A stretch of 40,301 bases of DNA, from the NCBI GenBank assembly GCA_048884945.1, contig JBHLQJ010000001.1, positions 26,977 through 67,277 on the forward strand, given 5' to 3'. The position numbers and the translations under genes were made by a program. A model generated the notes under the pieces. The model saw only the letters and a list, made by a program, of their open reading frames with translations. It searched no databases and had not been told where the DNA came from. The stretch comes from Candidatus Thorarchaeota archaeon. GTDB taxonomy: Archaea; Asgardarchaeota; Thorarchaeia; Thorarchaeales; Thorarchaeaceae. Positions 1-40,301 of this stretch are shown here, piece by piece; within the stretch, counting starts at the first letter, position 1; every line of letters starts with the position of its first letter.

Positions 1-3000
1 GCAAATCAAATTGATGAAATTCTAAGAAGAGAAGCTACTAGAGCAGAAGCAATTCTTTTGTCCTCCTTAAATAATGTCGAATTGAAACTTCTGGAAGGGG
101 AGTCACTGCAAGAGGCTATTTTGACTAATATGGAGGACGTTTATATTGATTCTCAGAATCTTGTTAGTAAAAAGGGAAATCACTCTCTAAAAGTGATATC
201 TTTTCAGGGATTACCTCGAATATTCCCTACTCAAGAAACCTCTCAGATTGGTACTTTCATTTCAACAGCTATTAAACAAGAATATACAACAAGTATGACA
301 TGTGTTTTTTCTGCAGCTACACCAGGAAAAGAAAAACGTGTTCTGGAGAGTCAGTGGAAACATATTCAAACTAAAGAAAAGCGAAATGAAGAATCACTTA
401 AGGATTATACTGCAAAAAAGAAGCTTTTAGCCCGCTATGAGGAAATTCATGATAAGGCAGGTTGGTTTGATACTTCAGTATATTTCAAGATAATTATACC
501 AATTGATAGACACATAGATACTCACGTAGATGGAGTTAATGGATTAGTCTATTCAATATGGGGTAATGGAAACTCTATCAAACTTATTCATAAAAAAATA
601 TCAAGACGGACAATATTTAGAGTATTAACTCGTCGCCATCTTAAACGTAGACGGATGCACACAGCTCAACTATCATCTTTCGTAAACACACCAATTCAGC
701 AGTTACCAGTTATCACTCCAAAACAAACAGCAGTTTTCCCAGTTCCTAAAAAAGGATTGATAGATAATGAACTAGTTATCGGAAAAGCAGTTTTTGGGGG
801 GCGTTTATTATCTGATGTGGGTCTTGAAATTAATTGGCTAAGAGAACATGTGGCAATTCTGGGAGCAACTGGTACTGGAAAAACAACAGTTGTAAAGCAT
901 CTTATGGCTCAATTAAGTGAAAAGACAAACGTGCCTTGGTGGATATTTGATGTTAAAGGATCTGAGTATCTTGATCTTGTTGGTCGTGGTGAATCAGATG
1001 TTCTCGTTTTAAAACCAGGCTTTGATGTTTCTTTTGTGACTAATCTTATTGATACAGAAATGAAAGACGATGAAAGTTATGCCCATTCTACATTTGTAAT
1101 ATTAAGAGAGCTGCTGAATGAAAGAGGGGATTCTTCTGAGCTTTCTCCAGCTATGGAAAAATTGCTTCGAGATTCCATAATGAGAGTCTTAGATACACTG
1201 GATGAAGGAAATTCAGTTCAGTTTCTAATTAGTAAGATAATGGAACTGTCGGGGAATGATCGTACAGGAATTATGACCAGAGATGCTTTGCTCAATCGTC
1301 TTGAGATATTAACTCGTGAACCATTGGGTTCTATCCTAAAGGGAGGACCTAAAACCGTTCAATTTTCGGATTTGATAAGCAAACGTGTTATTTTTGATCT
1401 CTCATATGTTGCAAGAATTGGAGGAATGGATTCCGCGAGACTGCTTTACAATCTTATTGCAAAACGAATTTTTGACAGTGCAATGAAGAGAGGAATTTCA
1501 GAAGATTTGTGTCATATAGTTGTGTTAGAAGAAGCTAGTAATCTTGTCCCTGAGAGTTACACAAGACAATCTGCTGCGGATATAACAACTGGTGAATCTA
1601 TGGTAATGTTACAACGAGCAACTGGACAAGGAGTCCTTGTTATATCGACAAGACCAAATATTTCCTCGAACATTTTAGCGAATACTGCAACTAAAATCGT
1701 ATTTCGTTTGCCGTATGATAGTCAAATTGGCGGAAGATTTCTTTCCTTGAGTGATAGTCAGGAACAATATCTTAGGACATTGAAACGTGGCAGAGCATTG
1801 ATGAGCATACCTCACACTGAAACGTTTGAGATTGCAACAAGACCATTCCCTGAAGTTTTAGAACAACAAGAAAAAATAACACATATCGAAAAGGATTCAA
1901 TTCCAATTGTTGAAAGTTCTAAGACAAACAAGATAGAGGAAGATGTTAAAAGCTTAGATTTGCTGGATTCTAGTGAAGAAGTTGTTGAACAAACCCTTGT
2001 TTTTAATAGAACTGATCGATTAGGTAGTCATGTCATTGCTTTTTTGGCTGCAGAAAGATGGGCAACGGAAGAAGAAATCAGGAATCTTATTGCTATACTG
2101 GATTCTAGTATTGTTGATGATGATATTTCAGAAGTGATTCGTAATCTTGTTTCACTAGGTAGTGTGGAAAGAGAAGCTCTACCACTTGTTAATGGAGGGT
2201 TTGTATTTGCTCTTCCAGGACAAGTCTTGATAGCTGTCAGGCATGTGATTATTGAGTATATATCTGGAAAACTGGGACTCGAGTATAATTCTTCCAAGAT
2301 TTCTGAGAATTCTGATTTACCAGACATTATCTTTGGAAATAAAGCTGTAGTAATTATTCCTGAACATCTAAGGGCATCATCATTAAATTTAGCATTAGAG
2401 AAAATACGTAATCACATGAGCAAACTTCAGAACAGTGTAAGCGAACTATTTGTCGTTGTAAGAGGCAGTGTAGCTGCTGCAAAACTAAGAGAATTGATGG
2501 ATTTGTCTGAGGAATTTAATGATGTTAGTGTAGTTTCAGCATTTCCTAGGTTTCTGGATTCACTGATTGAAAGTTTGACACACGAGTCTGATATATCAAA
2601 AGAACCCTCGGATCAAGCTTATCTAACTAATACAACTGATGTTGATGAAGAAGTAGATTTGATTGGAGCAATGCATGATATTGGATCCGCAACAAACAGA
2701 GCTATACAGATTCGATTATGGTTCGGTCTAATTCAGGATTTAGTAGACATATCTAATGGTCAAGTTAAATGGGAAGAATTGTTAGAGTTCATCGAAACTA
2801 CAGCTCTTCAGTCTCTAAAAGGAAGATCAGCACCATTGAACAGTGAAGAGGGAAAACGTGCTCTTACAGAGCTATTGGCAGATGAGGTTTTAATTGCCTT
2901 ACGTGTTAACGAAAAGTCACAGTTTGTTGAGCTCACTGAAGGCCTCTGGCTTGTAAATTCATCAGTATTGAAAAGCTTGAAAGAAAAAGCTGTTGTAATC

Positions 3001-3276
3001 ATTGAGAGAGAATTGAGTAAACATCACTCTTCGGTTTCGAAAAATCATGGATACTATGATCTTTGTGCAGGCAACACTTCGTACGTCATCTTTCCGAATC
3101 AGCAACAATTGAATACACTTCTTCATTTACATAGTGATATAGCATGTAGGAATTGTAGATCAACAAAAGTCATGTGCATCTTAACTGCATCAGAATATCT
3201 TGAAGATAGTGTAACAACACCAAGTAACCTAATTGTAAAAACAATTGATGATAATTTATCCGCTTTAGCAATTTGA
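1..3276 (+). CDS. HerA/FtsK-superfamily P-loop ATPase (DUF87-like), >1072 aa, probably 5'-partial at window edge
   Basis: Frame 1 is open from nt 1, with no stop before the TTG at 58, so the gene likely starts upstream of the window. It has Walker A 'ILGATGTGKTT', Walker B 'HIVVLEEASNL' and a 'VLVISTRPN...TKIVFRL' block typical of HerA-type translocases. The ~470-aa C-terminal extension contains winged-helix-like segments. Confidence 0.6.
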   Translation, partial: ANQIDEILRREATRAEAILLSSLNNVELKLLEGESLQEAILTNMEDVYIDSQNLVSKKGNHSLKVISFQGLPRIFPTQETSQIGTFISTAIKQEYTTSMTCVFSAATPGKEKRVLESQWKHIQTKEKRNEESLKDYTAKKKLLARYEEIHDKAGWFDTSVYFKIIIPIDRHIDTHVDGVNGLVYSIWGNGNSIKLIHKKISRRTIFRVLTRRHLKRRRMHTAQLSSFVNTPIQQLPVITPKQTAVFPVPKKGLIDNELVIGKAVFGGRLLSDVGLEINWLREHVAILGATGTGKTTVVKHLMAQLSEKTNVPWWIFDVKGSEYLDLVGRGESDVLVLKPGFDVSFVTNLIDTEMKDDESYAHSTFVILRELLNERGDSSELSPAMEKLLRDSIMRVLDTLDEGNSVQFLISKIMELSGNDRTGIMTRDALLNRLEILTREPLGSILKGGPKTVQFSDLISKRVIFDLSYVARIGGMDSARLLYNLIAKRIFDSAMKRGISEDLCHIVVLEEASNLVPESYTRQSAADITTGESMVMLQRATGQGVLVISTRPNISSNILANTATKIVFRLPYDSQIGGRFLSLSDSQEQYLRTLKRGRALMSIPHTETFEIATRPFPEVLEQQEKITHIEKDSIPIVESSKTNKIEEDVKSLDLLDSSEEVVEQTLVFNRTDRLGSHVIAFLAAERWATEEEIRNLIAILDSSIVDDDISEVIRNLVSLGSVEREALPLVNGGFVFALPGQVLIAVRHVIIEYISGKLGLEYNSSKISENSDLPDIIFGNKAVVIIPEHLRASSLNLALEKIRNHMSKLQNSVSELFVVVRGSVAAAKLRELMDLSEEFNDVSVVSAFPRFLDSLIESLTHESDISKEPSDQAYLTNTTDVDEEVDLIGAMHDIGSATNRAIQIRLWFGLIQDLVDISNGQVKWEELLEFIETTALQSLKGRSAPLNSEEGKRALTELLADEVLIALRVNEKSQFVELTEGLWLVNSSVLKSLKEKAVVIIERELSKHHSSVSKNHGYYDLCAGNTSYVIFPNQQQLNTLLHLHSDIACRNCRSTKVMCILTASEYLEDSVTTPSNLIVKTIDDNLSALAI

Positions 3277-3277
3277 A

Positions 3278-4081
3278 CTATGGTTGAATCCTTGTGCAAA
3301 TTGTTGATTCATTTTGCAACAGAGATTTCAGACGATTAGGGATTGTCAGATTGAAAATAATGATTTCTCTATCAGGTCTTGTAATTTCAAGGAGCTCGCT
3401 TACTTTTTTTGTCATTCCCCCAGTAACATCGGTACTTATTGATGGTCCTACTTTAGATAGAACAACCTTCTTGTTTTCTTGGTTTATTATAGGAATATGT
3501 TTGGCTGATGGGTTATCTTTTGGATTATCGTCTAAAACTCCATCAACGTCAGTCCCAATAAGTATGGATTTCGCATTCAATTGCTCTGCAAGGTATACTG
3601 CTATTGTATCACCACTAAGAATAGACGCAGTGTGAACTTCATCAAAGCAAACATCTCCGTGGGTTACTACAACAAGTCCATTATCCAATGACTTTCTAAA
3701 GATAGTAGTTGGAAATTCATGTATCAGACCATTTCTGAGGATTACTGAACAGAATGGTGGAAGTACAATAGCCGGGATTCCTACTTTGTTTAGAATAGAT
3801 TCAATATATGTTGCTAGTGTTGACATATTGTGACGTATTGGTGGAATACCTTTCAAGAGAAGTTCTTTGGGACTTTTAGAGTCAGCAAACCCATAAAGAT
3901 GAGCGGCTTGGTGACCATGGGCACCACCGCCTAGAACAATGATTAACTCTCCTCTATAGTCTTGGAGTTCATGAGCAATTCGGTCTAAGTTTGCTTCATT
4001 AACTCTTGGAGGAGATGAAGATTTGTAGGTTATAACTGATCCACCTAATTTTACAATTGTAAGAGATTTCAATTGTATCAC
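3278..4081 (-). CDS. ipk: isopentenyl phosphate kinase (amino-acid-kinase fold, archaeal mevalonate pathway)
   Basis: The motifs 'KLGGSVIT', 'GGGAHGH', 'GTDVDGV' and 'DVTGGM' match archaeal IPK. The protein is 267 aa and convergent with the ATPase gene. Confidence 0.8.
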   Translation of the reverse strand: MIQLKSLTIVKLGGSVITYKSSSPPRVNEANLDRIAHELQDYRGELIIVLGGGAHGHQAAHLYGFADSKSPKELLLKGIPPIRHNMSTLATYIESILNKVGIPAIVLPPFCSVILRNGLIHEFPTTIFRKSLDNGLVVVTHGDVCFDEVHTASILSGDTIAVYLAEQLNAKSILIGTDVDGVLDDNPKDNPSAKHIPIINQENKKVVLSKVGPSISTDVTGGMTKKVSELLEITRPDREIIIFNLTIPNRLKSLLQNESTICTRIQP

Positions 4082-4215
4082 ATATATCAGGGGATATGTG
4101 GTGCTTATGGACGTTGCTTTCTTTCGATGTAAAATATGTCACACACAAGACAAGCTTTTTATCCGGTTCAGATTTGGAAGCTTTGGACACCTCGCCTGTA
4201 TTGAGGGATTCTTAA

Positions 4216-4527
4216 ATGACACAAAGAGCAAGAATCAGATTATCTAGCACAAGTACTGAACACCTAGATGGTGTGTGTAACCAAATTAAGAGAATTACAC
4301 GCAAGACGGGTGTCCGAATGGCAGGTCCTATTCCTTTGCCAACACGTAGAATGGTTATACCTACAAGAAAGACTCCTTGTGGTCAAGGCTCCGAGTCTTG
4401 GGATAAGTGGGAGATGAGAGTCCACAAACGACTAATCGATATTGATGCAGATGAAAGAGCCATTCGTCAAATAATGCGTGTACGAATTCCAGACTCTGTA
4501 TATATTGAAATTGAATTAACTGGTTAA
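4216..4527 (+). CDS. rps10: 30S ribosomal protein uS10
   Basis: The 103-aa protein has 'ARIRLSS...LD.VC.QI' and 'GPIPLPTR...HKRLIDI' as in S10. Confidence 0.9.
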
Positions 4528-4597
4528 TTTTCACTTACACAAACCCTTTTTGCGCGATTCTACAAGATACTTCTATTGCACATGAGGTATCTCAGAG

Positions 4598-6421
4598 ATG
4601 TGTGGTATAATTGCTGTAGTACAAGAACGTGGTACTGTTGCTCCATTCCTGCATCAAGCGTTAAAGCGTCTTGAATATCGTGGGTATGATTCAGTTGGAG
4701 TGACAACCATTGCTAATAATGTGCTATATACAAAAAAAGACAAGGGAAAGATTGAGGAAGTTCACAAAAGACTCAATCTTGATGAAATGCCAGGACTAAT
4801 TGGAATTGGGCATACTCGATGGGCTACTCATGGTGCTCCATCTATGATAAATGCACATCCACATTTTGATTGTGAAAATAAAATCGCGGTCGTTCACAAT
4901 GGAGTAATTGATAATTTTATGGAGTTAAGAAAAGAGCTGAGCGAAAAAGGGCATAGATTCAGTTCTGAAACTGATACGGAAATTATCCCACATATGATTG
5001 AGGATTTCATGAAAGATGGATTGGATTTAACAGGTGCTATCAAGGAAGTCACTAAACGAATTGAAGGAACATATGCCATCGTGGCTATGGCAACTAATGA
5101 AGGCAATAAGATTGTATGTACACGTGATGGGAACCCTTTAGTCATAGGAACAAAGTCTGGAGCTTCGTATGTTTCTTCTGATATTCCTGCATTTTTACCA
5201 ATGACTAATGATATGATTCTCCTGCTTGATGGAGAGATTGCTAGCTTAACAACTGAAGGTATTTGTATTGAAAGATTGATTGATGGCGCGACTATAGATC
5301 GTGAAACGATTAAGATTAGTTGGACAGCCGATCAGGCACAGAAAAGTGGATACCCCCATTTTATGTTAAAAGAAATACATGAACAGCCTGATGCTATTAA
5401 AAACACACTTAGACTTCGGTCAGAAAATATTGAGAAAGCTGCAGGCATAATCAAAAATTCTGAAAATGTGTATATGTTAGCAATGGGTACCTCTGGACAT
5501 GCTGCCCAGGCTGGGCGACATATGTTTGCATCACTTGCAGGTGTACTCCCATCTTTTGAACTAGCTAGTGATTTTCCAGATACAGTATATGGTGCGTTGT
5601 CAGAAAGGGATTGTATTATTGCAATCACACAATCAGGTGAAACAACTGATACTATTACTGCAGTTAAATATGCGAAAAAGTATGGAGTAAAGATAATTGC
5701 AATCACTAATGTTGTTGGAAGCTCGATAACTCGTCTTGCGGATCATACAGTCATTACACAGGCTGGACCAGAGATTGGTGTCGCTGCAACAAAAACCTTC
5801 ATGGTTCAACTTACTTCTTTAGCTTTGATTGCTTTGGCACTTGCTGAAATGACAAATTTCAGAGAATCTAGAGAAATTAAAAGAAAGAGAGATTCCTTGG
5901 AGAAATTACCTGAACTTATCTCAGAAGTCATCTCAAGAAATGAGGAAAGGTCTCGAAGACTAGCTTCAATACTTTATGAAAGACCAAGTCTTCTTTTCTT
6001 GGGCAGAGGTATTTCAATGGCTACCGCTGAAGAAGGAGCACTCAAGCTTAAAGAAGTGGCATACAATCATGCAGAAGCATATTCTGCAGGGGAATCGAAA
6101 CATGGCCCCATCGCACTAGTTCAGGATAATTATCCTGTCATATTTGTGGCTCCGTCTGATGAAACTAGAAATCGTATTGTTGGTAATATTATGGAAATGA
6201 AGGCAAGAGGTGCAACAATCATATCTGTGATTCAAAAAGATGACGAAGAAATTATGGGTTTATCTGATTATGTTTTTATAATTCCGGAAAGATTAGAACC
6301 TGAATTTTCTATAATGTCATATATTGTACCCTTGCAGTTGTTCAGTTATTATATGGCTTTGAGAAAAGGATACGATCCAGACAAGCCAAGGAACTTAGCA
6401 AAGTCAGTCACAGTTCTTTAG
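4598..6421 (+). CDS. glmS: glutamine--fructose-6-phosphate aminotransferase (isomerizing)
   Basis: It has an N-terminal 'MCGI' Ntn-amidotransferase nucleophile, two SIS domains and a C-terminal 'KPRNLAKSVTV'. Length is 607 aa. Confidence 0.9.
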   Translation: MCGIIAVVQERGTVAPFLHQALKRLEYRGYDSVGVTTIANNVLYTKKDKGKIEEVHKRLNLDEMPGLIGIGHTRWATHGAPSMINAHPHFDCENKIAVVHNGVIDNFMELRKELSEKGHRFSSETDTEIIPHMIEDFMKDGLDLTGAIKEVTKRIEGTYAIVAMATNEGNKIVCTRDGNPLVIGTKSGASYVSSDIPAFLPMTNDMILLLDGEIASLTTEGICIERLIDGATIDRETIKISWTADQAQKSGYPHFMLKEIHEQPDAIKNTLRLRSENIEKAAGIIKNSENVYMLAMGTSGHAAQAGRHMFASLAGVLPSFELASDFPDTVYGALSERDCIIAITQSGETTDTITAVKYAKKYGVKIIAITNVVGSSITRLADHTVITQAGPEIGVAATKTFMVQLTSLALIALALAEMTNFRESREIKRKRDSLEKLPELISEVISRNEERSRRLASILYERPSLLFLGRGISMATAEEGALKLKEVAYNHAEAYSAGESKHGPIALVQDNYPVIFVAPSDETRNRIVGNIMEMKARGATIISVIQKDDEEIMGLSDYVFIIPERLEPEFSIMSYIVPLQLFSYYMALRKGYDPDKPRNLAKSVTVL

Positions 6422-6454
6422 GTCTTTAAATTGTATTAATTATCAAGATATTAT

Positions 6455-6715
6455 GTGAAACCGATGTGGCTATTTTCTATTCTCAGTCCACTGACAGATT
6501 TTGCTAATCTAATAGCAAGTTATTTCATAGAGATTTGGGATTTCTTGATTTTTATAGGGAGTATTTCTGCTTTCATGGTTGTCCTAATAGGTGCAATTTT
6601 GTGGTTTACAGGTATCAATGATAAAAGAGGCAAGGGATTGATATTGAGTGGAATTCTTCTAGCGATTGTAATTCAGTATTTTATTTTCTATCCACCTTCA
6701 TTTGCGTTATATTAA
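6455..6715 (+). CDS. small membrane protein with two predicted TM helices, function unknown
   Basis: The 86-aa protein has two long hydrophobic stretches separated by 'NDKRGKG'. It starts at GTG, with an alternative ATG at 6464. Its 3' end overlaps the convergent gene by 9 nt. Confidence 0.4.
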   Translation: MKPMWLFSILSPLTDFANLIASYFIEIWDFLIFIGSISAFMVVLIGAILWFTGINDKRGKGLILSGILLAIVIQYFIFYPPSFALY

Positions 6716-7966
6716 TTCTTCAGAAATAATTATGATAGTATCTGAAAGACGATTTATATCTTCTATTGAGTTATAGGCATGAATTGATGCCTGTATGATT
6801 CCATCATTTGCAATTGATTGAATGAGAGAATGTGCACAGAGAACACCGCTTCTGACAGCAATATTTGATTCATCAAGAAATAATGCTACATCATGACAAT
6901 TAATACCATTTTCAGGATTGAGATTAAATCCGAAAATTGTATTGTTTTCATCAGGTTCGCCATAAATAGTGAGACTATCTATTTCTGTGAGTCTTTGAAT
7001 TAAATAACTTGAAAGTGTTTTGATGTGTTTTTGAAGTCCATTAGCCCAAAGTTTTGTAAGATATTCAATAGATGTGTTCAGACCTGCTATTGCAGGTATG
7101 TTTAGATAACCTGACTCAAACTTATCTGGCTGGAGTGCGAGATCGAACAGACCATCCCTGACATTGGTTACTGAAGTCCCTCCCAATATTCCAGGCTTGT
7201 GAATTTCTCCAATTGATTTATCGATCCATTGGATTGCTAATCCGGGTGGTCCCATCAGACCTATATTTGCTGACAGAACCAGTATATCGGCACCAAGTTT
7301 TGTTAGTTTTTCGTCTGTAAGTCCAGCAGAGCGCGTGGCATCAGTTAGTAGAAGAGCATTTGAATCATGAGCAATTTCAGCAATGGTAGAAATAGGATTA
7401 CATACTCCAATTCCTGGAGAGACATGGCTTACTGCTACTATCCCTGTATTATCATCTACTTTGTTTTCCAACTCTTCAATAACCAAATTTCCTTTTTCGT
7501 CAATCGGTACGATTTCTACATCTAGTTTTAATATCTCAGCTGATCGGATTAATGAAATGAGAATTGAGTTTTCTTCTCCTTGCCCAATCACGATTTTGTT
7601 TTTTCTATTGTTCTTCCAATCAAATCCATAAGCAAATGATGCAACAGTGGTGGGAATTGATTTTTGAAATGAAATCTGAGATTTATCAGTTTCAAGAAAT
7701 GCGGCCAATGATTTTCTAGCTTCTTCAACAATCGAACCGCCTTTCACGGCAAGTCGGTGAGCTCCACGACGTGCAGAAGCTACCACTGAGTTGAGGAAAT
7801 GATTAGTTGCAGATACAGCTTGACGCGGCACGAGAGTAGTACTTGCAGAATCAAAGTAAGCTAAATCAGGATTATTGTCAAATATACCAAAATCATGCTT
7901 TATGTTGAATCCAGCATTCATGATTAGCATTAATGGAATAAGCGACTTTAATACAATGCTATACAT
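6707..7966 (-). CDS. class V aminotransferase / cysteine desulfurase-like protein (atypical active site)
   Basis: It has 'YFDSASTT' and 'VSHVS...GV.NP', and a 'VRSGVLCAHS' Cys loop like SufS/CsdA. The segment aligned to 'SGHK..GP' reads 'SANIGLMGP' and has no Lys. The likely true start is the internal 'MNAGF' at about 7921. Confidence 0.7.
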   Translation of the reverse strand: MYSIVLKSLIPLMLIMNAGFNIKHDFGIFDNNPDLAYFDSASTTLVPRQAVSATNHFLNSVVASARRGAHRLAVKGGSIVEEARKSLAAFLETDKSQISFQKSIPTTVASFAYGFDWKNNRKNKIVIGQGEENSILISLIRSAEILKLDVEIVPIDEKGNLVIEELENKVDDNTGIVAVSHVSPGIGVCNPISTIAEIAHDSNALLLTDATRSAGLTDEKLTKLGADILVLSANIGLMGPPGLAIQWIDKSIGEIHKPGILGGTSVTNVRDGLFDLALQPDKFESGYLNIPAIAGLNTSIEYLTKLWANGLQKHIKTLSSYLIQRLTEIDSLTIYGEPDENNTIFGFNLNPENGINCHDVALFLDESNIAVRSGVLCAHSLIQSIANDGIIQASIHAYNSIEDINRLSDTIIIISEELI

Positions 7967-7974
7967 TTCGCATT

Positions 7975-8982
7975 GTGGTTACAGTGACTAAGAAACTTGT
8001 AGAAGGATATTTCATAGCCACAGTGGACAATCTTATTTTCGAAATTAAAGGTTTAATCCATCCTAAAGACCGCCTTATTGCATACCTTCGTTATATTCCC
8101 GCTAAAAGTGAAACTCCAAATTCAGGTATTGAGTACAAGAAAGTATATGCACTTGATGAGAGAGAAACATATCTCAAAAATAACTTTCCAGTTTATCTTT
8201 GGTTTAGTAAGCTTCATGGAAGAATAGTACAGTCAGTTCCAGTTAATAGAATCAAATCTATATTTGATCCAGTAGATTTTCTAGCAAATCTTCGTGATTC
8301 TTATGAAGAAATTTCTAATCTAGAAAAGGCGTCGGTAAAGCTTGTTGGAGAATTAGTGAAATCAACAGGAGTTAGATGGTCTGATATTGGAGTTACAGGA
8401 TCACAACTTATAGGTGTAGCAAAAGAGAACTCAGATATTGACTTAGTAATTTATGGGGCTGAAGTTTGTAGAAAATTCTATTCAAATTTATCAGAAAATA
8501 TTGCTTCACTTCCGGGTATTGAACGCTATGCAAGACACGTACTTGATAAGCATGTTTCTTTCAGGTGGGGAGAACATAAGAGTTTCAAATCTATCCTTAG
8601 AATAATTGAGCAGGCAAAAATATTGCAAGGATTATTTGAAGGATATCATTTCTTTGTGAGATTAGTAAAAAATCCAAGTGACATTGATTATTCTTTTGAC
8701 GATATTTCATTTCAGATGAAAGGTCAACAATTGATATCGGGTAAAATAGTAGAAAATATTGATTCTATATTCACACCTTGTGAATACCTAGTTGAATGTA
8801 GGGAGTTTCCAGATCTTAGAAAGCTTATCAGTTATCGGGGTCGGTTTACTGAACAGATTTCAAAGGATGCATCTTTTGAAGCTCTAGGAAGACTTGAAAC
8901 AGTCAATAATCATAAAGAAAAGAAACAATACATGCAACTTGTCTTGGGTGAACAGCCTTCAGATTACTTAATTCCGAAATAA
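7975..8982 (+). CDS. predicted nucleotidyltransferase (Pol-beta superfamily, archaeal COG1665-like)
   Basis: It carries the minimal NTase signature 'GVTGSQLIGVAKENSDIDLVIYG'. The N-terminus 'EGYFI.T.DNLIFEIKGLIHP.DR.IAYLRY' resembles the archaeal family. Confidence 0.55.
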   Translation: MVTVTKKLVEGYFIATVDNLIFEIKGLIHPKDRLIAYLRYIPAKSETPNSGIEYKKVYALDERETYLKNNFPVYLWFSKLHGRIVQSVPVNRIKSIFDPVDFLANLRDSYEEISNLEKASVKLVGELVKSTGVRWSDIGVTGSQLIGVAKENSDIDLVIYGAEVCRKFYSNLSENIASLPGIERYARHVLDKHVSFRWGEHKSFKSILRIIEQAKILQGLFEGYHFFVRLVKNPSDIDYSFDDISFQMKGQQLISGKIVENIDSIFTPCEYLVECREFPDLRKLISYRGRFTEQISKDASFEALGRLETVNNHKEKKQYMQLVLGEQPSDYLIPK

Positions 8983-9020
8983 TTGGTTAAGTCTTTCATA
9001 GATTATTCATATTTACATAA

Positions 9021-9437
9021 ATTCACACGCTATATGTGTGAATGGCGCCTTTATTGTGAATGGTCTAGAAAAAGCAGGTTTATCATTGCTTCAATATTAG
9101 AATAGAGCTATGATATGTGTCATGGTGCCTGTGAATAGACACACCCCTTCGTTTCCTGTGGAAACAGGTAAAAAGACATATGAAATATTTATACATTCAT
9201 TCACAAATAGCATAAATTAGTGAATAGTGAAAAGGCTGGAGAATACTGTTTTTTCAAGGAAATAAGGATTCATAAGCCTTTTTTATGGTGAATAAAACCT
9301 GACAGGACGTCAGCACAATAAAATAGAAGCGGACGAGTTCTATATGTGTACAGACACACTATGTAGCTCTTATCTCAATATAGATAATTCACATACTCAC
9401 ACTTATTTGGAATTTCATTCTAATTATTTGTGAATGG
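9021..9437. repeat. array of nine (T)GTGAAT(R)G boxes in both orientations
   Basis: Boxes lie at 9021-28 (rc), 9036-45, 9055-63, 9130-38, 9199-9205 (rc), 9219-27, 9287-95, 9387-93 (rc) and 9429-37. Three are exact TGTGAATGG. Positions 9021-9043 form ATTCACAC-N7-GTGTGAAT. The last box lies ~25 nt upstream of the 9460 start. Confidence 0.6.
9143..9165 (-). promoter_or_regulatory. ORB-like (origin recognition box-like) element
   Basis: The minus strand reads GTTTCCACAGGAAACGAAGGGGT. This is a TCCA-N2-GGAAAC dyad followed by a GGGGT G-string, as in archaeal Orc1/Cdc6 ORB sites recalled from memory. Confidence 0.4.
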
Positions 9438-9459
9438 TTAGATATAGGAGAAGACAAGC

Positions 9460-10089
9460 TTGACCAGCGAAGACAGAACAAATTATGTTTACGAATTTAC
9501 ATACAGTTCAGCACCAGGTCTTCGTGAAATATTTCAATGTAAATATGTTAGGCCAGATGAAGCACTTAATAGATTTAGAAAGATCTTGGCATTAACTGAA
9601 TCACCCTTTGATTTCAAAATAATTGTGTCTGATGAAACAATGGGAGAAGAATCTAGTTTTCAGGTGAAGGGTGGAAGTATAGAAGAAATGTTTGTAAAAT
9701 TCAAGGTCTTTCTTGAAACAAGTACAGGGTTCATATTCTCCACAGTTGATGAAGAGTCTGTTGAAGCTGGATTCGAAGAGTCCAAACTGGAGTCAATGAG
9801 CAATTATGATAAGATGCAACTGATAATCTATGCGTCTTTCAAACACGGAAAGTTCTCTTCACTTGATGTTACTGAAATCTATCAGGATTCGTTTAGTGAA
9901 AATCTTCCAAAAAGTACAGCTTCAACTTATTTGGCTAGAATGTGGAACAATGGTAAGGGGCATTTAGAGAGATATGGAAACCGCTCTGGGTATACATATC
10001 GACTCAGAACTGAAATTGATGAAGTTCAAAAGGAAACTGAAAGAGCAGAAGAAATATTGGCTGCTATACAGATGCGAGTCAAGGATTGA
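9460..10089 (+). CDS. hypothetical protein with C-terminal winged-helix-like DNA-binding domain
   Basis: The protein is 209 aa with a TTG start preceded by 'ataGGAGaag'. The C-terminal '...STASTYLARMWNNGKGHLERYGNRSGYTYRL' looks like a wHTH recognition helix plus wing. Confidence 0.5.
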   Translation: MTSEDRTNYVYEFTYSSAPGLREIFQCKYVRPDEALNRFRKILALTESPFDFKIIVSDETMGEESSFQVKGGSIEEMFVKFKVFLETSTGFIFSTVDEESVEAGFEESKLESMSNYDKMQLIIYASFKHGKFSSLDVTEIYQDSFSENLPKSTASTYLARMWNNGKGHLERYGNRSGYTYRLRTEIDEVQKETERAEEILAAIQMRVKD

Positions 10090-10136
10090 AACTGGTTTAT
10101 TGTAATTGTATTTTTTACATTCTAACATTTTGATTT

Positions 10137-11453
10137 CTATAAATTGTATACCTTTTCGTCCATTTTGATATTAAGCATTTCAAGTTCATTGAGAATTGGT
10201 TCATATATTTCTGGGAGTATGGGTCTATGAATACCAGTAAGTGTGATTTTTCCATCCAAGATCATTTTACTAGCTATAGCTACTGGAAGAGCTACGGTTC
10301 TTGACATAGAACTGTCCCCATTGGGAATACCATAATCAATTAGAGTCGATGTGATTTTTTGTTTCTTATTGGGATAATCCACGATGAATTCATGATGCAT
10401 GACAATCATGTCACGTTCGCCTGGAGCATATAGTAATTTCTCCTCAAAGAGATGACAAAGAGCATCTAAGACTGTATTGATACCTGAAGGAATCAGTTTT
10501 TCTTCAAACAGACCTAGCCATTCTAAACGTGTGATTATCGGATTATCAGATTCAATATTGCAATACTTTGCCACTGCGGTTTTTATATCTGGGTCAGTTG
10601 CTGATACCAATTGTCGTAGGAGACCAGCATAAGTCATGCCTTCAAGAGATTGTTCTTCAATATCTAAGAGACCTAAATCTGCAATTTTGTCTAATGTACT
10701 ACACCAGCCAATATTTCTGAAAGTACCACGAAGCATCGTTTTTGTTTCAGGTATATTATAGATTTCAATGTAAGAGAGACTATCACGATTTGGATATCCT
10801 TCAAATTTTCCTATTCCAGGGACTTCCATAATCTCATAATTCTCAAAAAGCTCGGGACCTGGAATTTTAACTTGTTTTCCATTTCGTAGAAAATGAGCAT
10901 CATTACGTCCAGCTAAAAGTACACCTCTTGGACTCCAAGACAATTTGTATCCAAACGGGTTGTTGTTTGCATCAGGAGCTGGAAGACCTCCTGTAAAAGA
11001 AGTGAAGCTCATAATCTTTCCATTGTTATTGTGAACTTCATCTATGATTTTCATGGCGCTCATGTGATCAATACCAGGATCAACTCCACATTCATTCAGA
11101 AGTAGAACTCCAGCTTTCTTCGCATCATTCTCAAGTGCTTTCATTTCATTGGAGATATATGATGTAGTACAGAAGTGTTTCTTATGTTTTATAGCTACTT
11201 TTGCAGCCTTGACATGGAATGTGTAAGGTAGTAATGAACAAACAAGATCTGCTTTTCTAGTAAGCTCTTCAAGGAGAATATCATCCTTTGCAATGTTGAA
11301 TGCGATAGCTTCAGCATTTTCACATCCTCGGATTAAATGTTGAGCTTTACTTATTGTGCGACTAGCAACAATGACATGATAATTATTGTCAGACAAATAT
11401 TGAATATACGGGCGAGCTACTAGTCCTGCGCCTAGGCATAATACTTGTTTCAT
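10137..11453 (-). CDS. saccharopine dehydrogenase (L-glutamate-forming, SDH-type)
   Basis: It has an N-terminal Rossmann 'VLCLGAGLVARP' and a Sacchrp_dh-like C-terminal domain. Length is 438 aa. The start overlaps the upstream stop (TAATG). Confidence 0.75.
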   Translation of the reverse strand: MKQVLCLGAGLVARPYIQYLSDNNYHVIVASRTISKAQHLIRGCENAEAIAFNIAKDDILLEELTRKADLVCSLLPYTFHVKAAKVAIKHKKHFCTTSYISNEMKALENDAKKAGVLLLNECGVDPGIDHMSAMKIIDEVHNNNGKIMSFTSFTGGLPAPDANNNPFGYKLSWSPRGVLLAGRNDAHFLRNGKQVKIPGPELFENYEIMEVPGIGKFEGYPNRDSLSYIEIYNIPETKTMLRGTFRNIGWCSTLDKIADLGLLDIEEQSLEGMTYAGLLRQLVSATDPDIKTAVAKYCNIESDNPIITRLEWLGLFEEKLIPSGINTVLDALCHLFEEKLLYAPGERDMIVMHHEFIVDYPNKKQKITSTLIDYGIPNGDSSMSRTVALPVAIASKMILDGKITLTGIHRPILPEIYEPILNELEMLNIKMDEKVYNL

Positions 11454-12775
11454 TATTGGTTATCCTCCTTCGAAAGAAATTCTTCAAGATATTGGAATTT
11501 TTCTGTTAGTTCTCCTCTATATACTATTACAGCATCCTTGAGTTCTTGAGGTAGTTTAAGATTTGAGAATGGTACAGTAAAATCTGCACTTGCAAGAGCT
11601 GGAATAAAATCTAGCAATGTTTCACTAAATGACGTAGATGATTCACGCGGAAGTTCGCATGGAAGATTATCAACAGCCATAACGACTGGTCCATCACCTT
11701 TTACACCTAATTCTATCCGATTTTCATCAATTATATACGTAAATGCAGGTTGGTCTGGACTTGTACATTGTAAAGTGAATTCTATAGCACCCTTGATATC
11801 ACAGGAGATGTCTCCTACGATTTTGAGCCTTCGATTATCTTGACTCCAATGATTACGAATAAAATCTAAGGTTAGTAATCTAGGATATTTATTGGTCCAG
11901 TATATACAATTCATCAATACTGTGATATAAGGAATATAATTGTGAAACACACCATCATACTTTGTTTTACCAAATTTGTAATAATCTTGAAGATTAAATT
12001 CAGATGAGGGATCTTTTGGCTTTACCATATGCTCTTCTTTAAACACACATTTGTAAAGAAGATTTGATTCAGATGGTAATTCAGGTAATTCTTCAGGGGT
12101 TACTGTTTTATGTGGAAGAAGGTCAAAGATTTCTTGCGCTCCCTTAGACACATTTCCATACCCTGCAAATGCTATCACAAAAGGTATGAGCTGAGCAGGG
12201 AGTCCTTGTTCCTTAATTCGATTTCCAAGAAGTATGAACTCTTCCCTAAGTTCTTCAAGTTCTTTTATATCAAGGGTAGATTTCATTCCAGCAAAGGGAT
12301 TTGGTTCTATCTTCTCTGATTCAAGACGTTCACCAAGTATACGAAGCGAATCTGATATTCCAGCCATGCCTGCCCAGTTACCAAAGAAGATTAGTCTTCG
12401 ACCTTTTTGATCAACTACTCGTTCATAATCAATTAGTGTTGCTCCAGCATCTACTATTCGTTTTAGCATGGGCATGTTTTTAGATTGGCCTTTGATGGTA
12501 TGACTAAAGAAAATGTATACGACATCTTTTTCGAATATGTCAATGGGCATTTCTTTTATACCAATGACAATAGGCACACCGCTGCCTTTTAGGGGAATAA
12601 TTTGTTTTTTGTCAATATTATATTCATCTGTTGAAAATGCACGTTGATTACTTGGTTCTAATATAAAGTCGATACCATATTTGTTATGCAATAATTTGAC
12701 ATGATCAGGTACCAATGGAGTTCGAGTTTCAAATGCTTTCTCTTCTTTTCTAATTCCAATTCTGTTCAAAGGCAA
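11453..12775 (-). CDS. lysine-ketoglutarate reductase-like (saccharopine dehydrogenase, L-lysine-forming; AlaDH/PNT fold)
   Basis: The N-terminus 'IGIRKEEKAFETRTPLVPDHVKLL...ILEPSNQRAF' closely resembles the LKR half of eukaryotic AASS. Length is 440 aa. Confidence 0.7.
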   Translation of the reverse strand: MPLNRIGIRKEEKAFETRTPLVPDHVKLLHNKYGIDFILEPSNQRAFSTDEYNIDKKQIIPLKGSGVPIVIGIKEMPIDIFEKDVVYIFFSHTIKGQSKNMPMLKRIVDAGATLIDYERVVDQKGRRLIFFGNWAGMAGISDSLRILGERLESEKIEPNPFAGMKSTLDIKELEELREEFILLGNRIKEQGLPAQLIPFVIAFAGYGNVSKGAQEIFDLLPHKTVTPEELPELPSESNLLYKCVFKEEHMVKPKDPSSEFNLQDYYKFGKTKYDGVFHNYIPYITVLMNCIYWTNKYPRLLTLDFIRNHWSQDNRRLKIVGDISCDIKGAIEFTLQCTSPDQPAFTYIIDENRIELGVKGDGPVVMAVDNLPCELPRESSTSFSETLLDFIPALASADFTVPFSNLKLPQELKDAVIVYRGELTEKFQYLEEFLSKEDNQ

Positions 12776-12885
12776 TCCTCCGGTCTCCTGATTATGTTGG
12801 TTATGCTATCAAGGCCGTGGGCCGAAACACATGCGCTTTAACTTTTCCTTGTAGGCCAAGTTTTGTATTACTAGAATTAAAAATC

Positions 12886-12899
12886 AGAACACGTGTTCT
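12886..12899. promoter_or_regulatory. palindromic box AGAACACGTGTTCT (copy 1 of 4)
   Basis: This is a perfect 14-bp palindrome. It is one of four copies, all confined to the 12776-13626 intergenic region. Confidence 0.6.
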
Positions 12900-13216
12900 T
12901 CAATTGGTTGTTCTCATGACTTTGTACTTGTACCTATATGATTGTCAACATGCAAGGCGAACCAATGCCAGGCGTGTTGCATTCACAAAAGAACTCTATG
13001 GGTATGTCTATACATGGAAAACAAAATCAGGAATAAGACAAAAAAGAAAACCAGGTCTTTTGGATGGGTGCCCTGGCGCGGAAGCAATAGCAGACTCAGC
13101 AATTTTAGTTCCATCCGAATATCGAACTATTTTTGATACATTATTCAAAATGTATGGAGATATCCTCAAATTAAAGATCTATGAGGTTGTGAAAGAACTA
13201 TAAGAAATACATTATT

Positions 13217-13230
13217 AGAACACGTGTTCT
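13217..13230. promoter_or_regulatory. palindromic box AGAACACGTGTTCT (copy 2 of 4)
   Basis: This is a perfect 14-bp palindrome identical to copy 1. Confidence 0.6.
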
Positions 13231-13279
13231 AGTTGTAATATATGTATTACAAATATACTCATTGATCAAGATTTCGTTT

Positions 13280-13293
13280 GGAACATGTGTTCT
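13280..13293. promoter_or_regulatory. palindromic box GGAACATGTGTTCT (copy 3 of 4, one mismatch)
   Basis: It matches the same motif with a C-to-T change in the core. It lies 13 nt left of the left ORB-like box. Confidence 0.5.
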
Positions 13294-13305
13294 GAATTGA
13301 ATCGG

Positions 13306-13324
13306 ACCCCCTTGTTTCCACTAG
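13306..13324 (-). promoter_or_regulatory. ORB-like element (left, inverted)
   Basis: The minus strand reads CTAGTGGAAACAAGGGGGT, a GTGGAAAC core plus G-string. It matches the right copy at 17 of 21 positions. Confidence 0.4.
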
Positions 13325-13451
13325 AGATTATTAACAACTATCTATTCGCTAAAATATCAAAAAATATATATAATCGTTTAAACAGCTGCCTTTTATCTCC
13401 ATTTTTTAAATGTATAATAATACCCGCTGAAAACGTTCTCCATAAGATCTT

Positions 13452-13472
13452 TCGAGTGGAAATGAGGGGGTC
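13452..13472 (+). promoter_or_regulatory. ORB-like element (right)
   Basis: The plus strand reads TCGAGTGGAAATGAGGGGGTC. It is inverted relative to 13306-13324, and a 127-bp very AT-rich spacer lies between them. Confidence 0.4.
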
Positions 13473-13526
13473 TTATCCAGATACTAATACAAGAATTACA
13501 TAGATAAGTTAAGTATAACATTTATT

Positions 13527-13540
13527 GGAACACGTGTTCA
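13527..13540. promoter_or_regulatory. palindromic box GGAACACGTGTTCA (copy 4 of 4)
   Basis: The 12-bp core GAACACGTGTTC is perfect. It lies ~90 nt upstream of the likely iorA ATG at 13627. Confidence 0.6.
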
Positions 13541-13626
13541 AAGAAGAAATGCGTTTTTCCAAGACCACAAGACTGATACAGTGCTCACAATTCAAACGAG
13601 CTAGCCTATACACGGAGGATCATCTA

Positions 13627-15528
13627 ATGGCAAACTCCAAGGAACTTCTTGAAGACAAACCAGGAAAAGAAATTCTTCTTCTAGCAAATGAAGCAATTGC
13701 TCGAGGTGTACTTGAAGCAGGAGTTCGATTAGTTGCTCTTTATCCTGGCACACCAAGTAGTGAGATTGGAAATAATCTTACATTCATGGCTCCACACATT
13801 CCTAATTTTTACTTTGAATTCAGTGTAAATGAAAAAGTTGCATTAGAGGTAGCTGGAGCCGCTGCTATAGCAGGTGTGAGATCCATGATGGTATGCAAGG
13901 GTCCAGGTCTCAATGTTGCAGCTGATCCATTCTTCTCTTTAGCATATGTTGGTGTTCGTGCAGGAATGGTAATTGTTGTTGCAGATGATCCAAGTATGTG
14001 GAGCTCACAAAATGAGAATGACAGTAGATACTATGCATTAATGGGAAACATGCCAATGATGGAACCTGCTGACCCTATTGAAGCAAAGTCTATGTTACTT
14101 GAAGCCTACAAGTTCTCAGAACAAATAGAACTCCCAGTTCTCTTTCGGACAACTACAAGGGTAAATCATACACGAGCCCCAGTTAAGTTTGAAAAAATTT
14201 TACCACGTCCAGAGAAAACTGAGTTCGAAAAAGAACCATTTCGTTTTGTCCCTATTCCATCTGTTGCACGTAAAAGACATCCGTGGCTTCTTGGGCAGAT
14301 AGACATTGCACGTGAACTATCTGAAAAAAGTCCATTGAATTTTGTTGAGGGTAATGGTGATCTTGGAATAATCACTTCTGGCGTTTCATACACTTATGTC
14401 ATTGAAGCTCTATCAATTATGGAAATTAAAGCAGAAATTTTGAAGCTAGGAATTACACATCCAATCCCTGAGAAAATGATTGCAGATTTTCTTTCTCGTC
14501 ATAAACAAGTCATGATTGTCGAAGAGCTAGAACCATTCTTGGAAACACATGCAAGACGCTTGGCACAATTGAACAACATCAATGTTGAAATTCTTGGAAA
14601 AGAACAGAAAATCTTCTCACGTGTCTATGAGTATAGTCCCCGGATTGTCATGGATGCATTAAGGAAGATTACTACACGTAATACACCTATTAACTGGGTA
14701 GAAATCGATAAAAAAACTCAGGAATTACCGGAATTACCTCCGAGACCTCCGCTCCTATGCGCTGGTTGTCCACACAGAGCAACTTACTATGCAATAAGAA
14801 CTGCTACTAGAGGAAAAGCTATCTATCCTTCTGATATAGGATGCTACACACTAAGTATTGCTCCTCCACTTGAAACTGCAGACATATTATTCGATATGGG
14901 TTCTTCAATAACCACCGCATGTGGTCTCGCAGAAGTAACTGATCAAGACATAGTTGCTTCAATTGGCGACAGTACATTCTTCGCTTCTGGTCTTCCAGGA
15001 ATTGCAAATGCGGTTTACAACCAGCATCGAATCTGTGTTGTAGTACTTGATAATCGAACCACTGCAATGACTGGTCATCAACCACATCCTGGCACAGGAT
15101 TGACTGGCATGCAGAAAGAAGTTCCACCTCTCGACATCGGAGAAGTGTGCAAGGGTCTTGGTGTGAAGTATGTAAAAACAGTTGAACCGTTTGAGTCAAT
15201 GGCTGGTCTCGTTGCTGAGGTACGCGAGATGGTCAAATGGGCTAGGGATAACCATAGTCCTGCAGTCTTAGTATCAAAGGAACCATGTGCTCTTCTTACT
15301 GCCGCTGAACGTCGACGCACAGATGAGTATCCTCCCAAATATTATGTTGATTCAGAGCTTTGTAATGCTTGCAAACGTTGTCTTAACCGCCTTTCTTGTC
15401 CTGCTATGTACATGGATCCAGAAACAGAACAAGCAGTGATTGATGAAACATTATGTAATCTCTGTGGGACTTGTGTTTCAGTATGTCCACAAGGAGCTAT
15501 AAAACAGGAGGATACAATAAATGAATAG
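13627..15528 (+). CDS. iorA: indolepyruvate:ferredoxin oxidoreductase, alpha subunit
   Basis: It has TPP-binding 2-oxoacid:ferredoxin oxidoreductase domains and two C-terminal 4Fe-4S motifs, 'CNACKRC...CP' and 'CNLCGTCVSVCP'. The ATG at 13627 is preceded by GGAGG. The tracked TTG start at 13525 overlaps a palindromic box. Confidence 0.85.
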   Translation: MANSKELLEDKPGKEILLLANEAIARGVLEAGVRLVALYPGTPSSEIGNNLTFMAPHIPNFYFEFSVNEKVALEVAGAAAIAGVRSMMVCKGPGLNVAADPFFSLAYVGVRAGMVIVVADDPSMWSSQNENDSRYYALMGNMPMMEPADPIEAKSMLLEAYKFSEQIELPVLFRTTTRVNHTRAPVKFEKILPRPEKTEFEKEPFRFVPIPSVARKRHPWLLGQIDIARELSEKSPLNFVEGNGDLGIITSGVSYTYVIEALSIMEIKAEILKLGITHPIPEKMIADFLSRHKQVMIVEELEPFLETHARRLAQLNNINVEILGKEQKIFSRVYEYSPRIVMDALRKITTRNTPINWVEIDKKTQELPELPPRPPLLCAGCPHRATYYAIRTATRGKAIYPSDIGCYTLSIAPPLETADILFDMGSSITTACGLAEVTDQDIVASIGDSTFFASGLPGIANAVYNQHRICVVVLDNRTTAMTGHQPHPGTGLTGMQKEVPPLDIGEVCKGLGVKYVKTVEPFESMAGLVAEVREMVKWARDNHSPAVLVSKEPCALLTAAERRRTDEYPPKYYVDSELCNACKRCLNRLSCPAMYMDPETEQAVIDETLCNLCGTCVSVCPQGAIKQEDTINE

Positions 15529-16147
15529 TATTAATGGTAATACAATAAACATTGCAATCACTGGAGTGGGAGGCCAAGGAGTTCTAACTCTCGCAGAGGT
15601 TCTAGCAAAAGCAGCATTAGAATGCGGTTTCAATGTCCGAGTAGGAGAAATTCATGGAATGGCTCAGCGAGGAGGTCATGTTGTCTGTACGGTTCGCATC
15701 GGTGAAAATGCTAGAGGTCCAATTATAGATCCGGGCTCTGCTCATCTTCTTGTTGGTTTCGAACCACTTGAAACTCTTAGAGAAATTAATCTTGTTAAAG
15801 AAGGTGGTTGCGTCCTTATGAGCTCACACGTTCAATATCCTGTTGCAGTTTCAATGGGTCAGTCTGAATATCCTAACCATGAAGAAATAATCAAGAATAT
15901 GAAAAAGTATACTGATAGGATAATTGAATTTGATGCTCTAGAACTTGCGACAAAAGCAGGGAGTACTCAAGCCCTTAATATGGTCATATTAGGAGCAATC
16001 ATTGGCACTGAATTAATACCAATTACAAAAGAAACTATACTCAATGTTGTTCGTAAAGCTTTTTCGAAGAAATTTGAGAAAATTAATATCAACGCAACAA
16101 AGCTAGGTTTTGAAATGGCACAAGCATGTAAAAAAATGAAACTCTAA
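15521..16147 (+). CDS. iorB: indolepyruvate:ferredoxin oxidoreductase, beta subunit
   Basis: The 208-aa protein has 'ITGVGGQGVLT' and 'GEIHGMAQRGG', typical of the IorB/gamma-type subunit. It overlaps iorA by 8 nt. Confidence 0.85.
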   Translation: MNSINGNTINIAITGVGGQGVLTLAEVLAKAALECGFNVRVGEIHGMAQRGGHVVCTVRIGENARGPIIDPGSAHLLVGFEPLETLREINLVKEGGCVLMSSHVQYPVAVSMGQSEYPNHEEIIKNMKKYTDRIIEFDALELATKAGSTQALNMVILGAIIGTELIPITKETILNVVRKAFSKKFEKININATKLGFEMAQACKKMKL

Positions 16148-16161
16148 TACTAGTATTACAA
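16142..16161. repeat. 20-mer CTCTAATACTAGTATTACAA (palindromic core TAATACTAGTATTA) between convergent genes
   Basis: It is 19/20 identical to 22968-22987. It overlaps the iorB stop and sits 4 nt from the hypF stop. Confidence 0.5.
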
Positions 16162-16164
16162 TTA

Positions 16165-18507
16165 TTACTCGGCCAGTTTTGCACCAGCAACAGCTACCTG
16201 TCCAATTGAAATTCCGCCATCACCTGGTGGAACATTGATATGAATTAACGAGATGAAATTTTCACGATTCACACGATCAATTATTGCTTTCGTGATTATA
16301 TGATTAAGAGCAACGCCTCCTGAAAAACCAATATGGTTCATTCCTTCTTCTCTCGCCACAATACAAGCAATATCAGCCAATGAATCTCCAAGAAACCATT
16401 GAGCGGCATATGCAATCTCCTGTTTACTAATGCCTTTTTGTTTCAACTCAATAATTTGTATCAATGCATCTACAATATCTAAATCCAAACCGTTGTGTGA
16501 AGTCTTGATTTCAGTATGAATTTTTAGATTCGTTTTCTTTGCACCAGCTTCAAGTTTCATAGGACATTCTCCATCGTAAGAATTCTCAGAACATATCCCG
16601 AGAATCATAGCTACTGCATCAAGATACCTTCCGGCACTTGTACTATTGATTGTATTAATTTGATTATTCACCGCTTCAAGTATGATATCCAATGATTCTG
16701 AATTCAATTCTGTGTCAGGTCCAATTGGTGCTGAATTAAGAATTTGTAGAAGACTATCTCTCTCTAGAGATTTATTTAGAATTCCTATAACAGATCGCGC
16801 AGCATAAACCGCAGAGAGATCACCGCCTGGATAGTCCACATTTCTGAGACCTCCCACTCTTTTGAAATCTTTAAGATTACCAAGTAATATCTCTCCTCCC
16901 CATCCAGTATTATTCATACTTAACCCATAACCATCAGCTGTAATACAAACAATACTTGTATCAGGATTTAACTTATGATCAACAATCATAGATGCAAGAT
17001 GTGCATGGTGATGCTGAACACGAAAGAGTGGAATACCACGAACATTACTAATCTGTTCTGCATATTCAGTAGTTAGAAATTCTGGATGATAATCACATGC
17101 AATCCCATCAAGCTCAGTTACGCCAAGAAGATGAAGCATGTGATCTATAGCATTAGATAGAAAGTCTAAACTCTCAACTCTATTGATATCTCCAATATGT
17201 TGCGTTGGATAAATTCTTCCTGACTTTAAGACTGATGCTGTAACTTTCTCTTCTGGTCCAACTGCAACTGCCTTGATGGATTTCCAAGAGTCACAGAATT
17301 GAAGCGGATCTGGTACATAACCTCTTGCACGTCGTATGAATACTGGTTTGTTCTCTTTAACAAATTTGAGGACCGAGTCATCAGCTCTTTGATGAATCCT
17401 ACGATTATGAATCAAAGAATAATCGACTATATCCTCTAACTCAGAAATGATGACTTCTGGTTCAATATACATAGGTACACCTGTGGGGTTAGCGCTAGTC
17501 ATTACCAAAGCTGGTTCATCTAAGTACTGAAACAGAAGATAATGAATAGGTGCATAGGGTAACATGACTCCAATTGTATCAAGACCTGGAGCAATCTCAT
17601 CTTGCACATCTTCTGGTATTAATTTCGATTCAGTTTTTTTCTGTAATAGAACAATGGGTCTTCTCCAAGACGTTAAGATTTTTTCCTGGTTTGAAGTAAG
17701 ATATGCGAATTGTTTCAGAGCTGAGAGGTCTCTTGCCATAACTGCAAATGGTTGTTGAGATCTTTTTTTCCTGTACCTCAGAAATTTGATTGCTCTTGAG
17801 TCGGATGTTTTTGTTGCAATATGAGTTCCTGCTATACCCTGTATCGCAATTACTCTATTTTCCTCAATCATTTTTCCAGTAAGCTGAACAGGATTATCAA
17901 CCTCAATTTGATTTCCTTTAACATCAACCAGTCTATATACTGGCCCGCATGACTCACATGCTGTTGTTTGAGCATGGTAACGTCTGTCAGTAGGATTTGT
18001 ATAACCTGTATTACAAGTATGACAAAGCGGAAAATCAACCATGGTTGTATTTGGACGATCATACGGAAGATTTGTAATGGTCGAGAATCTTGGTCCACAA
18101 GCTGCACATGATGTGAATGGGTAACGACACCACCGAGAATCAGATGATAACAAGTCTTCAATACAATCGTTACACATCGCAATATCCGGTGGCAAGATAG
18201 GAACAGATCCTTCTAATCGTGCTTCCGAAGATTTTCTTATTTCAAATGACTGTAATGAATCTGTAGTATTCTTCCAATCAACATTCAATGAATCAATTCT
18301 TGAAATAGATGGAGGATTGTTCTTGATTATACCAATCAAATCTTCGATGCTAGATTTTTCCCCCTCCACGATTATTTTTACTCCAGCATCTCCTAGGTTA
18401 AGAACAAATCCTGCAAGGGAGAGAGACCTGGCAACATTATAGACAAATGGTCTAAATCCAACTCCTTGTACTATTCCAGTGACATGAATCTCAGCCCTTT
18501 TGTTCAC
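16165..18507 (-). CDS. hypF: [NiFe]-hydrogenase maturation carbamoyltransferase HypF
   Basis: It has an acylphosphatase-like 'VTGIVQGVGFRPFV', paired CxxC zinc fingers, a YrdC-like domain and a Kae1-like C-terminal domain. Length is 780 aa. Confidence 0.9.
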   Translation of the reverse strand: MNKRAEIHVTGIVQGVGFRPFVYNVARSLSLAGFVLNLGDAGVKIIVEGEKSSIEDLIGIIKNNPPSISRIDSLNVDWKNTTDSLQSFEIRKSSEARLEGSVPILPPDIAMCNDCIEDLLSSDSRWCRYPFTSCAACGPRFSTITNLPYDRPNTTMVDFPLCHTCNTGYTNPTDRRYHAQTTACESCGPVYRLVDVKGNQIEVDNPVQLTGKMIEENRVIAIQGIAGTHIATKTSDSRAIKFLRYRKKRSQQPFAVMARDLSALKQFAYLTSNQEKILTSWRRPIVLLQKKTESKLIPEDVQDEIAPGLDTIGVMLPYAPIHYLLFQYLDEPALVMTSANPTGVPMYIEPEVIISELEDIVDYSLIHNRRIHQRADDSVLKFVKENKPVFIRRARGYVPDPLQFCDSWKSIKAVAVGPEEKVTASVLKSGRIYPTQHIGDINRVESLDFLSNAIDHMLHLLGVTELDGIACDYHPEFLTTEYAEQISNVRGIPLFRVQHHHAHLASMIVDHKLNPDTSIVCITADGYGLSMNNTGWGGEILLGNLKDFKRVGGLRNVDYPGGDLSAVYAARSVIGILNKSLERDSLLQILNSAPIGPDTELNSESLDIILEAVNNQINTINSTSAGRYLDAVAMILGICSENSYDGECPMKLEAGAKKTNLKIHTEIKTSHNGLDLDIVDALIQIIELKQKGISKQEIAYAAQWFLGDSLADIACIVAREEGMNHIGFSGGVALNHIITKAIIDRVNRENFISLIHINVPPGDGGISIGQVAVAGAKLAE

Positions 18508-18658
18508 AGATCAAGACACCTTGATGTTTTCGTGACCAATCTCGATATTAATCCAATGACATGACAAAATCATTACTATATTATAGAAAACATTAGTATG
18601 ATAATCGGACTTTATAGGTCCTCTTAAGGCTCATGTAGAAAAATAAGATTGAGCAGCC

Positions 18659-19078
18659 TTGACAATTCGTACTGAACATACACGATCTCTACTTCGAGAG
18701 CCTGAGGTGACCCCTTCAGTATTAGCTTCTGTACCAGGGTGTCTTAGAGATGCACTTAAAGAAGCAATTAATGCAAAAGGTAGAGGAAGAAAATCCGTCT
18801 TAATATCAAGCAATAATCTCACTAATAGATTCATTTTTTCAAGATGGGGAATACGTCCTTCTCAGCGGAGACGATACAAAAATCTCTTTGCTTCTATAAG
18901 AAAACAGAGTCGAGTAGTGTTTCAACATTTTCTCTTGAGAGGCCGAATTGAATGGACTGATGATTCTGAGAAGAACATTTTTGGAGTCTACAAATTTGAT
19001 GAGATAAGGGGCAATTTGATTTTAGGATTTGTAATGATGACACCTGAGATTGAATGGACGCTTCCAAACAGACAATGA
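18659..19078 (+). CDS. hypothetical protein (weak call)
   Basis: This 139-aa TTG-start ORF is the only sizeable ORF in an 800-bp gap. It is basic and has no recognisable motif. The TTGTATTACA motif seen after other stops follows at 19087. Confidence 0.25.
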   Translation: MTIRTEHTRSLLREPEVTPSVLASVPGCLRDALKEAINAKGRGRKSVLISSNNLTNRFIFSRWGIRPSQRRRYKNLFASIRKQSRVVFQHFLLRGRIEWTDDSEKNIFGVYKFDEIRGNLILGFVMMTPEIEWTLPNRQ

Positions 19079-19302
19079 CCTTCATTTTGTATTACATGTA
19101 TTTCACTATTAACTGACTGAAACCTACATAAGTGCATATTATAATAATTTGTATACGAAATTGTATCCACCCATTAGGACTTATGTGAGCAAGTAGAAAA
19201 AGACATTATAACGCTCTTTTTATGATTTAGAGGGTTTTAATGCCTGATTAGAAGCCGAACTATGAGAAGTCCAAATATGGTAATTCAAAGTGGTGATTTA
19301 TC

Positions 19303-19854
19303 TTGTCAATCAAAAACCCTAGACAGAATCGCGGCAAGGAAACTATAAAGCAACTGACTGCAGGCACCCGGCAAGTATTGAAAGAACCAATTCTAATGAA
19401 ACTTCAAGCAGGATCAGTATTAAGCGAAGCGCAGATAGAAACTCTCCTTATTGATTTAGTAGTAGAAGATAGCTATGGGTCTCATATCACGTACGAAGAT
19501 AAAGCAACATATCGAACAAAACGCGGGACCAAATCTCGAGGTGTTTCTCGTGGAGCGTTCAATAGAACATTAAATCAAGCTCGTCAAAACTTATCACGTT
19601 GTTTCTATACTATGTTACTTCTAGCATACCTAGGTCTCTTTGAACTTACAATATTTCGTCCATTTGAAGAAGTTGCAGCTCGTATCGGTGATTACAGAAG
19701 AATCCGTGATATTCTCGCTGGAAAGACCAAACTAACAACAGAAGAACTGGAAAGTTTCAGAGTCGCAGAAAAGACAATCATTTCAGCACTTGATGAACTC
19801 TCATCATCACTCACTCTCAAGTCAGATATTTCAAAAAAGAAGCTAGATCAGTAA
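19303..19854 (+). CDS. hypothetical protein, possible HTH DNA-binding protein
   Basis: The protein is 183 aa. 'GVSRGAFNRTLNQARQNLSR' resembles a sigma-r4/DUF134-like HTH. Confidence 0.45.
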   Translation: MSIKNPRQNRGKETIKQLTAGTRQVLKEPILMKLQAGSVLSEAQIETLLIDLVVEDSYGSHITYEDKATYRTKRGTKSRGVSRGAFNRTLNQARQNLSRCFYTMLLLAYLGLFELTIFRPFEEVAARIGDYRRIRDILAGKTKLTTEELESFRVAEKTIISALDELSSSLTLKSDISKKKLDQ

Positions 19855-19876
19855 ATTAACAAAAAGAAAATGGCTC

Positions 19877-20059
19877 GAGCGTGTCGCGCAGAGAAGCATC
19901 CCAACGCATTTGAGCACAATCTTTTTCCAGCACTCAAGCAACCACTAGGTCATCCTGGAGGTTTGTTTGAGGAGATAGAGATGACAATGACGAGTGCCTG
20001 AAACGTCGGAAAGGAGTGTCCTATCGACGTCGGCTTACTTATCATTGCACGACACACTC
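19877..20059 (-). ncRNA. candidate structured ncRNA, family unknown
   Basis: A GC-enriched island sits in a 400-bp ORF-free gap. A 14-bp closing helix pairs 19877-19890 with 20046-20059, and it is contiguous with two G-U pairs if read on the minus strand. Internal hairpins are ACGTCG/CGACGT (20003-20030), AACC..GGTT (19940-19963) and TTGAG/CTCAA. Confidence 0.35.
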
Positions 20060-20257
20060 ATATTTTATAGTGCAACAATTATACATAGTTCTAACTTTAG
20101 AACGGCTCTTTTGATAGATTTCTAAATTTAGTTTGGCGCCTAGTCTAATAATTTGATACATGTAATACAATAAATACACTTATTGATATCCCAAGAAACC
20201 TTAATCGTAATATTAGAATCACTAAAAATTGTATACCAAAAATAGTAGTGATGATAC

Positions 20258-21508
20258 TTGACTGATGAAAGTAGTCGTGACAGAATCTTCAAAGCAGTCA
20301 AAGAACGTATCAAGGAAATGGATGAAAAAGAACGTATACAATTAGTAGCAAACGCAATTGGAGATCGTCGCATCAAAGACCTTGTAGATATAACAGCTAG
20401 AATTGAAAGTGAAGATGGCTGGCCTACAGCGCTAGAATATCTCAGAAAAGCAAAACACCAGAAGTACTTTTCACCACTAACCATTGGTCAAGACAGAAGA
20501 AATCTAGAAGAGTTAAAGTATCGAGAGATGGTCTTTGAACTATTATCTTGTAAAGGGTTAGAACCAATTACAACAGAAACAACTGACCTGCTAAAACAAT
20601 TAGATGATGAGCGCTCACTAATAGATGCTTCACGAAGTCTTCTATCTGAAATCGAACAGTTAGCAGTTGAACAAATAGAAACAGGGGATACACTATTTTT
20701 CGATTTTCCTGAATACACTACAGTTTCCCAAAAAATTGTAATGCTATTAGATCAGGTGAGAAGTGAAAACTTTTCTAACATATCCCTAAAACAGACTGAA
20801 GATTTAATCAATGTAGGACCTTTGTGGTACAGCGAATATGGTCGGCTTGCTATGGCAGCACTCGGAATCAAGGGTCTTTTTGTAAACTCAGATACCCTTG
20901 ACCATATACTATCGATAATGCAAATTTCAAACTCCATTAAATCAAGCATAACTAAAACCACTTTTTCCAAACAGACAAACGAAGAGTCGTGGAGTCCTCC
21001 AACAAACCCTGTTTATAAAGAGCTACATACTAGTCTAATTAATCATGATATAAATGAATTAAGCCTGCTAGCAAGCAGACACTCTATATTACTACTTAAT
21101 ACTCTGCTTGATGAAGCTATTACTGTATATGATAAATCACCATCAACCAATGGATACAAAGAGATACTCAATTGTATTAATGCACATATTTCAATCCGTG
21201 ATATTGAATCAATTACTACTTTAGAAAAATCATCACAAATGAAGAATAAACGGATTGCAACTATGGCGATCTTAGCTCTAGGAACTTTCTACCATGAATC
21301 ATCTACTGCTGTTCTAGTGAAGTTACTCTGTACAAACAAAGGCAAAGCAACAGAAAACGTCCTGGTAAAGGCAATTGGGAATGTTTACAAGAAATGTCCA
21401 GAGGCAGAGTATGTTATCCTTAACACATTAGACAGCGAATGCAAGAATCATGGAAAACTAATGAGAACATACAAGCGTTTTGCTAAGGAAAAACCATCGT
21501 ATTATTAG
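20258..21508 (+). CDS. hypothetical protein with C-terminal HEAT/ARM-like repeats
   Basis: The protein is 416 aa, helical and acidic, with a C-terminal 'RIATMAILALGTFY...AVLVKLL...VLVKAIGNV'. The start is uncertain, either TTG at 20258 or ATG at 20318. Confidence 0.5.
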   Translation: MTDESSRDRIFKAVKERIKEMDEKERIQLVANAIGDRRIKDLVDITARIESEDGWPTALEYLRKAKHQKYFSPLTIGQDRRNLEELKYREMVFELLSCKGLEPITTETTDLLKQLDDERSLIDASRSLLSEIEQLAVEQIETGDTLFFDFPEYTTVSQKIVMLLDQVRSENFSNISLKQTEDLINVGPLWYSEYGRLAMAALGIKGLFVNSDTLDHILSIMQISNSIKSSITKTTFSKQTNEESWSPPTNPVYKELHTSLINHDINELSLLASRHSILLLNTLLDEAITVYDKSPSTNGYKEILNCINAHISIRDIESITTLEKSSQMKNKRIATMAILALGTFYHESSTAVLVKLLCTNKGKATENVLVKAIGNVYKKCPEAEYVILNTLDSECKNHGKLMRTYKRFAKEKPSYY

Positions 21509-21570
21509 TAATACATGAAATACCAGGTCTGACGACAAACATAAATCGAACTCACTTGTGGCGTGCATGT

Positions 21571-22956
21571 ATGAAAGGTTCTAAAGCTGAGTTAGTCAAG
21601 AACATGGATCCATTCTTCAATCCAAGGAAAATAGCCCTTGTCGGTGCGTCTACAGATTATAGAAAACTTGGTAATTCAATACTCATGAATTTACTAGCAT
21701 CAGAGATTGAAGTGTTTCCCATAACGCGCAGTAGAGAACGTGTATTAGGTGTTCAAGCGTACCAAAGTCTCAGTGACATACCAGAACCTGTAGATCTAGT
21801 AATAATAGCAGTTGCTGCGAAATATTGTCCATCGCTAATGCCTGAGATTAGAAAAGCTGGTGCAAGAAATGCAGTTGTAATATCAGGTGGCTTCAGTGAA
21901 GCAGGTCCTGAAGGTGTTGAACTAGAAAAAGATCTCGTGAAATCTGCTCGGAATGCTGGAGTTCGTATAATTGGTCCAAACTGCGTTGGAGTTTCTAATA
22001 GCCGTTTGTTTAATGGTACCTTCACGATGATGCCAGAAAGAGGTAACATTGCATTTGTATCACAAAGTGGGGCACTAGGAGGGATGATTATTTACAACAC
22101 CAGAGCAAAGAGAATAGGAATGAGTAAATTTGCTAGCATTGGTAACTCTGCAGATGTAGGTTTTGTTGATATTCTAAACTACTTCAAAGAAGACTCTAAG
22201 TCATCAGTTATTGCTGCTTACATTGAAGGTGTTGATGAAGGTCGAGCATTGTTTGAATCCTTGCACGATGCGGCAAAAGTAAAACCTGTGGTCATACTAA
22301 AAGGTGGACGAAGTGAAGCAGGTAGTCGTGCAACACAATCTCATACAGGATCATTAGCTGGTTCTACAAAAGTATTTGATGGCATGATACGGCAGGCTGG
22401 ATGCGTAACTGCACCAACCTTGGATGCATTATTTGAAATTTGCAAGCTTTTTGATTACCAACCTCTACCCAAAGGAAGTCGTATTGGTATTATTAGTAAT
22501 ACAGGAGGCGCAGGAGTTCTCGCGACTGATTCTGCAGGTGAATATAATCTAGAAATTGCAAATTTAGATATCCACACAAGAGAAGAACTTAGACAATTTC
22601 TTCCCCCTATGGCTTCAACTAACAATCCAATTGATGTTGTAGCTAGCGGTGGTAGAAGAGAATACAAAATAGCTACTGAACTTCTCTTGAATGATCACAA
22701 TGTTGACATACTACTAATCATCTGCGCAGTCCCAACTTTTGCAGGTATGACACAAACAGAACATGCAGCTGGAACATTAGAAGGTGTCCGATCAGCATCA
22801 GTAGACAAACCGGTTATAGGAGTATGGCTCGCTGGAGATGTTGGAAAGCCAGGCAAAGACCTTTTGGAAATGAATAAAATTCCGTGTTATGATGATCCTG
22901 CTCTAGCAATGCTTTGCATTGCAAGAATTGCTGAATATGCAGAAATGCATCATTGA
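21571..22956 (+). CDS. ADP-forming acetyl-CoA synthetase / acyl-CoA synthetase, alpha (CoA-binding, phosphohistidine) subunit
   Basis: It has 'IALVGAS...KLG' CoA-binding, 'FVSQSGAL' and 'QSHTGSLAGS' phosphohistidine-loop motifs. No ATP-grasp beta subunit lies adjacent. Confidence 0.75.
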   Translation: MKGSKAELVKNMDPFFNPRKIALVGASTDYRKLGNSILMNLLASEIEVFPITRSRERVLGVQAYQSLSDIPEPVDLVIIAVAAKYCPSLMPEIRKAGARNAVVISGGFSEAGPEGVELEKDLVKSARNAGVRIIGPNCVGVSNSRLFNGTFTMMPERGNIAFVSQSGALGGMIIYNTRAKRIGMSKFASIGNSADVGFVDILNYFKEDSKSSVIAAYIEGVDEGRALFESLHDAAKVKPVVILKGGRSEAGSRATQSHTGSLAGSTKVFDGMIRQAGCVTAPTLDALFEICKLFDYQPLPKGSRIGIISNTGGAGVLATDSAGEYNLEIANLDIHTREELRQFLPPMASTNNPIDVVASGGRREYKIATELLLNDHNVDILLIICAVPTFAGMTQTEHAAGTLEGVRSASVDKPVIGVWLAGDVGKPGKDLLEMNKIPCYDDPALAMLCIARIAEYAEMHH

Positions 22957-22967
22957 ATTTTGGAAAT

Positions 22968-22987
22968 CTCTAATACCAGTATTACAA
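22968..22987. repeat. 20-mer CTCTAATACCAGTATTACAA between convergent genes
   Basis: It is 19/20 identical to 16142-16161. It lies between the ACD-alpha stop (22954-56) and the RHH gene stop (23000-02). Confidence 0.5.
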
Positions 22988-22999
22988 CTGATATAGTGT

Positions 23000-23302
23000 C
23001 TAGGACTCAAGATACTCTTCAGCTATCTGCGGAAATTCTTGTGCAACAGCCTCACGAAGTTGTTTTTCTACCCACATACTAAGGTTGATTGCTTTCGATT
23101 TCCTAATCGCTTTTAGACAAGCTCTAAGATCAGTTGGAATAGAGAAAGAAACGATTGGACTCTTACGTTCTTTATTTGGTACAGAGGATATGAACTCACT
23201 TTGTACCCCTACTGACCTAATTTCTTTAGCTGTTGTGCTTCTTGTTTTTTCATCTCCATCTTCTTTTTCCGCTTCTTTTCTATACTTTCCAAGTAAACTC
23301 AT
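23000..23302 (-). CDS. ribbon-helix-helix (CopG/Arc-like) DNA-binding protein
   Basis: The C-terminal 'VSFSIPTDLRACLKAIRKS...NLSMWVEKQLREAV' fits a strand-helix-helix pattern. The ATG at 23302 lies 2 nt after the upstream stop, and a GGAGG sits inside the upstream gene's 3' end. Confidence 0.55.
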   Translation of the reverse strand: MSLLGKYRKEAEKEDGDEKTRSTTAKEIRSVGVQSEFISSVPNKERKSPIVSFSIPTDLRACLKAIRKSKAINLSMWVEKQLREAVAQEFPQIAEEYLES

Positions 23303-23303
23303 T

Positions 23304-24278
23304 TCATTGTACCTCCTTAAGTATAGATGCATATGCTTCCGAAACAAGCTCAGAAATTTCTCTAGTTACATCTGGATTTCCATTATTCCTAAGATTTTCA
23401 GCTGCTACTTGTTGACACCCACGTGCAAGCATTCGTATATCTCGTGGATTTCCGTTTGCTGCAGTATTAATTACCTTCACCGCATCGTCACTGAAAGGAT
23501 AAATGCTGAAATTATCTGGATTGAAACTATCGATATGCCCTTTTGCATAGGCAATCCGACGACCTATGAATTCTCTTGCCTTTGCATCATTAAGTGGAGG
23601 AACATCAAGAGGTTCCGTACGATCTGCAATTTGTGGCAAGAATGAAAGCATTGCATTCCAATATATCATAGTTCCAGACATAACCAAAGTGAATATGGGT
23701 TCATCAAGAGCTCCTGCATATGCATCAATCATTTCTTCAGTAGGCAGGTCTGCAAGGAATCTCAGCTTATGAAAAGCTGCTTCCTGATTATCAGCAACGT
23801 CTTCAATGAATAATGCAGTACGACTTTTTTCCTCTAGATATCTTCGAAGACTTTCTTTTGCTACCGCATCAATAATTTGGCTTGATTCCCATGATCTTCG
23901 ATATTTGATTCTAAGAGAATCAGCTATTGCTGAAGCCATTTGTTTCTCATAGAGACCAGTCATGCCAACATATCCAGTGATGAATTTGTTACCCTTACGA
24001 TCAGCTAGTGTAGGTAGGTCTCTTAATGCCAGAAGCATCAATGTGCTCTTGCCTGACCCCACTGGTCCACGAATGAAGACATGACGTTCATTTGTAATAA
24101 TCAAGTCAACGATTGAGTCTAAAAAGTCACTATCTTCTATATACAGACGACTGTCTGGCATCTTGAAGCCACGAAAAGGTGAGAATCTAGCACCGATTTT
24201 TTCTTCCCACGCCCGAAGAACTTCCTTACGGGTGTTGAAGTGACGAATCAATGCACTCTCATGAATTGCTATTGTCAT
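23304..24278 (-). CDS. AAA+ ATPase, Orc1/Cdc6- or AAA_22-like, without winged-helix domain
   Basis: It has Walker A 'GPVGSGKST', Walker B 'ALFIEDV' and a sensor-2-like 'GNPRDIRMLARG' (compare GDAR.A..LL in Orc1/Cdc6). Length is 324 aa. Confidence 0.65.
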   Translation of the reverse strand: MTIAIHESALIRHFNTRKEVLRAWEEKIGARFSPFRGFKMPDSRLYIEDSDFLDSIVDLIITNERHVFIRGPVGSGKSTLMLLALRDLPTLADRKGNKFITGYVGMTGLYEKQMASAIADSLRIKYRRSWESSQIIDAVAKESLRRYLEEKSRTALFIEDVADNQEAAFHKLRFLADLPTEEMIDAYAGALDEPIFTLVMSGTMIYWNAMLSFLPQIADRTEPLDVPPLNDAKAREFIGRRIAYAKGHIDSFNPDNFSIYPFSDDAVKVINTAANGNPRDIRMLARGCQQVAAENLRNNGNPDVTREISELVSEAYASILKEVQ

Positions 24279-24460
24279 GATGTGGACCTCTATAGATATC
24301 GTATCACAAGTACTTCATGTAATACAATTTTGAAACAACAGGTTCAGATATAAAATCTATGGTAAATCTTGTCATTTAGACACAACCTTTTTGAACAGAA
24401 TGAATCGGCTGAAAGTTCAATTCAAGAATCAGTCAGGCAATGTAATAGGAGTAACTCGAA

Positions 24461-24739
24461 ATGGATGTTGATCGAATCATACGCATCATGAATTCACTAA
24501 TGATTTTCTCTTTCCTCATCTTTGGTGCTCTCTCAGGGATTATTCTGATAGCAGATATTCCCCTGAACAATTCTTCGGTTTCTCTACCTTTTGCATTCCT
24601 GTACATATGCATTGTCACATTTGTTACTACTGCCCAAATTAACGAGCGTCCAAAGTTAGTACAGAAATATCTTCGTGATTGGCTAATTATTTGTTTCATT
24701 GGAATAATCATCAGTGCATTAGCATTCACAATCTACTGA
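24461..24739 (+). CDS. small membrane protein (three predicted TM helices)
   Basis: The 92-aa protein has three hydrophobic stretches. The antisense ORF 24433-24729 looks less protein-like. Confidence 0.35.
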   Translation: MDVDRIIRIMNSLMIFSFLIFGALSGIILIADIPLNNSSVSLPFAFLYICIVTFVTTAQINERPKLVQKYLRDWLIICFIGIIISALAFTIY

Positions 24740-24809
24740 TACAAAACACAAGAGTTTAGAACTGCTATGATATTTCTCACGCTGCACCACATTCTATGAA
24801 GTGACAATC

Positions 24810-25445
24810 ATGAGTAAGATTTTACCTGGCACAAAAACTACCCGCATGGAATTACTTGCTCTAAAAAACAGAATGAGATTAGCTGAAAGAGGACATGACC
24901 TTCTACGAGAGAAACGTGACTCTCTCATAATGGAGTTCTTCAATGCTATAGCAGAAATTAAAGAAGCCAGAGAGAAGGTTGATGTTGCACTCTCAGAAGC
25001 TTTCTCAGCACTTACTCAGGCAAAAATGATAATGGGTCCTGCAAGAGTTGTAGAATTTGCATATGCTAGCAGGTTTGAAGCAAATCTCACCATCTCAACA
25101 AGATCAATGATGGGAGTTAGGGTTCCAGTTTTATCGGTAGAGCAACATACTCCCGATCTTCCTTATTCTCTCTCAGATTCAAGTGCAAAATTTGACGTCA
25201 TGAGTGAAAAATTCAAAGAAGCCCTAAATGCAATTGTTCGTCTAGCTGAGATTGAATCAACCGTAAAACGTCTTGCACTCGAAATTGAACGTACCAAACG
25301 ACGAGTTTCCGCACTTGAAACTGTGGTGATACCACGACTTGATGCTACTACACGTTTTGTAAAACTTGCTCTTGAAGAACGAGAGCGTGAAGATTTTGTA
25401 AGATTGAAGATGGTGCGTGATTGGATTACTCAAGAAGAAAAATGA
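24810..25445 (+). CDS. atpD: A/V-type ATP synthase subunit D
   Basis: 'TRMELLALKNRMRLAERGHDLLREKRD' and the coiled-coil C-terminus match subunit D. The ATG at 24810 is in frame with the tracked GTG at 24801. Confidence 0.85.
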   Translation: MSKILPGTKTTRMELLALKNRMRLAERGHDLLREKRDSLIMEFFNAIAEIKEAREKVDVALSEAFSALTQAKMIMGPARVVEFAYASRFEANLTISTRSMMGVRVPVLSVEQHTPDLPYSLSDSSAKFDVMSEKFKEALNAIVRLAEIESTVKRLALEIERTKRRVSALETVVIPRLDATTRFVKLALEEREREDFVRLKMVRDWITQEEK

Positions 25446-25466
25446 ATTGTATTAATTGTAATACTA
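25445..25466. repeat. AATTGTATTAATT + TTGTAATACTA motif between convergent genes
   Basis: Positions 25445-25457 are identical (13/13) to 6429-6441, downstream of the glmS stop. Positions 25456-25466 equal the reverse complement of part of the 16142 20-mer. Confidence 0.4.
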
Positions 25467-25468
25467 TT

Positions 25469-25870
25469 CTAATGTCGTAATTTCAAGATAGCTGCCGCTA
25501 AATCTCCTCCAGTTTCTTCCAAAGCCTGCTTTGCAACTTGAATATCAACGCCTGTCTGACTAGCAACCAATGCCGCATCTTCCATTGGTATCTCAACTTT
25601 TTTCTCAATTCTAGTTACTTGAACTTCTTCATCTTTGCTCTCAACACTTCTAGTTCCTTCTCTTTCACTTCGAGTACCTGTTACTTGAAATGACTCACTA
25701 CCTGCTTGTTTAATCATAGTCAGGGAAACATTAGAGATGATCCATTCTTTGTCAGCAAAACGGATTATCACTTCCTTTACACCGTCAATCTCTTTTTGTT
25801 CAATCCCCATTTTTTTCATCATACGTGCCATTTGTTTAGGTGATAGACCTCTGAATCCCATTAGGATCAA
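25469..25870 (-). CDS. nac: nascent polypeptide-associated complex protein (NAC domain + UBA)
   Basis: It has 'PKQMARMMKKMGI', a NAC beta-barrel region and a C-terminal UBA 'AKQALEETGGDLAAAILKL'. Confidence 0.8.
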   Translation of the reverse strand: MILMGFRGLSPKQMARMMKKMGIEQKEIDGVKEVIIRFADKEWIISNVSLTMIKQAGSESFQVTGTRSEREGTRSVESKDEEVQVTRIEKKVEIPMEDAALVASQTGVDIQVAKQALEETGGDLAAAILKLRH

Positions 25871-25952
25871 TCTCCAATTCTTAATTAAAAAGTACAGGAA
25901 ACACTTTGTACTTCTGTTCTATAGCTTTCCGTTCTACTAGATGATAAAACGA

Positions 25953-26783
25953 TTACGCTTCGGTTGTCGTGGTGATATCAAATACATAATGCTCTATCCC
26001 AGGAGAATAATTCTTGACACGCCTAGTATGAATAGTAGAAAAATATCCATGATTTTTGCATATCTGTTCGATATCCATTATGACACTTTTCAATCTAGAT
26101 TCAGGGCTATTCATATGCATATAGATAGTTCCTCCACTCTTGACTAAGGTTTCAAGAGCAAATGGAAGATATTCTATAGTGTCATGTAAATATCCCATAA
26201 TCACTCTATTAGCTGTCCCTTTAGGATGTATTTCTCGGCAATCTCCTAGTCGAGCAGTTACTCTTTTTTCTAATCCATTCAATTTGATATTTTCAAGCAA
26301 GAACTGGAATGCATCTTCATTAATCTCAATTGCAGTCACATCAACATCTACAGACTTTGCAATGTGGAGGGAGAATTGTCCGACACATGAGAACATGTCA
26401 ACAATATTCTCTCTATCTTTGACAACTTTTGCCAAACGCATGCGTTCTCTTTTATTACCTCCGGAGAATGTCAGACGAAGTGGATCCAGTCTAAATTTTA
26501 CACCGCCTTCAATATGTGTAGTAACCGTATTACTGCTACCAGCAACTAATACATATGATGGTAATCTTGTTGTATTCTTTGTAGGTCCAGTCCTTACAGC
26601 CACCGATAATATTCTCTTATCATATTCAAGGGTCTTTTGTCCAATAAGTGAAGCATATTTCATTGCGCTAGAATCCAGATGTACTAGGGCAACATGTCCT
26701 ACGAGATGATACCCTGAAGGCAACATTAACTCATTTGGTACTACTGTATCTAGTCTGGTTCTAAGGAAGTTTCTGTATCTCAT
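25953..26783 (-). CDS. Trm5/Taw2-family (Met-10+ like) SAM-dependent tRNA methyltransferase/aminocarboxypropyltransferase
   Basis: It has 'GHVALVHL' and SAM motif I 'VDMFSCVGQFS'. At 276 aa, its size fits Taw2 or a short Trm5. Confidence 0.65.
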   Translation of the reverse strand: MRYRNFLRTRLDTVVPNELMLPSGYHLVGHVALVHLDSSAMKYASLIGQKTLEYDKRILSVAVRTGPTKNTTRLPSYVLVAGSSNTVTTHIEGGVKFRLDPLRLTFSGGNKRERMRLAKVVKDRENIVDMFSCVGQFSLHIAKSVDVDVTAIEINEDAFQFLLENIKLNGLEKRVTARLGDCREIHPKGTANRVIMGYLHDTIEYLPFALETLVKSGGTIYMHMNSPESRLKSVIMDIEQICKNHGYFSTIHTRRVKNYSPGIEHYVFDITTTTEA

Positions 26784-26809
26784 TTTTGTAGCCAGATTGC
26801 TAGACTTTT

Positions 26810-28084
26810 CTAACAGTACATACTATCAGGAGCATGATCACCTGCTCCTCTATCTTGAACCTTAGAGATAGCTTTGCGGAAATCGTCTTGAGTGACACAA
26901 GTCCTGTTATCTCGAATTGCAAACATGCCAGCTTCTGTGCAAATTGTTTTAATGTCTGCCCCAGTCCTACCTTGAGTCGCAGATAATAAATGATTAAAAT
27001 CAACAACAGAGTCTATTTTCATTCCACGAATATGAATCTTGAAAATTTCTCTTCTGCTTATATCATCAGGTAATGGGAACTCAATAATCCTGTCGAAACG
27101 TCCTGGTCGTAGAAGTGCTGGGTCTAATATATCTGGACGATTTGTTGCGCCTAAAACAGCAACTTGACCACGGCTTTCAAAACCATCTAATTCACTTAGA
27201 AGTTGCATCAATGTACGCTGTACTTCTCGGTCTCCTGAAGTAGCAATATCAAGTCTATGCGAACCAACAGCGTCAAGCTCATCAACAAATATGATAGCAG
27301 GCGCTTTCTCCTTCGCAAGCATGAAAATTTCTCGAACGAGTCGAGCACCTTCACCTATGAATTTTTGAACAAGTTCCGAACCAATGACGCGAATAAAAGT
27401 AGCATTTGTTTCATGAGCAACAGCTCTAGCGCACAAAGTCTTTCCAGTTCCTGGTTTACCTGTAAGCAATACTCCTTTGGGAGGTTCAATACCAACCTCT
27501 TCAAACAACTCAGGTTTCAAAAGTGGGAGTTCTACGGTTTCTCTGATTTCTCTGAGCTGATCTTGAAGACCACCAATATCTTGATACGATACATTAGGCG
27601 CTACTTCAATCTCCATAGCTCTTATGATTGGATCCTTAGATGGCGGCAGTTCTTGTGTAATTGCAAACGATCTTTGATTGAGTGCCACTAGAGCTCCAGG
27701 TTGAAGCTTGTCTTTTGGAATTGATGATGCTACATGAACAACAAAGTTTGGACCTGTCGAGCTCTTTACTATTGCTCGACCATCTTCGAGCATCTCAGTT
27801 ATGGTTGCAGTGATGAGAGGTGATTGTCTTAGTTTCTCTAATTCGGTTCTTAGAGTTTGAGTTTCTTTCTCAAGCCTACTACGTTCAGCTTGAAGTATTT
27901 GTTTTTCAGTTTCCAATGCCCTGAGTCTTCGTTCTAAATGTCGAGTATAGCTTTGTGAGTATGCCGATTCATCGACGCTACCTTCATCTTTTGTGTCCGT
28001 TGTACCAGGCACTGGATGGCACCTCAAGAGCTCATCCACTGAAGATGTTTTAAGCATTGCTTTGCGGGAGCAAGAGCTTGTCAA
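26810..28084 (-). CDS. pan: proteasome-activating nucleotidase (PAN)
   Basis: It has an N-terminal coiled coil, an OB region, Walker A 'GKPGTGKT' and Walker B 'IIFVDELD'. The C-terminal 'MYC' fits an HbYX-like tail. An alternative ATG start lies at 28057. Confidence 0.9.
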
Positions 28085-28181
28085 GGAACACTATTTTATC
28101 TTAATACCAGTCCCTGAAATTATATAGTCGGCAATCTTTATCAACCCCGCTCGTTTTATTATCAATCAGAGGGAATTCACT

Positions 28182-28772
28182 GTGCCAAGCTGCGAATTAT
28201 GTGGCAGAAATATGAAGGGTCGAGGTCGTGACGTGACAATTGAAGGAGCGGCAATGTTAGTTTGCCCTCAATGTGCTAGCAAATTTGGGGGTCAAACTAC
28301 ATCATCTGAATCCAAAATATCTTCAAAATCTCGAGCACATTCATCGTGGATTGGGGAACCTCAAAGACCAGCACCTGCTCAGCAAACGCGAGGTTTTACA
28401 CCGAAACTAAAACCAAAACCAAAGCCTAGGACTGGAGTTTTAATAGACGATTTAGAGTTGATAGAGGATTATGCCAAAGTAATTCGTGCCGCTAGACAAA
28501 AGAAACAATTCTCTCAAGAAGAGCTTGCTCAAAAAATTGGAGAGCGAATTTCAACTCTTCAATCAATTGAAACTGGAAGACTGAAACCAACAGGAAAAAC
28601 TATACGAGGTCTTGAACGAGAGCTTGAAATTTCCCTTTTAGAACCAGTTGGAACAACACCAATTAAGACAAGTAGTGAGAGATCAGGTACAGGTCCTACC
28701 CTTGGTGATAGAGTAGTTGTGAAGAGAAAAATGTCACAAAAAGCGCGTCAAGATAATACCCAAGCGAAGTGA
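28182..28772 (+). CDS. mbf1: archaeal multiprotein-bridging factor 1 (Zn-ribbon + XRE-type HTH)
   Basis: It has an N-terminal 'CELCG...CPQC' and a C-terminal HTH 'FSQEELAQKIGERISTLQSIETGR'. Confidence 0.8.
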   Translation: MPSCELCGRNMKGRGRDVTIEGAAMLVCPQCASKFGGQTTSSESKISSKSRAHSSWIGEPQRPAPAQQTRGFTPKLKPKPKPRTGVLIDDLELIEDYAKVIRAARQKKQFSQEELAQKIGERISTLQSIETGRLKPTGKTIRGLERELEISLLEPVGTTPIKTSSERSGTGPTLGDRVVVKRKMSQKARQDNTQAK

Positions 28773-28872
28773 ATATATAGTATTTGGACGTATAATACTA
28801 CAGGTGTAAATTTCCACTGCGGATGTTTTCGCTATTATCAAGGTCAGTCGACTAGCCATATTACATACTTGG

Positions 28873-29406
28873 GTGATTACGTCAATGGTTCACACGAATT
28901 TCAATCACGACCTCTTCCGACTTGTTGTTGAGGAGATTGCTGGAAAGGAAGGGGTAGATGTATCGACCGTCTTGGTCAATGCAGAAGAAACCACTGACGA
29001 AGAAATCGCAACTAAGACCGATCTCAAGTTGAACATTGTTCGAAAAATTCTCTACAAGCTCCACGATAATCATCTAGCATCATATCGACGAATCAGAGAT
29101 GCAAACACAGGTTGGTTTCTTTACTATTGGCGAATTGATCCCAAAAAAGCCCAGGCTCTAGTAAACAGAAAGAAACGTATGGTTCTCAATCTTCTTGAAC
29201 AAAGACTGCAACATGAAACAAATAACGATCTCTATGTATGTGTCAATCGTGATTCTTCTCCAGTACCTTTTGAGGAAGCAATGAATCTCTCTTTCCGTTG
29301 TCCTATATGCAATGGTCAGTTAGAATTTGTAGATAATGCAAGAGCAATATCGTTCCTGAAAAAACGTGTTGAAGAATTGAAAGCGGATTTGGAGGCATTC
29401 TCCTAA
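28873..29406 (+). CDS. tfe: transcription factor E (TFE alpha)
   Basis: It has a winged helix 'EEIATKTDLKLNIVRKILYKL...GWFLYYWRID' and a C-terminal Zn-ribbon remnant 'YVC...FRCPICNGQLEF'. Confidence 0.7.
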   Translation: MITSMVHTNFNHDLFRLVVEEIAGKEGVDVSTVLVNAEETTDEEIATKTDLKLNIVRKILYKLHDNHLASYRRIRDANTGWFLYYWRIDPKKAQALVNRKKRMVLNLLEQRLQHETNNDLYVCVNRDSSPVPFEEAMNLSFRCPICNGQLEFVDNARAISFLKKRVEELKADLEAFS

Positions 29407-29482
29407 TACGTCTGTTTCTTAGTCAATTTCCATTACAAAAGGTACTTAGCACAACTCTAAGACATTATGTCGAGGTTATCAG

Positions 29483-30253
29483 TTGAAGACTGTTGTTTTG
29501 CTTCCAAAGGCATATGGTTCATTTAGAGGTCGTCTACTTGAAACAATCAAATCTGAAGTATTACAGATGGTGAAGGAGCTAGACGTCCAAGTCAAAAGTC
29601 TAAACACTAACACCAAAAATCACATCATTATAAAAATCACTGGTGATGATGAGGAATTCATAGCCAATGCACTCACTAAGGAGTATGGGGGCACACTACA
29701 ATCAGATAACCTAGTCCCTCACAAGACATACCTTGGTCAATTAATAGATGTGGGAAAAGTAGGCTATGGTCTTTATTCAGATATAGGGGTTATTGACTCT
29801 AAACGGATGGATGCACTAATCCCTCTTCATCGTTTACGAGAGCAATTTGACTTACATGGGTCTGTTAGGACAATCGCGGACGTTTTTTTGCTTGTAGATC
29901 ATCTTCCTGTTGAAGTAAATCTAACAAGCATCGATTTATTCAACAATAAAATAGAGGCAGAATTCAGTCAATTAACTTTGACACGCATTGCAGATTGGAT
30001 GAACGACGACCATGAAAGACTTCTAATATTTGGCGCCAATCATTACCAAATAGAGAGCTCGCTGAAGAAAACGAATCATAGAGAAGACATCTATGAAATG
30101 GAGCAACTAGGTAAATTCGAATACTCTCTTAGATGCAAACGAAGCACGCGTGCCTCTGGAATACTCGCTGCAATTGGTCCCAAACTCAGAGGTGTTCCTA
30201 TGCACCTCTTCATACCAAAAGAACTTGAGGCTAAAAAGAATGCCAAGGCTTGA
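29483..30253 (+). CDS. conserved archaeal hypothetical protein (DUF2110-like, possible OB/S1-like core)
   Basis: The 256-aa protein has 'YLGQLIDVGKVGYGLYSDIGV', which resembles an S1/OB strand pair. The family assignment comes from memory only. Confidence 0.45.
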   Translation: MKTVVLLPKAYGSFRGRLLETIKSEVLQMVKELDVQVKSLNTNTKNHIIIKITGDDEEFIANALTKEYGGTLQSDNLVPHKTYLGQLIDVGKVGYGLYSDIGVIDSKRMDALIPLHRLREQFDLHGSVRTIADVFLLVDHLPVEVNLTSIDLFNNKIEAEFSQLTLTRIADWMNDDHERLLIFGANHYQIESSLKKTNHREDIYEMEQLGKFEYSLRCKRSTRASGILAAIGPKLRGVPMHLFIPKELEAKKNAKA

Positions 30254-30917
30254 TGTTTGGCTGGTAGAAAAAGGCCGATTCTCATCTCGTCAAGCAGCAA
30301 AAAGAGCCATCAAACAAGGTTTGATAGTTGTCAATGGACGAGAATGTAAACCATCCACTCAAGTTTCTGAAAAAGACAAAATCGAATTACTGAGCGCTGA
30401 AGTCGATGTTCCACAAGGATTCCAAAAGCTAAAGAAACTGGACGAGTGGCTTGAAGACACGTTAGTCTGCAACGAGTGCATAGCTCTTGACATCGGTAGC
30501 TCTGCAGGTGGTTTTCTAACATACTTAGCTCGAAAAGCTGCAACTGTTGTAGGAATTGAGGTATCTCAAAGGTTTGCTGATGAGTTGCATATCATAGCAG
30601 AAAGATATCCCAACATTTCAGTGATTTTTGCTGATGCTTTCAATCTTAATCCACTTACGGTAGCTGATATTGGTCAGCTTAATCTTCTTTTAATTGATGT
30701 AACAACTGAACCCGATGGTACACTGAAATTGATAGAGAGATTTACACCTTTGCTGAAAAAAGGAGGTCGGATGCTCGCAGCCTTCAAATTGCATCACAAA
30801 TCAGAAACACTAGTGTTTCTCAAAGACTCCATTTCGCAGCTTGATTATGTAGAGATTCAAGAAATAACTCTAGATATAACACGCAAAGAAGTACATATCA
30901 CTGCAATTTACATGTAA
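30240..30917 (+). CDS. TlyA-like S4-domain rRNA 2'-O-methyltransferase (FtsJ fold)
   Basis: It has an S4 domain 'RLDVWLVEKGRFSSRQAAKRAIKQGLIVVNG' and a SAM motif 'ALDIGSSAGGF'. The ATG at 30240 overlaps the upstream gene by 14 nt. The tracked start at 30150 is unlikely. Confidence 0.7.
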   Translation: MPRLDVWLVEKGRFSSRQAAKRAIKQGLIVVNGRECKPSTQVSEKDKIELLSAEVDVPQGFQKLKKLDEWLEDTLVCNECIALDIGSSAGGFLTYLARKAATVVGIEVSQRFADELHIIAERYPNISVIFADAFNLNPLTVADIGQLNLLLIDVTTEPDGTLKLIERFTPLLKKGGRMLAAFKLHHKSETLVFLKDSISQLDYVEIQEITLDITRKEVHITAIYM

Positions 30918-30954
30918 GCAACTTTTTATTGTGTCGACAAACCCATCTCTTTTG

Positions 30955-31008
30955 GGGGCGGTAGTCTAGCCCGGCTATGATGTCTCGTTTACACCGAGAA
31001 GGTCGCTG
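30955..31008 (+). pseudogene. truncated tRNA-Val(UAC) fragment (positions 1-52), intron-less
   Basis: The fragment is GGGGCGGTAGTCTAGCCCGGCTATGATGTCTCGTTTACACCGAGAAGGTCGCTG. Its first 46 nt are identical to the 5' part of the full gene at 32645-32600. The next 8 nt match the exon 2 start across the intron. It lacks the rest of the T-arm and the acceptor 3' strand. A TTTTTATT box lies ~25 nt upstream. Confidence 0.75.
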
Positions 31009-31078
31009 CGAATGTATGAACTTATAGCGCATCTTTCATCATTAATTATTGATGGTAGACATTCTTGGGGTATGATAT

Positions 31079-32557
31079 GTGGAAAGAAGACGATATTCCC
31101 GTTCTGAAAGGATCAAGGAAACCGAAGAAACTGACGAAATCAAAGATGAAGAAATAGCCAGAGAGATTGTCAGAGAAGTCGAATTAGTAATAAGAATGAA
31201 ACATGCTTTGGAGAAACTCGAGTCATCAGAAGCTGAATCCGAACCAGAGAAAGTGCCGCTTGACACAAAAAAGGATACAATACACCGAATGTACTTCGAG
31301 GAAGGAAAAACACATTCAGAAATTGCAGAAGAGCTCGGATACGAATCTACAAAACCACTTCAACGGGTCTTTCGTGAAGAAGGATGGGAAGCAAGAGCTG
31401 GGAAAGTAACTGAAATTGAGGATGATGTACATAGGCTGTACTTTGATGAGGGATTATCTCAAAGAGAAGTAGCTGAGGAACTTGGATTAAAATCAGTGAA
31501 GGCTGTAAGAAGGGTTTTCGAGGAACAAGGATGGGAAACGCGTCCCAAAAGAAACCTAGAGTTGGAAAATCAAGCTCGTGAACTGTATTTTGATGAAGAA
31601 CTGACACAGTCAGAGGTAGCCGAAGAACTTGGAATGTCGACAAAGTGGGTTCAGGATGTTTTCAAACGAAATGAATGGGAGGTTCGTTCTCGAAAGATAG
31701 AGGGAATTGAGGATGAAGTCTTTCATTTATACTTCGAAGAGAAACTTACTCAAGAAGAAGTAGCCAAAAAAATGGAACTCTCAAAGGACACAATTCTCCG
31801 AGTGTTTGAAGAGATGGAATGGGAATCACGAGAACCTCGCCGCGGAGTAACAATGAGGACCTTTGAAACTGAAGAAGAGCAGCTTGAAGCTAGAAGAGAA
31901 CATAGACAAGCAACCTATGAGAAAATCAAAGAGCTTAGAGAGGAACTTTTTGGATCAGAGTGTAGAATCTGTCATGCTGATAATGGAACACGTAAGTCAT
32001 TCATACACAAGAAAGATGGTACTGAGCACGAGGACATCAACCTATGGAGTTTGAGAGATTTAGAAAAGATTGAACCAGATGAATGGCGTCGATTGTGTAC
32101 CGCTTGTCACAGAGGCTCACATTGGATGATGGATGAACTTGGTATGGACTGGAGTGAAATTGAATCACTTAGAAAAATAGCTGTAGAAGATACAGAACTA
32201 GAAAACCAATACCGTGAAGGAACAATAACTCTTGACAAAAGTCGCAGGAGTTTTGAGAATGAGAATCTCAGTGTTGAAGACATTAGGAGAGAATTATTCG
32301 GAAACGAGTGTTCTGTATGTAACCAGTCTGAAGTTGAAAAGCGATTGATAATTCACAACAAAGCAGGACTATCCCATGATCGTCACTTTCTTTGGACGAA
32401 GGAAAACCTGAATTCAATCGATCCAGAGGAGTGGATAGTGCTATGCAGAAAATGTCACAGACATGTTCATTGGTCGATGAATAAACTAAGACTTTCTTGG
32501 GAATCAATTGAATCAAGACTTGTAGAATCAAGCGATGGTGGGGCGGGCCGGATTTGA
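31079..32557 (+). CDS. modular DNA-binding/nuclease-like protein: 4 tandem HTH repeats + 2 HNH-like (CxxC...H...CxxCH..H) modules
   Basis: Four ~45-aa repeats ('..YF(E/D)E.L(S/T)Q.EVAEELG......RVFEE.GWE.R') span aa ~65-253. Two ~80-aa repeats carry 'EC.(I/V)C...IH(K/N)K...N(L)...C..CHR..HW' at aa ~285-365 and ~402-480. The last 22 nt run antisense over the tRNA-Val 3' end. Confidence 0.65.
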   Translation: MERRRYSRSERIKETEETDEIKDEEIAREIVREVELVIRMKHALEKLESSEAESEPEKVPLDTKKDTIHRMYFEEGKTHSEIAEELGYESTKPLQRVFREEGWEARAGKVTEIEDDVHRLYFDEGLSQREVAEELGLKSVKAVRRVFEEQGWETRPKRNLELENQARELYFDEELTQSEVAEELGMSTKWVQDVFKRNEWEVRSRKIEGIEDEVFHLYFEEKLTQEEVAKKMELSKDTILRVFEEMEWESREPRRGVTMRTFETEEEQLEARREHRQATYEKIKELREELFGSECRICHADNGTRKSFIHKKDGTEHEDINLWSLRDLEKIEPDEWRRLCTACHRGSHWMMDELGMDWSEIESLRKIAVEDTELENQYREGTITLDKSRRSFENENLSVEDIRRELFGNECSVCNQSEVEKRLIIHNKAGLSHDRHFLWTKENLNSIDPEEWIVLCRKCHRHVHWSMNKLRLSWESIESRLVESSDGGAGRI

Positions 32558-32645
32558 ACCAGCGACCCTCGAGACCAAGAAGCACAGAGCTTCAGTGGTT
32601 TCTCGGTGTAAACGAGACATCATAGCCGGGCTAGACTACCGCCCC
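32536..32645 (-). tRNA. tRNA-Val(UAC) with ~32-nt intron in the variable loop (after position 44), CCA encoded
   Basis: A cloverleaf can be drawn with acceptor GGGGCGG/CCGCCCC, anticodon stem TCTCG/CGAGA, loop TTTACAC and T-arm GCTGG-TTCAAAT-CCGGC. The segment ACCACTGAAGCTCTGTGCTTCTTGGTCTCGAG interrupts A44/G45 and forms its own hairpin. Confidence 0.85.
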
Positions 32646-32699
32646 GATAGATTAGACCTGATATCTGTCGATTAAAAACATTATCGAAGTGGATGAGGA

Positions 32700-33014
32700 C
32701 TATACAGGTATTTTTCTAATCCTCTCATCCACTTCGTGTTCAAGCTCTATAATTATCTGAGCAACTCTTTTTCCAAAATGGTTCAATTCGTAGTATGAGT
32801 AAGAACCCTCATTGGTTCTTTCAAATACATTTACAATTAATCCAATTGAATCAAAGAATTTCAAATCTCTTGCAAGTGTCGTGCTGCTTATGTTGCTTTT
32901 CTTCTTTAGTTTACTAAATGGTATCTTATCTTTGTAAAGATCCATCAGTATCCCACGTTGTCTTTTGTTCTCCAAGAGGTGTAGTATTACTTCTTTTACG
33001 TCCCACTCACTCAT
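32700..33014 (-). CDS. small winged-helix transcriptional regulator (HxlR/ArsR/MarR-like)
   Basis: The 104-aa protein has 'FSKLKKKSNISSTTLARDLKFFDSIGLIV....EGSYSYYELN', which fits an HTH plus wing. Confidence 0.6.
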   Translation of the reverse strand: MSEWDVKEVILHLLENKRQRGILMDLYKDKIPFSKLKKKSNISSTTLARDLKFFDSIGLIVNVFERTNEGSYSYYELNHFGKRVAQIIIELEHEVDERIRKIPV

Positions 33015-33150
33015 TGGCTTGTATCCTCCTCGGAAGCGCTAATCTTCTATTGGTATCATATTTATTATAGTATGGTACTACTTAAAGGTTACTAGGATGG
33101 CAATTACAAACAATTATATAACTTAGTAATATATATGTAACCTAATAACA

Positions 33151-33172
33151 CTTTGTTAAATTAATAACAAAG
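33151..33172. promoter_or_regulatory. inverted repeat CTTTGTTA-N6-TAACAAAG (candidate operator)
   Basis: Perfect 8-bp arms lie in the divergent spacer between the wHTH gene and ORF 33195. TAATAACA is also directly repeated at 33144 and 33162. Confidence 0.3.
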
Positions 33173-33194
33173 ATACGCCGGGAGGACATAAATA

Positions 33195-33779
33195 TTGGTA
33201 GAACTGCGAAAGAAACCACGCAAAATTCGTGGTAGAGTTGAAATGCCAAGAGAAACATGGAATACAAAGGCAGTTACATTTGAGAACAATGTAAACAGAC
33301 ACATGAAAAATATTAGAGTCCTCTTACTCGGTCCTGGTTTTCCCGAAGGTCAGCTGGAAATCCGTACTCAAGTGGCAGAGGAACTTCAGAGAGCTGGGTG
33401 CGATATATATATCATGGAAACGATGGGCCCAATCAGTTCTTTCAACATTGATGAGAAGTTTTGTGACATTTTGAATGAAATTCGTCCCGAACTAATCATT
33501 TGCATATTCACAAAGGAAGGAGCTCCTCATGGTGTGATTTTTGAAATTGGATTCATTTGTGGACACTACGGAATTGAGCAAGCTTTGAATTACCTTCGAT
33601 TTTGTTTTCACAATGAGCTAAAAAAGATTCAAGAAATCCCTGCTTATCTACAGTTTCTAATCTCAAGAACACGCTACTATGAATTCTATGATGAAGATGA
33701 AGGTCCAACACTCTTTGACCGAATCATCCAATACATTCGAGATGAGGTCGTCAGACAATATTGTCCCACTGATTTATAA
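33195..33779 (+). CDS. hypothetical protein, nucleoside 2-deoxyribosyltransferase-like / Rossmann-like fold (tentative)
   Basis: 'RVLLLGPGF' and 'HGVIFEIGFICGHYG' resemble the 'YLAGP.F' and 'D.GT.FE.G.A' motifs of the NDT-like superfamily. The start is uncertain (TTG 33195, ATG 33243 or ATG 33303). Confidence 0.4.
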   Translation: MVELRKKPRKIRGRVEMPRETWNTKAVTFENNVNRHMKNIRVLLLGPGFPEGQLEIRTQVAEELQRAGCDIYIMETMGPISSFNIDEKFCDILNEIRPELIICIFTKEGAPHGVIFEIGFICGHYGIEQALNYLRFCFHNELKKIQEIPAYLQFLISRTRYYEFYDEDEGPTLFDRIIQYIRDEVVRQYCPTDL

Positions 33780-33905
33780 AATAATAACTGGTCATCACCA
33801 ATTGACTTTAACACCAAAGAGTTGAAGAGTAGGCATGCCTCAGGGAAAAAATGCGGTGAGCTCCTACAACTGAATGATGGATTGCCGCTGACCAGACCGA
33901 GCACA

Positions 33906-34027
33906 GCGGGAGTAGCCAAGCCCGGTCAAAGGCGGCGGACTTAAGATCGCATGAGATTAAGGGGTCATGTGAATAGGCTATCCGCTCTCGTAGGAGTTCG
34001 TGGGTTCGAAGCCCACCTCCCGCACCA
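33906..34027 (+). tRNA. tRNA-Leu(UAA) with canonical 37/38 intron (~34 nt), long variable arm, CCA encoded
   Basis: It has acceptor GCGGGAG/CTCCCGC, anticodon stem GCGGA/TCCGC, loop CTTAAG[intron]A, variable arm TCTCGTAGGAGTTC and T-arm GTGGG-TTCGAAG-CCCAC. The intron lies at about 33946-33979. Confidence 0.9.
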
Positions 34028-34064
34028 CTAAATTGTTTGAGGCCTAATCCCAATCTCTAAAAGG

Positions 34065-34652
34065 ATGACGTACAAGCACCCAATAGGCATGCCAATTCAA
34101 GCTTTAATCTCCTCAATGGGACTGGTTCTATTAATGGAAATAGGCGACAAGACCATGCTCACAACAATATGTCTTAGTGCGCAATATAGAAGACCCGGAC
34201 TAGTTCTCCTCTCCACGATGACTGCATTGGCCACCTCATCAATCATTGCAGTGGTTGTAGGATTAATCCTTTCAACAGCACTACCCATTGAAATCATAAC
34301 CTATGTATCTGGAATATTATTCATTGGTCTTGGAATTTTCACATTCATTAGAGCAAACTCTGAAGCGCCAGATTCCTGCGACAATCCCGGTACGTTGTTT
34401 GGAATGTTCTCACTAGTCTTGTTTTCAGAGCTTGGTGATAAGAGCCAAATCACAATACTTGCCCTAGCTGCTCAATCATCCTTCGCAATCATGGTATTCA
34501 TAGGATCAATCATTGGATTTCTAGTCGTGAACTCTATTGGTGCCATAGCTGGAGACCGAGTATCTGCACATATACCTCTTAAGATTGTGAAGCGGGTTGT
34601 TGGGTTTATCTTCATTTTATTTGGTTTACTTGTAGTATTTGGACTTCTATAA
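34065..34652 (+). CDS. UPF0016 (GDT1/TMEM165/MneA) family cation (Ca2+/Mn2+) transporter
   Basis: It has two internal repeats, each with the signature E-x-G-D-K-[ST] ('EIGDKT' and 'ELGDKS'). It has about six TM helices and is 195 aa. Confidence 0.8.
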   Translation: MTYKHPIGMPIQALISSMGLVLLMEIGDKTMLTTICLSAQYRRPGLVLLSTMTALATSSIIAVVVGLILSTALPIEIITYVSGILFIGLGIFTFIRANSEAPDSCDNPGTLFGMFSLVLFSELGDKSQITILALAAQSSFAIMVFIGSIIGFLVVNSIGAIAGDRVSAHIPLKIVKRVVGFIFILFGLLVVFGLL

Positions 34653-34729
34653 CTATCACATTTGGTTATAACGAAGCCTTTTATGAATCATCTGTCCCAT
34701 TGAGCTCAAGCTTGAAGGTGAGGATATCA

Positions 34730-36079
34730 ATGAGTCTTGATGAGTCCGGTTATGTTGGCTTGGTCCTAGAAAAGCTCTCAAGTTCAAACATTAAAGTTGG
34801 AGATACAATTCACGTCAAGAGGAATGAGGAAGAATATGTGGGAGTTCTCATGCCTCGTAGTCAGGTTGGAAGTGATCAATTTCATCTTGTTCTCAAGCTT
34901 GAAAGTGGCTACAATATTGGCATAAAACTAGGTCAAGACTCAAAGGTATACAGAATTTCTTCTGGCAGGAAGAAACAAACATTTTCTGCAGAAAAGGAGC
35001 TTGTTTCAAAGAATTTACCCACTGCTTCAATCCTAAGTACGGGTGGTACCATCGCTAGCAAGGTCGACTATCAGACAGGGGCTGTAAACCCAGCCTTGTC
35101 GGCACAAGATCTCTATGATACCGTACCAGAACTTGGCAATTATGCTAATGTTCAGGCAAAAGTAATCATGAGTGTGCTTTCTGAGAATATCCAACCAAAT
35201 GATTGGACCAAAATTGCTCGAAGTGTGGCTGTTGAAATCAAAGCCGGATCAGATGGAGTTGTAATTGCACACGGAACAGATACACTAGGATTTACAGCAG
35301 CAGCACTATCATTTGCACTTCAAAATCTGCCAGTCCCAGTCGTTCTAGTTGGATCACAGAGGTCCTCCGATCGGCCATCCTCAGATGCCGCAATGAATCT
35401 GATTGGTGCTATTAACTTAGCCACAAGAGCCGATGCTGCAGGTGTCTTTGTATTAATGCATGCTGAAACAGGTGACAGCTATCTCCATGCCCATCTAGGA
35501 ACGCGGACAAGAAAGCTCCACACAAGTCGTCGTGATGCTTTTCAATCAGTCAATAGCTACCCAGTATATCGTGTGAGTGGAGAAGACATAATGGAACTAC
35601 GTTCTCCTCCATGTCGGAGAAATACTGAAAGAAAACTAAACATGAAACCAAAATTCGAGGAAAAAGTAGCTCTTGTAAAAACTAGTCCAAGCATTGAAGT
35701 ATCACTAATCGATTTGTTTTTGGAAAGAGGATACAAAGGAATTTTGATTGAAGGTACTGGTCTGGGACATGCTCCCGATCGTCTTCAGGCATCAATAAAG
35801 CAAGCCATTGATGCAGGAATTGTAGTTGCTATGTCTAGTCAGTGCTTGTTTGGACGCGTCAACATGAATGTCTACCGTTCCGGTGTTGAGCTCCTTGACA
35901 TTGGAGTTGTTCCCAGCGAAGACATGTTCCCAGAAACCGCATTAGTGAAACTCATGTGGGTGTTAGCCAATACCAAGGATTCAGAGTCTGCAAAAACTCT
36001 CTTCTTGAAACCTCTTGCGGGAGAAATAGATATGCGCAGTGAAGAATCCGAGTATGCTAAAACCCTTGGAGGGGACTAA
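34730..36079 (+). CDS. gatD: Glu-tRNA(Gln) amidotransferase subunit D
   Basis: It has the asparaginase-type motifs 'STGGTIAS' and 'HGTDTLG'. The N-terminal AD1 domain has 'LKLESGYNIGI'. The ATG at 34730 is preceded by GGTGAGG. Confidence 0.85.
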   Translation: MSLDESGYVGLVLEKLSSSNIKVGDTIHVKRNEEEYVGVLMPRSQVGSDQFHLVLKLESGYNIGIKLGQDSKVYRISSGRKKQTFSAEKELVSKNLPTASILSTGGTIASKVDYQTGAVNPALSAQDLYDTVPELGNYANVQAKVIMSVLSENIQPNDWTKIARSVAVEIKAGSDGVVIAHGTDTLGFTAAALSFALQNLPVPVVLVGSQRSSDRPSSDAAMNLIGAINLATRADAAGVFVLMHAETGDSYLHAHLGTRTRKLHTSRRDAFQSVNSYPVYRVSGEDIMELRSPPCRRNTERKLNMKPKFEEKVALVKTSPSIEVSLIDLFLERGYKGILIEGTGLGHAPDRLQASIKQAIDAGIVVAMSSQCLFGRVNMNVYRSGVELLDIGVVPSEDMFPETALVKLMWVLANTKDSESAKTLFLKPLAGEIDMRSEESEYAKTLGGD

Positions 36080-37997
36080 ACTGTCTGATGACAATAGGTT
36101 TAGAAAACTTGGTCTAAAGGTCGGTCTCGAACTTCATCAGCAACTAGATACACAACACAAGCTGTTTTGTCACTGTCCTGCAATAGTCCGTGATGAGGAA
36201 CCACATGGAAAATTCATTCGGAGATTGCGCCCGACTCAAAGTGAGATGGGTGAGGTTGATCCTGCAGCACTCTTTGAATTTCAGAAACAAAAGAGATTTT
36301 GCTACGAGTATTACAATGATACTACATGTTTGGTAGAAGCCGATGAAGAACCACCTCATAATCTCAATGAAGAAGCAATTGACGTTTGCTTGACAATGGC
36401 TAATTTTCTCAAATCAAAACCAGTTGATGAGGTACATCCAATGCGAAAGATTGTTATTGACGGTTCTAACACAACTGGTTTTCAACGTACAACTATCATC
36501 GCAAATGGAGGCCACGTAGTTGTAGGAAATAAGACAATTGGGATCCAGACTATTTGTCTTGAGGAAGATGCAGCAAGAAAGATTGCTGATGACGAAAAAA
36601 ACAACATGAGAATATATAGACTCGATCGTCTTGGTATCCCTCTAATTGAAGTGGCAACTGACCCTGATATTCAAACTCCCAATGAAGCCCAAGAAGTTGC
36701 TCTAACTATTGGTCTTCTTTTGAGATCTACAGGAAATGTCAAACGAGGCTTAGGAACGATTCGTCAAGATGTTAATGTATCTATTAAGAATGGGGCTATC
36801 ACAGAAATCAAAGGCTTTCAACAACTTGACATGCTATCAACGCTAGTCGAACTTGAAGTTCAACGACAGGAAAAACTACTTGAAATTCAAGATACTTTGA
36901 AGGCTCGAAGAATCTCTCCAACCCAAATCAAATCAAAATTCGTCGATGTTACAACAATCTTTGACAAAAGTGAATCAAAAGTCATCAACAGAGCTGTAAA
37001 ATCTGGCGGAGTTGTTTTTGCTGTCAATCTCTTTGGCTTTGCAAATCTTCTTGGTACCGAAATTCAACCAAATCGAAGATTAGGAACTGAGCTTTCTGAT
37101 TATGCTAAGTTCTGGGGTGGTGTAGGAGGGATATTTCACACTGATGAACTTCCTAACTATGGAATCACAGATTCTGACATCATAAAGATACGGAAATTAG
37201 TCAATGCTGGTGAACAAGACGCAGTTGTCATTGTTGCATCTTCAATAGAACAGTGTAAAGATGCACTCAATGCTATTATTGACAGAGCTAGAGAAGCTGT
37301 GAATGGAGTTCCTGCAGAAACCAGAACTCCTCTTCCGGACGGGACATCAAAATATGCACGGCCGAGGCCGGGATCAAAACGCATGTATCCTGAAACCGAT
37401 GTGAGACCGGTTAAGATAACTGAATCACGTTTAAAGATGATTAAAAAGAACATGCCTGAAACTATCGAACATCGCGAAAAACGGTTTATCAAAGAATATG
37501 AACTAAGCCCAGATCTTGCTTACCAAATCACTCGGTCTCAAAATCTTGATATCTTTGAACAAATCGTTAAGGATTCTCCAGTTTCTCCAACATTAGTAGC
37601 TTCAACCTTAGAAAATACAGTGGTCAGCCTGCATAGAGACCAGGTTCCAACTGAGAATCTCGATGACAATCATTTTCTTATGGTGTTCAATTCAATTTCA
37701 AAGAAAACAATATCATCTGAGGCCATACCAGCGATACTTACATTCTTCGCCAACCATCCAAAATCGAGTATTGAAGAGGCGATAGAGTCAACTGACCTAG
37801 GAATGGCAACTAGTGATGAAGTTGTAACTATTATCAAAAGGATAGTAGCACAGAGAGAAGATTTCATTCTACAAGAAAGAGAACGATCAATAGGCGGTCT
37901 CATGGGTATAGCTATGCAAGAACTTCGTGGGAAAGCTGACGGTAAAAAGGTCAAAGAGCTGCTTGCCATAGAAATCGAAAAACTTCTCGAATCATAG
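36054..37997 (+). CDS. gatE: Glu-tRNA(Gln) amidotransferase subunit E
   Basis: It has 'GLKVGLELHQQL', a GatB/E catalytic core and a C-terminal YqeY-like tail. It overlaps the gatD 3' end, and the start codon is uncertain (36039 or 36054). Confidence 0.85.
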   Translation: MLKPLEGTKLSDDNRFRKLGLKVGLELHQQLDTQHKLFCHCPAIVRDEEPHGKFIRRLRPTQSEMGEVDPAALFEFQKQKRFCYEYYNDTTCLVEADEEPPHNLNEEAIDVCLTMANFLKSKPVDEVHPMRKIVIDGSNTTGFQRTTIIANGGHVVVGNKTIGIQTICLEEDAARKIADDEKNNMRIYRLDRLGIPLIEVATDPDIQTPNEAQEVALTIGLLLRSTGNVKRGLGTIRQDVNVSIKNGAITEIKGFQQLDMLSTLVELEVQRQEKLLEIQDTLKARRISPTQIKSKFVDVTTIFDKSESKVINRAVKSGGVVFAVNLFGFANLLGTEIQPNRRLGTELSDYAKFWGGVGGIFHTDELPNYGITDSDIIKIRKLVNAGEQDAVVIVASSIEQCKDALNAIIDRAREAVNGVPAETRTPLPDGTSKYARPRPGSKRMYPETDVRPVKITESRLKMIKKNMPETIEHREKRFIKEYELSPDLAYQITRSQNLDIFEQIVKDSPVSPTLVASTLENTVVSLHRDQVPTENLDDNHFLMVFNSISKKTISSEAIPAILTFFANHPKSSIEEAIESTDLGMATSDEVVTIIKRIVAQREDFILQERERSIGGLMGIAMQELRGKADGKKVKELLAIEIEKLLES

Positions 37998-38101
37998 ACG
38001 CCTGCTAAGAGCGGCTGAAATAATTGGGGAAACTCAAGGATAAGGTTAATTAGAGGAATCCAGAGTGCTCCTTTGCCAGACTTCGTTATGAGTACAAAAG
38101 T

Positions 38102-38266
38102 GCCGCAGTGGCCTAGCTTGGTTAGGGCGCGAGACTCATAATCTTCTTGGGATTCCCAAGATATAATCGGGGTCATTGAGACCGCGCCTGATGAGGCATC
38201 TCGAAGTCGTGGGCTCGAAACTCTATCACATATCGTGATAGGGAGATTATCCCACCTGCGGCACCA
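38102..38266 (+). tRNA. tRNA with CAU anticodon (elongator Met, or Ile2 if modified) carrying two introns; CCA encoded
   Basis: It has acceptor GCCGCAG/CTGCGGC and anticodon stem CGAGA/TCTCG with loop CTCATA[~57-nt intron]A. The T-arm GTGGG...CCCAC encloses 37 nt rather than 7, which gives a second ~30-nt intron in the T-loop at about position 59/60. Confidence 0.8.
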
Positions 38267-38337
38267 GCTCATTGAAAGCATCTTTTCTAAAATTTCTCTC
38301 ATGGCGGGGTTATTAGGAACAATCTACACTCAAGACC

Positions 38338-38550
38338 ATGAAGAAAGAAAAGTGGAAACTGGTAGGTGGACGCGTCTATAGACTAGTAGAAGTTTTTGAC
38401 AACATACTTGACGCAACATTACTAGCAAGAGAATTGAAAGAGAATAACCATGTGTTCCTCTCAAAACTGGAAAAAAACCTGTGGGCTGTTTATCATAGAC
38501 CAAAGGACTCTATCATTGAATGTACTCCCAAACATTTCAATCTAGTATAG
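38338..38550 (+). CDS. hypothetical small protein
   Basis: This is a 70-aa ATG-start ORF with no recognisable motif. Confidence 0.35.
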   Translation: MKKEKWKLVGGRVYRLVEVFDNILDATLLARELKENNHVFLSKLEKNLWAVYHRPKDSIIECTPKHFNLV

Positions 38551-38601
38551 ATTCTTCATAGTTCTATTGGTGCTTAATAGATACTAAAAGCACATAGAAC
38601 T

Positions 38602-38913
38602 ATGACAATCAGCCCCATTGTAAATGAAGATGATAATAAAACCAGAAAAATTCAGATTGAATCCTTGGGTAGAATTGTCAAACAGCTTCAACGTCCACAC
38701 TTTGAAAAACTCATACGAGAATCAATCATTTCAGGAGTCGTTGATATTACAGACTGGACATTTGAAGCTATTAAGACACTCCTGAAAGTCTGTGCAGAAA
38801 AAAATCTCAAAATTACACTAAAGAATGGCTCCAGATATCTCATGCCAGTTATATATCCAAAAGATCAAATGCTAGAATCATTCGCAAATGCCATCGTGTC
38901 TGGCGAATGGTGA
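38602..38913 (+). CDS. hypothetical small protein
   Basis: This is a 103-aa ATG-start ORF with no recognisable motif. Confidence 0.4.
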   Translation: MTISPIVNEDDNKTRKIQIESLGRIVKQLQRPHFEKLIRESIISGVVDITDWTFEAIKTLLKVCAEKNLKITLKNGSRYLMPVIYPKDQMLESFANAIVSGEW

Positions 38914-38981
38914 ACCAGTTTCAACCACACTTTGAAAATCTCTTTATTGCCGCTTGGTATGAAACAAAGTGGGTGATAATT

Positions 38982-40187
38982 ATGGAGTTCGCTTTCAAGA
39001 CACTCGACGATATAGACTATGTTGGAAAGAAAATACTACTTCGTGTTGACATGAATTGTTCAGTAGATCCTGAAACTAAACAGATTACTGATATTTCACG
39101 AATTGAAGCAATCCAAGAAACGTTAAATGAACTCTCCAGAAGCAAAGTAGTTCTAATGGCCCACCAAGGAAGTCCAGGAAGTGATGATTTCATTTCACTT
39201 GAACAACATACTGAAATCCTAAAGCAACTTGGATTCAGAGCAAGCTTCGTTGATGACATCTTTGGAGAAAAAGCAAAGAAAGCTATATCTCAGGTCAAGA
39301 ATGGCGAAATTCTGGTTCTTCAGAATGTCCGATATTTTGAAGGCGAACTAAAAAAAGCGCCTCCTTCTGAAGTTGCCAAGGAGAAAATTGTACAAGATCT
39401 TTACCCACTATTCGATTTTTTTGTAAATGATGCCTTTGGAGCTTCGCATCGTTCTCAAGCATCTATTGTTGGTTTTACTACGGTACTCCCATCTGTCGCC
39501 GGAAGACTTGTAGAGAAAGAGATTCGTACACTTACTGCTGCAACGGATACAGACCAACATCCTTGGACTCTAGTACTTGGAGGAAGTAAAGTAGAAGATA
39601 AAGTTGACATATTAAACAAGCTTCTAGCAACTAACAGAGTTGACAACGCACTCCTGGGCGGGCTTATTGGAACACTCTTTCTTATAGCTGATGAAAAAGT
39701 TCCAGAGAGCTACTCGAAACCAATCAAAGGTTATGCTTCAGCAGTAGACACAGCACGAAAACTTCTGAGCAAATATCCAGACATTATCATACTTCCTGAA
39801 GATGCCGCTGTAGAGAAAAATAATGAAAGGTTTGACTGTACTTTCACCCAAATGCAAAATCACCCATTCTTAGATATTGGCTTGAAGACAGCTAAAAAGT
39901 ATGTAAGAATCATCAAGGAATCTGCAGTAGTCTTTGCCAATGGTCCAATGGGATATTTCGAGAAAGAGCCATTTACAAAAGGTACAACAAATGTCCTTAA
40001 TGCAATTGCGGACTGCAAAGGTGTCACTGTTGTTGGTGGGGGTCACATGGGAGCCATGGCAAAGAACATGTCACTCGAAAATCGTATTACACATATTAGC
40101 ACTGGCGGAGGGGCAACAATTAATTTCCTAACAGGAAAGAAATTAGATCTAATTGCTGCTCTGGAAGCTGCTGCTCAGAGAATGTAA
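38982..40187 (+). CDS. pgk: phosphoglycerate kinase
   Basis: The N-terminus 'F.TLDDIDYVGKKILLRVDMN', 'AHQG.PG', 'NVRY..GE' and 'NDAFGASHR' match PGK, and there is a C-terminal 'GGG...STGGGA'. The ATG at 38982 fits the family N-terminus better than the tracked 38907. Confidence 0.9.
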   Translation: MEFAFKTLDDIDYVGKKILLRVDMNCSVDPETKQITDISRIEAIQETLNELSRSKVVLMAHQGSPGSDDFISLEQHTEILKQLGFRASFVDDIFGEKAKKAISQVKNGEILVLQNVRYFEGELKKAPPSEVAKEKIVQDLYPLFDFFVNDAFGASHRSQASIVGFTTVLPSVAGRLVEKEIRTLTAATDTDQHPWTLVLGGSKVEDKVDILNKLLATNRVDNALLGGLIGTLFLIADEKVPESYSKPIKGYASAVDTARKLLSKYPDIIILPEDAAVEKNNERFDCTFTQMQNHPFLDIGLKTAKKYVRIIKESAVVFANGPMGYFEKEPFTKGTTNVLNAIADCKGVTVVGGGHMGAMAKNMSLENRITHISTGGGATINFLTGKKLDLIAALEAAAQRM

Positions 40188-40224
40188 AATTAATTTTCAA
40201 AGTTGGCCTAAGATTACAAATAGG

Positions 40225-40300
40225 TGGAGCCCCAGGCGAGATTTGAACTCGCGACCTGCTGATTACAAGTCAGCCGCTATAGCCTCTAAGCCACTGGGGC
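40225..40300 (-). tRNA. tRNA-Thr(UGU), no intron, CCA encoded
   Basis: The minus strand reads GCCCCAGTGGCTTAGAGGCTATAGCGGCTGACTTGTAATCAGCAGGTCGCGAGTTCAAATCTCGCCTGGGGCTCCA. The anticodon loop is CTTGTAA. Confidence 0.9.
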
Positions 40301-40301
40301 A

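Follow-up and report, generated by a model that had tools for sequence, protein, structure and literature searches.

A perfect 46-nt repeat of the first exon of a valine tRNA gene brackets a helix-turn-helix (HTH)/HNH gene in the chromosome of a Candidatus Thorarchaeota archaeon. We read the segment 30955-32700 as a small insertion cassette that has recombined with tRNA-Val(UAC) in exon 1, the HTH/HNH protein being most likely the selfish agent (rough probability 0.6). Positions are those of the window, the whole stretch of 40,301 nt that was analysed. The evidence is the anatomy of the locus, the empty sites of relatives, the patchy occurrence of the gene, two promoters of different origin, the domain build of the protein and the association of its family with tRNA genes. 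The following features were identified:

30923-30930, plus strand: TATA-like box TTTTTATT of the native host tRNA-Val, which also precedes the intact tRNA-Val in empty-site relatives
30955-31000, plus strand: exon-1 copy of a truncated tRNA-Val (Sprinzl positions 1-44), left arm of the inverted repeat, by sequence match
31001-31008, plus strand: exon-2 remnant GGTCGCTG, joined without the intron and reaching position 52, putatively cassette-borne
31021-31028, plus strand: conserved CTTATAGC motif, probable TATA box of the ORF (TTATAG in all six cassette lineages)
31079-32557, plus strand: ORF of 492 aa (GTG start) that encodes four tandem sigma-70-region-4-like HTH units and a pair of HNH-like modules
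31259-31816, plus strand: the four HTH units (residues ~61-246, period 49 aa; Pfam Sigma70_r4, E=3.2e-19, four stretches)
31928-32164, plus strand: HNH-like module 1 (residues 284-362), CxxC..IHKKDG..H..CxxCHxxxH, from AF2, fold search and PHROG
32276-32512, plus strand: HNH-like module 2 (residues 400-478), from Pfam HNH and PHROG HNH families
32536-32567, minus strand: exon 2 and encoded CCA of the complete tRNA-Val(UAC), whose exons are 100% identical to those of the relative L015
32568-32599, minus strand: 32-nt BHB-type intron of the host-lineage type, like the introns of L015, L024 and L022
32600-32645, minus strand: exon 1 of the complete tRNA-Val, right arm of the inverted repeat, from the repeat and the Rfam call
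32646-32699, minus strand: cassette-type promoter and leader of the complete tRNA, with TTTTTAAT at 32671-32678 (minus strand)
32700-33014, minus strand: HxlR-like HTH gene, 82% identical to a gene of L024
33195-33779, plus strand: ORF of 194 aa, 77% identical to a gene of L024

The plus strand of 30955-31000 is 100% complementary to 32600-32645, as had been claimed in an earlier sequence-only reading, which took these to be 5' parts of tRNA-Val in a perfect 46-bp inverted repeat. The 21-nt core of the repeat occurs at just two sites in the window, where shuffled sequences give an expectation of 0. The plus-strand copy runs on as GGTCGCTG (31001-31008), the first bases of exon 2, and then diverges; the same reading had described this partial copy as intron-less and ending at tRNA position 52, and the match to exon 2 confirms it. 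The exon-1 copy at 30955-31000 is the presumed recombination junction.

The complete gene was detected by Rfam on the minus strand (32539-32645, 49.7 bits), its variable region being interrupted by 32 nt; neither intron-bearing tRNA was called by ARAGORN, and Rfam was needed. With its encoded CCA the gene occupies 32536-32645 and consists of exon 1 (46 nt), the intron (32 nt) and exon 2 (32 nt). Inserts of 30-36 nt were found at the same junction in 49 distinct alleles of relatives. The inner hairpin of the intron covaries, with compensatory changes across alleles, and a conserved (A/C)TCGA at the intron 3' end pairs with an exon CGAG beside an A-rich bulge. Precisely intron-less full tRNA-Val genes were found in L049, L068 and L072. 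The 49 alleles, the covarying hairpin and the intron-less relatives confirm the proposal of a ~32-nt intron after position 44, and together these sequence features mark the insert as a genuine archaeal BHB tRNA intron. It is unlike the introns of the other cassette lineages.

Genomes were scanned with the neighbouring methyltransferase, giving ~60 Thorarchaeota loci in which the presence or absence of the ORF could be compared, as had been proposed. About 50 species have an empty site, at which the methyltransferase, promoter, intact intron-containing tRNA-Val, tRNA-Leu, GDT1 and GatD are found. The nearest relative, L015 (methyltransferase 86% identical), has such a site, with identical exons and a similar intron. 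The ORF is present in six lineages (the window, L001/L085, L004, L007, L009 and L010). On the host tree these loci are spread over at least five clades, and in every case there are near relatives without the ORF; L009 carries it and L040 does not, their methyltransferases being 93% identical. Cassette loci have a common order: native promoter, exon 1, intron-less exon-2 stub, ORF, second promoter and full tRNA with an intron of the host type. The second promoter is common to the cassettes, the upstream flanks are lineage-specific and the introns are host-specific. In the five other lineages the intron-less junction goes together with the cassette, and there the reconstituted tRNA and its partial copy form direct repeats of exon 1, as in integrative elements. 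Neither in the window nor in L001-L011 was a gene or domain of a tyrosine or serine recombinase detected inside the repeats or next to them.

The two copies in the window have different upstream regions. The methyltransferase stop codon (30915-30917) directly precedes the native TATA-like box, and the upstream region of L015 is nearly identical to that of the window up to the tRNA start. The leader of the complete tRNA shares ATAATGTTTTTAATCnACA with cassette loci of distant lineages, and the same sequence was found downstream of the HxlR gene in L024. By these matches, one upstream region is host-derived and the other cassette-derived. It had been suggested that the duplication included the promoter; the upstream regions are not duplicates, and identity ends exactly at tRNA position 1. 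A CGACA is common to both and is not kept in relatives. The ORF has a probable promoter of its own in CTTATAGC: TTATAG lies ~50-70 nt ahead of the start codon in 6/6 cassette lineages, and the ORF stays intact in L001-3, where the promoter of the stub is deleted. Capture of a processed-tRNA copy as a promoter, another earlier suggestion, finds no support, as a native promoter precedes the stub and the ORF has the conserved TTATAG. A bacterial promoter and terminator scan was set aside, the host being an archaeon.

The 492-aa ORF ends where the sequence-only reading had placed its end, 22 nt inside the 3' end of the complete tRNA (counting CCA), and its last seven codons are antisense to that end. 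The DNA of the HTH array contains direct repeats at 147 nt spacing, and the HTH units are three-helix in the predicted structure. For module 1, the AF2 model (pLDDT 91) contains two strands (307-311, 336-340) and a helix (341-354). The putative zinc ligands of CxxC...CxxC (C295, C298, C340 and C343) are invariant in the family, as are H310 (in IH[RK]KDG), H317 and H344; H348 is nearly so, and the family does not conserve the canonical central Asn. Fold search of module 1, modelled in isolation, against the PDB gave almost exclusively HNH nucleases as top matches (Cap5, Gme HNH, Cas9 HNH and McrA), although these are weak (E 0.09-5, TM ~0.45); fold search of the whole model gave HTH proteins only. 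In PHROG, the C-terminal 227 aa matched HNH-endonuclease family 5956 (E=5.7e-7) and also 1985, 3106, 119, 8048 and 2255, and phrog_8446 'HNH endonuclease' matched the whole protein (E=9.6e-27). Pfam PF01844 (HNH) was the commonest match of 27 modules of the family (17/27 at E<=1, best 4.2e-5); the modules of the window itself miss the Pfam cut-off of 21.4 bits, module 2 scoring 14.1 bits (E=0.054). A search of PDB sequences with the C-terminal half gave no match, and PDB profile search gave marginal HNH matches only (ZRANB3 0.058, McrA 0.26) among spurious Rop matches. From the profile matches and the weak fold matches, the protein is probably a member of the HNH (beta-beta-alpha-metal) superfamily. 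An HTH array with a predicted HNH domain is the build of phage free-standing homing endonucleases. Nothing relevant was detected by PADLOC.

We infer a crossover, gain rather than loss of the ORF, and a nuclease activity with its target as follows. The cassette would bring a promoter of its own, followed by a tRNA-Val that lacks the intron and is cut short (positions 1 to 52-55), a leader with its own TATA box and the HTH/HNH gene. A single crossover, or double-strand break repair, inside the 46-nt exon 1 would place the native promoter on the left, before exon 1 and the intron-less stub brought by the cassette; the ORF would follow, and on the right the cassette promoter would precede an exon 1 that continues into the intron and exon 2 of the host. 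On the side of the stub, all DNA 3' of the crossover would come from the cassette, hence the missing intron; on the side of the complete gene it would come from the host, which would explain why the host intron is there. The protein is most likely a homing-type endonuclease: it would recognise a tRNA gene and promote recombination. The earlier suggestion that an HNH homing-type gene entered an intron-less tRNA-Val paralogue comes closest to what was found as regards the insertion, given the HTH/HNH build, tRNA-associated homologues and patchiness; the paralogue part fails. A second intron-less tRNA-Val paralogue was rejected as the source of the stub, which sits in the place of the sole tRNA-Val(UAC) of the locus, behind that gene's promoter; the gene is intact and intron-containing in L015. 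Several points weigh against the cassette as a homing unit. No recombinase or integrase is present, and the HNH assignment comes from profiles and weak fold matches. Repeated gain could also be mimicked by frequent clean loss through recombination at the direct repeats. Genomes with the cassette retain exon 1 in both tRNA copies, and therefore a nuclease directed at exon 1 would somehow need to leave its own locus uncut. No free or circular form was seen, and no relatives of the ORF were found in a scan of viral contigs.

Distant homologues (33-41% identical) adjoin tRNA-Val(CAC), tRNA-Ser, tRNA-Thr and tRNA-Leu(GAG), in surroundings that are unrelated; five of the seven informative contexts are tRNA-adjacent. 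Clustering of the family gives ~48 representatives with two modules. The tRNA-Val(CAC), in L012, was assigned by manual reading and gave no Rfam call even in a small window. In L081, the homologue and a TPR gene lie between two direct copies of a 17-nt piece of the tRNA-Ser 3' end. In L084, the end of the homologous ORF is antisense over the tRNA 3' end, in the same frame as in the window (..DGAEGEI* versus ..DGGAGRI* in L084), and a 23-nt inverted repeat of the tRNA end is present. No tRNA-derived repeats of >=14 nt were detected around the homologues in L013 and L014. A metagenome scan gave three loci only, and a word-indexed search with the module profile added only fragments.

The tRNA pieces could instead be the attL and attR of a passive integrative element, moved by a tyrosine recombinase encoded elsewhere (cis-mobilisable) and carrying the HTH/HNH gene as cargo, e.g., a regulatory protein or a nuclease for defence or exclusion. 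Inserts flanked by direct repeats of tRNA ends are a hallmark of archaeal integrase integration, by which the Caldiarchaeum case discussed below has been explained; the 17-nt repeat of L081 is of this kind, and the locus is a hotspot that also receives TnpB and HxlR modules. We consider this explanation unlikely. There is no integrase in or near any of the six cassette loci, the HTH/HNH ORF, with its phage homing endonuclease build, is the only constant gene, and the occurrence of the family at five different tRNAs fits a target choice encoded by the protein.

Another explanation is that the ORF is an old, vertically inherited cellular gene (e.g., a DNA-binding regulator), that the stub is a pseudogene of an ancient tandem tRNA-Val duplication whose similarity gene conversion has maintained, and that patchiness results from many independent deletions at the direct repeats. 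Synteny is kept wherever the ORF is present, and the ORF is under purifying selection (dN/dS ~0.15 in the L001-L004 pair). Clean loss via the direct repeats could be an alternative source of patchiness, as deletion between 46-nt repeats would give back a scar-free empty site, and lineage-specific changes in the acceptor stem are common to the stub and the full gene. This history would, however, require on the order of at least 15 independent losses on the host tree. The divergence of the ORF equals that of its neighbour in the vertical pair L001-L004 (ORF vs. methyltransferase: pN 0.064 vs. 0.075, pS 0.34 vs. 0.44) and is about half that of the neighbours at depth: between the window and L004, the ORF has pN 0.12 and pS 0.61, and the methyltransferase pN 0.30 and pS 0.79 (saturated). 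By this measure the ORF is younger than the host split. L009 is placed differently in the ORF and host trees; its ORF groups with that of the window (78%) and not with that of L007 (69%), although its host proteins are closest to those of L007. The distant homologues at other tRNAs, two with tRNA-end repeats, and the junction of an intron-less stub beside host-specific introns also do not fit, and vertical inheritance is in our view improbable. The pattern found is that of a homing gene, sporadic at one conserved site and less diverged than its flanks. No transfer is recent, because ORF copies are 65-78% identical, and this counts against the cassette as a homing unit.

The tRNA is inverted relative to the ORF only in the window, in one assembly; all relatives have the direct orientation. 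Inversion, which had been offered earlier as one possible cause of the arrangement, is retained as a secondary, window-specific event and rejected as the primary cause, since the copies in relatives are all direct. Under the cassette reading, the tRNA and the cassette promoter would additionally have been inverted in the window, where a linked two-gene module is present. By such an inversion the usual direct repeat would become an inverted repeat of 46 perfectly matched nt. The ORF segment would flip if the two arms recombined, and one complete tRNA-Val would remain in either case. The inverted orientation may also stem from misassembly, or two flip isomers may coexist of which this is one; the organism's real or predominant arrangement could then be another. 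In favour, all other lineages are direct, the perfect repeat of 46 nt falls below the length of some assembly k-mers, and both isomers would have the same short k-mers. This is quite improbable. The junction between the ORF end and the tRNA 3' end lies inside the segment, differs from that of the relatives and would be left in place by flipping at the arms; moreover, the same antisense overlap in the same frame is found with the distant homologue of L084, in an independent assembly. The HxlR-like gene and the 194-aa ORF (32700-33779) form an adjacent pair in L024, which is without the HNH ORF, and are absent from the other cassette loci; on this distribution they are a linked variable module. 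When the window was aligned with the region downstream of HxlR in L024, homology stopped at the tRNA start. The host spacer starts again at ~33794.

In comparison with the ~60 loci, the stub begins at 30955 in the native tRNA-Val position behind the native promoter. It ends 8-11 nt beyond the intron site and not at it. In four other lineages the exon-2 remnant is 11 nt long (GGTCGCTGGTT, or GGTCGCTGGGT in L009), and a T-run comes next, followed by homologous leader sequence. The pattern of decay in the stub looks like that of a relic. The stub was also rejected as a split-tRNA half of the Nanoarchaeum/Caldivirga type, since no second 3' part is found within the window and an intact gene is present. 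Alternatively, the stub might itself be functional, encoding a 5' tRNA half or a small RNA (split-tRNA or regulatory RNA) with a native promoter and T-run termination. In favour, the promoter is kept at the right distance in five lineages, a T-run lies behind the stub in relatives and the acceptor-stem bases track those of the full gene. We consider this highly improbable: the window has a complete gene and no matching 3' half, the stub is 5'-deleted in L001-3 and complete in the near-identical L085, a mutation breaks a stem in L010, where the exon-2 part has decayed as well, and the window copy has lost the T-run.

The sequence-only reading knew of no described element with this geometry. This was incorrect, as a similar arrangement has been described in Caldiarchaeum (Sugahara et al., 2012; PMC3293823). 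In the tRNA-Thr(GGU) of Caldiarchaeum subterraneum, a 5' tRNA fragment with its native upstream flank is followed by a 1.87-kb insertion and a complete tRNA; the insertion has one DNA-binding ORF (271 aa, no HNH reported), the tRNA copies are direct repeats, and intron content differs between the fragment and the complete tRNA (PMC3293823). It was proposed that a mobile element recombined with the tRNA gene and that the intron differences were inherited through the junction (PMC3293823). The native-flank fragment, the insert with a DNA-binding ORF and the complete tRNA of differing intron content are all found here. The phylum, tRNA and ORF, as described, are different. The Caldiarchaeum element adds an intron, whereas the element side is without one in Thorarchaeota; the former is a polymorphism within a population, the latter patchy across species and inverted in one lineage.

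Elements of the SSV/pNOB8 type target tRNA genes by tyrosine recombinases, with one end of a tRNA gene as attP (PMC3293823; review PMC8371274). After they have integrated, the tRNA is whole again and a partial direct repeat remains, and an element ORF can overlap the att site (PMC3293823). The cassette resembles them in its reconstituted tRNA, partial repeat and ORF overlapping the tRNA end; unlike them, it has no tyrosine recombinase, is only ~1.6 kb long and duplicates the 5' 52-55 nt, including the anticodon arm.

Phage free-standing homing endonucleases are likewise stand-alone genes beside tRNAs, with tandem HTH units, a small nuclease domain and a patchy occurrence. F-TflI, F-TflII and F-TflIV of T5 are free-standing HNH homing endonucleases in tRNA gene clusters. 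SegB of T4, a GIY-YIG enzyme, is a free-standing homing endonuclease in a tRNA gene cluster (PMC13096335; PMC2988022). These enzymes spread by break-induced recombination with co-conversion of flanks, and the same is proposed for the cassette. Unlike them, the cassette lies in a cellular Asgard chromosome, part of its target is duplicated, and its nuclease is predicted from sequence. Cyanophage F-CphI/psbA is an example of collaborative homing. In T4 mobE/I-TevIII, a free-standing HNH gene lies beside an intron-containing gene in the same way (PMC2790892). Here too an HNH gene adjoins an intron-bearing target whose intron-less form could be a substrate; this is a resemblance only, and the introns are BHB-type and not group I. 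The intron did not block acquisition of the cassette, because the recipient lineages already carry it. The profile of Cbp1, the CRISPR-repeat-binding protein of Sulfolobales (NCBIfam NF040595; PDB 2lvs), matched at E=6.4e-13 and a score of 48.8, far under the family cut-off of 140, and a fold match was also obtained. Both proteins have a tandem HTH array, which in Cbp1 reads a long DNA site; unlike the ORF product, Cbp1 is without nuclease modules or tRNA association.

tRNA genes are classic landing sites for mobile DNA in archaea, and disrupted forms of them, be they intron-containing, split or permuted, have long been puzzling. The locus is probably a small, mobile HNH-gene cassette in an Asgard chromosome, an unusual variant of the known targeting of archaeal tRNA genes by mobile DNA. 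Its constant gene encodes a homing-endonuclease-like HTH/HNH protein and not an integrase, and one phylum provides a natural series of empty sites, occupied sites, decaying stubs, an inverted version and neighbouring intron-less alleles. If the protein cuts tRNA genes, this would be the first free-standing homing system of cellular Asgard archaea aimed at tRNA genes and would provide a handle on the shuffling of tRNA introns. A bolder idea, which we put forward as speculative and doubtful, is that the family is a new class of Asgard tRNA-gene-specific homing endonucleases, in which the HTH array of each subfamily would read one tRNA gene. Spread of the cassette would then be coupled to gain and loss of tRNA introns; a host intron or truncation of the stub would give immunity, and excision via short exon-2 homology could make intron-less alleles such as that of L049. 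Such a class would be testable support for the old idea that archaeal tRNA introns protect against tRNA-targeting elements.

The NCBI records obtained in the homologue search label the family "sigma factor-like helix-turn-helix DNA-binding protein". For annotation, "sigma factor-like" stands against a probable nuclease, as predicted here, and truncated tRNA stubs with intact promoters beside a gene of this family should not be counted as tRNA genes.

The HTH/HNH gene of the window (hereafter the ORF) lies between a truncated, intron-less tRNA-Val copy (the stub, 30955-31008, plus strand) and a complete tRNA-Val gene:

31079-32557, plus strand: the ORF, GTG start, 492 aa, stop codon 22 nt inside the 3' end of the tRNA on the opposite strand
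32539-32645, minus strand: complete tRNA-Val according to Rfam (49.7 bits), its variable region longer by 32 nt
32536-32645, minus strand: tRNA-Val(UAC) with encoded CCA, made up of exon 1 (46 nt), intron (32 nt), and exon 2 (32 nt)

The sequence-only reading had described a 46-nt inverted repeat, an intron-less partial copy breaking off at position 52, an intron of about 32 nt after position 44, and a 492-aa ORF ending 22 nt inside the 3' end of the full tRNA on the opposite strand; all of these were borne out. The repeat is exact (100%), 30955-31000 being the reverse complement of 32600-32645, and its 21-nt core has no further occurrence in the window (0 expected in shuffles). Beyond 31000 the plus-strand copy runs on as GGTCGCTG (31001-31008) and diverges thereafter. 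The anticodon of the complete gene is UAC; by our count its intron interrupts the tRNA between Sprinzl positions 44 and 45, and position 52 is the last one in the stub. The duplication had also been thought to include a promoter, which was not borne out, since the identity of the copies ends at tRNA position 1.

Comparison with relatives indicates that the 32-nt insert is a real intron. Inserts of 30-36 nt were found at the same junction in 49 distinct alleles, among which the inner hairpin covaries, and the conserved intron 3' (A/C)TCGA pairs with exon CGAG beside an A-rich bulge. In three species, full tRNA-Val genes lacking precisely these nucleotides were found. Within the phylum the position of the tRNA-Val(UAC) intron differs: it is 44/45 in most species, in the D-loop at one locus (L046), and in the T-loop after GGTTC at three (L060, L062, L067), near the end point of the stub, and the intron is absent from L049, L068, and L072. 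At these variable loci the tRNA-Val was read just downstream of the methyltransferase.

The locus was compared using the adjacent methyltransferase as query and one genome per species, which yielded 59 Thorarchaeota loci. About 50 of them have an empty site, that is, a tRNA-Val locus without the ORF, in which a GCAAC-TTTTTATT box comes after the methyltransferase stop, with a complete tRNA-Val that contains an intron about 25 nt further on; a spacer, tRNA-Leu(UAA), GDT1, and GatD follow. The window stub starts exactly where the native tRNA-Val of the empty sites starts, and the same promoter precedes it. The site is empty in the nearest relative (L015, methyltransferase 86% identical), in which promoter and leader are near-identical to those of the window, the tRNA exons identical, and the intron similar.

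Six lineages bear the ORF (window, L001/L085, L004, L007, L009, and L010). In all of them but the window, the native promoter, exon 1, an intron-less exon-2 remnant (to position 55), and a T-run are followed by a TTATAG box, the ORF, a second promoter (ATAATGTTTTTAATCnACA), exon 1, a host-type intron, and exon 2, with both tRNA copies on one strand. Ahead of the stub each lineage has its own sequence, which agrees with that of ORF-less sister genomes (L009 and L040 hardly differ in this part). All ORF-bearing loci share homologous versions of the stub 3' end, leader, ORF, and second promoter, and the full-gene intron tracks the host lineage. The stub behaves like a relic: L001-3 have lost its 5' part by deletion, L085 (with the same ORF sequence as L001) has it complete, L010 shows a stem-breaking change and a decayed end, and in the window the T-run is lost.

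In the methyltransferase tree, ORF-bearing loci are spread over at least five clades and in each case have ORF-less relatives beside them. Across clades the ORF is 66-78% identical, versus 47-69% for the methyltransferase, DUF2110, and MBF1, and the ORF of L009 is nearest to those of the window and L004, while the L009 host proteins are nearest to L007.

Divergence of the ORF and the adjacent methyltransferase
L001-L004 (vertical pair), ORF: pN 0.064, pS 0.34
L001-L004 (vertical pair), methyltransferase: pN 0.075, pS 0.44
Window-L004, ORF: pN 0.12, pS 0.61
Window-L004, methyltransferase: pN 0.30, pS 0.79 (saturated)

Taken together, the patchiness, the divergence, the tree conflict, and a dN/dS of about 0.15 for the ORF (L001-L004) favor the view that a functional gene has spread horizontally. 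An ancient origin followed by many losses is less favored; it keeps some probability because recombination between direct repeats would perfectly restore the empty site.

We consider it likely, with a probability of roughly 0.6, that a tRNA-Val-targeted cassette recombined within exon 1. The cassette would consist of the second promoter, the truncated intron-less tRNA-Val, the leader, and the ORF, and would have recombined with the resident tRNA-Val inside exon 1, either by a single crossover of a circle or by break repair templated by a cassette-bearing allele. The stub would be intron-less because the DNA 3' of its crossover is that of the cassette, and the full gene would have an intron because there the DNA 3' of the crossover is that of the host; recombination inside exon 1 would also explain two unrelated promoters, one from each. 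The HTH/HNH protein is probably the agent of the cassette, a claim held less firmly than the cassette and its junction. Of the earlier proposals, insertion of an HNH gene at tRNA-Val agrees with the comparison of ORF locus and empty sites; the separate intron-less paralogue that went with it does not, the stub being at the native gene's place behind the native promoter. An inversion between tRNA-Val copies survives as a secondary event only, the full tRNA and the cassette promoter being inverted in the window alone among ORF-bearing loci. Capture of a processed-tRNA copy as promoter or leader is unsupported: a conserved TTATAG box of its own is kept before the ORF, which is intact where the stub's promoter is gone.

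The N-terminal part of the ORF product comprises four sigma-70-region-4-like HTH units with a period of 49 aa (Pfam E=3.2e-19, four stretches; structure model). The second part holds two copies of a module with the invariant pattern CxxC...IH(R/K)KDG..H...CxxCHxxxH, which sequence and model suggest to be HNH-like. Pfam HNH gave no call in the window protein itself; over 27 modules of the family it is the most frequent Pfam match (best E 4.2e-5). PHROG HNH-endonuclease families match the C-terminal half (E down to 5.7e-7), and the whole protein matches phrog_8446 "HNH endonuclease" (9.6e-27). For the module 1 model (pLDDT 91), PDB fold matches are almost only HNH nucleases, with weak E-values. 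Free-standing phage homing endonucleases are built likewise, from HTH units in tandem joined to a small nuclease domain. At E<=0.001 the module family comprises 484 cluster representatives; each of the 48 at E<=1e-30 has at least two module matches. No members were found in a scan of viral contigs. The module also occurs in many small single-module proteins (90-190 aa, E 1e-13 to 1e-30).

Distant homologues (33-41% identical) occur in unrelated contexts and adjoin tRNAs: tRNA-Val(CAC), read manually, in L012; tRNA-Ser in L013 and L081; tRNA-Thr in L014; and tRNA-Leu(GAG) in L084. With the tRNA-Val(UAC) site counted as one, five of seven informative contexts adjoin a tRNA, far beyond chance if, as we estimate, a few per cent of genes neighbor one. 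In L081 the tRNA-Ser 3' end recurs 1.75 kb downstream as a 17-nt direct copy, which brackets the homologue and one more gene. In L084 the homologue P0007 overlaps the 3' end of tRNA-Leu(GAG) by 19 nt, its last codons antisense to the tRNA in the same frame as in the window ORF (..DGAEGEI* vs ..DGGAGRI*), and a perfect 23-nt inverted copy of that 3' end lies 2.2 kb away (3044-3066 and 5293-5315). These copies bracket a gene with a faint HNH_2 match and a 332-aa ORF. Two genomes, JABCTV (L032, L013) and JAFGAR (L037, L012), combine an empty tRNA-Val(UAC) site with a family member at another tRNA. The tRNA-Val(CAC) of L012 (2332-2441, canonical intron of about 32 nt), which Rfam did not call, lies just downstream of the 756-aa homologue P0009, and 120 nt beyond this tRNA is an orphan tRNA 3'-end piece, CAAATCTCGTCCGGCCCACCA (2563-2583), preceded by a TTTTTAT box.

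In the window the usual stop codon of the ORF is gone, and reading continues for seven codons into the tRNA antisense. Beyond the tRNA stand two extra genes, after which the host spacer resumes near 33794:

32700-33014, minus strand: HxlR-like gene
33195-33779, plus strand: 194-aa ORF

Their counterparts in L024 (82% and 77% identical) likewise adjoin each other. L024 belongs to the window's clade and lacks the HNH ORF; its pair lies, along with a TnpB-like gene, inside a 4-kb insertion into tRNA-Leu. The locus is accordingly a hotspot. In L024 (6040-10190, LRSL01000069, Thorarchaeota SMTZ1-45) the insertion cuts the tRNA-Leu next to tRNA-Val in the T-loop (..GGGTTCG|GTGAATAAG) and holds the HxlR and 203-aa pair, a 477-aa ORF without a Pfam match, and the TnpB-like gene. 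Sequence downstream of the HxlR gene in L024 is homologous to the window cassette promoter. Two routes would each give the present order: integration followed by one inversion, or entry of a reversed unit at the 3' end of the tRNA and then a flip between exon-1 copies. Recombination between the 46-nt arms would flip 31001-32599, placing the complete tRNA behind the native promoter and the stub and ORF behind the cassette promoter, so that both isomers would be viable. At L050 (5715-7915, DXJO01000020), which has no HTH/HNH ORF, tRNA-Val occurs twice without an intron: a truncated copy (positions 1-65) with the host-type acceptor stem and, after 60 nt that include a TTTTAATC-type box, a full copy whose acceptor stem differs. 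A 561-aa TnpB gene (OrfB_IS605/Cas12f TNB) comes next. Here tRNA-Val has been duplicated in a second, different way.

Partial tRNA repeats are standard at the borders of integrase-bearing archaeal elements. The window geometry is not new in kind: for Caldiarchaeum, a tRNA-Thr 5' fragment and a complete tRNA-Thr of different intron content have been described on either side of a 1.87-kb insertion that has one DNA-binding ORF, and were explained by a mobile element that recombined with the tRNA gene and carried intron differences through the junction (Sugahara et al., 2012; PMC3293823). T4 SegB is a free-standing homing endonuclease inside a tRNA cluster (PMC13096335, PMC2988022). In contrast to the known cases, there is no recombinase here; the constant gene encodes an HTH-array/HNH protein and resides on cellular Asgard chromosomes, the duplication covers the 5' 52-55 nt of the tRNA, the element side is intron-less, and one lineage (the window) has an inverted, potentially invertible form.

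The flanking genes (PAN, MBF1, TFE, DUF2110, S4/FtsJ methyltransferase, GDT1, and GatD/E) have homologues that place the window among Thorarchaeota-like Asgard archaea. Taken from the GTG at 30150, the methyltransferase ORF is at its longest (30150-30917) and shares about 100 nt with the DUF2110 gene; the true start is probably the ATG equivalent to 30243 (MPRLDVW..), where relatives start. Rfam detects all three window tRNAs and ARAGORN only tRNA-Thr(UGU):

33906-34024, plus strand: second intron-bearing tRNA (Rfam; no ARAGORN call), read as tRNA-Leu(UAA) from its anticodon loop CTTAAGA, 37-nt canonical intron, and long variable arm
40228-40300, minus strand: intron-less tRNA-Thr(UGU) (ARAGORN and Rfam)

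Follow-up and report, generated by a model that had tools for sequence, protein, structure and literature searches.

An interrupted tRNA-Val(UAC) gene, an intron-less tRNA fragment and an HTH/HNH-like gene between them in a thorarchaeotal genome

Heavy non-canonical interruption of tRNA genes has already been described in Asgard archaea (bioRxiv 10.64898/2026.10.13.758758), two EndA paralogues were found in 44 of 60 Asgard genomes (PMC11291895; census preprint 10.64898/2026.10.13.758758), and the 2026 census treats the route by which such introns arrive and spread as a central open problem (10.64898/2026.10.13.758758). Similar introns in the Thermoproteales, Caldiarchaeum and Thaumarchaeota (PMC3293823; PMC4090602) are, like the one described here, short, protein-spliced and placed in the variable loop, outside the 37/38 position; they likewise have a bulge-helix-bulge motif, in part relaxed, that is built partly from exon sequence, and their hosts have a two-subunit EndA. 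In the tRNA-Thr(GGU) of C. subterraneum, the intron lies at 45/46 (PMC3293823). The present case differs from these in its 44/45 position, in affecting a tRNA-Val, in its Asgard host and in a 5′ bulge of 2 nt, and its splicing is predicted from DNA. It shares with the introns already recorded in the same phylum (PMC11291895; 10.64898/2026.10.13.758758) the presence of two EndA paralogues in the host and the fact that many are missed by standard tRNA finders (ARAGORN finds only 27 tRNAs in this assembly), but here a nuclease-like gene and a leftover tRNA fragment lie directly beside the intron-bearing tRNA. An earlier note on this DNA had linked introns at such positions to a limited set of archaeal lineages; the host is an Asgard archaeon and belongs to a group for which they are already documented, and the remark needs updating to that extent.

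The wider arrangement also has described counterparts. In the C. subterraneum locus tRNA-Thr-F / 1.87-kb insertion / tRNA-Thr-II (Sugahara et al. 2012, PMC3293823), as in ours, a 5′ tRNA fragment without intron is followed, within about 1.6-1.9 kb holding one ORF of a DNA-binding or recombination type, by a complete tRNA gene with intron; the intron lies inside the duplicated part, and the insertion is polymorphic among close relatives. The C. subterraneum ORF is a predicted recombinase, whereas the protein here carries four HTH repeats and two HNH-like modules (the two are set apart by their domain descriptions), and, unlike in C. subterraneum, the complete tRNA is inverted in the window and the protein family recurs at no fewer than five different tRNA species. 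Free-standing homing endonucleases beside their targets, namely T4 SegB in a tRNA cluster (PMC2330249), MobE (PMC2790892) and F-CphI at psbA (PMC6083498), resemble the present gene in being small, patchily distributed and multi-copy, in joining modular DNA-binding repeats to a nuclease-like domain, in always adjoining one conserved gene class and in the co-travel of the flanking promoter and the 5′ part of the gene. Unlike them, the gene described here resides in cellular archaeal chromosomes rather than in phages and its nuclease fold is suggested by weak profile matches; unlike in clean homing, its insertion leaves behind a duplicated 5′ gene fragment.

The window, that is, the whole stretch of 40,301 nucleotides that was analysed, contains these features within about 1.8 kb (Table 1). 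The Rfam model RF00005 matches positions 32539-32645 of the minus strand at 49.7 bits (E 7.4e-8; gathering score 29), and the alignment covers all 71 model positions with a single insertion of 33 nt, in the variable region. When the intron, ACCACTGAAGCTCTGTGCTTCTTGGTCTCGAG (32568-32599), is deleted, the remaining 78-nt sequence is folded by ARAGORN without intron mode into a standard tRNA-Val(UAC) with the variable loop AGGUC; excision between A44 and G45, as the earlier note had proposed, is borne out. In its uncut form, the gene is missed by ARAGORN without intron mode, and with the option -i it is called as tRNA-Val(tac) with the intron misplaced into the anticodon loop. The interrupted gene is confirmed as real: it occurs in each of the 24 further genomes that were sampled from the genus, which places it far beyond chance. 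Most genera of the family, and also a second family (L028), carry an insert at the 44/45 site, and across 25 genomes of the genus the exons are nearly invariant, the intron sequence is variable and its length stays at 31-33 nt.

Table 1 Features of the tRNA-Val(UAC) locus, in positions of the window.
Feature	Positions	Strand	Evidence or remark
Promoter region of the ancestral tRNA-Val ('Phost', GTAAGCAACTTTTTATTG type)	30920..30954	+	Comparison of upstream sequences
Intron-less 5′ fragment of tRNA-Val(UAC), nucleotides 1-52	30955..31008	+	Exact 54-nt prefix of the spliced tRNA
ORF of 492 aa, HTH/HNH-like	31079..32557	+	Last codons overlap the tRNA 3′ end
tRNA-Val(UAC) gene	32536..32645	-	110 nt including intron and encoded CCA; Rfam RF00005, ARAGORN -i
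Exon 2, nucleotides 45-73 plus CCA	32536..32567	-	Rfam alignment and ARAGORN fold of the spliced sequence
Intron, 32 nt, between nucleotides 44 and 45	32568..32599	-	Excision restores the cloverleaf
Exon 1, tRNA nucleotides 1-44, 46 nt	32600..32645	-	Near-invariant in 25 genomes of the genus
Region upstream of the functional gene ('Pe'), inferred promoter	32646..32700	-	Contains the TATA-like TTTTTAAT
TATA-like TTTTTAAT	32671-32678	-	About 26-33 nt before the tRNA start; read from the sequence

In the unconstrained minimum-free-energy fold, the intron forms its own hairpin (ACCA/UGGU plus GAAGC/GCUUC) and its UCUCG makes a helix with the anticodon stem's 3′ strand (CGAGA/UCUCG; C39-A43). Both elements had been read from the sequence in the earlier note, as had a relaxed bulge-helix-bulge site, and such a site can be modelled at the intron borders, with 4/4 pairs in the central helix, a 3′ bulge AG|G, an outer helix of 2 bp and predicted cuts after the second nucleotide of each bulge. 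The motif is relaxed because the 5′ bulge of the window's gene has 2 nt, not 3, and because 18 of 25 relatives have a G-A mismatch in place of the fourth pair of the central helix; two genomes (G015 and G017) show the strict form at the same borders, namely a 4-bp helix between bulges of 3 nt each. When constrained, the bulge-helix-bulge conformer is slightly less stable than the cloverleaf plus hairpin (-30.5 vs -33.5 kcal/mol), and the computed minimum, -44.1 kcal/mol, is far below either. The proposed pairs covary: 89.9% of cells were paired vs at most 49% when partners were slid, and 36 cells had changed on both sides vs 13 +/- 2.8 in shuffles, as illustrated by pair 58-64, for which 12 sequences have C-G and 10 have U-A. 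The intron's UCG, opposite C39-A41, is invariant.

The splice border is also given independently by the intron-less fragment. There, the first 8 nt of exon 2 (GGTCGCTG) directly adjoin the exon 1 sequence, giving the junction GAGAA|GGTCGCTG, and exon 1 itself pairs with 30955-31000 as a perfect 46-nt inverted repeat; the presence of an intron-free DNA copy only 1.6 kb away thus defines the junction unusually well, and the earlier note's appeal to this fragment holds (Table 1). If the fragment had arisen through microhomology, by loss of the DNA between the GAG repeats of the two intron borders, it would read CCGAGGGTC; CCGAGAAGGTC is observed, and this origin was rejected.

Not touched on in the earlier note are the inverted orientation of the fragment, its ancestral position and the nuclease-like gene between the two copies. 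The fragment is inverted relative to the functional gene, lies at the ancestral tRNA site and holds the position, strand and upstream flank of the complete gene in 24 relatives. Wherever the nuclease-like gene is absent from a relative within the genus, sequence of the Phost type precedes the intact tRNA-Val. The Pe stretch, by its sequence the probable promoter of the functional gene, has a core, ATAATGTTTTTAATC.ACA, in common with the promoter that in seven other assemblies separates tRNA-Val from the nuclease-like gene; upstream matches of Pe type in two further genomes (G042 and G023) were rejected as chance extensions of a Phost-type promoter. The two copies are direct repeats in the seven other assemblies, and only in the window's genome is the functional one inverted. 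A simple flip of the inverted repeat from the direct arrangement is excluded, as the inversion covers only a unit of ~165 nt, promoter plus tRNA, the edges of which yielded no repeats. In G005, a candidate decayed inverted tRNA-Val beside a Pe-like stretch scored 21 vs 17.2 +/- 3.2 in shuffles, which is not significant.

The 492-aa protein consists of four HTH repeats of about 49 aa followed by two HNH-like zinc modules, in both of which CxxC...HxKDGxxH...CxxCHxxxH is invariant. Its HTH part matches Sigma70_r4 and other HTH families, and an NCBIfam search returned HTH families only; the C-terminal half matches PHROG 'HNH endonuclease' families at 6e-7 to 1e-5 and Pfam HNH only at 0.07, and no PDB match was found, either with the sequence of this half or with a profile of 11 homologues. 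We refer to the protein as a putative nuclease, with a possible HNH fold suggested by weak profile matches. Its distribution is patchy. At the Val-UAC locus, the gene is present here and on the contigs of all six close homologues found (P0002-P0007), and it is absent from 24 relatives of the genus; at the Thr-UGU locus, it is present in G006 and absent in G005 and G011, with flanks otherwise collinear, and at this tRNA-Thr locus the insertion of the cassette coincides with the arrival of the intron. Matches to the protein (1-10 per genome) occur in 15 of 28 genomes of the genus, the gene is found in 16 of 43 genomes of the family and in 0 of 157 sampled from the rest of the phylum, and relatives of the protein adjoin intron-bearing tRNA genes at 13 of 18 loci. 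The cassette is small and apparently mobile. Elements of the SSV or pNOB8 type combine a tyrosine recombinase with direct repeats of a tRNA att site at both ends. An integrase-mediated element of this type was rejected: the 1.6 kb that separate the tRNA copies gave no match to an integrase family, and the repeats are inverted here, though direct in seven assemblies.

The genome also encodes the enzymes that removal of the intron would call for. The earlier note had tied such an intron to a broad-specificity splicing endonuclease that should be visible in the subunit architecture of EndA, and two EndA paralogues are present, both of which have an N and a C domain: one is catalytic (among solved structures it matches the A. 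pernix alpha subunit best, at E 2.8e-46, with Y/H/K aligned) and the other lacks the catalytic His, an (alpha-beta)2 layout that agrees with the note's expectation. An RtcB-type ligase is found in the same genome (PF01139, 586 bits). The (alpha-beta)2 layout of EndA is linked to a broad substrate range, and enzymes of the (alpha-beta)2 or epsilon2 type accept non-canonical introns. Such a range can be predicted for the present pair from its type, and removal of an intron with a 2-nt 5′ bulge would depend on it.

Taken as a whole, the locus is very probably a functional tRNA-Val(UAC) gene with an EndA-type 32-nt intron between nucleotides 44 and 45, and it forms the downstream member of a duplicated pair made by the cassette. 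The insert is an ordinary non-canonical archaeal tRNA intron of a kind already known. Transcription of the precursor would start from the TATA-like box, which lies some 30 nt upstream. Its intron would mimic the 5′ strand of the anticodon stem (UCUCG, as in nucleotides 27-31) and displace it, so that CUCG in the 3′ segment of the intron would pair with C39-G42 to form the 4-bp central helix. On one side, this helix would be flanked by the 3-nt bulge A-G|G45, with C38-G46 and A37-U47 as its closing pairs, and on the other by an A-rich bulge (A43 A44|A), beyond which the intron would form its own hairpin. The (alpha-beta)2 endonuclease would cut once in each bulge, the exons would be joined by RtcB and the anticodon stem would re-form, yielding a 75-nt class I tRNA with the variable loop AGGUC, plus CCA. 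The duplicated pair would have arisen when the cassette with the HTH/HNH-like protein entered an ancestral tRNA-Val near nucleotide 52-55.

An alternative interpretation is that the 32 nt are retained in the mature tRNA as an oversized, class II-like variable arm, as might be thought from their place in the variable region and their folding into a hairpin, but we consider this extremely improbable. Class II tRNAs are those for Leu and Ser (or bacterial Tyr) and keep a conserved arm of 10-20 nt in the mature tRNA, whereas valine tRNAs belong to class I; here, the anticodon is UAC (Val), and the 32-nt insert drifts freely in sequence, unlike a functional arm, and pairs with the anticodon stem. 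Indeed, the only invariant bases of the intron pair with that stem and not within an arm, the strict bulge-helix-bulge of G015 and G017 lies at these very borders, and a 5-nt loop AGGUC is found both in the uninterrupted tRNA-Val(UAC) of another family of the phylum (L032) and, exactly, in the intron-less fragment. There is likewise very little to recommend the view that the gene is a decaying pseudogene, with GUA decoded by another copy or by another tRNA-Val. The locus is rearranged and bears a cassette, the gene is inverted compared with its relatives, and a second, uninterrupted tRNA-Val(UAC) could lie outside an assembly that is 81% complete; however, no other tRNA-Val(UAC) copy was found in this assembly, the encoded CCA (32538-32536) and the discriminator A73 are intact, as is the TATA-like box, the acceptor stem has undergone compensatory swaps from G-C to C-G, and strong purifying selection acts on the exons over > 60 genomes, while the insert varies.

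A different question is what the intron does beside the cassette. By analogy with 'collaborative homing', in which an intron acts together with a free-standing endonuclease, it might be mainly protective, interrupting the recognition site of the putative HNH-like protein and so sparing the functional copy from cleavage. At Val-UAC, Val-CAC and Thr-UGU, the leftover copy upstream is without the intron and the functional copy has it, and at all three loci the duplicated segment takes in the site of the intron, 3-25 nt short of where the fragment ends, as this interpretation would have it. In one assembly (L078), however, an intron is present in the upstream fragment itself, together with a different acceptor stem, which means that the cassette there entered a resident gene that already bore an intron, and throughout the family the intron also occurs in genomes without the gene. 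Protection is thus an unlikely main role, and on account of L078 we downgraded immunity through the intron as the principal reading. Somewhat better placed, although we offer it only tentatively, is the possibility that the HTH/HNH-like gene is a selfish tRNA-targeting element that carries a promoter and an intron-bearing 5′ replacement, the intron staying behind after loss of the gene. Insertion would truncate an intron-less resident gene and leave the fragment, the functional gene would from then on bear the intron, and the nuclease gene would later be lost, either through deletion or through recombination in the duplicated exon 1, with the intron remaining.

With the tRNA-Val(UAC) gene, an Asgard lineage gains one more well-supported non-canonical tRNA intron, of a sort that standard finders miss or misplace. 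The context of the locus is more interesting than the intron itself, and it hints at how such introns spread: an intron-free remnant, a nuclease-like gene and an intron-bearing functional copy form a natural before-and-after record, and further tRNA genes of the family repeat this pattern, which makes the entry of archaeal tRNA introns into genes testable. If true, the selfish-element reading would provide a concrete path for the arrival and spread of non-canonical tRNA introns among Asgard archaea.

The earlier note held that the tRNA-Val cloverleaf closes only once about 32 nt are removed between A44 and G45, and both the size and the place of the insert were borne out. The Rfam tRNA model matched 32645..32539 at 49.7 bits (E 7.4e-8; gathering score 29), with 71 of 71 model positions placed and a single 33-nt insertion in the variable region; a discriminator A is followed by an encoded CCA, and the anticodon loop, UUUACAC, gives the anticodon UAC (Val). 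ARAGORN, which had been suggested as a check, was of partial help: its default mode missed the gene in the window, and with introns allowed it called a 110-nt tRNA-Val(tac) but forced the intron into the anticodon loop. Once the intron is excised, the 78 nt that remain give, in ARAGORN, a standard tRNA-Val(UAC) fold whose variable loop is the 5-nt AGGUC, a loop likewise found in the uninterrupted tRNA-Val(UAC) of another family in the same phylum. A search of the window for the spliced junction returned one further site, 30982-31009 (+), which belongs to the nearby intron-less fragment. This fragment reads through the junction as had been claimed, and its first 46 nt are repeated perfectly, in inverted orientation, at 32600-32645. 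The junction is unambiguous, since GAGAA-GGUC can be obtained from no other combination of cut sites.

Features of the tRNA-Val locus and its surroundings in the window
Feature	Position	Strand	Description
Fragment of tRNA-Val(UAC)	30955-31008	+	Exact 54-nt prefix of the spliced tRNA: nucleotides 1-44, then GGTCGCTG
HTH/HNH-like ORF, 492 aa	31079-32557		Four ~49-aa HTH repeats, then a two-copy module
tRNA-Val(UAC) gene	32536-32645	minus	Rfam tRNA model and ARAGORN
Intron	32568-32599	minus	ACCACUGAAGCUCUGUGCUUCUUGGUCUCGAG on the RNA strand; excision restores the tRNA fold
HxlR-like gene and 194-aa ORF	32700-33779		Insertion missing from most relatives (compared with L047, a locus of genome G005, 3758-5208)
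tRNA-Leu(UAA)	33906-34024	+	Rfam 43.4 bits; canonically placed intron of ~37 nt, variable arm of normal class II type
tRNA-Thr(UGU)	40225-40300		Uninterrupted

The 110-nt gene, intron included, is present in all 24 other sampled genomes of the genus (79-95% identity) and in most genera of the family; in a genome of a second family, a 34-nt insert occupies the same place and, as in the window, has a 3' segment that copies the anticodon stem's 5' strand in that tRNA. Across a 25-sequence alignment the exons are near-invariant, with changes solely at acceptor pairs 4-69 and 7-66, where G-C is exchanged for C-G in compensated fashion, and the intron is 31-33 nt long and variable in sequence. The precursor fold tested here comprises a hairpin internal to the intron, a central helix of C39-G42 with intron CUCG, and an outer helix of C38-G46 and A37-U47. 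It paired 89.9% of alignment cells, compared with 29-49% when the 3' partners were slid by 1-3 columns, and showed two-sided changes in 36 cells, compared with 13 +/- 2.8 in shuffles. Intron U-C-G opposite C39-G40-A41 is invariant and the remainder of the intron drifts. If each bulge is cut after its second nucleotide, the cuts are predicted to fall exactly between 44 and intron position i1 and between i32 and 45. The 3' site of the window gene is canonical (4-bp helix, bulge AGG cut after AG, 2-bp outer helix) and in its 5' bulge only two nucleotides are free, in line with the relaxed bulge-helix-bulge that had been proposed; the fourth central pair is G-A in 18 relatives, and two genomes (G015 and G017) have the strict motif of two 3-nt bulges flanking 4 bp. 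The other two elements described from the sequence already appear in the unconstrained minimum-free-energy fold: the intron's own hairpin, in which pair 58-64 covaries (C-G in 12 sequences, U-A in 10), and the pairing of the intron's 3' part with the 3' strand of the anticodon stem (CGAGA/UCUCG). Because cloverleaf plus hairpin is more stable, by 3 kcal/mol, than the conformer constrained to the bulge-helix-bulge, the two conformers must interconvert, the usual situation with non-canonical introns.

The window's genome encodes two paralogues of the tRNA splicing endonuclease EndA, both of which combine an N-terminal domain with one of catalytic type. The 187-aa protein gave a 2.8e-46 match to the Aeropyrum pernix EndA alpha subunit, which is the catalytic one, and aligns with it at Tyr, His and Lys; the 233-aa paralogue is missing the His at the catalytic position, which gives a predicted (alpha-beta)2 layout. 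EndA subunit architecture had been named as a check, and PMC5829648 gives (alpha-beta)2 and epsilon2 enzymes as the types that cleave non-canonical introns. RtcB, the type of RNA ligase that joins exons, is also encoded. The nearest named records are MAGs labelled Candidatus Hermodarchaeota, Promethearchaeota and Thorarchaeota, which places the host among the Asgard archaea. In that phylum, tRNA genes heavily interrupted by non-canonical introns that often escape annotation have been described, as have two EndA paralogues (10.64898/2026.10.13.758758; PMC11291895). With introns allowed, ARAGORN found only 27 tRNA genes in this 2.7-Mb, 81%-complete assembly, 15 of them intron-bearing, and many others are probably hidden by non-canonical introns. 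The variable-loop intron of tRNA-Val is thus ordinary for its phylum, and the earlier note's observation and interpretation are correct, with splicing predicted from DNA.

Relatives share the order TFIIE-alpha, DUF2110, S4-domain methyltransferase, tRNA-Val, tRNA-Leu(UAA), GDT1, GatD and GatE, with an intron-bearing tRNA-Val on the same strand as its neighbours. In the window, the fragment holds the position, strand and upstream sequence (GTAAGCAACTTTTTATTG type) of the ancestral tRNA-Val and is followed by the 492-aa ORF and then, on the opposite strand, by the complete tRNA-Val, whose upstream sequence differs (ATAATGTTTTTAATC type). The HTH repeats of the ORF match Sigma70_r4 and many other HTH families, and both copies of its module carry an invariant CxxC...HxKDGxxH...CxxCHxxxH. 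The half of the protein that carries these modules hit PHROG families of phage 'HNH endonuclease' (6e-7 to 1e-5) but reached only 0.07 against Pfam HNH and had no PDB match, so the protein is a putative nuclease. Beside this unit, the inverted tRNA-Val adjoins the HxlR-like islet; in G005 the left edge of the islet is instead a T-loop-truncated 5' fragment of tRNA-Leu(UAA) that retains the canonical intron, with a complete tRNA-Leu downstream, and this fragment is absent in the window.

For each of the six close homologues found, contigs place the orthologous ORF (62-78% identity) at this same tRNA-Val locus. Contigs with both copies carry fragment, ORF, second promoter and complete tRNA-Val on one strand; the ~165-nt promoter-plus-tRNA unit is inverted only in the window genome. 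At this locus the fragments stop at nucleotides 52-55, and in six of the seven lineages they lack the intron. The exception, locus L078, has a fragment that differs from the downstream copy in both intron allele and acceptor stem; its cassette entered a resident gene that already bore an intron. Since, on the protein tree, L078 is nested within lineages whose fragments lack an intron (support 85/91), the intron-less fragment is probably the older state. Two metagenomes encode the same ORF protein (L072 and L073). L072 has lost most of its tRNA-Val fragment along with the promoter, so that GTAAGCAAC runs straight into ACCGAGAAGGTCGCTGG; the upstream remnant therefore decays after the downstream copy takes over.

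More distant homologues (30-40% identity) are patchy and multi-copy, occurring in 15 of 28 genus genomes; among the genomes sampled, 16 of 43 from the family and none of 157 from the rest of the phylum yielded the double HNH-like module. Of 18 further loci, 13 have a non-canonically interrupted tRNA gene, on either strand, no more than about 200 nt from the ORF stop (Val-CAC 3, Val-GAC 3, Glu-UUC 2, Asp-GUC 2, Thr-UGU 2, other 1), and two more have a tRNA just upstream of the ORF. Intron-less 5' fragments precede the ORF at Val-CAC (G012, G009) and Thr-UGU (G006), and in every case the functional copy has its intron within the duplicated segment. Another kind of leftover fragment is seen at L068 and L069 (G015:C22, G188:C53), where a complete intron-bearing tRNA-Val(GAC) adjoins the ORF homologue and a 24-nt tRNA-Val 5' piece with a different acceptor stem lies ~25 nt upstream on the same strand. 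Two contigs of G015 break exactly at the 46-nt tRNA-Val exon 1, and position 40301 of the window is the end of its contig (G000:C1:67277), 1 nt upstream of the start of tRNA-Thr(UGU); such tRNA 5' segments look like points at which the assembly branches, which would be expected of sequence that is repeated or polymorphic in the population.

The tRNA-Thr(UGU) locus bears on the origin of the introns. In the comparison with loci L081 and L083-L096, the gene is uninterrupted in about ten genus relatives as well as the window genome, and about 15 others have a 31-nt D-arm intron. In G005 and G011 the uninterrupted gene stands at a locus without the ORF; with collinear flanks, G006 has the ancestral promoter and intron-less nucleotides 1-28, the ORF, a second promoter and a complete gene with the 31-nt intron. 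The homologous intron occurs without an ORF in fourteen further genomes: eleven of these have the ancestral promoter, and in the other three (G016, G043 and G010) a cassette-type promoter lies directly behind the upstream host gene; the tRNA-Val(UAC) of G219 similarly has a cassette-type promoter without the ORF. These states fit a cassette that brings a promoter and an intron-bearing 5' part and whose ORF is later lost, but they fit equally well a cassette that acquired this promoter/intron module from a lineage where the module is native. A close parallel to the fragment/ORF/intron-copy pattern is the Caldiarchaeum tRNA-Thr locus, where an extra intron is carried by an inserted 1.87-kb element (PMC3293823). 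The tRNA-Val locus records a recurrent tRNA-gene-associated cassette, which we tentatively, and at less than even confidence, suggest may be a vehicle for intron gain, with the direction of events presumed from the compared loci.
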